Assembly: GCA_045105515.1 (NCBI GenBank)
Contig: JBGCDR010000040.1
Coordinates: forward strand, 25,664-89,663
Direction of reading: 5' to 3'
DNA length: 64,000 nucleotides
Origin: Oligoflexales bacterium
GTDB lineage: Bacteria; Bdellovibrionota_B; Oligoflexia; Oligoflexales; Bog-1112
The notes below the pieces were generated by a model. That model did no database searches. It was not told the DNA's origin and saw only the letters and a list, made by a program, of their open reading frames with translations. Below are positions 1 to 64,000 of the stretch, in pieces; positions within the stretch are counted from its first letter, which is position 1, and each line of letters begins with the position of its first letter. The position numbers were made by a program, and so were the translations under genes.

Positions 1-254
1 ACTAATCAAACTACATTAAAGTACTCATTGATCTATCAAATCAAAATGAGATATCTAGATTCGTTCTCCACCAACATGATGCTATTTTTTTACTATATAC
101 CGTCTGAGGTAGGAACATACTTTTGAAAAAATAATTTTCTTGTAACTTCTCAGGCAATGAGATTGATCGTTAGTCATTATATAAGGAAGATATTTTTTTT
201 ATAGAATTTGGAACCATCCGAATAAAAAAAAATGCAAATAGGTTTAGAATAGAA

Positions 255-1085
255 TTATTTGACCTTGAGATTTACCGGAATTTTTGTCCCATTCCTAGTT
301 AATTCAAAGGACATTTCCTTGGAGTTTTTCAATGAATGAAGCAGCTTTATAGTTGCCGTGACATCATCAAGTGAGATACCATTGATAGAGTTTACAATAT
401 CTCCGTTTTTAAGCCCAGATTTTGCATAAATACTGTTCTCATCAATTTGATCGATCATGAATCCAATAATTTTTCCATTCTTTATAACCGGTTCAGCACT
501 CGCTTGCATTAGTATCTTTGGTAGGTCTTCCCGGATAATTTTCTCTCTATATTCTTCAGACATTTCAATATCTGTTTTTTCGCGCTCAAAGCCTTCTTCA
601 CGGTAGGAATCAACAAATCCAAACTTTTGTTTCTTTGCTTTGCTCTTAGCTAATATTGCTCCAGAAAATCCATCTTTATAGACTTTAATATATTTTTTAT
701 TGGAACCGAGAGTTTCTACCACAATATAGTTGGCCTTTATATCGACAATCCTATATTGATTAAACAACTTAAACCCAACTCGATGTGCTTTTACGGAGCC
801 ATTAGTTTTGTTCTTTAGAAGGATAACATTGTCTGAACTTTGAGAAACAATCGATCCAATCATCAAAACTCCTATCTCTGATGCAAATTTAACTTCGCTG
901 GGCTCGATTTCTTCGTTTTTTGCTAATCCTCTTTGAAACAATAAAGACAAGAACAGGCTCAGACTCAATAGAACTAAGCAGGTTTTTAAAACGCCATTTT
1001 TTATCATAATTGCTTCCCGTAGCTTTACCAGATGGTTATCGGAAGCTTGGCGAAATCTTTTACAATAAAATTTGGCTATTCTCAT
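255..1085 (-). CDS. GspC-like (type II secretion protein C-like) protein with N-terminal membrane anchor and C-terminal PDZ domain
   Basis: Hydrophobic N-terminal segment, a beta-rich HR-like region (VLMIGSIV...VILLKNK), and a C-terminal PDZ (GFMIDQIDENSIYAKSGLKNGDIVNSING). The likely true start is ATG at 1007 (MIKNG). Confidence 0.7.
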   Translation of the reverse strand: MRIAKFYCKRFRQASDNHLVKLREAIMIKNGVLKTCLVLLSLSLFLSLLFQRGLAKNEEIEPSEVKFASEIGVLMIGSIVSQSSDNVILLKNKTNGSVKAHRVGFKLFNQYRIVDIKANYIVVETLGSNKKYIKVYKDGFSGAILAKSKAKKQKFGFVDSYREEGFEREKTDIEMSEEYREKIIREDLPKILMQASAEPVIKNGKIIGFMIDQIDENSIYAKSGLKNGDIVNSINGISLDDVTATIKLLHSLKNSKEMSFELTRNGTKIPVNLKVK

Positions 1086-1168
1086 TTGCGCTCGAGAGCG
1101 TCATTCTATTATATAAGTAGAGTCCTCTGGACTTGATTTTCATCAATAGTTTTCAAGGATAACGCTAT

Positions 1169-1861
1169 ATGGCAAGTATTACTCCCAAAGAAGTGAGAAA
1201 GGTACTGAACCGAAAGATATTTCAACTCAATGATATTATTGCAGATATTGACACCCTTCTTACAAAAATGGAAACAAACTATTACCGTGTAAGTATTTTT
1301 GGATCGGCACGTTTGCAGCCTGATACACCAGCATATAAGGAGGTATACGACCTGGCTTTTCAATTGGCCATGAGAGGCATTGATATAGTCACTGGTGGTG
1401 GCCCAGGCCTAATGGATGCGGCTAATAAGGGCGCTAAGGATGGAGGACAAAAAAGTCGGTCCATAGGCCTGCCTATTGAGCTGCCATTTGAATCAGATGC
1501 TAATTCTCATCTGGATGTAAAAAGGCAGCATAAACGCTTTTCATCTAGGCTTGACGAATTTATGCGAATTTCCCACGCGGTCGTTGTCACACCAGGAGGA
1601 ATCGGGACCATCTTGGAGCTCTTCTATACCTGGCAACTAATCCAAGTTGGGCACATTAAGCCAAGGCCTACCTTGTTGCTTGGTGGAGGAAAGATGTGGG
1701 ATGAACTAATCACATGGATCAATAACTGGCCTCTTAAAATGGATCTAATGTCACCAAATGACATGAATCATCTCACTATATGCAGCTCGATAGAACAAGT
1801 TATTAGCAAATTGGAACCCGAAGTTAAGCGCTTTCGCAAGGTCTCCTCCAAAAGCAAGTGA
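1169..1861 (+). CDS. LOG-family nucleotide phosphoribohydrolase
   Basis: Motifs SIFGSAR, TGGGPGLMDAAN and PGGIGTILE (PGGxGTxxE). Confidence 0.88.
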   Translation: MASITPKEVRKVLNRKIFQLNDIIADIDTLLTKMETNYYRVSIFGSARLQPDTPAYKEVYDLAFQLAMRGIDIVTGGGPGLMDAANKGAKDGGQKSRSIGLPIELPFESDANSHLDVKRQHKRFSSRLDEFMRISHAVVVTPGGIGTILELFYTWQLIQVGHIKPRPTLLLGGGKMWDELITWINNWPLKMDLMSPNDMNHLTICSSIEQVISKLEPEVKRFRKVSSKSK

Positions 1862-2188
1862 ATCCCACCTAAGTTCCCAGCAAGAGTCTTCTTGCTTCAC
1901 ATCTTTCGGGGAAATACTTGCTCTTCCCTTGAATGATCCGACCTCTTGAAGGTGGTTGAAACTAAGTCCATAATTGCTCAATCTGTATCTTATTCTAACT
2001 TTTTTATTTAGTCCCATTGCCGATAAATGCCTATTCTTCCAATTTAAATACCCTTCAGAGCTTTTGAAACCTTACTTTCGACAAAAATCCTGTGTTTTTA
2101 GATAGATATTAAGAGAATCTTTTATTATCCAGCATTTCGTGGTAAGTTCATACCATCTGAGAACCAAGCTATAATACCATGTGAACTT

Positions 2189-3241
2189 ATGAGCGAACAA
2201 AAGCAAAGCATAAATAGTTTTTTAAGCTCATTTTTGCTGCTGATAGTAGCTTTATTCACATCATATTCAATTTTGCTCATTTATCGTCCCGAAACTTCAG
2301 AATCCTTTAAATATTTGCCAGCAAAAAACTCAACTAGCAAAAAGTCTAACATACCTAATGACTTGGTCGATCACGAACGTATGCAGCACCTCAGTCAAGG
2401 TGACTTTGCTCAGGAAAGCAGTTGGCCCTCCTCAGTTTCTCAAGACGGAAAAGACAAGCAGACTAACACATCTAAAGAAGCTTCTTTGCAATCCAAAAGT
2501 CCTAGTTTCGATCCTACTGAAATAGAATCGTTGCTCTCAGATGCTATGAACCTAGTTGACCAAGGAAATCACCAAGCCGCAGCAAAAATACTGGAGAAAA
2601 TCCTTGAATTTGATCCAAGGAATGAGATGGCTCTGGTTGAAATGGGAATGATTCAGCTAATTGATCTCAAGTCTCCTCAAAATGCCATTTATTACCTTCA
2701 ATCAGCTTTAAGAGTTAATCCAAGCAATAGAGTTGTTTTATCAGAACTAGTTGGTATTTACGACGAGTTAGGACAATCGGGAACAGGGCTTAACTACCTT
2801 CAACAGCTTTACGAGGAAACCTCTGAGAATACTGCGCTTGCATCAGGGATTGGCCAGGTATTGGCAGGTCAAGGCCGTCTCCAAGAAGCCTTACCATACT
2901 TGGAAAAATCCGCCGAAGATAGTCAATCTGGAGTTGCATTAACCGACTTAGCTGATGCCTACTCCCAGACAGGAAATAAAGAAAAGTCACTTGAAACCTA
3001 TCAAAAAGTTATCGATCTTGAACGGGAGCGGGTGGAATCTGGTTATTATACGAACGACCCAAAAGGCGGTAAGGACAACTTGGCCATGGCTTATATGGAT
3101 AAAATTGCAGAACTCATCCAACAAAATAAGCACTCCGAGGCTGAAGATCTCGTGGAAAATAAAGTAAAAAACCTCTATGGAGGCGACCTAAGAGATATCG
3201 CCAAACTATTTGAAAAAAACCGCTCTTTATCAAAGCGTTAA
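2189..3241 (+). CDS. Membrane-anchored TPR protein
   Basis: N-terminal TM helix and Ser-rich linker, then several TPR-like helical pairs (AAAKILEKILEFDPRN, AIYYLQSALRVNPSN, EALPYLEKS). Confidence 0.8.
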   Translation: MSEQKQSINSFLSSFLLLIVALFTSYSILLIYRPETSESFKYLPAKNSTSKKSNIPNDLVDHERMQHLSQGDFAQESSWPSSVSQDGKDKQTNTSKEASLQSKSPSFDPTEIESLLSDAMNLVDQGNHQAAAKILEKILEFDPRNEMALVEMGMIQLIDLKSPQNAIYYLQSALRVNPSNRVVLSELVGIYDELGQSGTGLNYLQQLYEETSENTALASGIGQVLAGQGRLQEALPYLEKSAEDSQSGVALTDLADAYSQTGNKEKSLETYQKVIDLERERVESGYYTNDPKGGKDNLAMAYMDKIAELIQQNKHSEAEDLVENKVKNLYGGDLRDIAKLFEKNRSLSKR

Positions 3242-3393
3242 GCAAGCTTTGTGTACCTCTATACTGAAGACTTTTCTTCTCCTATCCTTTAAACAAAAGA
3301 TGTTATATAAGCATTCATTTGCATGCTTATATAGCCGTTATGGTTTCGACAAATTAATAGTCCAATATCTTTGAATTTATAGCTGAGATCAAC

Positions 3394-6063
3394 ATGAGCA
3401 CATCGAAGACAACAACTTTTGGCATCCCTTACAAGACTTGTAACGAAATTAGAACTGACTTTATTAAATTTTTTGAGCAAAAAGCACATAAATTTATCCC
3501 CTCCTCAAATATTGCTCCTTTAGATGACCCCACCCTACTATTTACCAATGCGGGAATGAATCAGTTCAAGACACTGTTTTTGGGCGATAATCGTGATGGA
3601 TTAAAAAGAGCTGTGAACACCCAGAAGTGTTTGCGAGTGTCTGGAAAGCATAATGACCTGGATGAAGTAGGTAGAGATGGGACTCATCACACTTTTTTTG
3701 AAATGTTAGGCAATTGGTCTTTTGGAGATTATTATAAAAAAGAAGCTATTACCTGGGCATGGGAGCTTTTAACAAAAGTATGGAAGCTACCAAAAGAACG
3801 GCTATTCGCTACAATTTATCTCGATGACGACGAGGCTCATCAGATCTGGAAATCAGAAACTGATATAGATCCAAGAAACATCTTACGCTTTGATAAAGAT
3901 AATTTTTGGGAAATGGGTACCATTGGACCTTGTGGCCCATGCTCTGAAATTCACTTCGATATGGGTGACCTGAAAACGCAGGCCCAAACATTCAATGATC
4001 CTAAAGAAGGGGTCAATGGTGAAAACCAAAGATACATCGAAATTTGGAACCTCGTTTTCATGCAGTTTGAGAGATTAAAGGACTCCTCCCTGCAGGCTTT
4101 AAAGGAAACTCATGTTGACACCGGTTCAGGCTTTGAGCGTATTTGCTCTGTAATCCAGGGAAAAACATCAAACTATGAAACAGATGTTTTTGCACCCATT
4201 ATTGAAGAAATTGTAGAAAAATCAGGAACACCTTACAGTCCAGAAGAAAGTGGTGTTGCACATAGGGTCATTGCTGATCATCTTAGGGCTTTGACTTTTA
4301 CGATCGCAGATGGAGTCACTCCAGGCAATGAGGGTCGTGGATACGTCATGCGTCGTATTCTAAGAAGAGCTAGCCGCTTCGCTCATAGCCTAGGACACAC
4401 CAAACCATTTATCTATACCTTAGTTCCAACTTTAATAGCACATATGGCAGAAGCATTTCCAGAGCTAAAAGCAAGACAAGACTATGTAGCTAGAGTGATC
4501 GAATCTGAGGAAGCACGATTTTTAAAAACTTTAGACAAAGGCCTTGCTCGGATGGACAAGCTACTTTCTGAGCTTAAGAAAAAGAAGAAAAGAATCATTC
4601 CCGGGAAAGATGCATTTCTTTTCCACGACACTTATGGCTTTCCTTTTGACTTAACTTCAGTGATTGCAGAGGAAAACGGTTTTGAAGTCGACCGTGAAGC
4701 TTACCTGGCATGTATGGAAGAGCAAAAAGAACGAGCGAGGAAATCGGCAAAATTTGATGATAGTTTTGGAAGTGATGAAGGTTGGGTTATTTATCAACAA
4801 TCAAAAGAAACTAAATTCGTAGGCTACGAAAGTTTGCAAAGCGAATCAAAGACCCTTCGTTACAGAGAAGATGGTGACTCTCTCTATATTCTTCTAGAAA
4901 CTTCTCCTTTTTATGCAGAAGCTGGAGGACAAGTTGGAGATATAGGTATTCTCGAAAACTCAGAACTATCCATTCGCATAGAGGACACGTTCAAAGTCCT
5001 AGACTATCATGTTCACAAAGGTAGCCTCATAAAAGGACTCATTTCTGAAGCCAGTATGAAACAATTTAATGCCAAAGTTGACGAGAGTGCTAGAGAAAAA
5101 ACAAAGAGAAACCACACAGCGACCCACATCCTCCATTCAGCTCTACGCATGGTTTTAGGTAAACATGTGGAGCAGCAAGGCTCACATGTGGGGCCCTCTC
5201 GTCTTAGATTTGATTTTACGCACCATAGCTCCCTCAGCAAAGAGCAGCTTGAAGAAGTGGAAGACTGGGTTAATGAAAGGTTGCAAGAAAATGCAGCTGT
5301 CACCACTCAGATCATGCCTATCAAGGAAGCTAAGAATAAAGGTGCTATGGCTCTGTTTGGTGAAAAATATGGCGAAAATGTTAGAGTTTTAAGTATGGGA
5401 GAGTTTAGCATCGAGCTCTGTGGAGGCACTCATGCTAAAGCCACTGGAGATATTGGCTTACTAAGTATTACCAGCGAATCATCCATTGCTGCAGGGGTTA
5501 GGAGAATAGAAGCCATAACAGGAGCCACTGCCTTGGAGCAGTGCAAACGTGAAAAAGCCATCATTTCTAAATTAAGTAAAGAATTAAAAGCAAAGCCAGA
5601 AACCTTGACCGAGCGAGTGTTAAACATGAACACTAAGCTTAAAGTTTTGGAAAAAGAATTAGCAGGTTTCAAAGCAAAAGAATCACGTAAAAATATCGAT
5701 GATTTTATTAGTAAACACTCGGAGCAGATTGGTGAATTTACCAGTATTGTTGGTAAATTAGACAGCAAGATATTTCCAAAAGAGGGACTTCAGGAATTAA
5801 CTGACTCACTGGCAGAACGCTTCAAAACACAGCTTGCTATCCTTAGCCATGTGGATGAAGGTCAATTAGCCATTATTGCAGTAGTTGGTAAGGAAATTTT
5901 GCCACGTGTCAAAGCAGGAGAACTCGTCAAAGAGCTGAGCCAAGTTGCAGGTGGTAGAGGTGGAGGGAGACCAGATAAAGCCCGAGCTGGATCAAAGTTT
6001 CCTGAAAAAGAAAACGACGTGCTTCAGACTGCTAAAAAGCTATTGAAGAAACAATTGGCGTAA
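3394..6063 (+). CDS. alaS: Alanine--tRNA ligase
   Basis: Motifs LLFTNAGMNQFK, HHTFFEMLGNWSFGDY, DTGSGFER, editing-domain HTATH and ELCGGTH, and C-terminal GGRGGG. Confidence 0.99.
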   Translation: MSTSKTTTFGIPYKTCNEIRTDFIKFFEQKAHKFIPSSNIAPLDDPTLLFTNAGMNQFKTLFLGDNRDGLKRAVNTQKCLRVSGKHNDLDEVGRDGTHHTFFEMLGNWSFGDYYKKEAITWAWELLTKVWKLPKERLFATIYLDDDEAHQIWKSETDIDPRNILRFDKDNFWEMGTIGPCGPCSEIHFDMGDLKTQAQTFNDPKEGVNGENQRYIEIWNLVFMQFERLKDSSLQALKETHVDTGSGFERICSVIQGKTSNYETDVFAPIIEEIVEKSGTPYSPEESGVAHRVIADHLRALTFTIADGVTPGNEGRGYVMRRILRRASRFAHSLGHTKPFIYTLVPTLIAHMAEAFPELKARQDYVARVIESEEARFLKTLDKGLARMDKLLSELKKKKKRIIPGKDAFLFHDTYGFPFDLTSVIAEENGFEVDREAYLACMEEQKERARKSAKFDDSFGSDEGWVIYQQSKETKFVGYESLQSESKTLRYREDGDSLYILLETSPFYAEAGGQVGDIGILENSELSIRIEDTFKVLDYHVHKGSLIKGLISEASMKQFNAKVDESAREKTKRNHTATHILHSALRMVLGKHVEQQGSHVGPSRLRFDFTHHSSLSKEQLEEVEDWVNERLQENAAVTTQIMPIKEAKNKGAMALFGEKYGENVRVLSMGEFSIELCGGTHAKATGDIGLLSITSESSIAAGVRRIEAITGATALEQCKREKAIISKLSKELKAKPETLTERVLNMNTKLKVLEKELAGFKAKESRKNIDDFISKHSEQIGEFTSIVGKLDSKIFPKEGLQELTDSLAERFKTQLAILSHVDEGQLAIIAVVGKEILPRVKAGELVKELSQVAGGRGGGRPDKARAGSKFPEKENDVLQTAKKLLKKQLA

Positions 6064-6076
6064 ATCTGATTTAATT

Positions 6077-7849
6077 TCAATATAATTCTTCAATAACATT
6101 TTCATATTTCTTAAGGACCACATTACGCTTGACCTTCATGGTTGGGGTCAACTCTCCAGAGGCCTCAGAAAAATTTGTATCCAAAATTTTGAATTGCTTT
6201 ACAGTTTGAACACGGGCAAATCCTGCATTTATGCGGTCAAATTCTTTTTTTAGATATTCATTGAATAGCGGGCATTGTGCTATTTGAACCGGATCTTTTG
6301 CTTGACTACCAATCTCTACAGAAAAACTACTGGCAGTCGCTCTGTCTAAGGTTACTAACATGCTCAAATATTTTTTCCGATCTCCAATAACTACCGCATG
6401 CTCAACCAGAGGTATGGAGACAAATCTACTTTCAATCATCTCGGTTGATATATTTTCTCCACCAGCAGTAATAATTAGGTTTTTCTTTCTTCCATTGATC
6501 GTCAAAAAACCCTCGTGATCTATAGACCCAAGATCACCACTATGCAACCAGCCTTCACCATCAAGAGTCTCTTTCGTCGCTTCAGAATTGTTTAAATAGC
6601 CCATGAAAATATGCTTACCTCTGACCAAAATTTCCTTATCTTCCGCTATTTTGATCTCTGTATCTTGAATGGGAAGTCCTGCTTTTCCAATACGGAATTT
6701 ACCATCAGGCAATGAAATTGTAGCTGGGCCTGAACATTCACTCATTCCATAGATTTCATAAATGGGTATATCAAGGCTAAAAAAGAAATTAAGCGTTTCT
6801 TGAGAAATAGGAGCAGCTGCCGTTATTTGGAAGCGACAGCGGTCAAGCCCAAGTGCTTCTCTCACCTTTTTATAAACTATTTTTTTTGCAATTTTGTATT
6901 GAAGGCCAGGTACTTGTTGATATTGGCTACCTTTTGCCTGTTCAAGTCCTACATTTTTCGCCCAGGTAGCAATCTTTTTCTTAAGCGGACTTGCTTCTGC
7001 CCCTTTTTCAACCATCTTAGCTTGGATTTTTTCCCAAACTCTAGGAACTCCCAAAAAGACCGTAGGCCTGACTTCTTTAAGATTATCAGGAAGCTTCTCA
7101 ATGCTTTCTGCAAAACTGACTTGGCATGCTACCACTAGGGGGCCATGAATAGTTACCATCTGTTCTGCTATGTGGCTTAATGGCAAATAAGAAATAAACA
7201 CATCAGTCGAACTCAATTTTAAATGGTTTTGAATCACATTGGCAGCGGTCCAACATAAATTTATATGCGATAACATCACTGCTTTAGGATTAGCGGTCGT
7301 TCCTGAAGTATAAACTAGAGTAGCTAAATCTTCTGCAGTCTGATTTGCTATGCGCTCTTCAAGTTTTTTCTTATTGAGATTCCTACCTTTCTCCAAGAAA
7401 TCACTCCAAGTGTGGACCATAGGGTCATCAGAAGTACCATCAAATAAAACAATTCCCTTTAACTCAGTTAAGAGATCTTTGATCCCAAGAATCTTATCCA
7501 GCTGGGATTGGTCTTCTAGAAAAATAAACTTTGCTTTGCAATGATTTAAAATGTACTCACACTGACTTGCCGAACTCGTTGGGTAAATGCCTGCCGGAAC
7601 ACCCCCTGCCATAATGCTGGCCAAATCAGCAATGATCCACTCAGGTCGGTTTAAACTGAGGATCGTTGTTGCATCCGAAGGTTCAAGCCCATGCTCAAGT
7701 AAAGATGCAGCTACTGCCTGAACTTCATCCCAATACTCTGACCAAGTCCGAGATTCCCATTCGCCATTATTTTTGAAGGAGTAGGCTATATAATTAGGGT
7801 ATTTACTTACTGTTTTCTGGAATACGCTATTGACTGTTTCTGACATCAT
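6077..7849 (-). CDS. Long-chain fatty acid--CoA ligase (AMP-binding family)
   Basis: Motifs YTSGTTANPKAVMLSH, SYLPLSHIAEQ, YGMSEC, GWLHSGDLG and ELTPTMKVKR. Confidence 0.93.
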   Translation of the reverse strand: MMSETVNSVFQKTVSKYPNYIAYSFKNNGEWESRTWSEYWDEVQAVAASLLEHGLEPSDATTILSLNRPEWIIADLASIMAGGVPAGIYPTSSASQCEYILNHCKAKFIFLEDQSQLDKILGIKDLLTELKGIVLFDGTSDDPMVHTWSDFLEKGRNLNKKKLEERIANQTAEDLATLVYTSGTTANPKAVMLSHINLCWTAANVIQNHLKLSSTDVFISYLPLSHIAEQMVTIHGPLVVACQVSFAESIEKLPDNLKEVRPTVFLGVPRVWEKIQAKMVEKGAEASPLKKKIATWAKNVGLEQAKGSQYQQVPGLQYKIAKKIVYKKVREALGLDRCRFQITAAAPISQETLNFFFSLDIPIYEIYGMSECSGPATISLPDGKFRIGKAGLPIQDTEIKIAEDKEILVRGKHIFMGYLNNSEATKETLDGEGWLHSGDLGSIDHEGFLTINGRKKNLIITAGGENISTEMIESRFVSIPLVEHAVVIGDRKKYLSMLVTLDRATASSFSVEIGSQAKDPVQIAQCPLFNEYLKKEFDRINAGFARVQTVKQFKILDTNFSEASGELTPTMKVKRNVVLKKYENVIEELY

Positions 7850-8325
7850 CTACCTCTATATGTTACCTTCTATTTCATAATTTTCTAATAATACCGATAT
7901 ATCCTATATTATCAATTAATTATAATGGGGTTTATGTTCGTGTAGTTACGCCCAAGTGCGTTCAATTTTAACCATAAAACACCCAAAAAGAGTTCAAACA
8001 CCGCGCTAAGTTTCAGGCTTCCATTTCCAAAAATTTTCTTAGCTTATTTGAACATGGCAAAAATTAGATTAAAAATTCTTGTGAAAGCCCTCCAACTTAT
8101 GAGAATAGTTCTTGCTACGAAGTCAAACCCGAGCCTAACTAAAAAATTTATAAATTTATTGATTGAATAAGAATCACATCGGCACCAGAGCCAATATAAT
8201 TAGTCAGTAATTTAAACTATTAGCTATCTAAAAATATTGATGTTTAAACTTTGATTTTAAGATTTATCAACTAAATTCCGATAAGATAAATTGTGACTTA
8301 CAAATGATTATAAACAAAAACATCC

Positions 8326-9792
8326 ATGAAATTTATGAATTACTATCTACTGATATTAAATATAATGTTATCTGTTAGTTGTGCCGGATCTTCATCCAGC
8401 TCCCGGAGTCGATCAAGTGGAGAACAGGTTAGAATTGATTCTTTAAATGGTACCGCTGTTCAAACCCGGGACGAACTGATTAAAGAACTTTTGAACCGAG
8501 AGTCTGAGTTAAATTATGGAAATTTTGAGCTAGCTAAGCTGGAACCAATCAACCAGGCTATGTGTGAAAAAACTAACCAAATTAATAAAGAGTGCCTACC
8601 ATTAAAAGCAATCACATCTAATGCAATGGTGCGATTAGTGAACTGTGATGGCAATTCTGTCGAACAAGCTTCAAACAGCAAAATTGAGGTGGATATTTAC
8701 ATAGCAGGTTCTGGAAATTTCAAGTTAGCCTTCCATAGTGCTAACTCAGTCTACGAAAGTATTGCATTGAAAACAGGAACGCAGGATCTAAAATTCTCTA
8801 ACCTCGTGGATGATCAAGTACTGACACCAAGCTTTGCTGATATTCAAAGGATGCGCTTTATAGTTGACTCTTTAAGCGCTGACAATGGCGAGACAGCAAC
8901 TGCAACTATAGACATAATTGTAGATGGCCAATCTATTTTGAAGGATACCATTCCTGAAATAGTAGTTGGTGAAAGCTATGAAATGAACGTGAAAGATTTA
9001 TACCAACAATTAATTTCACCTGCCTGCCATCTTTCTAATGAGAGCTTAGAGGAATTACTTGCACCTTTTAAGAGTTCTTCAGAAGGTTCAGTTGAAAATG
9101 CACCATCAGGAATTAGAAGCGCTGAACAAAATAACTACCAAAATGAAAGCACAGCTAATATCCAGCAGAAGATTTCTTTAGTGGAAGATACATTAGCAGA
9201 ATTAAAACCAAAACTAAGGCTGGCTCGCGACCGTAATACCAACTTGAGGCAGACAATAATGGGTGGAACAGGTGTGGGTTGTCGCCTAAAGCAGAAAATT
9301 GAATCACTATCTATATCCATTGATGGAAGTCCAATTATTGACCATGTTGACAGTAAGCGTGATGACAAAGTTGAAGGATCTGGAAATGCAAAAGAATTAG
9401 AAATTGATCTTGGTGGAGTAAGCTTTTCGTCCACTACTGTTTTAGGATCTACTTTTGTCCCTGATGAGGATTTAAGCTCACTGGATATTTCTAGCCTTAC
9501 CAGAGTATCTTTGCAAAAGGGCGGCACATCCTTTATCAATACATTGATAAAGTGTAAAGGAGGCTTTTTCGGTAGTCTTAAATTGGACAATGATTGTTAT
9601 GAAGTTAAAGAAGAATCAGCCATGGAAATAAACAAAATTACGCTAGAAGTCAATGGTATTACGCTATTTGAAGAGGGAAACCTTGGATTAAAATTATACC
9701 GCGATCAAATGTCATGGAGTTTCGACAATATTCAATTGCACCCTCAATGGGGTGAAATGCTTCTACGCAATGACTGTGATGCTACAAATTGA
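8326..9792 (+). CDS. Uncharacterised lipoprotein with two beta-sandwich-like domains joined by a coiled coil
   Basis: 488-aa ORF with lipobox LSVS-C and Ser-rich tether. The two halves show weak internal similarity. Confidence 0.7.
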   Translation: MKFMNYYLLILNIMLSVSCAGSSSSSRSRSSGEQVRIDSLNGTAVQTRDELIKELLNRESELNYGNFELAKLEPINQAMCEKTNQINKECLPLKAITSNAMVRLVNCDGNSVEQASNSKIEVDIYIAGSGNFKLAFHSANSVYESIALKTGTQDLKFSNLVDDQVLTPSFADIQRMRFIVDSLSADNGETATATIDIIVDGQSILKDTIPEIVVGESYEMNVKDLYQQLISPACHLSNESLEELLAPFKSSSEGSVENAPSGIRSAEQNNYQNESTANIQQKISLVEDTLAELKPKLRLARDRNTNLRQTIMGGTGVGCRLKQKIESLSISIDGSPIIDHVDSKRDDKVEGSGNAKELEIDLGGVSFSSTTVLGSTFVPDEDLSSLDISSLTRVSLQKGGTSFINTLIKCKGGFFGSLKLDNDCYEVKEESAMEINKITLEVNGITLFEEGNLGLKLYRDQMSWSFDNIQLHPQWGEMLLRNDCDATN

Positions 9793-9967
9793 AGACTCCT
9801 CTCCCTAAAAGAAGAGCTTTTACGCTCACCTGGATAAATTCAAACATTAAACAGTACGTTTTCCTGACTTAGGGATTTAAGGCGGTACAAAGAGATTAAT
9901 TGACACCTTCCTAAATCTGGGTTTTAGTAGTATTGCTATCGAAAGGTCTTGGAGGAGGGTACAAAGA

Positions 9968-10264
9968 ATGTCTCCGTTTGAAGATCTAGATGATCCATCT
10001 AGTAGATACTTATGGCACTATCGCGATGAATACGGGAGCTTTTGCGAAAAGTATCAAGCTAAAGAGAAACACAAAAGACTAAAACAGTCTATTTTGGAAA
10101 ACCAAGAGACATATACTCTAGGTACTCCTAAAAGTCCAAGTATTTTTGAACAATTAACATTCAAGGCAAATCAATCTTCCATAAACAACATGACTGTTTT
10201 TAGAAAACTAAGGATCGGTATTAAGTATGTTTCTTGCTACCTGAACGCTTTGCTTCTACTTTAG
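9968..10264 (+). CDS. Small hypothetical protein
   Basis: 98-aa ORF with a very strong SD (GGAGGAGG, 9951-9958) before the ATG. Confidence 0.55.
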   Translation: MSPFEDLDDPSSRYLWHYRDEYGSFCEKYQAKEKHKRLKQSILENQETYTLGTPKSPSIFEQLTFKANQSSINNMTVFRKLRIGIKYVSCYLNALLLL

Positions 10265-11430
10265 AGTTTCTTTCTCTTAATAAATGTAAGACGTGAAAGA
10301 AGATTCAGATCAGGTGGAGAAAAATATAGCTCTTCAGTAAAATTTGAAGCTAGAGTATGAATCCAATAATCTGCCATGCTAGCAAAGCGTTTAGAAGGCT
10401 CATAATTCTCCATTGCCCAAACTTCTATGGTCTGTTGTTTAAGAATTTTTCTTTGAAAACTCTGTCTAATAAATTGATTGCCCTCTATAGCTTGGCGTGC
10501 TTTTCTAAGCTTTTCCAATCGGTGTAAGTATTTAAGTTGATACACCTCATAGTCAAACAAACTTCGTGGTCTAATTTCTACTTTTTTATAGGCTACTGAA
10601 AAGTCAAAGCTCCCTGGAGAGAAAAAAGAATTTACATGGAGTTCAATTGAGTTATTTCTATTTTTTAACACAGCTCCGCTAAGAGAAGCAAAGATTCCTA
10701 AGCCCCCACCCATTCCAATATAGGTCCCAAAAATTTGATCTGCCGACTGATCTGTCAACTTCACAAGCTTGGAACTTATTTTGCGGTAAGGAGCAAAAGT
10801 TAATGATAAACCACAAGTAAATCCATTGCTATTTTCGATGGGAATCATAAAGGCTGTTTTTTCAAGATCACTGTAACAAAACAAAGTTTGCCCATTTAAT
10901 TTGTGAAAAAACTGCCCATATACCAAACTAGCTTGAATCCCTACTTCCCAGTTCCCCCAAGAGTCGGTAAGCAGGCATTGTGAATAAGGCAAGCTATTTG
11001 GGTTATTCCTCCAATATTTTGATTCCTTGAGAGGAACCAATTGAAGCCTATCTATAATTTGACGAATTAGAGATGATGGTGCGCGATTAGATAAACCGCT
11101 TCCTTCCACAACATTACCCAACTCTTCATACTGACGCGCAGATAAGTATTCATCTGTACCAGAACTTTGACCAGGACTAGAAGGTGTTTTAAACTCTTCT
11201 ATTCCCTCTGAATCAGAATCAGAAATACTAACTTGATCCCATGCAATCCTTTTAAGCAGGCGATCCACTATATCAAGGGAGTCTCTATCATATTCAGACG
11301 AATATTCATCTGATTTAACTAAATCTACAGAGGCAAAAAGACAAGTTAAGGATACATACCATATCACTGTAAATAAAAAAATATTAGGGAATATATTCAT
11401 AGTTTTTCTCCTAAGGCTTTCCATCCTCAA
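10261..11430 (-). CDS. Secreted hypothetical protein, possible DUF992/EipA-like beta domain
   Basis: Signal-peptide-like N-terminus (MNIFPNIFLFTVIWYVSLTCLFA). Gly-rich beta region IFGTYIGMGGGLGIFASLSGAVLKN. The fold call is tentative. Confidence 0.55.
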   Translation of the reverse strand: MRMESLRRKTMNIFPNIFLFTVIWYVSLTCLFASVDLVKSDEYSSEYDRDSLDIVDRLLKRIAWDQVSISDSDSEGIEEFKTPSSPGQSSGTDEYLSARQYEELGNVVEGSGLSNRAPSSLIRQIIDRLQLVPLKESKYWRNNPNSLPYSQCLLTDSWGNWEVGIQASLVYGQFFHKLNGQTLFCYSDLEKTAFMIPIENSNGFTCGLSLTFAPYRKISSKLVKLTDQSADQIFGTYIGMGGGLGIFASLSGAVLKNRNNSIELHVNSFFSPGSFDFSVAYKKVEIRPRSLFDYEVYQLKYLHRLEKLRKARQAIEGNQFIRQSFQRKILKQQTIEVWAMENYEPSKRFASMADYWIHTLASNFTEELYFSPPDLNLLSRLTFIKRKKL

Positions 11431-11788
11431 ATTTTCTATAATGAAAAAAAATTTGAACTTTTGCCATCAGGTAAAACCCACCAAAAATCTCAGAAGCGGT
11501 TCTTACTAAATTCATTTCAGGGACTTACTTATACTCACTTTCAAACAAAAAACGCTTGATGAAGGCGAATCAAATTAAGCTATGCAGAGCCTAAAGATTG
11601 TAAAAATCTTTGTCAAGAGTAATCAAAATCACTCCTCATGCATGAAAGTAGTAAAAAATAGATATTAATTTACAGACTTTTACAAGTATCATTGTAGCTC
11701 AAAACTTAAGGGATTAACTTAGACCGAGATCTATATTCAATGATAGGAATTCTTGAGCAAGAATTAAAAATTAATAAGGCCGTTTACC

Positions 11789-12499
11789 ATGAAATATAAT
11801 TCAATCGTCATCCTCACAGGAGCCGGTATTTCAGCAGAGTCAGGTATCAATACTTTTCGTGCCAGTGATGGGCTATGGGAAAACCATCCAATTGAGAAAG
11901 TAGCAACACCCGAAGGTTTTCGAAAAGATCCCAAGCTTGTTCATCAGTTTTACAACGAGCGCCGTAATCAGTTGTTAAATCCTGCTATATCCCCAAATGC
12001 AGCACACCTAGCGTTGGCGAAACTAGAAAAAGACTATCTTGGAAACGTCTGGGTAGTTACACAAAACATAGATAACTTACATGAAAGAGCTGGAAGTAAA
12101 AACCTTATTCATATGCATGGAGAAATCCTTAAAATTCGCTGCAAAAAAAGCGGTCAAATTTACAGCTGCCATGAGCCAATAAGTAACAATGACAACTGTT
12201 CTTGCTGTGAGTTGACAGGAACGCTGCGCCCTCATATTGTTTGGTTCGGTGAAATGCCTTTCTTTATGGATGAAATCTACCAACATTTAGATCAGGCAAG
12301 TATTTTTGTTTCCATTGGCACATCAGGAAATGTTTATCCTGCTGCTGGTTTTGTCGAACATGCAAGAGAATCTGGAGCACGATGTATTGAGATCAACCCT
12401 CAGCCTACCTACAATCCCAACTTTGATGATTTTCGTCAGGGTGTCGCAAGCATTGAAGTTCCTAAATTAGTGTCACAGATCATCGAAAAAAAGTTATGA
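11789..12499 (+). CDS. cobB: NAD-dependent protein deacylase (class III sirtuin)
   Basis: Motifs GAGISAESGINTFR, TQNIDNLHERAG, HG, Zn-binding Cys, LRPHIVWFGE and GTSGNVYPAAG. The YxxR motif (FYNERR) is typical of desuccinylases. Confidence 0.96.
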   Translation: MKYNSIVILTGAGISAESGINTFRASDGLWENHPIEKVATPEGFRKDPKLVHQFYNERRNQLLNPAISPNAAHLALAKLEKDYLGNVWVVTQNIDNLHERAGSKNLIHMHGEILKIRCKKSGQIYSCHEPISNNDNCSCCELTGTLRPHIVWFGEMPFFMDEIYQHLDQASIFVSIGTSGNVYPAAGFVEHARESGARCIEINPQPTYNPNFDDFRQGVASIEVPKLVSQIIEKKL

Positions 12500-12501
12500 G
12501 C

Positions 12502-13539
12502 TCAGATGAACGAAGAGGGGACTGAACGAACCCCATTGATAAAAGAAGACACAATTATCTCCCGAACAGAGGCGCCTCTTGACAGGTCACTATAAGGCTT
12601 AGCTAGGCCTTGGAGGATTGGGCCATATGCTTGGTACCCTCCTAAGCTCTGGCTAATTTTATAGGCAATATTACCAGCTCCCAAGTCTGGGAATACAAAA
12701 ATATTTGTTCTACCACATACTTTGCTTGATGGTGCTTTACGCTTACCTATTTCTGCATCAATTGCTGCATCAAATTGCAACTCACCATCACTAGGAATAT
12801 CGGGAAATTTTGCCTTGAACAAAGACCAAGCTTTGGCCATTTTCTCTGCGGAAGGATGCTTTGCAGATCCTTTGCTCGAAAAGGAAAGAAATGCAAGATA
12901 CGGCATCATTTCCTCCCCGTAAAGATGCCTCCAAGTTTTTACCGATTCGTAAGCAATATCAACAAGCTGTTCAGCTGTTGGCTCAATCACTACTCCGCAA
13001 TCTGCAAAAATCATAGCTTTAATGTCAGCATTTTCATTAGCCAATAAAAAGGAACCGCTTAAGGTTTTAACCCCTTGAGCAAGTCCAACAGTAGGGAGAG
13101 CTGCTCTTATTACATCTGCAGTAGTATACAAAGCTCCTGCAAGCACACTATCTATGTCTCCTTGCCTGAGCAATACCCCTGCCTGAACAAGTCCAGAATT
13201 TGATTTTGACTTTAATTTATCATTATCTAATACCTTACCCTTGATTTCTGCTCTTTTCTCAAGAAACGACCTGGTTTGGCTTACAATTTCTGGAAAAGCC
13301 TTTGGAACAAATTCAATCCTCCTCTTAACTTCTATTTTTTTTCCATGACCCCAGACAGAAAACTGCCTATCAAACTCATCCTCTTCAAGAAATAAAAGGA
13401 CACTCTTCATCGCCGCATTTTCAGCAAGATAGCACGCTCCTTGGAAAACTCTTTGATCTCTGCTTTCCGGAAAAGCTATGGTACTATTTACGGATTTACA
13501 TAAATTTTCCATTTGTTTTTCTTCACTTGACCACTGCAT
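12502..13539 (-). CDS. pta: Phosphate acetyltransferase
   Basis: Motifs IAFPE, FADCGV, AFLSFSSKGSA, DGELQFDAA, FPDLGAGNIAYK, GPILQGLAKP and DLSRG. Confidence 0.93.
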   Translation of the reverse strand: MQWSSEEKQMENLCKSVNSTIAFPESRDQRVFQGACYLAENAAMKSVLLFLEEDEFDRQFSVWGHGKKIEVKRRIEFVPKAFPEIVSQTRSFLEKRAEIKGKVLDNDKLKSKSNSGLVQAGVLLRQGDIDSVLAGALYTTADVIRAALPTVGLAQGVKTLSGSFLLANENADIKAMIFADCGVVIEPTAEQLVDIAYESVKTWRHLYGEEMMPYLAFLSFSSKGSAKHPSAEKMAKAWSLFKAKFPDIPSDGELQFDAAIDAEIGKRKAPSSKVCGRTNIFVFPDLGAGNIAYKISQSLGGYQAYGPILQGLAKPYSDLSRGASVREIIVSSFINGVRSVPSSFI

Positions 13540-13606
13540 AAAAACCCCCTGTCTAGAATCGATAATTGAACAGCAAAGTTAAAACTGACTATTTTTTAAG
13601 CAAACC

Positions 13607-13637
13607 GGGCAAGTCCCTGGCTTACAGGAGCTTGCCC
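13607..13637. promoter_or_regulatory. Near-perfect inverted repeat (hairpin) between the divergent pta and EAL genes
   Basis: GGGCAAGTCCCTG-GCTTA-CAGGAGCTTGCCC: 13-nt arms that match except at 2 positions. Confidence 0.35.
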
Positions 13638-13652
13638 TCTATCTAGGTAGAG

Positions 13653-13675
13653 TTATCCACAATGCCTGTGGATTG
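13653..13675. promoter_or_regulatory. DnaA-box-like inverted pair
   Basis: Perfect TTATCCACA (13653-13661) and TGTGGATTG (13667-13675, 2 mismatches to consensus) in inverted orientation. Confidence 0.3.
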
Positions 13676-13775
13676 TTCCTTGTTTCGCAACCACAAAAAG
13701 GGCTCTTGATTAAGGAAACATAACAAAGCTACCGATAGGAGGTTCGAGTGCAAAGGCATAAATCACGAGCTAAAA

Positions 13776-15536
13776 ATGATTTACTTAATGCTTAAAAATC
13801 AAAAGCTAATTGGCGAGTTAAAATCTCGCCTAGAAGAGCATGAAATCAAATTCAAGCTCATTGATATTTCTAAAAAGACTAGTCTCAAGGAAATGTACCG
13901 TAACGAATATGAACCTAATGCCGCGGTGGTAGATGCTAGGCATCCCTTACTGCCTGACAATAGCTGGATCGACATGCTCAGTAGCTTGTGCCGGCGAATT
14001 CCTGTCATTGTTGTCAGTAAGGAGGATAAATATTCGATTGTTACCAGAAATGGTCGTGTAGAGCTATTAACCTGGCTAAAAAATCCTAAACCTGAAGATA
14101 TCTTAACCATTTTAGATAATTGCGGCAGTTTAGGTATTTCAAGAAGAATTTTCAATCGCAATACTATCCCTTTTTATAATCCGATGCTAGCAATACATAT
14201 GCTCCAGCAAAATGGATCTTTAAGCATACTGAGTATCCATGCCGGGGATTTTAGAAAGGTGGCAACTGAATATGGTGCTGAGGCCTATGCCAAACTACAA
14301 GACTGCTTTCAACAACTACTTATTGAATTATGGGGTGTAAAACACAGCTTTCGTAAAACCGATATCCTTTGTCTTAATTCTGTACACAGCAATGTTTACT
14401 TCATACTACTGGAACAATCGAGATCACAAAGAAATATTCCCCCTCCATGTGCACTAGAAAAATTGTCAGATCGAATCGTAACGAAATTACAAAACCAATT
14501 ATGGGGTGAATTGTTTAAACCCGCTAAAGACAGGGTTTTACCGAGCTACCTACAGACTATTCCCAAGTTTTCAATAGGACATGCCACTGGCTTGTACAAT
14601 CCCTGTGTTGATACTGAAGAAACCCTTGATAATATTATTGATTCAAGTAAAGAGATGGCCAAAGTTCAGCACCATAGAATAAGAAGTAGGCAACGAGAAC
14701 TAATTCAAGCACTTATCCAAACACCGAAAACCTTAATACCTAACTATCAAGCTGTTTTCCATGCTAAAACAATGAAAATAGAAGATGCGGAAAAAGCGAT
14801 AAAAAATAAATCCATCTTTCCGATTGCTAAAAGTATTTATGCCTTCGAATCCTTAATTCGAGTGAGCAAGGGTCAAGTCGATAACTTAATCCATGCTGAA
14901 GGACCTATGCATATTGACTCCAAATACCTGATGCCAAACGTTCTTTTTTCTCTAGCTCTTTCAGTAAAACTAGCACTTGAGTTAGATCAAATCTGCCTTA
15001 GACAGGCTACCCATCACTTCACAAACTTACCGGGGAGGCTCCTAGCTAACATCCTCCCAAGAAATTTCTATTACATCGATCAACTTCAGCACCTAATTCC
15101 TCAAAGTGCCCTTATTACATTCGAAGTGTCTGAATCAGAGGCTATCAATAATTTTGAATTACTACTTAAAGCAAGAAAAAACTTATCGAAGCAAAACTAT
15201 GGAATTGCCATCGATGATTTCGGTAAGGGGTATGCTGGGCTAGATAGAATTCTTAAAATAAAACCCGATATCATAAAATTAGATCGATGTCTCATTCAAA
15301 ATATTCACCTAGAAGAATCTAAAAAAGCTTTTATTGAAGGGGTGATGAGTGCTGCAAGAATTACCAACTCTCTCGTTTTAGCAGAGGGTGTTGAACTAAT
15401 TGAAGAATTTAAAACTCTTCAAAACCTTGGAATCGATTTAGTTCAAGGCTTTCTCCTTCACAGGCCACAGAAGGTTCAAGATATTCAAAAAGACTTGAAG
15501 ATAGAAGTACTGGATGTACTTGAAACTGTTGCATGA
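13776..15536 (+). CDS. c-di-GMP phosphodiesterase (pseudo-receiver + degenerate GGDEF-like + EAL)
   Basis: EAL motifs FESLIR, ANILP, FEVSE, IAIDDFGKGYAGL, IKLDR, AEGVE and QGF are all present. The central region has no GG(D/E)EF motif. Confidence 0.9.
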   Translation: MIYLMLKNQKLIGELKSRLEEHEIKFKLIDISKKTSLKEMYRNEYEPNAAVVDARHPLLPDNSWIDMLSSLCRRIPVIVVSKEDKYSIVTRNGRVELLTWLKNPKPEDILTILDNCGSLGISRRIFNRNTIPFYNPMLAIHMLQQNGSLSILSIHAGDFRKVATEYGAEAYAKLQDCFQQLLIELWGVKHSFRKTDILCLNSVHSNVYFILLEQSRSQRNIPPPCALEKLSDRIVTKLQNQLWGELFKPAKDRVLPSYLQTIPKFSIGHATGLYNPCVDTEETLDNIIDSSKEMAKVQHHRIRSRQRELIQALIQTPKTLIPNYQAVFHAKTMKIEDAEKAIKNKSIFPIAKSIYAFESLIRVSKGQVDNLIHAEGPMHIDSKYLMPNVLFSLALSVKLALELDQICLRQATHHFTNLPGRLLANILPRNFYYIDQLQHLIPQSALITFEVSESEAINNFELLLKARKNLSKQNYGIAIDDFGKGYAGLDRILKIKPDIIKLDRCLIQNIHLEESKKAFIEGVMSAARITNSLVLAEGVELIEEFKTLQNLGIDLVQGFLLHRPQKVQDIQKDLKIEVLDVLETVA

Positions 15537-16669
15537 TACCAGTAAAATTAACTACCAAGAACATAATTAGTACTCTTATATTTGCTTATTCAAGCTTCCA
15601 CTTTAGCGCCTGCATGCGCAGTCGCAGAGATGCAATAGAAAATCCAACAACTCTATCATCGGAAGAACCAGTAGCTAAAGATTCAGATGATGAAGGAACT
15701 CTTTCAGTAATAACCAATCTTTTTTCAGATTCCAAACCAGTTAAACCAAAGCTCAAACCACCTTTATCAAGAGTCCCTTTCAAACATCTTGGTTTCTATG
15801 AGGCCCCATCCGTTGGTAAAAAATCATTCAAATGGGAAGCGAAAATTATTCAATCTGAAAAAGAAATCAAGGATTTAGAAATGTTCTTCACTTCGCAACA
15901 GCTTTCACACAAGCTAAATAATTTAAAAGAAGTTACAATTTTAGCTCTGATGCACACAGGCTCTAAAGCAAATAGTGCCATCAGAGTTAGCCAAGTGAAA
16001 TTCGATAACCAGATCCATATTCTTTCAGAGATTTTAGAAACTAATTCTAACTGCAGCATGCTTTCTAGCTCAGATCCCAAGCACTATTTACACTTAATTT
16101 CTATCCCTCTAAAGGAAGAATCTCTAAACAAAAAAATCAGGGTAGACGTACTTAGAAGGCATGAAGCTTGTTTACCTACTTTAAAATGGGAGCAAAATAA
16201 ATTTAAACGAGTCGCATATAAAACTCTTTACTATGAGGAAAAAAGTAAAAAATCTTGGGATCATCCTTCTCCTCGCATTCTCACATTAAACAACAACTGG
16301 GGAGAATGGAATTTGTTTCAGAAAAATTATTGCCATTCATGTGATCAGATGTCACTTACACCTAATAAGGGATATCTAGCAATAATTGACGGGAAAGGCG
16401 CTTCTCATGGCTATGGAAAAAGCCACTTAATAGTAAAAAAGATTTACAAAAATGACCACTACGTTGGTGTGGGATTGAAACGTATTGTGGAACTCTGCCC
16501 TCAAAATAAATCGAATCAAGCACTGCTTCTTTTAGAAATCGATAATAACTCGTTGAAAATTGATAGAGCTTTTACAAAGAGTCATATTTTTCGCTTACCA
16601 TCGGGTTTTATCCCTGAGGACCAGATTACCTGCGGAAGCTATGACAAGTTTTTATTGGAAGAATCGTAA
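15533..16669 (+). CDS. Lipoprotein with two putative PrcB_C-like domains
   Basis: Lipobox FSA-C. Two segments resemble the PrcB C-terminal pattern (TILALMHTGSKANSAIRVSQVKF...HYLHLISIP; YLAIIDGKGASHGYG...LLLLEID). ATGA overlap with the EAL gene. Confidence 0.55.
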   Translation: MIPVKLTTKNIISTLIFAYSSFHFSACMRSRRDAIENPTTLSSEEPVAKDSDDEGTLSVITNLFSDSKPVKPKLKPPLSRVPFKHLGFYEAPSVGKKSFKWEAKIIQSEKEIKDLEMFFTSQQLSHKLNNLKEVTILALMHTGSKANSAIRVSQVKFDNQIHILSEILETNSNCSMLSSSDPKHYLHLISIPLKEESLNKKIRVDVLRRHEACLPTLKWEQNKFKRVAYKTLYYEEKSKKSWDHPSPRILTLNNNWGEWNLFQKNYCHSCDQMSLTPNKGYLAIIDGKGASHGYGKSHLIVKKIYKNDHYVGVGLKRIVELCPQNKSNQALLLLEIDNNSLKIDRAFTKSHIFRLPSGFIPEDQITCGSYDKFLLEES

Positions 16670-17958
16670 TTTTGCTGGAATTTCTTCAAGAATTGTGAAA
16701 AACGCTCTACTGCTTCATCAGGAATGGGGTTATATAAAGAGACCCTTAAACCCCCAACAGAATGATGCCCCTTAACTTGTCGAAAACCTGCTGCTTCTGC
16801 TTCTTTGACAAATTTAAGTTCAAGCTCCCTCTCTCGAATCGTGAAGGGAATACTTGTAGTTGACCTCCATTTAGGGTCAACCTTATTGATATAAAATCCC
16901 TGCGAAGAGTCGATAATTGAATATACCTTGCTTGATCTTGTAATTGCTCTTTTTTCAATTGCTTCTAAACCTTGCTTCTCCACAGTTTTTAGGGTTTCGT
17001 TTAGGAAGGTAATTGAGATGATATCTGGTGTGTTATATAAATTTCCATAATCAGCATAATTTTTATATTCCTGTGTATATCCTACCCCATCCGCTTTTTC
17101 CAATAAATCACTTCGTATAATTACCAAAGTGACACCAGCCGGGCCTAGGTTTTTTCCTCCAGAGGCATAAATTATTCCATAATTTTCTATCTGCATCCTG
17201 CGAGAGAGTAGAGAACTGGTAGCATCGGTAACTAGTGGACGTTTATCAGAGTCAACAAGTTTCGGGTCATACCGGTACTGAATACCATCCGTAGTCTCAT
17301 TATCGCAAATATGGACATAAGATGCCTCAGGAGACAAACTCCACTCTTTCTCAGGTTTGAGACTAATAAGACCGGTTTTAGGATCTTGGCTAAGAACATC
17401 AACCAAGCGCCCATCATAGTTAAGCTTATCCAAATGACTTTTTGCTCGCTTAGACCAAAATCCGCTATCAACATAATCCGCTTGCTTTGAACTTTTTAGT
17501 AGGTTTATGGGAATAGTATCAAATTGAAAGTGAGCACCTCCGGTCATAAAAAGTACTTCGTAATTATCAGGTACATTTAATACCTTTTTTACTCGTTGTT
17601 TAGTCTCAACTATCAAGTTTTGGACAGCTCCACCTTCATCACGATGAGATAGCTCCTGGATGCCGACACCTCCCTGAAAACTAAACAACTGTAAAACGAC
17701 CCTTTGTATTACATCGGTATAATTCATTCCTGGCCCAGCACAAAAATTATCCGGGTTATCACGTCGCAATTTTAGTACTTGCCCGATCCGTGATATAAAA
17801 TCCTGATCTTCAATTTCTTTTACTGGTATGTTTGAGTTTTCATCAGAGTCAACTTTTTCAATCTCGGCAAGATCGCTAAAATCATTCTTATCAACTGCAA
17901 GACTATAATGTGAGAATGCTATCATCCATAAAAAAAACCAAGTTAGTTTAAAATTCAT
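16639..17958 (-). CDS. serC: Phosphoserine aminotransferase homologue with signal peptide and ~65-aa N-terminal extension
   Basis: Motifs NFCAGP, ELSHR, LFMTGGA..QF, DSGFW, CDNET, TDATS, YASGGKNLGPAG (PLP Lys), NTP and GHHSVGGLRVSLYN. Confidence 0.88.
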   Translation of the reverse strand: MNFKLTWFFLWMIAFSHYSLAVDKNDFSDLAEIEKVDSDENSNIPVKEIEDQDFISRIGQVLKLRRDNPDNFCAGPGMNYTDVIQRVVLQLFSFQGGVGIQELSHRDEGGAVQNLIVETKQRVKKVLNVPDNYEVLFMTGGAHFQFDTIPINLLKSSKQADYVDSGFWSKRAKSHLDKLNYDGRLVDVLSQDPKTGLISLKPEKEWSLSPEASYVHICDNETTDGIQYRYDPKLVDSDKRPLVTDATSSLLSRRMQIENYGIIYASGGKNLGPAGVTLVIIRSDLLEKADGVGYTQEYKNYADYGNLYNTPDIISITFLNETLKTVEKQGLEAIEKRAITRSSKVYSIIDSSQGFYINKVDPKWRSTTSIPFTIRERELELKFVKEAEAAGFRQVKGHHSVGGLRVSLYNPIPDEAVERFSQFLKKFQQNYDSSNKNLS

Positions 17959-18260
17959 TAGCTCACCTTTTTAGGGACTAAGGGTTTAAGGTAATAGACG
18001 AGTTGCCTAGTAGGCTGACTGCCAACTACTATTTTGTAAGCTAGGCATGTTAAATGTGGGGAAGGAAAAGTAAAGAACAATTTGATATGCAGTTCTATGT
18101 TGTACAAAAAAAGATCAGAATCTAGTACCCTAGGAATAATGTATTGGTAAGCTTAGGGAAAGACATCAAGATTACTATAATAAGCAATACTAATAGCAAA
18201 AATTTGGAAGCTCGCATGTATGAAAAGTTTGAATGGGAAGATCGTTACGACCTAAATAGC

Positions 18261-19094
18261 TTAAGCAATTTTATCTTCCAGCTTGGGTGTGAAAAAATGC
18301 GTGACTTGCTGACTAAGAATTTCTAAAATTTGCTCATGAGTTTTATTTGTAGGCTTAAGCCACTTAATAAGCGCCTCCTCCCTAAGAATTACTGGACAGC
18401 GGTCATGACCAGCTGCTGAAATCTCCGGAGTTGGTTCAGTTGTTATTAATGAAAAACCTTTAAAAGGATTATGTTCCCAGATATCGTGATTGAAGATAAC
18501 CGGCACAAAAAGCCCCAATGCTGATTGAGGGTTAAATTCGATCACAATACTTCGCTCGCTTGGTTCCTTGAGTTCCGTCTTTGTCGGCGAATAGCTTTTA
18601 CCTTGCGCTAGTATTTTCTTTTTTCGTTGCAAAGTAAGTGCTGCAAAATGATTTTTAATTGCGGTAAGTGTTATCGAACCTGAGCTAAGCAAGTTTCTGA
18701 CCTGCACATTCTCAAAAAAACCATCAAGAATAATGAACCCATGCCCCTTTTGATAAGCATCTGACCAAGCTGTAGAGCGCAAATTATCCAATCTTGAATT
18801 GTAATTGCAACGCTTTTCTTGACGGTTTCCTCGAGTAATGTTTCTGAGCTTGGGTTCGTAATATTTCCCATAACGCATCGGCTCACATACTATAGTTTCA
18901 CCTTTTTGATAATAAGCTGGAACATAATATTTATCACCGCAAAAAAAACGCTCTCCGCTCTTAGCCACCTTATAGTCTTTTGGATATTCGGTACTTTTTC
19001 CGAAAAGGTTTTCCCAGACTTCCTTTGCTTGTTCGACCCCAAGACGCAATTCAACTTCTTTTATATTTTTTCGCGTTAATGCTGAAAAGCACAA
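18261..19094 (-). CDS. SOS response-associated peptidase (SRAP/HMCES family, abasic-site protection)
   Basis: Begins Met-Cys (catalytic Cys2). Motifs YNSRLDNL, GFFE, LITTEP and GHDRCPVIL. Confidence 0.85.
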   Translation of the reverse strand: MCFSALTRKNIKEVELRLGVEQAKEVWENLFGKSTEYPKDYKVAKSGERFFCGDKYYVPAYYQKGETIVCEPMRYGKYYEPKLRNITRGNRQEKRCNYNSRLDNLRSTAWSDAYQKGHGFIILDGFFENVQVRNLLSSGSITLTAIKNHFAALTLQRKKKILAQGKSYSPTKTELKEPSERSIVIEFNPQSALGLFVPVIFNHDIWEHNPFKGFSLITTEPTPEISAAGHDRCPVILREEALIKWLKPTNKTHEQILEILSQQVTHFFTPKLEDKIA

Positions 19095-19409
19095 AACTAA
19101 CCTCTTTGTTCAAATTATTATAAAGATTTGCAACGAAATTCCAAGAATGTTTTCCTAACTAGTTCCAAACCTCTTTTCTAGGTGATTTACAGTCTATCAT
19201 AAGATGTTTGCATTTTCTCTTAATCTTCAAACAAGCGCAAAGAACTCGAGCTCGAGAAACCCACCGAAACTTTTAAAAAGCCGATTTTTGCTCCTCTCAA
19301 TTCACAGAATTTCTAGCAAGTTCCTTTGAAAAAGGTAACGTGAAGGAAGGTCTTATTATAAATGTAAGATGCTAAACGGTTCTTTTTCTTAAATCAAGAT
19401 CTACTTCAT

Positions 19410-20936
19410 CTATCCAAGCTTTTGACTGAGCCCTTTGACTGCAAAGCACCATACCGCAAGCATAACTATAATCGTCATTGCCATATAAGGAGTTGCCGCA
19501 CTGATAGAGTTGCAAGTAAGAAGAAGCATCTGCACCAGAAGAGATCCAGCAGATTTACCTATTCTCGAACCAACTCCATCGATTGCCGCTTTACCGTAAC
19601 GTTTTTCTGTGGTTGAAAGAGGGATAAAGGCGATTTCTTTAGAGGTATCAAAGAGGGTATATTTACAGCCTCGAGAAAATATCATCTGCACGGAGCCAAA
19701 AAATAAAGATAAATTTACCGGATTACTCGTTAGGTTTAACAGTATATCGGGAGTCGAGGCTGTTTCTTGGTAGAGAAGAAGCCAAAAAAAACCAGCACAG
19801 GTAATCGAAATAGTCACTGGAGTCAGATAAGCAGCGTATTTCCATCCACATCTACGAAGCAAATTACCTGAGATAAATAAAGAAATAATCACTGAAAGGA
19901 TGCCTGTTAATGTCGTAATATGGCTTTTATAACGAGCCATCCCTGCTGCATCATCCAGATAAAGCATTTTCAACTGATTTTCCCAAAGCACATCTGAGAG
20001 GTTAAAAACCAAATTATAGCTCAATACCAACAAAGCGATATAAAGCAGATGTTTAGAGCCTCGTAAGCAATCCAGGCACTCTGACAAGGTAAGCTTAACC
20101 TTCTCATTTTTTTTAATCTTTTGGTCGGGAGTGTAAACGACCCCTTGCCAGTGCATATAGTAAAAAAGCAGCATAACCAAAAAGCCACATATTACAGCAG
20201 TTCCAAGATAAAACATCAAAGATTGTTCCCAAGCAGAGGAGCCAAAAGGTAGATCAGGATTGAAATTATGTCCTGCATAATAAGCTGAAGTTAGACCGGC
20301 AAAAATTGCTGCTGAGTTGGCACCGAGTAAAAATAAAGGGTAGAACCTTCCTGCCTGTTCTATACTTGTAATTTCGTTAGCAAAACCCCAAATAAGCATA
20401 GAAAGTAAAATTGTTCCCCATAATTCTGTAATTACATAAAAAACTGATAATGGCCAATGCCCGATCATACTCACAAAACCACCCGCTCCTTCGGGAAGAA
20501 TTTGCGTCAAAAACAGAGACAAGGAATCCAATTCAAGGCTAGACCGATTCGGATATATGAAGAAGATAAATACTAAATAGAATGCTATGAAAAAGCTCAG
20601 CATGAAGTAAAAAATTTTTTCTCTGTCAAAACGATGTGAAAGTCGCATCGCTAAGCCTGTAATCAAAAAAGCTCCGGGTATGACTGCCCAGACTTTTAAG
20701 AATGGAATGATCTCTGCTCCCACCTTGCTTTCTGCCACCACAATGGAAGATTTAATAATTCTCAGCATATCGTAAACATATGCTAGAAGAAAAAATATTA
20801 AGAAAGTTGGAACGAATTTATTCAGTTCATCCCCATGAACAGGCCAGACTATCGATTTGATTTTAGTCAATAAACCTTGCGAGTGATTTTCTGGATCTAG
20901 GCTGCGATCATTTACTGAATTTTTTAGAACATCCAT
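19410..20936 (-). CDS. TLC/NTT-family nucleotide transporter (Npt1/Npt2-like)
   Basis: About 12 TM segments. Motifs IPFLKVW, FYVITELWG, WGFANEIT..QAGRFYPLF, KYTLFDTSKEIAFIPL and GKAAIDGVGSRIGKSAGS. Confidence 0.93.
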   Translation of the reverse strand: MDVLKNSVNDRSLDPENHSQGLLTKIKSIVWPVHGDELNKFVPTFLIFFLLAYVYDMLRIIKSSIVVAESKVGAEIIPFLKVWAVIPGAFLITGLAMRLSHRFDREKIFYFMLSFFIAFYLVFIFFIYPNRSSLELDSLSLFLTQILPEGAGGFVSMIGHWPLSVFYVITELWGTILLSMLIWGFANEITSIEQAGRFYPLFLLGANSAAIFAGLTSAYYAGHNFNPDLPFGSSAWEQSLMFYLGTAVICGFLVMLLFYYMHWQGVVYTPDQKIKKNEKVKLTLSECLDCLRGSKHLLYIALLVLSYNLVFNLSDVLWENQLKMLYLDDAAGMARYKSHITTLTGILSVIISLFISGNLLRRCGWKYAAYLTPVTISITCAGFFWLLLYQETASTPDILLNLTSNPVNLSLFFGSVQMIFSRGCKYTLFDTSKEIAFIPLSTTEKRYGKAAIDGVGSRIGKSAGSLLVQMLLLTCNSISAATPYMAMTIIVMLAVWCFAVKGLSQKLG

Positions 20937-21330
20937 AAATTCTCAATAACTCACGTTTACCCAAGGAAACAGATAGGAAACCGCAATAGGACCTGTGTGA
21001 GAGATTCAACTGAAAAAACATCCAGTGTAATCCACACCAAATTATTGTGACCATTAGTGGTTCACGACATTGCAAGGCCTTATAGGGTACTTACATATGT
21101 CATGTAGTCTTTATTCAACCACCTTGCAAGTCTATATTTCGAAAATGCAATAATAACAGAATATTTTCTAAGCTTATTGACCTTTTCTCGAAGGCAGATG
21201 TATCAAAAGTTTTGACACTTGGAAGAGTAAATTTTATCGATTGTAGTACAAGAATTTTATACTTGTAAAGCAACAATAGCAAAGGAGCTGTTTAAGAAAC
21301 TACCCCTCAAGCTCCTTCAATACTAGAATA

Positions 21331-22422
21331 TTAAGGACAAGGGTTAGGTATCTCTTGATGGATAGAGTTGATGCTTTGTAGCAGCTCATCTGACATTTTC
21401 ACGTCAAGGCTCGCAATATCTATTTTTAGTTGCTCCATAGTCGTAGCCCCAATGATGACACTCGTCATAAAAGCCTGTTTCAGACAAAAAGCTATGGCCA
21501 TTTGCGAAGGATCAATTTTACAAAACTGGGCTAACTCTGCATAACGCTTAGTAGCCTTGACTCCATTCTCGTTTGAATATCGATTGAATCGTTCCCATTT
21601 TGTTACTCTGGCTCCATCAGGCTTCTTGCCACCTAAATACTTTCCTGATAGTACTCCAAAGGCAAGAGGTGAATATGCCAATAGTCCACAATTTTCTCGA
21701 CAAGAAACCTCTGCTAGGCCAATTTCATAAATACGATTAAGGAGATTATAAGGGTTTTGAATGCTTACAATTCTTGGCCAAGACCTTTCCTTTGCCAACT
21801 GTAAAAACTTCATAACTCCCCAGGGAGTTTCATTAGATAATCCTATGGATCTAATCTTACCTTTGCTAACAAAGTCATATAATACTTCTAAGGTGTCTTC
21901 AATCGGAACCATGGTTTCAGTTGAATCATGTTCGTATGATCGCTTACCAAAAAAATTAGTATTACGATCAGGCCAATGCAGTTGGTAGAGATCTAAATAA
22001 TCAGTTTGAAGACGTCTCAAACTTGAATCAAGGGCTTGTTCAATATTTTTCCGATCAAGACGCGGCTTACCATCTCTTACATAGGTAAATGTTGCCGATG
22101 GACCAACTACTTTACTTGCTAATATCAAACGGTCCCGATGCCCCCTGGAATTAAGCCATTTACCAAGGTACTCTTCTGTACGGCTGTAAGTCTCTTTTTT
22201 TGGTGGAACTGGATACATTTCTGCAGTATCGATGAAGTTTATTCCACGTTCAAAAGCATAGTCAAGCTGCTCAAAAGCTTCTTCCAAACTATTTTGTTCG
22301 CCAAAGGTCATTGTTCCTAAGCAAATAGAGCTAACTTCAATCCCCGAATCCCCAAGCTTCCTCATCTCCATCGTGATACTCCAGTACTTGCCAAAAAAGC
22401 GATCTATATGGGTCACAGGCAT
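21331..22422 (-). CDS. tas: NADP(H)-dependent aldo/keto reductase, Tas-like
   Basis: Motifs LGTMTFGEQN, FIDTAEMYPVPP, DLYQLHWPDR, GLSNETPWG, SIQNPYNLLNR and AYSPL. The likely start is 22371. Confidence 0.9.
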   Translation of the reverse strand: MPVTHIDRFFGKYWSITMEMRKLGDSGIEVSSICLGTMTFGEQNSLEEAFEQLDYAFERGINFIDTAEMYPVPPKKETYSRTEEYLGKWLNSRGHRDRLILASKVVGPSATFTYVRDGKPRLDRKNIEQALDSSLRRLQTDYLDLYQLHWPDRNTNFFGKRSYEHDSTETMVPIEDTLEVLYDFVSKGKIRSIGLSNETPWGVMKFLQLAKERSWPRIVSIQNPYNLLNRIYEIGLAEVSCRENCGLLAYSPLAFGVLSGKYLGGKKPDGARVTKWERFNRYSNENGVKATKRYAELAQFCKIDPSQMAIAFCLKQAFMTSVIIGATTMEQLKIDIASLDVKMSDELLQSINSIHQEIPNPCP

Positions 22423-22583
22423 ATGACCTCATTCCCTATCCATTCTTTTCCTTTAAGATAAGGAGCATAAGGAATTAGAGCAAGCCATTTTCCTGAACTC
22501 ATATAGGAAACCATTGCCGTTTACGACCCAAAAAATCATGGTAGACTAACAAATATAGTTAATCCCTTCACGAGGAAAACCCC

Positions 22584-24005
22584 TTGAAAGAGTATGACCT
22601 GGTTGTCATAGGGTCAGGCCCAGCTGGTGAAAAGGCTGCTGTAAAAGCTGCTTTTTTTGGATATAGGGTCGCTATCATTGAAAAAGAACGAAGCTTGGGG
22701 GGAGCTGGAGTCAATACTGGAACTCTTCCTTCCAAAACCCTCAAAGAAACTGCTCTTTACTACTCAGGGAAATACGATAAAGGCCTCTATGGAATCGATC
22801 GTGAGTTAAAGCATGGAGCATCTATAGATGAATTTATGTATCGTAAACAAATTGTTTGCACCTCAATGAATCAAGAAATTGCGAATAACCTCAAAAGGCA
22901 TAAAGTGGACATATATCACGGAATAGCCACTCTTGAGGATACTCACACGGTAAGGGTCACTGGAACAAAAGAATTATTGCTTAGAGGTCGGTTCATTATC
23001 ATTGCAACCGGTTCTTATCCTTACCAACCAGAGAACATTCCATTCGATGGAAACCGAGTTCATGACTCTGATAGCATCTTAACAATTGGAGAATTTCCAA
23101 AGACTCTTTGCATTGTCGGAGCTGGTGTTATTGGCTGCGAATACGCTACTATCTTCGCTGCCATGGGAGCACAAGTATTTTTAATAAATAACAAAAATAC
23201 GATCCTAAGCTTCTTAGATACAGAAATAAGCCAAGCATTGGTAAGAGAGATGCAAACAGATGGAATAGATATTTTGTTTGAGACAGAAGTGAAAGATGTC
23301 CGCGTGCCTTCTAATCAAACTGATGCTATCGATGTAGTTTTATCAAATGACTCTATTTTACATGTAGATATGTTTCTATATGCCGCAGGCAGAAGCGGCA
23401 ACACTAGAACCCTAAACTTAGAAAAGCTAGGCATAAAGACCGGAAAAAGGGAGACCATTCCAGTAAATGCCTGCTACCAGACTAATATAAGCTCGATTTA
23501 TGCCGTTGGAGACGTGGTAGGGTTTCCTGCATTAGCAAGTACCAGTATGGATCAAGGGAGAGTAGCTGTTTCTCACATGTTTCAAATCAAGGATCACGAC
23601 CGAATTGCCAAGATATTTCCCTATGGAATTTACACCATTCCTGAGGTGTCCATGGTGGGGCTAACAGAAGAGGCTGCAAAATCACAAAAGATCTCTTACG
23701 AGGTAGGGATTGCAAATTTTAGTTTTATGCCTAGGGGCAAAATCATGGGGATCAAGACTGGGTTTTTGAAACTCGTTTTTGAAAAAGATAGTCTGGTAAT
23801 CCTAGGGGTACACTGTATTGGCCCTTTAGCTACAGAACTAATTCATTTTGGCCTCAGTTTAGTTGAAAATAAAAAGAATCTCAATCAGGTTATATCTACA
23901 ATCTTTAACTACCCCACATTGCACGACCTATACAAATATGCTAGCTATAATGGTTTAGGAAAGATTCCTCAACACACCCAACATAATATTGCTCAAGAGA
24001 AATAA
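22584..24005 (+). CDS. sthA: Soluble pyridine nucleotide transhydrogenase
   Basis: Motifs GSGPAG, GTLPSKTL (no CxxxxC pair), GAGVIGCEYA, LASTSMDQGR, YGIYTIPEVS and FNYPTL. TTG start. Confidence 0.9.
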   Translation: MKEYDLVVIGSGPAGEKAAVKAAFFGYRVAIIEKERSLGGAGVNTGTLPSKTLKETALYYSGKYDKGLYGIDRELKHGASIDEFMYRKQIVCTSMNQEIANNLKRHKVDIYHGIATLEDTHTVRVTGTKELLLRGRFIIIATGSYPYQPENIPFDGNRVHDSDSILTIGEFPKTLCIVGAGVIGCEYATIFAAMGAQVFLINNKNTILSFLDTEISQALVREMQTDGIDILFETEVKDVRVPSNQTDAIDVVLSNDSILHVDMFLYAAGRSGNTRTLNLEKLGIKTGKRETIPVNACYQTNISSIYAVGDVVGFPALASTSMDQGRVAVSHMFQIKDHDRIAKIFPYGIYTIPEVSMVGLTEEAAKSQKISYEVGIANFSFMPRGKIMGIKTGFLKLVFEKDSLVILGVHCIGPLATELIHFGLSLVENKKNLNQVISTIFNYPTLHDLYKYASYNGLGKIPQHTQHNIAQEK

Positions 24006-24403
24006 TTGGTCCCATAAGTTTTATCAAGCTCTTGGCCAAGCTTTCTATCTACATATTTTGCTAACTCTGTGATAAGGTATTCAAATTCTTCGTCAGCGTC
24101 ATATACTATGCTATCAAAGTCAGAACTAGTAGGCTTCATTTCAATTGAGGAGTGAAAACTGCGAAAATCATTGATTTGGTTTTCGATTTGACTTTTGAGT
24201 TCAGGCTTATTAATGAGTGCTTTCTCGTAGAGAAAGTCTATTATGGCAATCTGATTTTTACGCATTTTTTGCCTTGCCTTTGCAGCACGAGAATCTTCTT
24301 TACGACTATAAAAGTACATCGCCAGCCCGAAAGAGATAACTAAAATGACTGATGTTACTAAATACAATTTTACTCTCTTTTTTTCACACACATGTATGAT
24401 CAC
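23993..24403 (-). CDS. Small single-TM hypothetical protein
   Basis: N-terminal TM helix (LYLVTSVILVISFGLAMYF) followed by a helical domain. Confidence 0.55.
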   Translation of the reverse strand: MIIHVCEKKRVKLYLVTSVILVISFGLAMYFYSRKEDSRAAKARQKMRKNQIAIIDFLYEKALINKPELKSQIENQINDFRSFHSSIEMKPTSSDFDSIVYDADEEFEYLITELAKYVDRKLGQELDKTYGTNYFS

Positions 24404-24991
24404 ATCTTATTTTATAGATCGCAAAGATATTTGTCCATGATCGAATTAAAAAGTAAAATGGGAACATTGGTGAATATGCTGGGGGCCATATTGGGTCACA
24501 TAAAAATTTTTCCTTTCTTATTAGCTATGAGCTCATATCTGATATTTCCTACTCCCATGAATGCTAAGACTACTTTTGGAGTAGAGTGCACCGATGTAGT
24601 GGGTTTTAGCTTAAGCATGCCACTAAGCAGAAAATCTTTCACTGAGTTTAACCTCGGTTGGAAGAACTTGCACAAGAATAAAAGCCTGCTACATAGCGGA
24701 TATTACTTGTTAAATGAACATCCTGATTTGATCAACAATAAATCCGAAAAAATGGAAATATACTATGGGGGCGGCTACAAATTAGTTATAAAAGAGAAAA
24801 AACTAGAAAATCCCGAGGATAGTGAAAAAAAGGAGATAAGCGAATCGTTTTATTTGCGAGCTCAAGCTGGTATTCGCTATCGCAATAAGCTATTTGAGCT
24901 TTTCTTCTCCATTCTGCCGGGCATTAAGCTTATTCCCGAACTTAGCTTGGATCTTTCTGTAACTCTTGGAATACGATACTATCTACCCTAG
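24392..24991 (+). CDS. Putative small outer-membrane beta-barrel protein
   Basis: Signal peptide ending PMNA, amphipathic beta strands (YYGGGY, FYLRAQAGIRYR) and a C-terminal LGIRYYL strand. The true start is probably downstream of 24392. Confidence 0.6.
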   Translation: MYDHILFYRSQRYLSMIELKSKMGTLVNMLGAILGHIKIFPFLLAMSSYLIFPTPMNAKTTFGVECTDVVGFSLSMPLSRKSFTEFNLGWKNLHKNKSLLHSGYYLLNEHPDLINNKSEKMEIYYGGGYKLVIKEKKLENPEDSEKKEISESFYLRAQAGIRYRNKLFELFFSILPGIKLIPELSLDLSVTLGIRYYLP

Positions 24992-25372
24992 CGTTTAAAT
25001 TTCCAAGTAATTTTATTCATATCGTAATTCCTTCTAGCAAATCCAAGCTTGCAAAATAGTTCAATTTGGTAATAACGAGGCGGAAAACGTGGCTCTGCTG
25101 CCTCACACCACAAGTTCCAAACTCTATTAGTATCACGCCACTTCACCTGCATTTGACAAACTAGGTTAAAAAAAAATCTCATTTTTTTGTGAAAACTTGG
25201 CCTTTCCCAAATTGTTACATAGCTCACTATGAGTATTACTTGGACTTTCTAGTATTTTATACCTAAGCACTAGCATTTTTTCGCAGATAGTTTGCCAACG
25301 ATAGGCAAAAAAACCAAGATGAAGCTGTACCATGAATAAAATTCCAAAGAACCATATTTGAAAACAATTCAT
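24988..25372 (-). pseudogene. Pilin-adjacent gene split by a frameshift at an A9 (T9 on the coding strand) tract
   Basis: ORF 25372-25166 stops inside the T9 run. Removing one T joins it to the frame of ORF 25227-24988, giving a 127-aa protein with an N-terminal TM. Confidence 0.55.
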
Positions 25373-25623
25373 GGTAAGTTCTCAAAAATACTAAACTCAA
25401 TTTCATCATGATCTATTGAAAATCTATCCATAATCCCCTCTACTTTTTGCTTAAAAATATGACCAGCAAAACTAAGTAATGCGACTCCTACCACAGTTGC
25501 AAAAGTGCTTACTAGAACATACTCAAGTGCAACACTTCCAGTTTCACTTTTAGCCTCATTAAAATTTATTAAAAGTTTATTTTTTTCTAAACAGCATTGC
25601 TTCAAACACAATATTTTTTTCAT
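25369..25623 (-). CDS. Flp/Fap-like (type IVb/IVc) prepilin
   Basis: Flp motif G|SVALEY (Glu+5, Tyr+6), then a hydrophobic helix. 84 aa. Confidence 0.72.
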   Translation of the reverse strand: MKKILCLKQCCLEKNKLLINFNEAKSETGSVALEYVLVSTFATVVGVALLSFAGHIFKQKVEGIMDRFSIDHDEIEFSIFENLP

Positions 25624-25785
25624 AGATTCCCCAAGCTATTTCCATATCATCTGGGTAAAATAGTCCTACAAGATATTTCTTGCCAGGGACATCTACTTTT
25701 AATGTTATTTTTATAAAGCTCTTTAATTTAATTACTTATCTTTCAATTTATTTTTTTTAAAAAAAAGTTACCTGTCTTCATTTTG

Positions 25786-25791
25786 TATAAT
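25786..25791 (+). promoter_or_regulatory. Candidate -10 element for the moxR operon
   Basis: Perfect TATAAT 44 bp upstream of the moxR ATG. No convincing -35. Confidence 0.3.
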
Positions 25792-25834
25792 GTAACTTAG
25801 CAAAGCCTATCCCACCTCGTGCCGGAGAAACTCA

Positions 25835-26887
25835 ATGAGTAAAACAGATTCAAGCCAGCTGGAGCTTAGCCTTGAGGAGGCTGGCGAAATGGTCATGTCT
25901 CTTAAAAGTTATATCGAATCCTATATTTTTGGCCAAGACAAGCTGGTGAAAGAAACTATCTGTACTTTCTTGTCCGGAGGGCACATTCTTTTAACTGGTG
26001 CCCCCGGTTTAGCGAAAACGACCTTAGTGAGAGTTTTTGCCCAGGGTCTAGGTCTCGAATTCGGTAGAGTTCAATTCACTCCAGACCTCTTACCATCGGA
26101 CATCATTGGCTCAGAAATCTTGAATATAGATCCAAGCTCGAACAAACGTGTATTTGAGTTTATGCAGGGGCCAGCCTTTGTGAATCTATTGTTAGCCGAT
26201 GAAATCAACAGAGCATCTCCGCGAACCCAGTCAGCAATGCTTGAAGCCATGCAAGAACGGCAGGTGACCATAGGTGGCAAAATCCACCCACTACCAAAAC
26301 CATTTATGGTATTTGCAACCCAGAACCCCTTTGAATCAGAAGGTACCTTCCCTTTGCCAGAAGCTCAGCTTGATCGATTCTTACTCCATTCTTTGGTTGA
26401 GTACCCAAATGAAGAATCAGAACTTAAGATCCTTGAGGAACACGCACGCAACCACTTGGTTGGGGAAACAGGGCTTGGTAAGGAAGAGAATTTTAAATTG
26501 AATCCAAGGGACATCGTGCCGCTAATAAATCGCAGTAAATCCTTGAACATACACAAAGACCTCCTCCAGCTGATCAATAACCTAATCCGCTCAAGCAGAC
26601 CTGAAGATTTACTTTGTCCACCTGATTTAAAACCACTAATTTGGTACGGTGCGGGTCCTAGGGCTGGTATAAGCTTAATCTCAGCTAGTAGAAGCCTTGC
26701 ACTTCTTGAACAAAAAGAACAAGTCCGTTGGCGTCATATAAAATCAATGGCAAAACCTGTCTTGCGACATCGGATTCGTCTCGCTTCTCAATCAATTGAA
26801 CAAGAAGCCAATGAAGATGCCATCATTGAGAAACTTCTTGAAATAGTAGAGGAGAAAAATACTAATATATGTGAAGGACACAGCTAA
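25835..26887 (+). CDS. moxR: MoxR-family AAA+ ATPase
   Basis: Walker A GAPGLAKT, RVQFTPDLLPSDI, Walker B LLADEINRA, ATQNPFESEGTFPLPEAQLDRF, and GAGPRA. Confidence 0.95.
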   Translation: MSKTDSSQLELSLEEAGEMVMSLKSYIESYIFGQDKLVKETICTFLSGGHILLTGAPGLAKTTLVRVFAQGLGLEFGRVQFTPDLLPSDIIGSEILNIDPSSNKRVFEFMQGPAFVNLLLADEINRASPRTQSAMLEAMQERQVTIGGKIHPLPKPFMVFATQNPFESEGTFPLPEAQLDRFLLHSLVEYPNEESELKILEEHARNHLVGETGLGKEENFKLNPRDIVPLINRSKSLNIHKDLLQLINNLIRSSRPEDLLCPPDLKPLIWYGAGPRAGISLISASRSLALLEQKEQVRWRHIKSMAKPVLRHRIRLASQSIEQEANEDAIIEKLLEIVEEKNTNICEGHS

Positions 26888-26889
26888 TC

Positions 26890-27807
26890 GTGCAATCAGG
26901 TCATCTCAGTCAAGCTCAACTTAGCAGCCTAAATCCGATGGATATCCGGGAACTAAGGAGCCAGTTTATTAAAACCAGTATGCAGATGCATGGAAGCCAA
27001 CTCATGGCTCTAAAACGGGCCAGCAAGTCTCCTGAGTATAGTAGACCTTACATCAGTGGTGATCCTATCAATTTGATAGATTGGAAAGCCTTTGCTAGGA
27101 CCGATTCCCTTATCGTCAGAGAAAAAAGAGACGAAGCGTCATCGAAGGTAGGCATTATTTGGGAATTAAGTCCCAGTATGAACTGGCCAAACGATGAGTA
27201 TTTAGCCAATAAAAATGAATGCCCAAGTAAATTTGAAATAGCCACCCGAATAGCCCTACATGTAAGCCATTTACACCTAAGACTTGGAGACCAAGCAATA
27301 TTATGGCTTTATCATCCAAACCAAACAGACAAAAACATGAGCTTTTCTCCAAGACAGGCTTCGGATCTCCTCAGTTTGTTCAATACACTTTTAAAACACA
27401 AGTTTAATCCACAAATATCGCTTCCATTTTTTACTAAAAAACCATTCCATCTGCCCAAAATGGACCGCTTATACTGGATTAGTGATGGACTAAACGAATT
27501 TAAACCAAAAAAGACATTCAAAAATGCCAAGCGTATCTGTTTTATGCATCTGTTGAGCTCACTAGAAGAAAACTTAGATTGGCTAAAAGATGACTGTTGT
27601 TATTTTGATCATACCAAAGAAAAAAATGAATTTTTAGGTAAAAACTTAAAAAAGGGCACATCATTTTACCAACAATTAAATAATTGGAAAAAACAATTAA
27701 AAGAACTCATCAATAGCGTTAACGGTCAATATATACCATTAACTGAAAAAACAGCATTAGCAACCTATTACCAGTTTATCGACTCATTGTTTGAAGATAA
27801 AAAATAA
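26890..27807 (+). CDS. DUF58-domain protein
   Basis: RPYISGDPINLIDWKAFAR...VRE motif; lies directly downstream of moxR. Confidence 0.85.
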   Translation: MQSGHLSQAQLSSLNPMDIRELRSQFIKTSMQMHGSQLMALKRASKSPEYSRPYISGDPINLIDWKAFARTDSLIVREKRDEASSKVGIIWELSPSMNWPNDEYLANKNECPSKFEIATRIALHVSHLHLRLGDQAILWLYHPNQTDKNMSFSPRQASDLLSLFNTLLKHKFNPQISLPFFTKKPFHLPKMDRLYWISDGLNEFKPKKTFKNAKRICFMHLLSSLEENLDWLKDDCCYFDHTKEKNEFLGKNLKKGTSFYQQLNNWKKQLKELINSVNGQYIPLTEKTALATYYQFIDSLFEDKK

Positions 27808-27819
27808 TTAGGTGGATAT

Positions 27820-30420
27820 GTGATCCAAACTTTTTTTAACTTTGAATTTTCAGCACCAGGTACTTTAGGATTTTTATTGGCTTTGTTGGCTTGTTTTCTC
27901 TGGTGGCTGATTCGAATCAGACAACAAAGGATGGAATTTCCTATACTGAGGATCCTAAAACCACGACCATCATACAAACCAAAATTGTCTTTATTCAAAC
28001 CTCCACTCATACCTTTTTTAAGCTTTATTATCATCGCTGCATCGATCATAACTTTTTTATTAAAACCAAAAATTATCAGTATTGAGCCCATCGATGCTAC
28101 AGGCTCGAAAATTCACCTTTTCATAGATATGAGTCCCTCTGTATCGGAAAAAATCTCTCTGGAAGAATACATCCAGGAGATATCTCGGATTTGGCTTCAG
28201 CTTATTCAAACCAAGCATATATCGCTGTCAACCAGTCATTCCAATAAAATTTGGAATGCGGCAGACCAGCAAAGTCTAGAAAGAAAACTATATAGCTTGA
28301 ATTTTCATCGCGCTGGCGCAAATTTAGGTTCCATCATTTCCAAACAATGGAAAAAAATTCATGGAGTAGATCGATTTATCGTAATTTCTGATAAAGACGC
28401 TCATAGCTGGAAAAATTTCAATTGGAGCTACCTACAAAAAGATACCGATCTGTGGTTTCATCCCATTAATAGGCCTTATTCAGAAAAAATTAACCTCTAT
28501 TTTACAAGGGCTAAACACCTTTCTCCTCCAGCTTCTCCAGTGATGGATTGGGATATCAGCATTGCACGAACAGGTACTAGCGAGGAAGCTAGTGGAGTCT
28601 TAGAAGTCAGCCTATCTGATCAAATATTAGCTTCAATACCATGGGCTATGAACAGTGAGCAAAAAGAACTAACCCTAAGGGTTAGTTGGCCGAGTGCATC
28701 CACACCTAATTTCGAAGGTAACCCTCCCCCCCTAGTTTGGAAGATAAAACCCAATGAATCAGATTCGATGTTAATAGACAATGAATTCAGAACCTCTCTC
28801 AAAGGAATGGAACAAAGCATCATTCTAGTTGCAGAATCAGGAGGAGAGCAAAGCCTTGAGAGCCCAACTCACGCCCTTCAAGCCTCATTAAAAATTCTTG
28901 GAATCATCCCCGAGCGCTTCGAATGGATTGCAAGCAATAAGCAAGAAGCAGAATCTTACCCTTTGTGGATACTCTTTATTGGTGAAAATGAAGATATATC
29001 ACCATATTGCCCAAAGTCACTTATGAACCATCGGCTCGAGCCCAAAGTATCCTCAAAATCAATTGGCACCTGGCTCATACCATATATTTCAAATAAAAAA
29101 AGCTTTCAAAACATTTGTTGGTGCTACCATAAGCTCCAAGTAGCTCCGTATTCAGGAAGTCCTATGCCTACTTTTTGCAAGGAGGTATACGATCGCAAGA
29201 GCTTAGCAGTAGTACTCAAATCCATCGGCGCAAAGCAATTGGGAGGACAAGTTGGAAGTGAGTTTAGTGCGTTGGCTTGGATTGGGAGTGATGAAAAATC
29301 CCATCTTTCAACTCTAGCATTTACAATTCCCATCAGGCCAAGTAGGACTTTTGGTATCACTCATAGCCAACTTCCCATTATCGTCAAAGGACTGTTGGCC
29401 CAATCTGGTTTTTTTGCGGATGGTAGTGAACACTTAAGGGAAGTTTGGCCCCGGATCAATGACAATACCAAGAATAGAGTTTGGTTAGATAGCACTTCTG
29501 AGCAAAGCGAAGTTTTAAAATTTAAACTTTCCAATATACCTGCTGGGGAAAGCTTATCAAAAGAAATCGGCAACAAATACCTACCCCCACATTGGGAAAA
29601 CTCCCGAGAGTTAAGTAAATCTATCCCTAACCAAAAAAAGATTCAAGAAAACCCTCTCCCTTGGATTTTTTCTCTTTTGGGCTTAATCATTTTTGCAAGT
29701 ATTGCCGAATTAGCTTGGCATATTTTAAAACGTCGCAGTTTGAGTACATCTTCATTGATTCTTATAAGCGCTCTACTTCTTCAAGAACAATCAACCCATG
29801 CACAGATCAATCTAGCAATTATTGCAAGCGACAATTCAAGGGGTGTTTCGGGACTAGAGCTTGAAGTATCTAGTCGCACCAGCCTAAAAATATCTAAAGA
29901 TCTGGTACAATTTTCTAGCTTCGATGAGAAGCTGCTTGAAGAACCCTGGCTCTGGGCTGGATCGATAAATTCGGTTAAAAACCTATCAGGAAATCTAGAT
30001 GAGAAAATTGGTCAATGGGTCCGCAGGGGTGGCATCTTGATTATCCAGAATAGTAGTACGACCGAGGAGCTGGAAAAACTCACCGAAAAAGGGTTTGGCT
30101 ACCAAAAGATTCCAGCACTTTGGCGCCCTATTCCCCCTGATCATGAATTAATGCGAAGTTTTTATCTACTTGATGCTCTTCCCACCTGCAATGGAAATTT
30201 ATGGCACGGCTTCATGTTTGATAACCGTTTAGCAATCCTTGCAATCCCTTATAAATTTCTTCCTTCTCTACTTGACTCAAGGTCTAAAACCAAGTGTTCA
30301 GAACCTCCAACCAGAGAACGAAATTTACGCATTTTTATCAATACGCTTATGGTAGCTTTGACGACTGATTACAAAAAAGATCAGATTCATATGAGAGAAA
30401 TATTAAAACGCCTTCAATAA
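27820..30420 (+). CDS. BatA-like N-terminus + vWA-like domain fused to a C-terminal DUF4159 domain
   Basis: N-terminal F.F..P..L...FP.LR BatA pattern and DMSPS (DxSxS). C-terminal PPDHELMRSFYLL...LTTDYKKDQIH...ILKRL is DUF4159-like. Confidence 0.75.
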   Translation: MIQTFFNFEFSAPGTLGFLLALLACFLWWLIRIRQQRMEFPILRILKPRPSYKPKLSLFKPPLIPFLSFIIIAASIITFLLKPKIISIEPIDATGSKIHLFIDMSPSVSEKISLEEYIQEISRIWLQLIQTKHISLSTSHSNKIWNAADQQSLERKLYSLNFHRAGANLGSIISKQWKKIHGVDRFIVISDKDAHSWKNFNWSYLQKDTDLWFHPINRPYSEKINLYFTRAKHLSPPASPVMDWDISIARTGTSEEASGVLEVSLSDQILASIPWAMNSEQKELTLRVSWPSASTPNFEGNPPPLVWKIKPNESDSMLIDNEFRTSLKGMEQSIILVAESGGEQSLESPTHALQASLKILGIIPERFEWIASNKQEAESYPLWILFIGENEDISPYCPKSLMNHRLEPKVSSKSIGTWLIPYISNKKSFQNICWCYHKLQVAPYSGSPMPTFCKEVYDRKSLAVVLKSIGAKQLGGQVGSEFSALAWIGSDEKSHLSTLAFTIPIRPSRTFGITHSQLPIIVKGLLAQSGFFADGSEHLREVWPRINDNTKNRVWLDSTSEQSEVLKFKLSNIPAGESLSKEIGNKYLPPHWENSRELSKSIPNQKKIQENPLPWIFSLLGLIIFASIAELAWHILKRRSLSTSSLILISALLLQEQSTHAQINLAIIASDNSRGVSGLELEVSSRTSLKISKDLVQFSSFDEKLLEEPWLWAGSINSVKNLSGNLDEKIGQWVRRGGILIIQNSSTTEELEKLTEKGFGYQKIPALWRPIPPDHELMRSFYLLDALPTCNGNLWHGFMFDNRLAILAIPYKFLPSLLDSRSKTKCSEPPTRERNLRIFINTLMVALTTDYKKDQIHMREILKRLQ

Positions 30421-30430
30421 GGGAATCAAT

Positions 30431-32740
30431 ATGCCCTACACGTTCTTTGCCTCTCTTTCACTTATTTCATTCATATGCCTGCTCTTAGCACTTTTGTGGT
30501 CTAAGCAGCTTGGCATCATCCGCGCATGCCTCTCAGCTTCTTGTAGGTTTGCCTGGATATTCCCCATATTATTTGCACTGTTTCCCAAGACTACGACTGA
30601 AGAACTTCCGAGAAGTTTAAGCTCCCAACAGATTCATGTCCTTCTCGATGATTCCGACAGTATGCAAAAATGGTCTGGCTTACAATCCCCTTTTTCGAAT
30701 GCCATGGAGAATATTAAAAATGTCAAACAAGAGTGCTTAAGATTAGGGTGTGAAGTCAAAATCTACAAACTGTCTGAATTGAATCCTATGACACTCGAAG
30801 GGTATACTCCCTTGAGCTCAAGCATAAATCAGTGGCTAAGTCAGACTAACGAAGATCCTTGGATTTTACTTTCAGATGGTGGAGACTTTCAGCCAAGCAT
30901 CCCTTGGAATCAAAACGTAAAAGATCTTGGTCTTTCAAGCGATAATCCACAGAAAAAGCGTGGAGTAATCTTAAGTTTTTCGAATCAAAATAAAGCAAAT
31001 ATTTGGATCGATACGGTCGATTTACCTCCTTTTGCCTTCGAAAGCAAGCCAGTATTCAGTGAAATTATCTTACGAAGAACGGAAAGCACAAGCAATGCAG
31101 AACGGCTCCAAGTACAAGTAATTTTGAACGATCAGATCCTAGCAAGTGATAACGCTACTTTCGCAAATGGACTATCCGAAGCACGGGTTAGCTTGCCTAT
31201 CCCTTCACTTCCAAGAGGGAAGCATCTCATAAGTTTCAAAATCTTGCCCAGCGCAAAGGAAGAGATTTTTTGGGACAATGAGGCACATACTCATATTGAG
31301 GTTATGCCAAATACAGTCGGAGTACTACATTTACTAGGAAGCCCTAGCTGGGATGGAAGGTTCTTGAGACGTTTTCTAAAATCCGAACCTAAATATGATC
31401 TAATTAGCTTCTATATCCTCAGAGACCCCTGGGATACGCAAGGTTCCAACGAAAGAGAGCTTAGTTTGATTCCTTTTCCTGTAAACCGGTTATTTAACGA
31501 GGAATTACCAAACTTTCGAGTTATCATTCTCCAAAATTTTACTCTTCTACAATTTCTGTTGCCTCAGTACCAAAAAAATCTCGTCAAGTTTGTAAAAGAT
31601 GGTGGGGGATTACTTTTCTTAGGAGGTCACAGAGCATTGCTTGACGCTGACATGAGAAACTCTCCACTCAAAGAAATATTACCTTTTACTCTTTCAACAA
31701 AAACCAAAGGAAAAAATAGATTTTTTTCTCCTGTTTTAAATGATATGAGCCCAGATAGAGTCGATAAAAATGGCCCTTGGTATGACTCAAAACTCGCATT
31801 CAACATCTCCTTAGCAAAACCTGACTGGGAAAAACGTGCGCTGGCTAATGTATACGATGATTGGGAGGCTCTCAAAAGCCCCATAACAAAGTTAAAGGGA
31901 ATGCATGGCCTACATCACATGGAAAACGTAAAGTTCAAAGAAAACGCATATACACCTCTTCTTTATGCTGAAAGTGCTGATGGAGTTCGAAGGCCATTAG
32001 CAATAGCCTCATATCCTGGCAAAGGCCGAGCTATATGGATTTTTTCTGATTCAATGTGGAAGCTGGCACTCAAACCAAGCCATGACATCTCCCGTGAGAT
32101 TTACAACGACTTTTTACAATCAGCAATGACTTGGCTTCTACGCCAAGACCTGAAAAAACCACTGATGATCAATCATTTCAAGCTCAGCCGAACAAAGGAC
32201 CAACTAGTACGTTGGAATGCGATATTAGAGGGGCCAGTGGTAAGTTACTTCGACTCGGCATCAAATTGGAGTTTAAATATTTGTGGAAGACAAATGCCTT
32301 TTACCCGGATTGATTCTGAACGCTTAGGCAACCAACACATCAAGATATCTGGTACATTAGACCTCATTATGAGTGGGGGTGAGAGATGCCCATTTTCGAT
32401 CCAAGGAATCCATCCTGCATTTGGTTCAGTCCGGGCATCTACTGCAGCTGTATTCCCTTCGGTTTTCAAAGACCATGAAATTGTATCCGCTCCCAACAAA
32501 CTGGAACAGCTTGCATCTTTAACCCAAGCTGAGTTTATCGATAATCGTAAACAACCCACTCAAGCTATTTACAAGTGGCTCGACCAAATCAATTCCCAGG
32601 AAGGTATTTCGTTGCCTCAACGATTTCGCTCTAAATTGGACTACTACTGGTTTATAGACACTTATTGGATATTTTTATTCATAGTTTTTTTACCTCTTGA
32701 GATCTTAATCAGGCGTTGGCATCACCTTGTTTCTTCCTGA
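30431..32740 (+). CDS. Membrane protein with vWA-like and glutamine-amidotransferase-like domain (MoxR operon partner)
   Basis: Motifs DDSDSM, LSDG, PSWDGRFLRRFLK.EP..DLISFYILR, ELSLIPFP..LF.EEL and KDGGGLLFLGG. N- and C-terminal TM segments. Confidence 0.75.
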   Translation: MPYTFFASLSLISFICLLLALLWSKQLGIIRACLSASCRFAWIFPILFALFPKTTTEELPRSLSSQQIHVLLDDSDSMQKWSGLQSPFSNAMENIKNVKQECLRLGCEVKIYKLSELNPMTLEGYTPLSSSINQWLSQTNEDPWILLSDGGDFQPSIPWNQNVKDLGLSSDNPQKKRGVILSFSNQNKANIWIDTVDLPPFAFESKPVFSEIILRRTESTSNAERLQVQVILNDQILASDNATFANGLSEARVSLPIPSLPRGKHLISFKILPSAKEEIFWDNEAHTHIEVMPNTVGVLHLLGSPSWDGRFLRRFLKSEPKYDLISFYILRDPWDTQGSNERELSLIPFPVNRLFNEELPNFRVIILQNFTLLQFLLPQYQKNLVKFVKDGGGLLFLGGHRALLDADMRNSPLKEILPFTLSTKTKGKNRFFSPVLNDMSPDRVDKNGPWYDSKLAFNISLAKPDWEKRALANVYDDWEALKSPITKLKGMHGLHHMENVKFKENAYTPLLYAESADGVRRPLAIASYPGKGRAIWIFSDSMWKLALKPSHDISREIYNDFLQSAMTWLLRQDLKKPLMINHFKLSRTKDQLVRWNAILEGPVVSYFDSASNWSLNICGRQMPFTRIDSERLGNQHIKISGTLDLIMSGGERCPFSIQGIHPAFGSVRASTAAVFPSVFKDHEIVSAPNKLEQLASLTQAEFIDNRKQPTQAIYKWLDQINSQEGISLPQRFRSKLDYYWFIDTYWIFLFIVFLPLEILIRRWHHLVSS

Positions 32741-32981
32741 CTAAGGGTATGGCTGATCGATTAAGAATGCCTTCCAAATAAGCAGCTTATTTATCGATGT
32801 GAAGATCGAATAAATTAAACCACTTTGAGAAATAAACTCTTCTAAGATGGGAGCTTCAGAGACTCCTCAAAAAAAACTGCAGAATAATTCCTAGCTATTT
32901 TCTTCAATTATTCCTCAATTTCCTTTGCGTACAACAGATTTACCTCTTAAGCTGCTATAAAGCCTAACAAAGTCACTTAAA

Positions 32982-34247
32982 TTGTTAGCTTCGCAAAGGA
33001 TAGTTATGGATCTTAACAATACTAAAAAATCAAAATCGAAGTTGAGAAGACGCTCACTATTAAAACACTCATTGTTGCTGTCTTCAGGCATCATATCCCA
33101 GAAAATTTTTGCCAAACAAAACCTTGTGGCGTCAGACCGAATCATAGGAAAACCCTCAGAAGATCAAGCTTATGGGAAAGTTGCAGATTCTAGCCTGTTT
33201 AGAAGTCTTTTACCTGGTGATAATTTTAATGCAAGATCAGTTAGTCCACTTTCCCAACTAATAGGTGCAATAACACCTTCAGGACTTCATTTTGAACGGC
33301 ATCATTCTGGTATACCTCAGATCGAGGCAAAAGAACATAAGCTACTTATCCAGGGCAAAAGTGGACAAAATAAACTCCTAAACATGAACGAAATAAGACG
33401 TTACCCACAAAGAACCATACCAGCTTTTATTGAATGCTCTGGTAATAGCAGTGATAATTGGAAAAACCAAGCTCAAGAGGAAACAGTGGATGTACTTCAT
33501 GGTATGACATCGCAATCATTTTGGACAGGCGTTCCCATGTCATACCTCTTGGAGGCAATCAATGCTCCTAGAGAACAGGCTTGGATTATTGCTGAAGGAA
33601 AAGATGCCGCATCCCTAGCGAGGAGCATTCCAATCGAGAAGTGCTGGAAAGATGGCTTGATAGCCTATGGTCAAAATGGTGAGCCTACTCGCGCAGAACA
33701 AGGTTACCCTTTACGTTTGATTCTACCGGGATGGGAGGGCAATTGCCAAATAAAGTGGTTATCTCGTCTTGAGCTAAGTGACAGGCCCGCCTATAGCTAT
33801 CAGGAAACCGCAAAATATAGTGATCTTTATAAGGACGGTAAGGCTCGTTTATTCACTTTTGCAATGGGAACAAAATCTGTCATTACTTTCCCTTCAGGAA
33901 AAATGCAACTACCAGATAAAGGATTCTATGAAATCCAAGGACTAGCCTGGTCAGGCCTGGGTTCCATAAAATATGTGGAAATTTCGACTGATGCTGGCTT
34001 AACTTGGTTGAAAGCAAGCTTAGAAGGGCCTGTGCTTCCCCATTCTCACACTCGCTTCTTTTTTCCATGGCAATGGGATGGCAAAGAAACCACGATTTTA
34101 AGTCGAGCTGTAGACTCAAGCGGGTCTAGGCAACCTAGCCGAAATGAGTTAATAAGCAAGCTAGGGGATAAGCCTTATTATCACTGCAACTGCACCCAAG
34201 CATGGAAAATTAAAACTTCTGGAGACGTGGAGAACACCTATGTATAA
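32982..34247 (+). CDS. soxC: Sulfite-oxidase-family molybdoenzyme, SoxC/SorA-like
   Basis: Tat-like RRRSLLK signal; motifs ITPSGLHFERHH, IECSGN (Mo-ligating Cys), GQNGEP...GYPLRL..PGWEGN..IKWL and GLAWSG. Likely start is ATG 33006 (SD AAGGA). Confidence 0.88.
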   Translation: MLASQRIVMDLNNTKKSKSKLRRRSLLKHSLLLSSGIISQKIFAKQNLVASDRIIGKPSEDQAYGKVADSSLFRSLLPGDNFNARSVSPLSQLIGAITPSGLHFERHHSGIPQIEAKEHKLLIQGKSGQNKLLNMNEIRRYPQRTIPAFIECSGNSSDNWKNQAQEETVDVLHGMTSQSFWTGVPMSYLLEAINAPREQAWIIAEGKDAASLARSIPIEKCWKDGLIAYGQNGEPTRAEQGYPLRLILPGWEGNCQIKWLSRLELSDRPAYSYQETAKYSDLYKDGKARLFTFAMGTKSVITFPSGKMQLPDKGFYEIQGLAWSGLGSIKYVEISTDAGLTWLKASLEGPVLPHSHTRFFFPWQWDGKETTILSRAVDSSGSRQPSRNELISKLGDKPYYHCNCTQAWKIKTSGDVENTYV

Positions 34248-34794
34248 AGCTGTATTGGCTATGTTGTTCATTACGAATAAGTTACTAGCCGTAACACAAG
34301 CCTATACTGGACCTATTGAATTTGGTAGACCTGCAACCCTTGAAGAGCTCAGCACCTATCCTCGCACACATTTTCCGGATGGCGAGAATCTACCGGCAGG
34401 CCAAGGCAACTATGCCGAAGGCAAGCAACTCTACCAAATTCACTGCGTATCTTGCCATGGCCCACAAATGAAGGGAAAAGCCGCATTTAATGCTCCCAGG
34501 CTCATTGGAGGGAGGGGAAGTTTAAAAGGCGGGGACAAACCCATAAAAACTGTAGAAAGCTTTTGGCCTCATGCAGTTAGCCTTTATGACTATATAAGCC
34601 GGGCAATGCCTTTCCTAACTCCCAAAATATTAACTGCTAACGAAGTTTACGCGTTATGTGCCTATATCCTAGCCGAAGCACATATTATTCCAAAGACGAC
34701 ACTAATGGATGAAACCAGCTTGCCTAAGGTTGCAATGCCTAACAAAGATGGTTTTATAGATCCCTATACTAAGCAAAGAAAGACTTCCATCTAA
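34240..34794 (+). CDS. soxD: Monohaem cytochrome c, SoxD-like
   Basis: CVSCHG haem motif and KTVESFWP...YDYI.RAMP. Overlaps the end of soxC. Confidence 0.8.
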   Translation: MYKAVLAMLFITNKLLAVTQAYTGPIEFGRPATLEELSTYPRTHFPDGENLPAGQGNYAEGKQLYQIHCVSCHGPQMKGKAAFNAPRLIGGRGSLKGGDKPIKTVESFWPHAVSLYDYISRAMPFLTPKILTANEVYALCAYILAEAHIIPKTTLMDETSLPKVAMPNKDGFIDPYTKQRKTSI

Positions 34795-34806
34795 GCTTTC
34801 CTTAAT

Positions 34807-35838
34807 TTAAATATACCCAGGTCGAGCAGCTAGCTTTTTTTCCCATGCTAGAGACGACTCTATGATTTTTTTGAGATCTGCAAAATGCGGCGACCAGTCC
34901 AAAAGGCCCTGGATTTTTTCTGCTTTAGCTACCAACTTCGCTACATCACCAGGTCTACATTCTCCTACTTTTTTATTCAGTGAATGGCCTATAATTTCCT
35001 CGACTGCAGCTATAACCTCGTGCACGGAATAACCACAATTGTAACCACAATTAATAGCCATGCTGTCACCACCCTTTTCAAGGTATTCTAAAGCTGCTAG
35101 ATGGGCTCTAGCGAGATCTACAACGTGCACATAGTCACGCACACAGCTTCCATCTGGAGTACTGTAATCCTCCCCGTAAATGGTAATCTGCTTCCGTTTC
35201 CCAGTTGCAACTTCGCAGGCTATTTTGATCAGGTGAGTTGAAACTTTAGAGCTTTGCCCAATCCTTAAATCAGGATCTGCTCCCGCAACATTAAAGTAAC
35301 GAATTGCAGCGTAGCTCAATGGGTTTACTACAGCTAGATCACTAAGCATCCACTCATCAATGAGCTTAGATTTACCATAAGGGTGGATAGGTCTTGTGAT
35401 CCCACTCTCATCAATAGCTTCCTCATGGTCATCGCCGTAAACTGCCGCACTAGAAGATAATATAAAATGCTTTAATTGCATTTCTTTAGCAGATTCTAGC
35501 AAAGCGAGAGTATTTGCTACGTTATTATGATAGTACTCAAGCGGCAAATTGATGGATTCTGGTACAACAATAGAGCCTGCAAAATGAAGAACAGAGTCAA
35601 TTTGATACTTTTCCATTACCTGAGTCATCAAGCTCCGATCTCCACAATTTCCTTCTATCAGAATCTCCTGGTGTAAGAGTGCATCTTTGTGACCGGTAGA
35701 GAGATCATCAACTACAATGACCTGATATCCTGACTCACTCAATTGGCAGCAAACATGACTGCCAATATATCCACAACCACCTGTAACTAATACGGATTTA
35801 CTTTTTTGCTGCATCTTAATTCCCAAAGATTCATTCAA
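34807..35838 (-). CDS. galE: UDP-glucose 4-epimerase
   Basis: Motifs VTGGCGYIGSH, HFAG, SSSAAVYG, PYGKSK, RYFNVAGA and RDYVHV. Confidence 0.95.
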   Translation of the reverse strand: MNESLGIKMQQKSKSVLVTGGCGYIGSHVCCQLSESGYQVIVVDDLSTGHKDALLHQEILIEGNCGDRSLMTQVMEKYQIDSVLHFAGSIVVPESINLPLEYYHNNVANTLALLESAKEMQLKHFILSSSAAVYGDDHEEAIDESGITRPIHPYGKSKLIDEWMLSDLAVVNPLSYAAIRYFNVAGADPDLRIGQSSKVSTHLIKIACEVATGKRKQITIYGEDYSTPDGSCVRDYVHVVDLARAHLAALEYLEKGGDSMAINCGYNCGYSVHEVIAAVEEIIGHSLNKKVGECRPGDVAKLVAKAEKIQGLLDWSPHFADLKKIIESSLAWEKKLAARPGYI

Positions 35839-36155
35839 GCTTGTACCCTCCCATCTTTTATAGGCTCTAATAGAGATCTTTCCAATTAAAATTAAAGCTT
35901 AGCGAGCATGCAAGAATTCTTATATCTTTCACGGCCGCAGACTAAGACCATAAGTATTTGTAATATAGAATATAAATGCATTAATTTAAGAATAAAACTA
36001 AAAAGCCGATATTATTTACTGAAGCAATTCTAAGGCCTGATTTCGCTTAAAATTGCCGTGTATTAGGGTTAAAGCCCAATGGTGCGGACAGGCTTGCATG
36101 TATTATCCTGGGAGCAAAGGTGGATCAAATTTTCCATCTTGAAAGTTAGAGACTT

Positions 36156-36821
36156 ATGGACGTGAAAATTTTTCATTTGATGTTATTTATGTTGCTAAGC
36201 GTGAGCTGTGCTGACGATCCCTTAGGTTCTTCAACTAACAAGAAAGAATCGACAGAACAGCAGGAAACCCAAGGTGTTAACAGGCCTATTAGCGAAAATG
36301 CAACTCCAGTTGATGCAGTCAAACCGCTAGAGTCTGGGGAAACATGGTCTCTTCTAACCGAAGAAGACATATTTACTAGCAAACAAGACATCACTATTTA
36401 CCGAACAACGGATACCGATGATGAACTTTGCGTATTGAGCCCTGGCCTTCAATTTATCATCCTATCGAAAGCAAATACATACCTTAAAATTCGTCTTGAT
36501 CGAATTGCACAAGATGAGAATTGTCCATTGGAGGAACAGTCTGTAGGGTTTATTAAGACCGAAGACTCAGAAACAAACTCCGAAACTGAGTTTGAAAGCT
36601 CTGAGCTTGAGCCCCATAGGCTAACTTATGATCTTAAGATTTATCGTAGCAACGATAAAACTGATCAAGCACTTTGCACTGTAGCAAAAGGTAACGCTGT
36701 ATTAATTAACCCAAGCAATACAAGCATCCAGGTACCATATAGCAAGCAGTGTGACCCAGACTTTAACCTCGGCTACTACCGATATGTTCCTGGCATCTGG
36801 TGGGAAGATCAGCCTAGGTAG
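36156..36821 (+). CDS. Uncharacterised lipoprotein with an internal repeat
   Basis: Lipobox LSVS-C. Repeated unit IYRTTDTDDELCVLSPG / IYRSNDKTDQALCTVAKG. Confidence 0.65.
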   Translation: MDVKIFHLMLFMLLSVSCADDPLGSSTNKKESTEQQETQGVNRPISENATPVDAVKPLESGETWSLLTEEDIFTSKQDITIYRTTDTDDELCVLSPGLQFIILSKANTYLKIRLDRIAQDENCPLEEQSVGFIKTEDSETNSETEFESSELEPHRLTYDLKIYRSNDKTDQALCTVAKGNAVLINPSNTSIQVPYSKQCDPDFNLGYYRYVPGIWWEDQPR

Positions 36822-36982
36822 TGACAATTCCCCTCAAGAGATAAGTTCAAAATATTTCTAACACTGCAAAAATAAAGCCACCTGATAGCAAAGCCTTGCA
36901 TTCATAGGTAGGATTCATTAGAAAGGTATGCTGGTTCTAAACACAGCAAGCAATTAAAAGTATCCAGGAAAATAAAAAAATT

Positions 36983-38833
36983 ATGGAATCTTACCAAGTT
37001 ATAGTTATTGGTGGAGGGCATGCAGGTTGTGAAGCAGCCCTAGCCTCAGCACGCATGGGTGTTAAAACTCTCCTGATGACTCAATCAGTAGATCGCATTG
37101 CTGCCATGAGCTGCAATCCGGCAATAGGTGGAACTGCTAAAGGACATTTAGTTAAAGAGATTGATGCACTAGGTGGAGAGATGGCAAAAGCCATAGACCA
37201 AACCGGCATCCAATTTCGCATACTAAATCGGAAGAAGGGTCCAGCAATTTGGTCATCTCGAGCCCAAGCTGACATGGGACTTTATAGTCGGTATATGAAG
37301 CATGCCTTAGAACAAACTGAAAACCTCGCAATTAAACAAGATACCGTTGAAGGTCTTATTCTAGATCAGAGCAACAAAGACGCTCCAAAGGTGATAGGGG
37401 TAGATACCAAGATCTTTGGACAGATTATGGCTGAGAAAGTCGTTATCACAGCTGGAACCTTTCTTGATGGACTCATTCATATAGGTAAAAATAAAATCGG
37501 TGCCGGGCGAGCTGGAGATGCTCCATCTATAGGGCTTTCACAGTTTATTCGTAATTTCGGTTTTAGGGTAGGTAGGCTCAAAACAGGCACTACTCCAAGG
37601 CTTGATGCTAAAACAATCAATTGGAATATTCTTGAACGTCAGGATTCAGATGCTGATATCATCCCTTTCAGTTTTTCTACACCAAAAATTGGTCAAAAAC
37701 TTATCCCCTGTTACATAACCAAGACCAATGCTAAGACTCATGAAGTAATTGCCAATCACATGGGTGAATCTCCTCTATATAGCGGCGAAATTACGGGAAT
37801 TGGACCCCGTTACTGCCCGTCTATCGAGGATAAAATCGTAAAGTTCCCTGATCGATTATCACATCAGATCTTTTTAGAACCACAAGGCTATGACACCTGT
37901 GAAGTTTATCCTAATGGAATATCCACCTCTTTACCATTAGCTGTACAAATAAAGTTTATCCGTACCATAGAAGGACTAGAAAATGCTGAGATTATTCGTC
38001 CTGGTTATGCTATTGAATATGATTTCGTTGATCCGACCGAACTTAAAAATAACCTAGAGACAAAGAAAGTCTCTAATCTTTATCTCGCTGGTCAAGTCAA
38101 CGGAACCACTGGCTATGAGGAAGCAGCAGCTCAGGGCCTACTAGCAGGCATAAACGCTGCTCTTGGCTGTAAAGGAAAAGATCCTTTAGTTTTAAGTCGC
38201 TCAAGAGCTTATATCGGAGTTCTGATAGACGACCTCATAACTAAGGGTACCAATGAACCATACAGAATGTTTACTTCCCGTGCTGAACACCGCTTATTCC
38301 TTAGAGAAGATAATGCAGATACTCGCTTAACTGAAATAGGACGAAGCTTGGGTCTTATTAATGATTCGGAATACCAAGCTTTTGCCGAAAGAATTAGGCA
38401 AGTAAAAGAAGGACATGAATACCTTCGACAAACTCGCTACGGAGAGCTTGATATAGCATCACACCTCTACGAAGGGAGTGACAACAGAGGAACACCCTTG
38501 ATAAATCTTATCCGCAGACCTACTGCCACTTTGGAAGACTCTGGAATACTTCCACACCTAGTAGCTTCGATTAAACGGCGCATAGAAATCGAGGTTAAGT
38601 ATGAGGGATATATAGCTCGTGAACTTAGAGCTGTAAAAGACACTGAAACCCTCGATAAAATCAAGATTCCAGCCGCAATTAATTACAGCAAGGTCAATGG
38701 CTTAAACAATGAGGCTGTGCAAAAACTTGTACATTTTAAACCCCAGACCCTTGGCCAGGCATCACGTATCAGTGGCATTACTCCTGCAGCAACTCATATC
38801 TTGAGAATCTGGCTTAGGGATGGACTTGCTTAA
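36983..38833 (+). CDS. mnmG: tRNA uridine-5-carboxymethylaminomethyl modification enzyme
   Basis: Motifs [56 protein letters not shown] and [11 protein letters not shown]. Confidence 0.98.
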
Positions 38834-47998: not shown

Positions 47999-49282
47999 AT
48001 GGCCATTTATGGACGGAAACGCTTATCTATTTTTTTTGCCTGCATACTGCTCTCAATGATTTTAAGCAGATTGGTATGGATGCAACTACGCACCTACCAG
48101 CTTGTACCCTCCTTTGGTGCTTTTAGCACATTTTCATACATAAGCAGTGATTTCCGCAAAAATTGTCGTAACAATTCCGAAATTGCTGAGCTTTTCACAC
48201 CGCTTAGACAGGAAGCTCAGTTGATTGCCCCAAGCTTTCACCGTTGGTTCATCCAGCCAAGCTTTATTCTTGTCTCCAAAGAAATCTGTGCTAAACCAGA
48301 GCCAATTCAATTTATCATCCACATGCATTGGATTTGTCTGGCACTTATTGTGCTTCTTGGTATTTTTCTTGCTAGGTTTTTATCTAGTTCCTGGTGTTTG
48401 GCAATATTTGTAGGAGCGACTCTTATGAGCCGAGGGGCACTATTGGCCTTGATAGGTTCTTACTCCGACGCTCTACCCTTAACACTACTTATGACCCTTT
48501 GGTTTACTAGCTGTATCCATTACCTAAGAACCCTATCAAACGTAAGCCTAACCATGGCACTTACAGCGACCATATTAGGCTCAATGCTAACGGGTAGCTT
48601 CATTGGTTTAGGTTTAGCCATCCCTTGCTTCTTGTTTATCTTAAAGCGAAAGCCAGTATATCGACCCATTCAAGCTGCATCTCGAGGATACTTAAGCAAC
48701 AATAGAAATTTCAAAGCCTTTTCTCCCTTAAGAATAAGATTCAGTATGTGGATCAACAGGACTCCAAATTTGCGAAAACAACTCCTATTTTTTTGGCTCA
48801 TTTTAACAGCTGTGCTTATATCCATGCAAGTAAGCTTTAAGGCCTACCAGCTCTTTTATGGTGACAATCTTAAAGGGAATATCCTTGAAGGATTATCAAG
48901 GCCAACTATCAATACATTTTCGAGTTTTTTGAGCTACTGGCTATTTGAAGGCATAAATACCCTCGACCTTCATTCCCTATTCAGTATTGCTATCATTTTT
49001 CTGTGGGGATTCTCATCGCAGCTGGAAAAAACTCATGAATATACAAAAGAAGCTATTTTGCTCTTTATGGTGTGTTTTGGAATCCTCTTCAGTATAACTT
49101 TATTCACTGGTTATCTAGATTTCATTATTTTGGGAGTTGCTAGTTTGAGCTCGCGTGCTTTATCGCTGAGAGTAATGCACCCAACTCCTTTCCTTGTTTG
49201 GCTTGAGCCTATTATACTAACATTAGGTATCATCGGTTTATATCATATGCTAAAAAGAAAAACGGTCAGTCTTGAACGCTAA
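47999..49282 (+). CDS. Polytopic membrane protein (possibly GT-C/ArnT-like)
   Basis: About 10 hydrophobic segments, an N-terminal periplasmic loop, and a SD(A)LP-type loop after a TM segment. Confidence 0.5.
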   Translation: MAIYGRKRLSIFFACILLSMILSRLVWMQLRTYQLVPSFGAFSTFSYISSDFRKNCRNNSEIAELFTPLRQEAQLIAPSFHRWFIQPSFILVSKEICAKPEPIQFIIHMHWICLALIVLLGIFLARFLSSSWCLAIFVGATLMSRGALLALIGSYSDALPLTLLMTLWFTSCIHYLRTLSNVSLTMALTATILGSMLTGSFIGLGLAIPCFLFILKRKPVYRPIQAASRGYLSNNRNFKAFSPLRIRFSMWINRTPNLRKQLLFFWLILTAVLISMQVSFKAYQLFYGDNLKGNILEGLSRPTINTFSSFLSYWLFEGINTLDLHSLFSIAIIFLWGFSSQLEKTHEYTKEAILLFMVCFGILFSITLFTGYLDFIILGVASLSSRALSLRVMHPTPFLVWLEPIILTLGIIGLYHMLKRKTVSLER

Positions 49283-49319
49283 GATTAAAAATACAAATCA
49301 TTCTAGATAAGTACAGCCT

Positions 49320-50189
49320 TTGATAGATAGATTGATTTTGAAGGCTGACATAAATTCTATTGGAAAGGATGCTATGAGAGGATTTCCCTTTGCATTGATT
49401 GGAGCTCTACACCTTCTAACTTTTATAGCCTGCAGCCACCAACCTAAGCGTCCTCCAAAAGATCAAATTGAGCAAACTAAGCTGCTCAATGACAAACAAG
49501 CTGCTACTCCAATTGCTTTAAGCCCAAATAGCTGCATTCCGTTTAAAGACCCTAATTCTTCACTACCTCTATGGCTACAGAATCAAGGCATCGTAGTGAC
49601 TCGGTTTGTAAAAGAATGCACTACTAATGAAGGTAATAGAGGTTATGAGCCAGATAGCCCTTGGGTGGCAATGGGATTCCCTTGTACTGGAGGAGATGGC
49701 AGGATAGAAGTAGGTGGACACTATTTTGCACCAAAAATAATTAGTCTGATTCTTTCAACAGACTGTTCCATGTTTCCATCATCATTAGATAAAGTACGCC
49801 AAGCTGGAGTCAGCGCCCTAGCTCTCAAGAGCAACTCGAAGCTCATGGCATTGAACCCATTTGCTGTGCAGTATTGGGAAATTCCAGGTTACGATGATGC
49901 AGATGTTGGTTTTACCATCGACCTACGCTCCATTGCAGCCAAACAACAATTATGGAAACAGTTCTTAGAAAAGAAACCAATCCAAGTCAAGCTTTTTGGA
50001 CGAGAAAACGCTTGGATCAGAGGTTATCACTTCTTCGATGTTGATGCCGAACTCATTAACACCGGGGTACAAAAATTTCAGATGCGCATCAAGAAAGTAA
50101 CTCCACTCGATGGAAAAGGAATTAGGGAGATCCGCGATAGGTGTGAAAGCCTCCAGCCTCGCAGAAACTGCTCGCAAGTCTTTAGATAA
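49320..50189 (+). CDS. Uncharacterised Cys-rich lipoprotein
   Basis: Lipobox FIA-C counted from ATG 49371 (MRGFP), with several paired Cys. Confidence 0.65.
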   Translation: MIDRLILKADINSIGKDAMRGFPFALIGALHLLTFIACSHQPKRPPKDQIEQTKLLNDKQAATPIALSPNSCIPFKDPNSSLPLWLQNQGIVVTRFVKECTTNEGNRGYEPDSPWVAMGFPCTGGDGRIEVGGHYFAPKIISLILSTDCSMFPSSLDKVRQAGVSALALKSNSKLMALNPFAVQYWEIPGYDDADVGFTIDLRSIAAKQQLWKQFLEKKPIQVKLFGRENAWIRGYHFFDVDAELINTGVQKFQMRIKKVTPLDGKGIREIRDRCESLQPRRNCSQVFR

Positions 50190-50208
50190 CGCACATTATG
50201 ATGCATTT

Positions 50209-51816
50209 TTATAGTGTAACTGCAGTAGCAGACAACACATGCTTTACAGACATGAGTTTTTCCATCATAGAGCCATTAACCTCACTATCTATTTTTACTA
50301 GCGCAAGAGCTTGACCTCCTTGGTTACTTCGAGACAGTTCAAACGAATCTATGTTAATCTGTTCACGCGCTAATAAGCTCCCCACGTCCCCAATCACTCC
50401 AGGTTTATCTTCATTTCTGATGACAATAAATCGACCACTTGGCTCTACCTCGAAAGGATAGCGATCGATCAATGAAATCCTTATATAACTCTGATCAAAC
50501 ACTATTCCTCCTACACTCAAAGTTTCTCCACTTTTATAGTGCAAAACAAACTTAATCGCAGAGTGATAGCTATCAAAATTTGGATCTTTGGACTCTTCTA
50601 AAGTCAAACCTAGGCTTTCAAAATGAGCCCCAGCATTCACAAAAGAAACATAACTATTCACAGCACAAGAAACGTATCCCTTCATCCAACCAAGCTTTAT
50701 GAGACCTGGATCAACACCTGCGAGGTCTCCACGATATAGAACTTCAATCTTATTTGGATTAGCTTTATTCAGCTGACCAGCTAAACGTCCGAGTTTTTCC
50801 GCTAAAATAGCATAAGGCTTTACCAAAGGATTATCAACGACACCAATTTGAGGTAGATTTACCGGATAATCCACGACCCCACCTTCTAGTGCCTTAAGCA
50901 CTTGGACGTAAACACTATCTCCAATTGCAAATTGAGCCTCTTCCGTAGAAGCTCCTATATGCGGTGAACAAATCACTCGTGGGTGTTGAGCCAATTTTGC
51001 CAATATTTCTGGTTCACTTTCCCATGTATCAATGGCAGCTCCGGCTATATGTCCCGACTCTAGAGCCGCAAATAAAGCTTTTTCAGCAATTACCCCTCCT
51101 CTAGCTGCATTTATGAGAAAAGAACCTGGTTTCATGGCACTAATGACTTCTTGGTTAATGCAAGATTTTGTTTCCCGGTTCAAGGGGACATGAACAGTGA
51201 GAATATCAACAGCGGAAGCCAAAGCTGTCAAAGATGGCAAATTCACTACATCAAAGCGGGCAAATTTCTCTGGGGCAATATAGGGATCATGGCCAAATAC
51301 CTCCATATCAAAACCATGAGCAAATTTTGCAACCCTATGACCCACATTACCAAGGCCAACAATCCCAATTTTTTTGCCCTTCAGTTCATTGCCAATAAAT
51401 GTATGACGGTCCCAACCTCCACCTTTAACCTTGTGGTGAGCTTGCGGAATTTTTCTCAATAAAGCCAACATTATACCTAAGGTTAACTCAGCGGCAGAAT
51501 TGGTATTCTTTCCAGGTGTGTTTAAAACTAGAATTCCCTTTTTTGTGGCGTATTCAATATCAATATTTGCCACTCCTACTGCCGCGCGTGCTATCACCTT
51601 GAGTTCTTTGGCTATATCAATTAGGGCTGCATCTATTTTAGTTTCACTTCGCGTTATTAAGACCTTAGCTGAGGGCACCAGCCTCTCTAGTTCTTCCCGC
51701 GAACAATCCGGTTCATACTGAATCTTTAGATAACTTATTTCTCGGAGTTTTTTAATAGCATATCGATCAATAGCTCCGGTAATTAAAACTACAGCATTTT
51801 CCTCTTCTTTTACCAC
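50209..51816 (-). CDS. serA: D-3-phosphoglycerate dehydrogenase (type I, with ACT domain)
   Basis: Motifs ITRSETK, GVANIDI, NTPGKNT.SAAE, GLGNVG, INAARGG, SPHIGASTEEAQ and C-terminal ACT (NEDKPGVIG). Confidence 0.95.
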   Translation of the reverse strand: MVKEEENAVVLITGAIDRYAIKKLREISYLKIQYEPDCSREELERLVPSAKVLITRSETKIDAALIDIAKELKVIARAAVGVANIDIEYATKKGILVLNTPGKNTNSAAELTLGIMLALLRKIPQAHHKVKGGGWDRHTFIGNELKGKKIGIVGLGNVGHRVAKFAHGFDMEVFGHDPYIAPEKFARFDVVNLPSLTALASAVDILTVHVPLNRETKSCINQEVISAMKPGSFLINAARGGVIAEKALFAALESGHIAGAAIDTWESEPEILAKLAQHPRVICSPHIGASTEEAQFAIGDSVYVQVLKALEGGVVDYPVNLPQIGVVDNPLVKPYAILAEKLGRLAGQLNKANPNKIEVLYRGDLAGVDPGLIKLGWMKGYVSCAVNSYVSFVNAGAHFESLGLTLEESKDPNFDSYHSAIKFVLHYKSGETLSVGGIVFDQSYIRISLIDRYPFEVEPSGRFIVIRNEDKPGVIGDVGSLLAREQINIDSFELSRSNQGGQALALVKIDSEVNGSMMEKLMSVKHVLSATAVTL

Positions 51817-51902
51817 AATATCCCCTTCACATCACAGGTAGAGTTTTCCTATGACCAATGTTTACCCTTTTATCTAAAATGGAACTATAAAATTTTTAGG
51901 AG

Positions 51903-53396
51903 CTATTTATGAACAATCGGTGAAGATGGGATCGAAATGACTGGCAAAGAAAGATGATCAACGGCAGGGAGTAATCTGCGATAAACTATGACTCCCTCCT
52001 TGATAACAGAAAAATAGGTATGATGCCCAGGTTTTGCCCAAAAGCTCCAACGATCACTGCCAACGTATGAAGCTTTTAAACCACCCACATATATCAAAGC
52101 ACGATTTCTTTGAACTCCATATACCTTAATTTGAAAACGGGTCCAGGCTGCACTAGGAGGATTTAGAGGAAGGTGTGCCTTATGAGCCATACAATGGCTT
52201 TTATTATTTACACATGCTTCCTTACCCATAGTATCAATCAAATAGAGGCTCTTTTTTGCAGGAACCTTTGAAAGAATACGAATCGGAAAGCCCGAAAATC
52301 CAGTAAGAGCGACATTGGAGTCAATCTTCCAAATTGGAGTTTTTAAGTCCTGAACAAACCATTTTGAACCATTTTTTATCAATGAATAAGGTTTAGGGGT
52401 ATGTAGCTTAAGGGTCTGTAAGATCTTTTCGGCAGTGATTTGACTACTGCCCGTATAATTTTTTAAAAAATCTATCTTTTTTTCTGAACCCACCCTTCTA
52501 GCAATCACTCTTATTACCCCAGGAAAAGAGGGGCTGCTTTTATAGGCAATATGGCCGACACCCACCTGCCATGGACTATTCTTTCGCAGTTCGAGACCTT
52601 TTTGTGCACTTGTTCTCTTGAGGGCTGGTAAGAGATTTTTCTTGAGTATTTGTGTTTTACCTTCCCTATCATGACCGAAGTCGAAAACTGAAAACCAAAC
52701 ACTATAGTAAGGATCATTTTCTTCCAAATTTTCTATGGAAACTTCTTGGGTTTGCCGAACAGTTTTTACCTGTTCCTTCTCCACAGTATTAGTAAGTATT
52801 TTTTTCCCTCCTTCAGGAATTATACGGTTACGAATTTTTTGAGAGTTTAATTTAACAGTGGCTTTTACTTTTAGAGATTCTGCATCATTATTTTCAATAG
52901 GGACAACAAGGTTCTTTGAGGCTAGTAGCTCATGATCTCTACTACGTTTTTTAAGATTTAAAGTAACAGTTTGACCTTTTCTAAATCTTAAAAATCGCCT
53001 CCATTCCCCATAGGAGTCTGTCACTCCAAGTACTTTATCAAAATAATTCACTCTCGCACCAGCTACCGGATGCCCCTCAGAATCAATAGCTTTCACTTCA
53101 AAAAGTATATTGTGCTTCCTTTTTTCTGGATTTTTAAAGCTACTTAACTTTGGATAAACCAAGAAGGCTGCGCTAAGAATAAGCGAAATAGCTGTTAGGC
53201 CATGCCATAAGCGTTTGTTCCGTTGTCCCTTCCGATATTGCTCCCAAACTTCTTTTAAGGTGGTTTGCGTTCCCCTTTGCGGATGGGGAACCCCTGCTCC
53301 TCCACTGTTCTTTTTTTTCACAATCTTAAGTACACCCATAAAATCCACCTTTTTTTTCCTGCTTGTGCGAACCCTGGATCGCGCGGTAAATCCCAC
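51903..53396 (-). CDS. Membrane-anchored protein with carboxypeptidase-regulatory-like (transthyretin-like) domain
   Basis: TM helix, then VKAIDSEGHPVAGARV...GVTDSYG. Confidence 0.55.
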   Translation of the reverse strand: MGFTARSRVRTSRKKKVDFMGVLKIVKKKNSGGAGVPHPQRGTQTTLKEVWEQYRKGQRNKRLWHGLTAISLILSAAFLVYPKLSSFKNPEKRKHNILFEVKAIDSEGHPVAGARVNYFDKVLGVTDSYGEWRRFLRFRKGQTVTLNLKKRSRDHELLASKNLVVPIENNDAESLKVKATVKLNSQKIRNRIIPEGGKKILTNTVEKEQVKTVRQTQEVSIENLEENDPYYSVWFSVFDFGHDREGKTQILKKNLLPALKRTSAQKGLELRKNSPWQVGVGHIAYKSSPSFPGVIRVIARRVGSEKKIDFLKNYTGSSQITAEKILQTLKLHTPKPYSLIKNGSKWFVQDLKTPIWKIDSNVALTGFSGFPIRILSKVPAKKSLYLIDTMGKEACVNNKSHCMAHKAHLPLNPPSAAWTRFQIKVYGVQRNRALIYVGGLKASYVGSDRWSFWAKPGHHTYFSVIKEGVIVYRRLLPAVDHLSLPVISIPSSPIVHK

Positions 53397-53515
53397 AACA
53401 GTTTGTCCTAGTCAGTGATAAAATAGGGACTTAGCTGTTTTGCATTCACCAAAAGGACCAACAATCGCTCTTAAAGGGCTCATCATCATCATATCTCGAT
53501 GAATTAGAAGGAAAA

Positions 53516-54358
53516 ATGGGCAAGGTATACCTAATTCTTGTTATTATTTTTAGCAGCAATTTTTTGCTCCCTAGCGTCTTTGGGAAAGATCGTATCATCC
53601 TTGCACCAAACCCAGAGCCAGTAGTTCCACCTCCTCCAGACAAAGAGCAGAGTCAGCAGGATTTACAAAGACTCAGGAAGCGAAGAAAAAAACGCAAAGG
53701 AGGGAATATAAGCCGCTATAAATATTTCCAAAATAAGCGTAACCAACAACTCGTTAAAGATTCAGAAAAAAAAGGACCTTATCAGTTTATGACCCAGACA
53801 AGCTTAGTTTTGCCAGCAATTCTGGCAAGAGGCCCAAGAAGCAACTATACGAGCGAACTATCTGCTCATATTTCTACTTTTTTTAGATTATCACCCGACG
53901 AGGAGCCATTCTCTCAGCAATATTGGTGGGGCATACGCATCGCTCCCTTCGCTGGAACGGGAAATTATCAAGAAACAGCGGGTCGCTACAATTTTTTTTA
54001 TTTTGGTCCCATGATTGGTATTGGCAGCTTGAGTAGATCATTAGAAACCGACCAGAAAGAAAACAATGGTATCGTAACGCGATCAAATAAAAATACCCCT
54101 AAAACCAATGGGTGGTTTCTAATGGGGGGCATTGCAGCACATACACGTATCGTCCAAGTTGATCCAACTGATGACATAGCTGATAAAGAAATGAATACAA
54201 TTAAATCAGCAAAACTCGATGGAACTGGACTCTGGGTAGAGTTTACCTATGCTAATATTTACTTTGGAAGTTTGGGTGCTCACTATGTAGCGGGTGTTCA
54301 GCTAGGTGAAGAAAAAGTATTTCTCTGGCTAGGAGTAGGAGCAGGAGGTTGGTACTGA
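53516..54358 (+). CDS. Secreted, putative outer-membrane beta-barrel protein
   Basis: Signal peptide, Pro-rich and Arg/Lys-rich stretch, amphipathic beta strands, and aromatic C-terminus (GGWY). Confidence 0.55.
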   Translation: MGKVYLILVIIFSSNFLLPSVFGKDRIILAPNPEPVVPPPPDKEQSQQDLQRLRKRRKKRKGGNISRYKYFQNKRNQQLVKDSEKKGPYQFMTQTSLVLPAILARGPRSNYTSELSAHISTFFRLSPDEEPFSQQYWWGIRIAPFAGTGNYQETAGRYNFFYFGPMIGIGSLSRSLETDQKENNGIVTRSNKNTPKTNGWFLMGGIAAHTRIVQVDPTDDIADKEMNTIKSAKLDGTGLWVEFTYANIYFGSLGAHYVAGVQLGEEKVFLWLGVGAGGWY

Positions 54359-55017
54359 TAAAGCATACGCAAAAATTATCAAAAGTATTCTCACTTGTTC
54401 TAATCTTCAAGCTTTGCTCATGTACCCTGTTTAAAGGCACAGAAGGTCAAGAAGAAGATATTGAGGCTGAAAGTGACTACGAATATTACGAAGAAGACGG
54501 TATAGAAAATCCTCCTGACCCTTTTGCATTCCCCAAAGAAGCTAACGCTTGGGAGACTCAGGCCCTATTACTAAGTCAAGAATTGCCTGCTTCAGACCAG
54601 ATACAAAACTGCTCTTCTGATATATCGCTTGCAGCAAAAGAAGCTAACAATGACGAAGCCCTTTTGACTGCAAAAAAAACTGTATTAGCAAGTGTCAAAG
54701 AAAATCCCAATCTTTACCATTGGTGTTTTTTCCTTATTGCCCGACAGATGGACAGTCAAATAGAAGCCAGTGGAAAAAGACTAAACGAAAAAGTTGAGTA
54801 CTTTTTGGGAAAAATGAAAGAACTCTGGATTCTAGGAAGAGCCCTGGATGCCCATCGCTCAGGAAACTCATACTTTACCTACTTGCAGCGCCGATATGTT
54901 GACCTATCTCAGAGAGTTTTTGGTCGGTACCTAGAAGTTGTTGGGAGCCCCTTAGATAGACGCCCGACTCGGAAAAAAACTCAAGGAAAGCCAGCAGAAG
55001 AGGCTGAAATTAATTAA
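54349..55017 (+). CDS. Uncharacterised helical lipoprotein
   Basis: Lipobox LCS-C and acidic tether. Overlaps the upstream gene by 10 bp. Confidence 0.6.
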   Translation: MVLIKHTQKLSKVFSLVLIFKLCSCTLFKGTEGQEEDIEAESDYEYYEEDGIENPPDPFAFPKEANAWETQALLLSQELPASDQIQNCSSDISLAAKEANNDEALLTAKKTVLASVKENPNLYHWCFFLIARQMDSQIEASGKRLNEKVEYFLGKMKELWILGRALDAHRSGNSYFTYLQRRYVDLSQRVFGRYLEVVGSPLDRRPTRKKTQGKPAEEAEIN

Positions 55018-55493
55018 ATTGGGGAAGCTTCATTTGGCTGCTTGACACTTGGTTCCAAACTCCCACAGACCTCGCCTCTAATCTTTTGATAATGAGAAAG
55101 CCGATCAAAAGTAAAACTAGGATTAGCAAGCCGCACCACTGGTTCGCCTATGCGGTAGACCTTATATTGAAAACGGTAATCTACACTTTCTTTATTAAAA
55201 GAAAAAACAACAAACCTCCGATAATATTCTTTCAATGTCTCACCCGTAATCAAGCCAAACTGGGTCTCGAAATCACTTTTCTTAAAATCTGTAGAGAAAA
55301 AATCTTCACCTTGCACGGCAATGCTATAACCTCGCCTTAGTAGGTTTCTTCGTGCTTGAATCATAGAGATTGAGCACTTGGTCAACTCCTGAATTTGAGA
55401 ATTTTCTAAAATAAGTTGAGTGCTTTGGCAGGCAAATAAAATCGAAGTTAAAAGACTTAGTAAGCAGATCTTAAGGGTCATATGCATGTTCAA
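55014..55493 (-). CDS. Small uncharacterised lipoprotein
   Basis: Lipobox LFA-C, 159 aa. Confidence 0.6.
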   Translation of the reverse strand: MNMHMTLKICLLSLLTSILFACQSTQLILENSQIQELTKCSISMIQARRNLLRRGYSIAVQGEDFFSTDFKKSDFETQFGLITGETLKEYYRRFVVFSFNKESVDYRFQYKVYRIGEPVVRLANPSFTFDRLSHYQKIRGEVCGSLEPSVKQPNEASPI

Positions 55494-55582
55494 ATTAAAG
55501 GAATCCTTATAGATATCCGATGCCTTCTTTAGATTAACTTTAACACGCAGATGATCCTAGGTGAAAGCACGAGGATAAATTA

Positions 55583-56860
55583 ATGTGTTGCCACCTTAAG
55601 AACTACACAAGAATTGCATTTATTGCTCTCCTCTTGTCACTAGCTACCCCCTACTCATTCCTGTTTGCTCAGGAAGAGGGGGAAATTGAAGATAATTCAG
55701 GAAAAGATGAAAACCCTGAGTTTGCTGTTGATAATGACCTAGAGGAAATAAATGAAGCTGCAGATGAACTTGTGGCATCATCAAAATCCGTGAGACGGTT
55801 TCACGAGGTTCTCGATGAGCTACTAGCAGAATTTGGCTACGATGTCGAAACTGGACAGATCGGAGGGCTAAAAAATCTTGCTATTAGAAAGGTGGATGTA
55901 AGTGATGCCATTCCATCTACATACCGCAAATATTTAGATTTACTGATATCTGAAAGAATCAGAGAGAATTCTGAAATCAAGCTTTTGACCTGCATTCCTT
56001 GTACCAGCAAAACCTCACGGATGATTGAAGGTAAAATTATCATAACTTCACCCGCTACAAACATTGCCGAGTTGCGCACAGCTGCGGAGAGAATCGGTAT
56101 CGACAATTTTATGGACATCGTTTTGGTATATCATTCAACTCACATGGTTCTTGCTATGCAAATATTCAAATCAGATACCAACGAACTAGTTTGGAGCCGG
56201 AGTTACAACAGCGAGACTATTCGCTCTCGTTATCAGAAGCTTGCCATTGATTACAGTCAAGTAGCCCGCTCTCGACCTGGTGAGGATTATCAGCCCGAAT
56301 ACCGATTGTTATTAGGCCTAGGAGGAGCTGGTATTCCGAATGTAGCCGGTGGTCAGCTTGACAGCACCATGCTCGATATAGCTTTTCGAAGCACAGAAAA
56401 GTTTGACAACCGTCGAGCAGAATTTGGGATGCTCTTAAATGCTTATGTAACGTTAGCTAGCATCTTGAATGAATACCCAAAAGTTGATGGTACGGGCTCA
56501 GCCGAAGCAGATAGCGACGATAGCGTTGACCCTAACGCTAGTGATTTCGAAATTGCAGCTCAGCCCCAACCTTTTTCTTTTGCACTTGGGCTATTTGGAA
56601 TATTTTCAAAAAATTTCCTCGGTGTAGTTGAATCATACAACCAAGTCAGACATGGAGCTCATGTTGCTCTAGGTGCAGTATTAACTTCGGGGTATCTTGC
56701 ACCGGCAGGAAAGTTAGGATGGGATGCTTTTTTCGGGAAACGTTTTATGTTTAGCCTTTCAGGGATCTATATTGCCCCTTCGCAGATAACTCTGGATGAA
56801 TCCATAGTTGAAACAACCGGAGGAGTAGGAGGTGAAGGTGTCCTTTCCTTCAATTTTTAG
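55583..56860 (+). CDS. Secreted protein: CsgG/LpoB/TolB_N-like alpha-beta domain plus C-terminal beta-barrel
   Basis: Signal peptide ending FLFA, CxxC (CIPC), ELVWSRSY strand and terminal SFNF beta-signal. Confidence 0.6.
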   Translation: MCCHLKNYTRIAFIALLLSLATPYSFLFAQEEGEIEDNSGKDENPEFAVDNDLEEINEAADELVASSKSVRRFHEVLDELLAEFGYDVETGQIGGLKNLAIRKVDVSDAIPSTYRKYLDLLISERIRENSEIKLLTCIPCTSKTSRMIEGKIIITSPATNIAELRTAAERIGIDNFMDIVLVYHSTHMVLAMQIFKSDTNELVWSRSYNSETIRSRYQKLAIDYSQVARSRPGEDYQPEYRLLLGLGGAGIPNVAGGQLDSTMLDIAFRSTEKFDNRRAEFGMLLNAYVTLASILNEYPKVDGTGSAEADSDDSVDPNASDFEIAAQPQPFSFALGLFGIFSKNFLGVVESYNQVRHGAHVALGAVLTSGYLAPAGKLGWDAFFGKRFMFSLSGIYIAPSQITLDESIVETTGGVGGEGVLSFNF

Positions 56861-57668
56861 AATCTTGATACCCCTTAGCTTCATTGGGTTTAGTGGATGC
56901 AAGTCCAACGACAATGATCCGAGTGTGGAACAGATGTTGCACGGCACCATTTCTTATCCTTTTATCCGTTCCAATCCTCTTGGGCTCAATGGAAAGAAAG
57001 AAAAATTCGTAATTCGATCAATATCTGGCTCTACCGAATATGTAATCGAGATTCCAGACGCGGGAGAAGACTATGATATTGAAATCCCACTTGCCGCGAT
57101 AGGCTCAGGAGACAGCCACAAACCCAAAGGGATATCCTCTCCAGCTGCAACAGACCGAGAAATCACGGCATCTTTACCGGATCTAGCAAGGGAGGCTCCA
57201 GCAAAATCTGCATTTATGGACAAAGCTTTTGGGGTAGGATCCACAGGCGGTCCCAAGCAAGCACCTAGTTATACTTTAGGGATTGCAAAAATTACGAGAC
57301 TCTACCAAAAAAGAAAATTTGAATATGCTTTAATTGAGGTAAACCATTTACTTTCATTTTTTCCTCAAAGTCCAAGACTTCATAAAATGAAAGGAACCAT
57401 TTACGTTAAGTTACACAACTACCAGCTTGCTGAAAAGTCGTGGCTTAGAGCGTTAGAATTCACACCTAATGATCAAATCTTACGAAAAGGTATAGCTAGA
57501 TTACAACAGAAAATTAAGAGAACTTATAGCCCTATATCGGCTTCGAGTGAGCCTAAAGCAGTACGCACAGTTCCGCAAGCTATCAGTAAAAACTATCTAA
57601 AAAATGAAGAAGACTCCGAACTGGAACAAGCTGAAATTGAGGTCAACAATGCTTCACCCGACCAGTAA
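56832..57668 (+). CDS. TPR lipoprotein
   Basis: GTG start with SD AGGAG, lipobox FSG-C, and TPR-like helices (YALIEVNHLLSFFP, LAEKSWLRALEFTP). Confidence 0.7.
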   Translation: MKVSFPSIFRILIPLSFIGFSGCKSNDNDPSVEQMLHGTISYPFIRSNPLGLNGKKEKFVIRSISGSTEYVIEIPDAGEDYDIEIPLAAIGSGDSHKPKGISSPAATDREITASLPDLAREAPAKSAFMDKAFGVGSTGGPKQAPSYTLGIAKITRLYQKRKFEYALIEVNHLLSFFPQSPRLHKMKGTIYVKLHNYQLAEKSWLRALEFTPNDQILRKGIARLQQKIKRTYSPISASSEPKAVRTVPQAISKNYLKNEEDSELEQAEIEVNNASPDQ

Positions 57669-57676
57669 TAACTCAA

Positions 57677-64000: not shown

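Follow-up and report, generated by a model that had tools for sequence, protein, structure and literature searches.

Possession of nucleotide transporters (NTTs) is taken as a hallmark of an obligately intracellular existence and a reduced genome. The window, by which we mean the whole 64,000-nucleotide stretch of DNA analysed here, belongs to a 6.3-Mb Oligoflexales genome and carries a gene for such a transporter, which raises the question of what type of NTT it encodes and what an organism of this kind would use it for. The source of the window is contig C40 of a metagenome-assembled genome (MAG) of 6.29 Mb in 461 contigs, estimated to be 90.9% complete and 4.8% contaminated, whose nearest named relative, "Oligoflexales bacterium DT_79", is the same-genus genome G012. 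The features of the locus are collected in Table 1.

Gene product, fold and charged residues

The window gene encodes a full-length stand-alone NTT/TLC carrier. In a Pfam profile search, its product matched PF03219 (TLC) over residues 23–506 with 475.4 bits (E 2.9e-142; cut-off 21 bits), in an alignment that spans profile positions 8–490 of 491 and is therefore full length. The protein also scored 418.5 bits against TIGR00769, the NCBIfam NTP/NDP-exchange transporter model, for which the cut-off is 387.2 bits. No second domain was found in the window protein besides TLC, and its C-terminus lies two residues past the TLC match. The NTT-HEAT and NTT-HEAT-cNBD types are thus ruled out, as TLC is the sole domain of the protein and the gene downstream encodes a SRAP-like protein rather than a cNBD. 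These results confirm the original prediction of a full-length NTT lacking a HEAT or cNMP fusion.

Table 1. Features of the NTT locus (window coordinates) and residues of the window protein aligned to AtNTT1
Feature	Position	Strand	Details
NTT/TLC nucleotide transporter CDS	19410..20936	minus	ATG start, 508 aa, 12 predicted TM helices
Lysine in FLKVW	K81		AtNTT1 K155; kept
Glutamate in TELWG	E171		AtNTT1 E245; kept
Aspartate in NLSDVLW	D315		AtNTT1 E385; Glu to Asp
Arginine in SRGCKY	R422		AtNTT1 K488; Lys to Arg
Lysine in SRGCKY	K425		AtNTT1 K491; kept
Lysine in RIGKSAG	K461		AtNTT1 K527 (GKSGG); kept
Intergenic region upstream of the NTT gene	20937..21330	minus	394 nt
Putative promoter	21101..21129	minus	-35 TTGCAA 21129-21124, 17-nt spacer, -10-like TACATG 21106-21101
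Conserved short hairpin near predicted 5' end	21072..21094	minus	GUAAG 21094-21090 pairs with CUUGC 21076-21072

The AlphaFold2 (AF2) model of the window protein (pLDDT 78, pTM 0.81) comprises 12 long helices arranged as 6+6, so that the protein is predicted to adopt the 12-helix MFS-type fold of the solved NTTs. The best Foldseek matches of the model were 9j3n (TM 0.84/0.87) and 9j3l (TM 0.86/0.91), with generic MFS transporters coming next at TM ~0.5. The closest sequence matches in the PDB were likewise C. pneumoniae NTT1 (9j3n, E 3e-98) and Arabidopsis AtNTT1 (9j3j, E 2e-80). The only solved NTT structures are of NTT1 type (C. pneumoniae NTT1 and AtNTT1). NTT1-type proteins (9j3n/9j3o; AtNTT1 9j3j/l/m) share the 12-TM MFS-type fold with the window protein, and the ATP-bound NTT1 structures superpose on the model at TM 0.84–0.91. 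Over the full length, the identity to the NTT1-type proteins is 34–36%, with K155, E245 and K527 in common; the window protein differs from them in having Arg at K488, Gly at S489 and Asp at E385, and in belonging to another clade.

Residues were numbered after AtNTT1 by means of a HMMER alignment to the AtNTT1 chain, to which an offset of +84 was added to obtain Q39002 numbering. The offset was validated by its reproducing AtNTT1 K155 (FLKtW), E245 (aELWG) and E385 (NLvEVTW). Of the four charged intramembrane residues of NTTs, K155, E245 and K527 are kept in the window protein, while E385 is replaced by a conservative Asp. The Lys of LKVW, the Glu of TELWG and the SRGCKY motif, which the original prediction had picked out, are all present, the first two being K81 (K155) and E171 (E245) and the third occupying residues 421–426, aligned to AtNTT1 S487-K488-S489-A490-K491-Y492. 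In other NTTs, conservation among the four charged residues is lowest at E385 (PMC10654386); in the residue table, Asp at this position is invariant throughout a 44-row subclade. Furthermore, R422, K425, D315 and K461 are invariant in 18 orthologues of the window protein (48–94% identity).

The arginine of SRGCKY had been taken to mark a position at which ATP/ADP exchangers carry Lys and proton-driven importers such as Npt2 carry Arg, and net nucleotide uptake had been deduced from this. This Arg is ruled out as the K527 site, as it aligns to K488, whereas K527 corresponds to K461 in GKSAG. AtNTT1 K527 (PamNTT1 K446) is the lysine associated with the gamma-phosphate or Pi (PMC2606016; PMC3306366). 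Its equivalent is Lys in all the NTTs aligned, the Npt2 orthologue included, and therefore neither tells anything of transport mode nor discriminates the NTT1 type.

At K488 itself, the proposed distinction holds for the references that we compared: C. pneumoniae NTT1, the C. crocodili NTT1 orthologue and AtNTT1 read SKSxKY, and the C. crocodili Npt2 orthologue reads SRAAKF. The window protein, with SRGCKY, lacks the NTT1-type SKSxKY motif with its Lys at K488. Among the sequences in the trees, the NTT1-type and basal clades are set apart by Lys at K488, and the supergroup that contains Npt2 by Arg, with one exception. As a clean rule the distinction fails, since the residue at K488 is R, K or M in the non-NTT1 paralogues of a Protochlamydia MAG and a related Parachlamydiaceae genome. 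A review moreover states that the transport mode and properties of NTTs are not predictable from sequence: outside NTT1, P. amoebophila has the antiporters NTT2 and NTT4 and the symporters NTT3 and NTT5, and the diatom NTT1 is a symporter although it is NTT1-like in sequence (PMC6995639). Arg versus Lys was consequently not validated as a predictor of symport or exchange, in view of both the Parachlamydiaceae paralogues and the review. Because the Arg sits at K488 and not at the gamma-phosphate/Pi lysine K527, because the paralogues vary between R, K and M, and because the mode is unreadable from sequence, net proton-coupled uptake does not follow from this residue, and that part of the original prediction is not supported.

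Phylogenetic placement, paralogues and distribution

Two trees were built, a quick tree of 97 rows and a careful IQ-TREE analysis of 84 rows (LG+C20+F+G4 PMSF; support given as UFBoot/SH-aLRT), neither including labelled PamNTT, SnNTT, Rickettsia Tlc or diatom carriers; the two were in agreement. The orthologues of the window protein form a clade (100/100) from the family genera g1, g7, g9 and g10 together with metagenome proteins. This clade is made up only of Oligoflexales and metagenome proteins. It belongs to a larger clade (100/99) of three subclades in which the E385 position is always Asp. The second of these, the orthologues of the paralogue on contig C393, is also specific to this Oligoflexales family and is represented in most of its genera, while the third consists of Legionellaceae/Francisellaceae-like gammaproteobacterial MAG proteins. 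The branching order of the three subclades is unsettled in the tree (window plus gammaproteobacterial subclade, 82/78), and the direction of transfer is therefore not readable. The NTTs of the Legionellaceae/Francisellaceae/Berkiella-like MAGs are 42–47% identical to the window protein and share with it both Asp385 and Arg488 and a single clade (100/99), although they come from a different phylum. By their sequences, the carriers that combine Asp385 with Arg488 appear to mark out a distinct NTT subtype, shared with Legionellales-like bacteria.

The Asp385 clade is nested in a 57-row supergroup (100/99), together with the C. crocodili Npt2 orthologue, chlamydial NTT2/3-like proteins and a clade around the paralogue on contig C166. 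The closest outside relatives are proteins of Legionellaceae/Francisellaceae-like and chlamydial MAGs. The NTT1 clade is separate (94/87) and comprises C. pneumoniae NTT1 (9j3n), AtNTT1, the Chlamydia Npt1 orthologue and the NTT1-type paralogues of the family, including that on contig C74. The window protein is thus excluded from the ATP/ADP-exchanger (NTT1) clade, in keeping with the importer type that the original prediction had favoured. The Npt2 orthologue, which was assigned as the second of just two full-length PF03219 genes in Chlamydia crocodili, is the nearest reference of a characterised type, at ~40% identity or less. It shares the supergroup and the Arg at K488 with the window protein. 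The E385 position, in contrast, is Glu in the Npt2 orthologue and its chlamydial relatives and Asp in the window protein, which does not appear to be an orthologue of any characterised carrier. The possibility that the window protein is a divergent NTT-like MFS protein, which had been named as the case against the original prediction, did not hold: by score, residues and tree it is a canonical NTT, and on its sequence it is probably functional. By itself the protein is ordinary, an additional member of an already known transporter family.

The source MAG carries six full-length PF03219 genes and two divergent proteins of ~400 aa (L007 and L008), which reach 20–33 bits on PF03219. At K488 and E385, the paralogues on C74 (677 bits, with a canonical SKSAKY), C181 and C190 have Lys and Glu, the one on C166 has Arg and Glu, and the window protein on C40 and its paralogue on C393 have Arg and Asp. 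Each of the six has an orthologue of 91–98% identity in the independent same-genus MAG G012, and the set is thus not an artefact of contamination or binning. The GC content (0.389) and GC3 (0.354) of the window gene match those of neighbouring genes, which indicates that the gene is a long-standing resident. Contamination and recent transfer were ruled out on these two grounds.

Full-length NTTs are characteristic of this family: all 16 of its genomes, from 11 genera, carry two to eight of them, while none was found in 79 genomes from the 15 other families of the order, where weak partial PF03219 matches in ~430-aa proteins were the only hits. In a phylum sample of 131 genomes, just one of the 115 outside the family had a full-length NTT, namely a 1.8-Mb genome of another order. 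Among the papers searched, none brought NTTs together with Oligoflexia or Bdellovibrionota by name, and the one report for the wider group concerned Halobacteriovorax, on the divergent NTT4-like branch (PMC5381601). Genomes of the family are mostly 1.8–3.5 Mb in size, and those of the window's genus 4.6–6.3 Mb. Members of the family have been sampled from marine environments, sludge and groundwater. Family-wide carriage of NTTs points to a host- or prey-dependent lineage that has so far gone unrecognised, and the contrast between 16/16 family genomes and 1/115 others fits the host- or prey-dependent stage that the original prediction had put forward. An intracellular algal predator, FD111, has been assigned to Oligoflexales (PMC12865303), so that such a lifestyle exists within the order; FD111 was not among the named relatives that we found for the window's family.

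To assess the completeness of nucleotide synthesis, we searched the genome with E. coli K-12 proteins by tblastn and, in addition, with profiles. The tblastn searches found purF, purD, purN, a split purL, purM, purK, purE, purC, purB, purH and purA, as well as guaA, guaB, pyrB, pyrD, pyrE, pyrG, ndk, gmk, nrdAB and upp, to which the profile searches added a type-2 pyrF and pyrC. carAB was not found in the window's MAG. As the MAG is 91% complete and carB is intact in a same-genus genome, we read this absence as an assembly gap, and did not accept pyrimidine auxotrophy through missing carAB. From its gene content, purine synthesis looks complete in the window's genome and pyrimidine synthesis nearly so. 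This check, which the original prediction had called for, thus revealed no auxotrophy that would demand import, and with synthesis near-intact, uptake would be supplementary rather than obligatory here. Across the family, purH is present in 10/16 genomes, pyrF in 12/16 and a good carB in ~7/16, and one genome that is 93% complete has none of the three. Nucleotide import may therefore have become necessary in some relatives.

Candidate role of the carrier

Taking family, placement and distribution together, we consider it probable that the window protein is an inner-membrane nucleotide carrier, most likely one that imports NTPs from a host cytosol or from prey. NTPs drawn from a eukaryotic host's cytosol, or from the contents of prey, would pass through the window protein into the bacterial cytoplasm and there top up the precursor pools for RNA and DNA, while the separate NTT1-type paralogue on contig C74 would run ATP/ADP+Pi energy exchange. 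The bacterium would then have a life stage in which it is bound to, or lives within, a host or prey cell. We infer the direction of transport, the NTP substrate class and the association with host or prey from these comparisons; base specificity and the choice between symport and counter-exchange are properties not readable from sequence. The characterised carriers outside NTT1, Npt2 and PamNTT2, 3 and 5, supply nucleotides (PMC6995639).

A different assignment would make the window protein a second ATP/ADP(+Pi) exchanger for energy parasitism, with the same function as NTT1. This is unlikely, as the protein lies outside the NTT1 clade and within the Npt2-containing supergroup (100/99), departs from NTT1 at K488 (Arg) and E385 (Asp), and shares its genome with a paralogue that is already canonical NTT1-type (677 bits, SKSAKY, E385). 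What speaks for it is that most characterised NTTs take ATP (PMC4256464), that K155 and the gamma-phosphate/Pi lysine K527 are conserved, and that the best PDB matches are ATP/ADP translocators, though structures of the NTT1 type are the only ones in existence. Substrates other than rNTPs have precedents in the NAD+/ADP exchange of PamNTT4 and the dNTP transport of diatom NTT2 and NTT5 (PMC6995639), and a set of six paralogues leaves scope for NAD+ or dNTP specialisation. We nevertheless regard deoxynucleotides, or a cofactor built from a nucleotide (such as NAD+), as quite unlikely substrates of the window protein, given that no positive evidence points to either.

Since NTTs are reversible carriers, the protein could also work in the direction of export, and an NTT has reportedly been proposed as an ATP exporter in Candidatus Azoamicus. 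Exported nucleotides might serve ATP-dependent processes outside the cytoplasm, in the periplasm, or reach a host in a mutualistic association. Both versions are very unlikely for a monocistronic gene that has no exported kinase or phosphatase as a neighbour, whose neighbours vary among orthologues, and whose product falls on the canonical parasite/plastid branch and not on the NTT-HEAT or divergent branches. It is hardly credible, finally, that the protein is a non-transporting or repurposed NTT-like protein. Such proteins exist, as heterologous assays of SnNTT4 (Simkania NTT4) detected no nucleotide transport (PMC5381601), but the divergent NTT4-like description (~400–470 aa, weak partial PF03219 match) fits L007, L008 and the matches in other families. 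In the source genome, this type is represented by L007 and L008, which are separate, divergent ~400-aa proteins, whereas the window protein is complete in length, reaches 475 bits and has retained its charged residues, with R422, K425, D315 and K461 invariant in 18 orthologues.

For a carrier importing NTPs, the closest comparison is with chlamydial Npt2 and Protochlamydia NTT2/3/5 (TC 2.A.12), which belong to the same family and have the same fold. Their role would also be alike, namely the supply of nucleotides beside a separate ATP/ADP exchanger. The owners of the Npt2-type carriers are reduced obligate intracellular bacteria, in contrast to the 6.3-Mb Oligoflexales organism with its near-intact nucleotide synthesis. 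Within Bdellovibrionota, the predatory Halobacteriovorax marinus also has a PF03219 protein (Major et al. 2017, PMC5381601). That protein groups with the divergent Simkania NTT4 and diatom NTT5/6, whereas the window protein is of the canonical parasite/plastid type.

The interest of the locus extends beyond a single protein to the family-wide multi-NTT toolkit and the Asp385/Arg488 subtype. Six canonical parasite-type NTTs occur in a motile bacterium of 4.6–6.3 Mb with near-intact biosynthesis, and the NTT set is universal in one Bdellovibrionota family and all but missing elsewhere in the phylum. More tentatively, and as less likely than not, this family may be a radiation, so far unrecognised, of endobiotic predators or of parasites that exploit nucleotides and energy, whose hosts would probably be protists or microalgae, and whose NTT toolkit would have been assembled through exchange with Chlamydiae and Legionellales/Francisellaceae-like bacteria sharing those hosts; the window's genus would be pre-reductive, and Asp385/Arg488 would mark a functionally distinct subtype. 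If so, a pre-reductive stage would be seen in the window's genus, which is motile, has six NTTs and full nucleotide synthesis and spans 4.6–6.3 Mb, and later stages would be seen in the 1.8–3 Mb relatives, from which purH, pyrF and carB are being lost. The genome series from 6.3 to 1.8 Mb, with its patchy loss of synthesis genes, would make the order of events readable, with transporters first and biosynthetic loss later. The Asp385/Arg488 subtype offers a concrete target for studying the determinants of substrate choice and of coupling mode in NTTs. Lineages of algal predators like FD111 may matter in algal culture crashes.

Gene neighbourhood and upstream region

The window gene is monocistronic, with intergenic distances of 394 nt upstream and 315 nt downstream. 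Its neighbours encode a SRAP-like protein (downstream, 315 nt away), an aldo-keto reductase and a SthA-like flavoprotein. Their order is shared by the genus, is partly retained around two metagenome orthologues, and differs elsewhere. We found no operon with, or functional coupling to, these neighbours, and nothing ties the SRAP-like, aldo-keto reductase or SthA-like genes to transport.

The proximal ~330 nt of the leader are ~84–90% identical to the same-genus genome (83.7% over 331 nt by blastn), whereas the distal 70 nt of the 394-nt upstream region are not conserved. No Rfam family matched the 394-nt leader at gathering or E-value thresholds, and a riboswitch was accordingly rejected. The position of the putative promoter (Table 1) would give a 5' UTR of ~160 nt. 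A block reading cTTGCA-N17-(A)GACTAAAT is common to the upstream regions of orthologues from other genera (L260, L263 and L256). The shared sequence extends over ~60 nt, as TTGCA-N17-GACTAAAT followed by GTAAG...CTT(A/G)C, and is located 133–229 nt ahead of the orthologues' start codons. A regulatory element common to all six paralogues was not found, the block being unique to the window orthogroup. From its sequence, the ~60-nt block may comprise a promoter and a small 5' hairpin. The hairpin stem shows one-sided changes (A-U to G-U) and no compensatory pair in five aligned orthologue leaders, and the leader at 20937–21235 has a folding z of -2.85.

Conserved upstream region of the window NTT

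The region upstream of the window NTT contains a promoter-like block, composed of TTGCAA, a 17-nt spacing and TACATG or TAAATG, and, after it, a short hairpin formed by GUAAG and CUU(A/G)C. Both elements are retained across genera within the orthogroup of this transporter, and neither was found at the other five NTT paralogues of the genome. The -35 element lies within the palindrome CTTGCAAG, most of which (CCTTGCAA) is repeated approximately 50 nt downstream, with CTTGCAA common to both copies. This repeated element could serve as a regulator site. On the downstream side, the neighbouring gene encodes a SRAP/YedK-like protein, and its adjacency to the NTT gene is maintained in a same-genus genome.

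Features of the window and related NTT loci
Feature	Location	Strand	Remarks
Promoter-like block and short hairpin	window 21072-21129	minus	conserved upstream of orthologues L260, L263, L256
SRAP/YedK-like protein	window 18261-19094	minus	weak Pfam match (46 bits), TTG start
Pfam-less ORF	window 43270-44412
Pfam-less ORF	window 44581-46602
Pfam-less ORF	window 47999-49282
Pfam-less ORF	window 49320-50189
Pfam-less ORF	window 51903-53396
Pfam-less ORF	window 53516-54358
Pfam-less ORF	window 54349-55017
Pfam-less ORF	window 55583-56860
Pfam-less ORF	window 56832-57668
L007, divergent NTT-like membrane protein	G000 C286:54421-54600		weak PF03219 match
L008, divergent NTT-like membrane protein	G000 C410:4677-5570		weak PF03219 match
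Full-length NTT	G132:C3:14394-15857		1.8-Mb genome, other order, same class
NTT pair L143/L144	JABDFC010000024.1
NTT pair L156/L157	CAMCTX010000009.1
NTT pair L250/L252
NTT pair L251/L253

Other NTT and NTT-like genes

The phylum's only full-length NTT beyond the window's family, found in G132, may represent a second, independent acquisition. The two divergent proteins L007 and L008 (~400 aa, 20–33 bits on PF03219) represent the same type of protein as the weak PF03219 matches across the rest of the order and as L139 from a Simkania genome, and probably belong to a Simkania-NTT4-like branch. NTT genes that belong to the Arg488 supergroup are often found two together, with a few hundred bases to ~4 kb between them, in the genomes of gammaproteobacteria and Parachlamydiaceae. 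Within the Parachlamydiaceae pairs, one copy carries Arg at the K488 position and the other Lys.

Nucleotide synthesis and Pfam-less ORFs

The nucleotide-synthesis genes purH, pyrF and carB are patchily missing across the window's family (genomes G003–G017); all three are missing from G017, a genome of 93% completeness, and two in-frame stops lie within the carB match of G005. Nucleotide synthesis thus looks to be under ongoing erosion in the small-genome members of the family.

Elsewhere in the window, positions 43270-57668 hold a run of ORFs of 220–670 aa with no Pfam match at an E-value of 1e-5, interrupted solely by a SerA-like gene.
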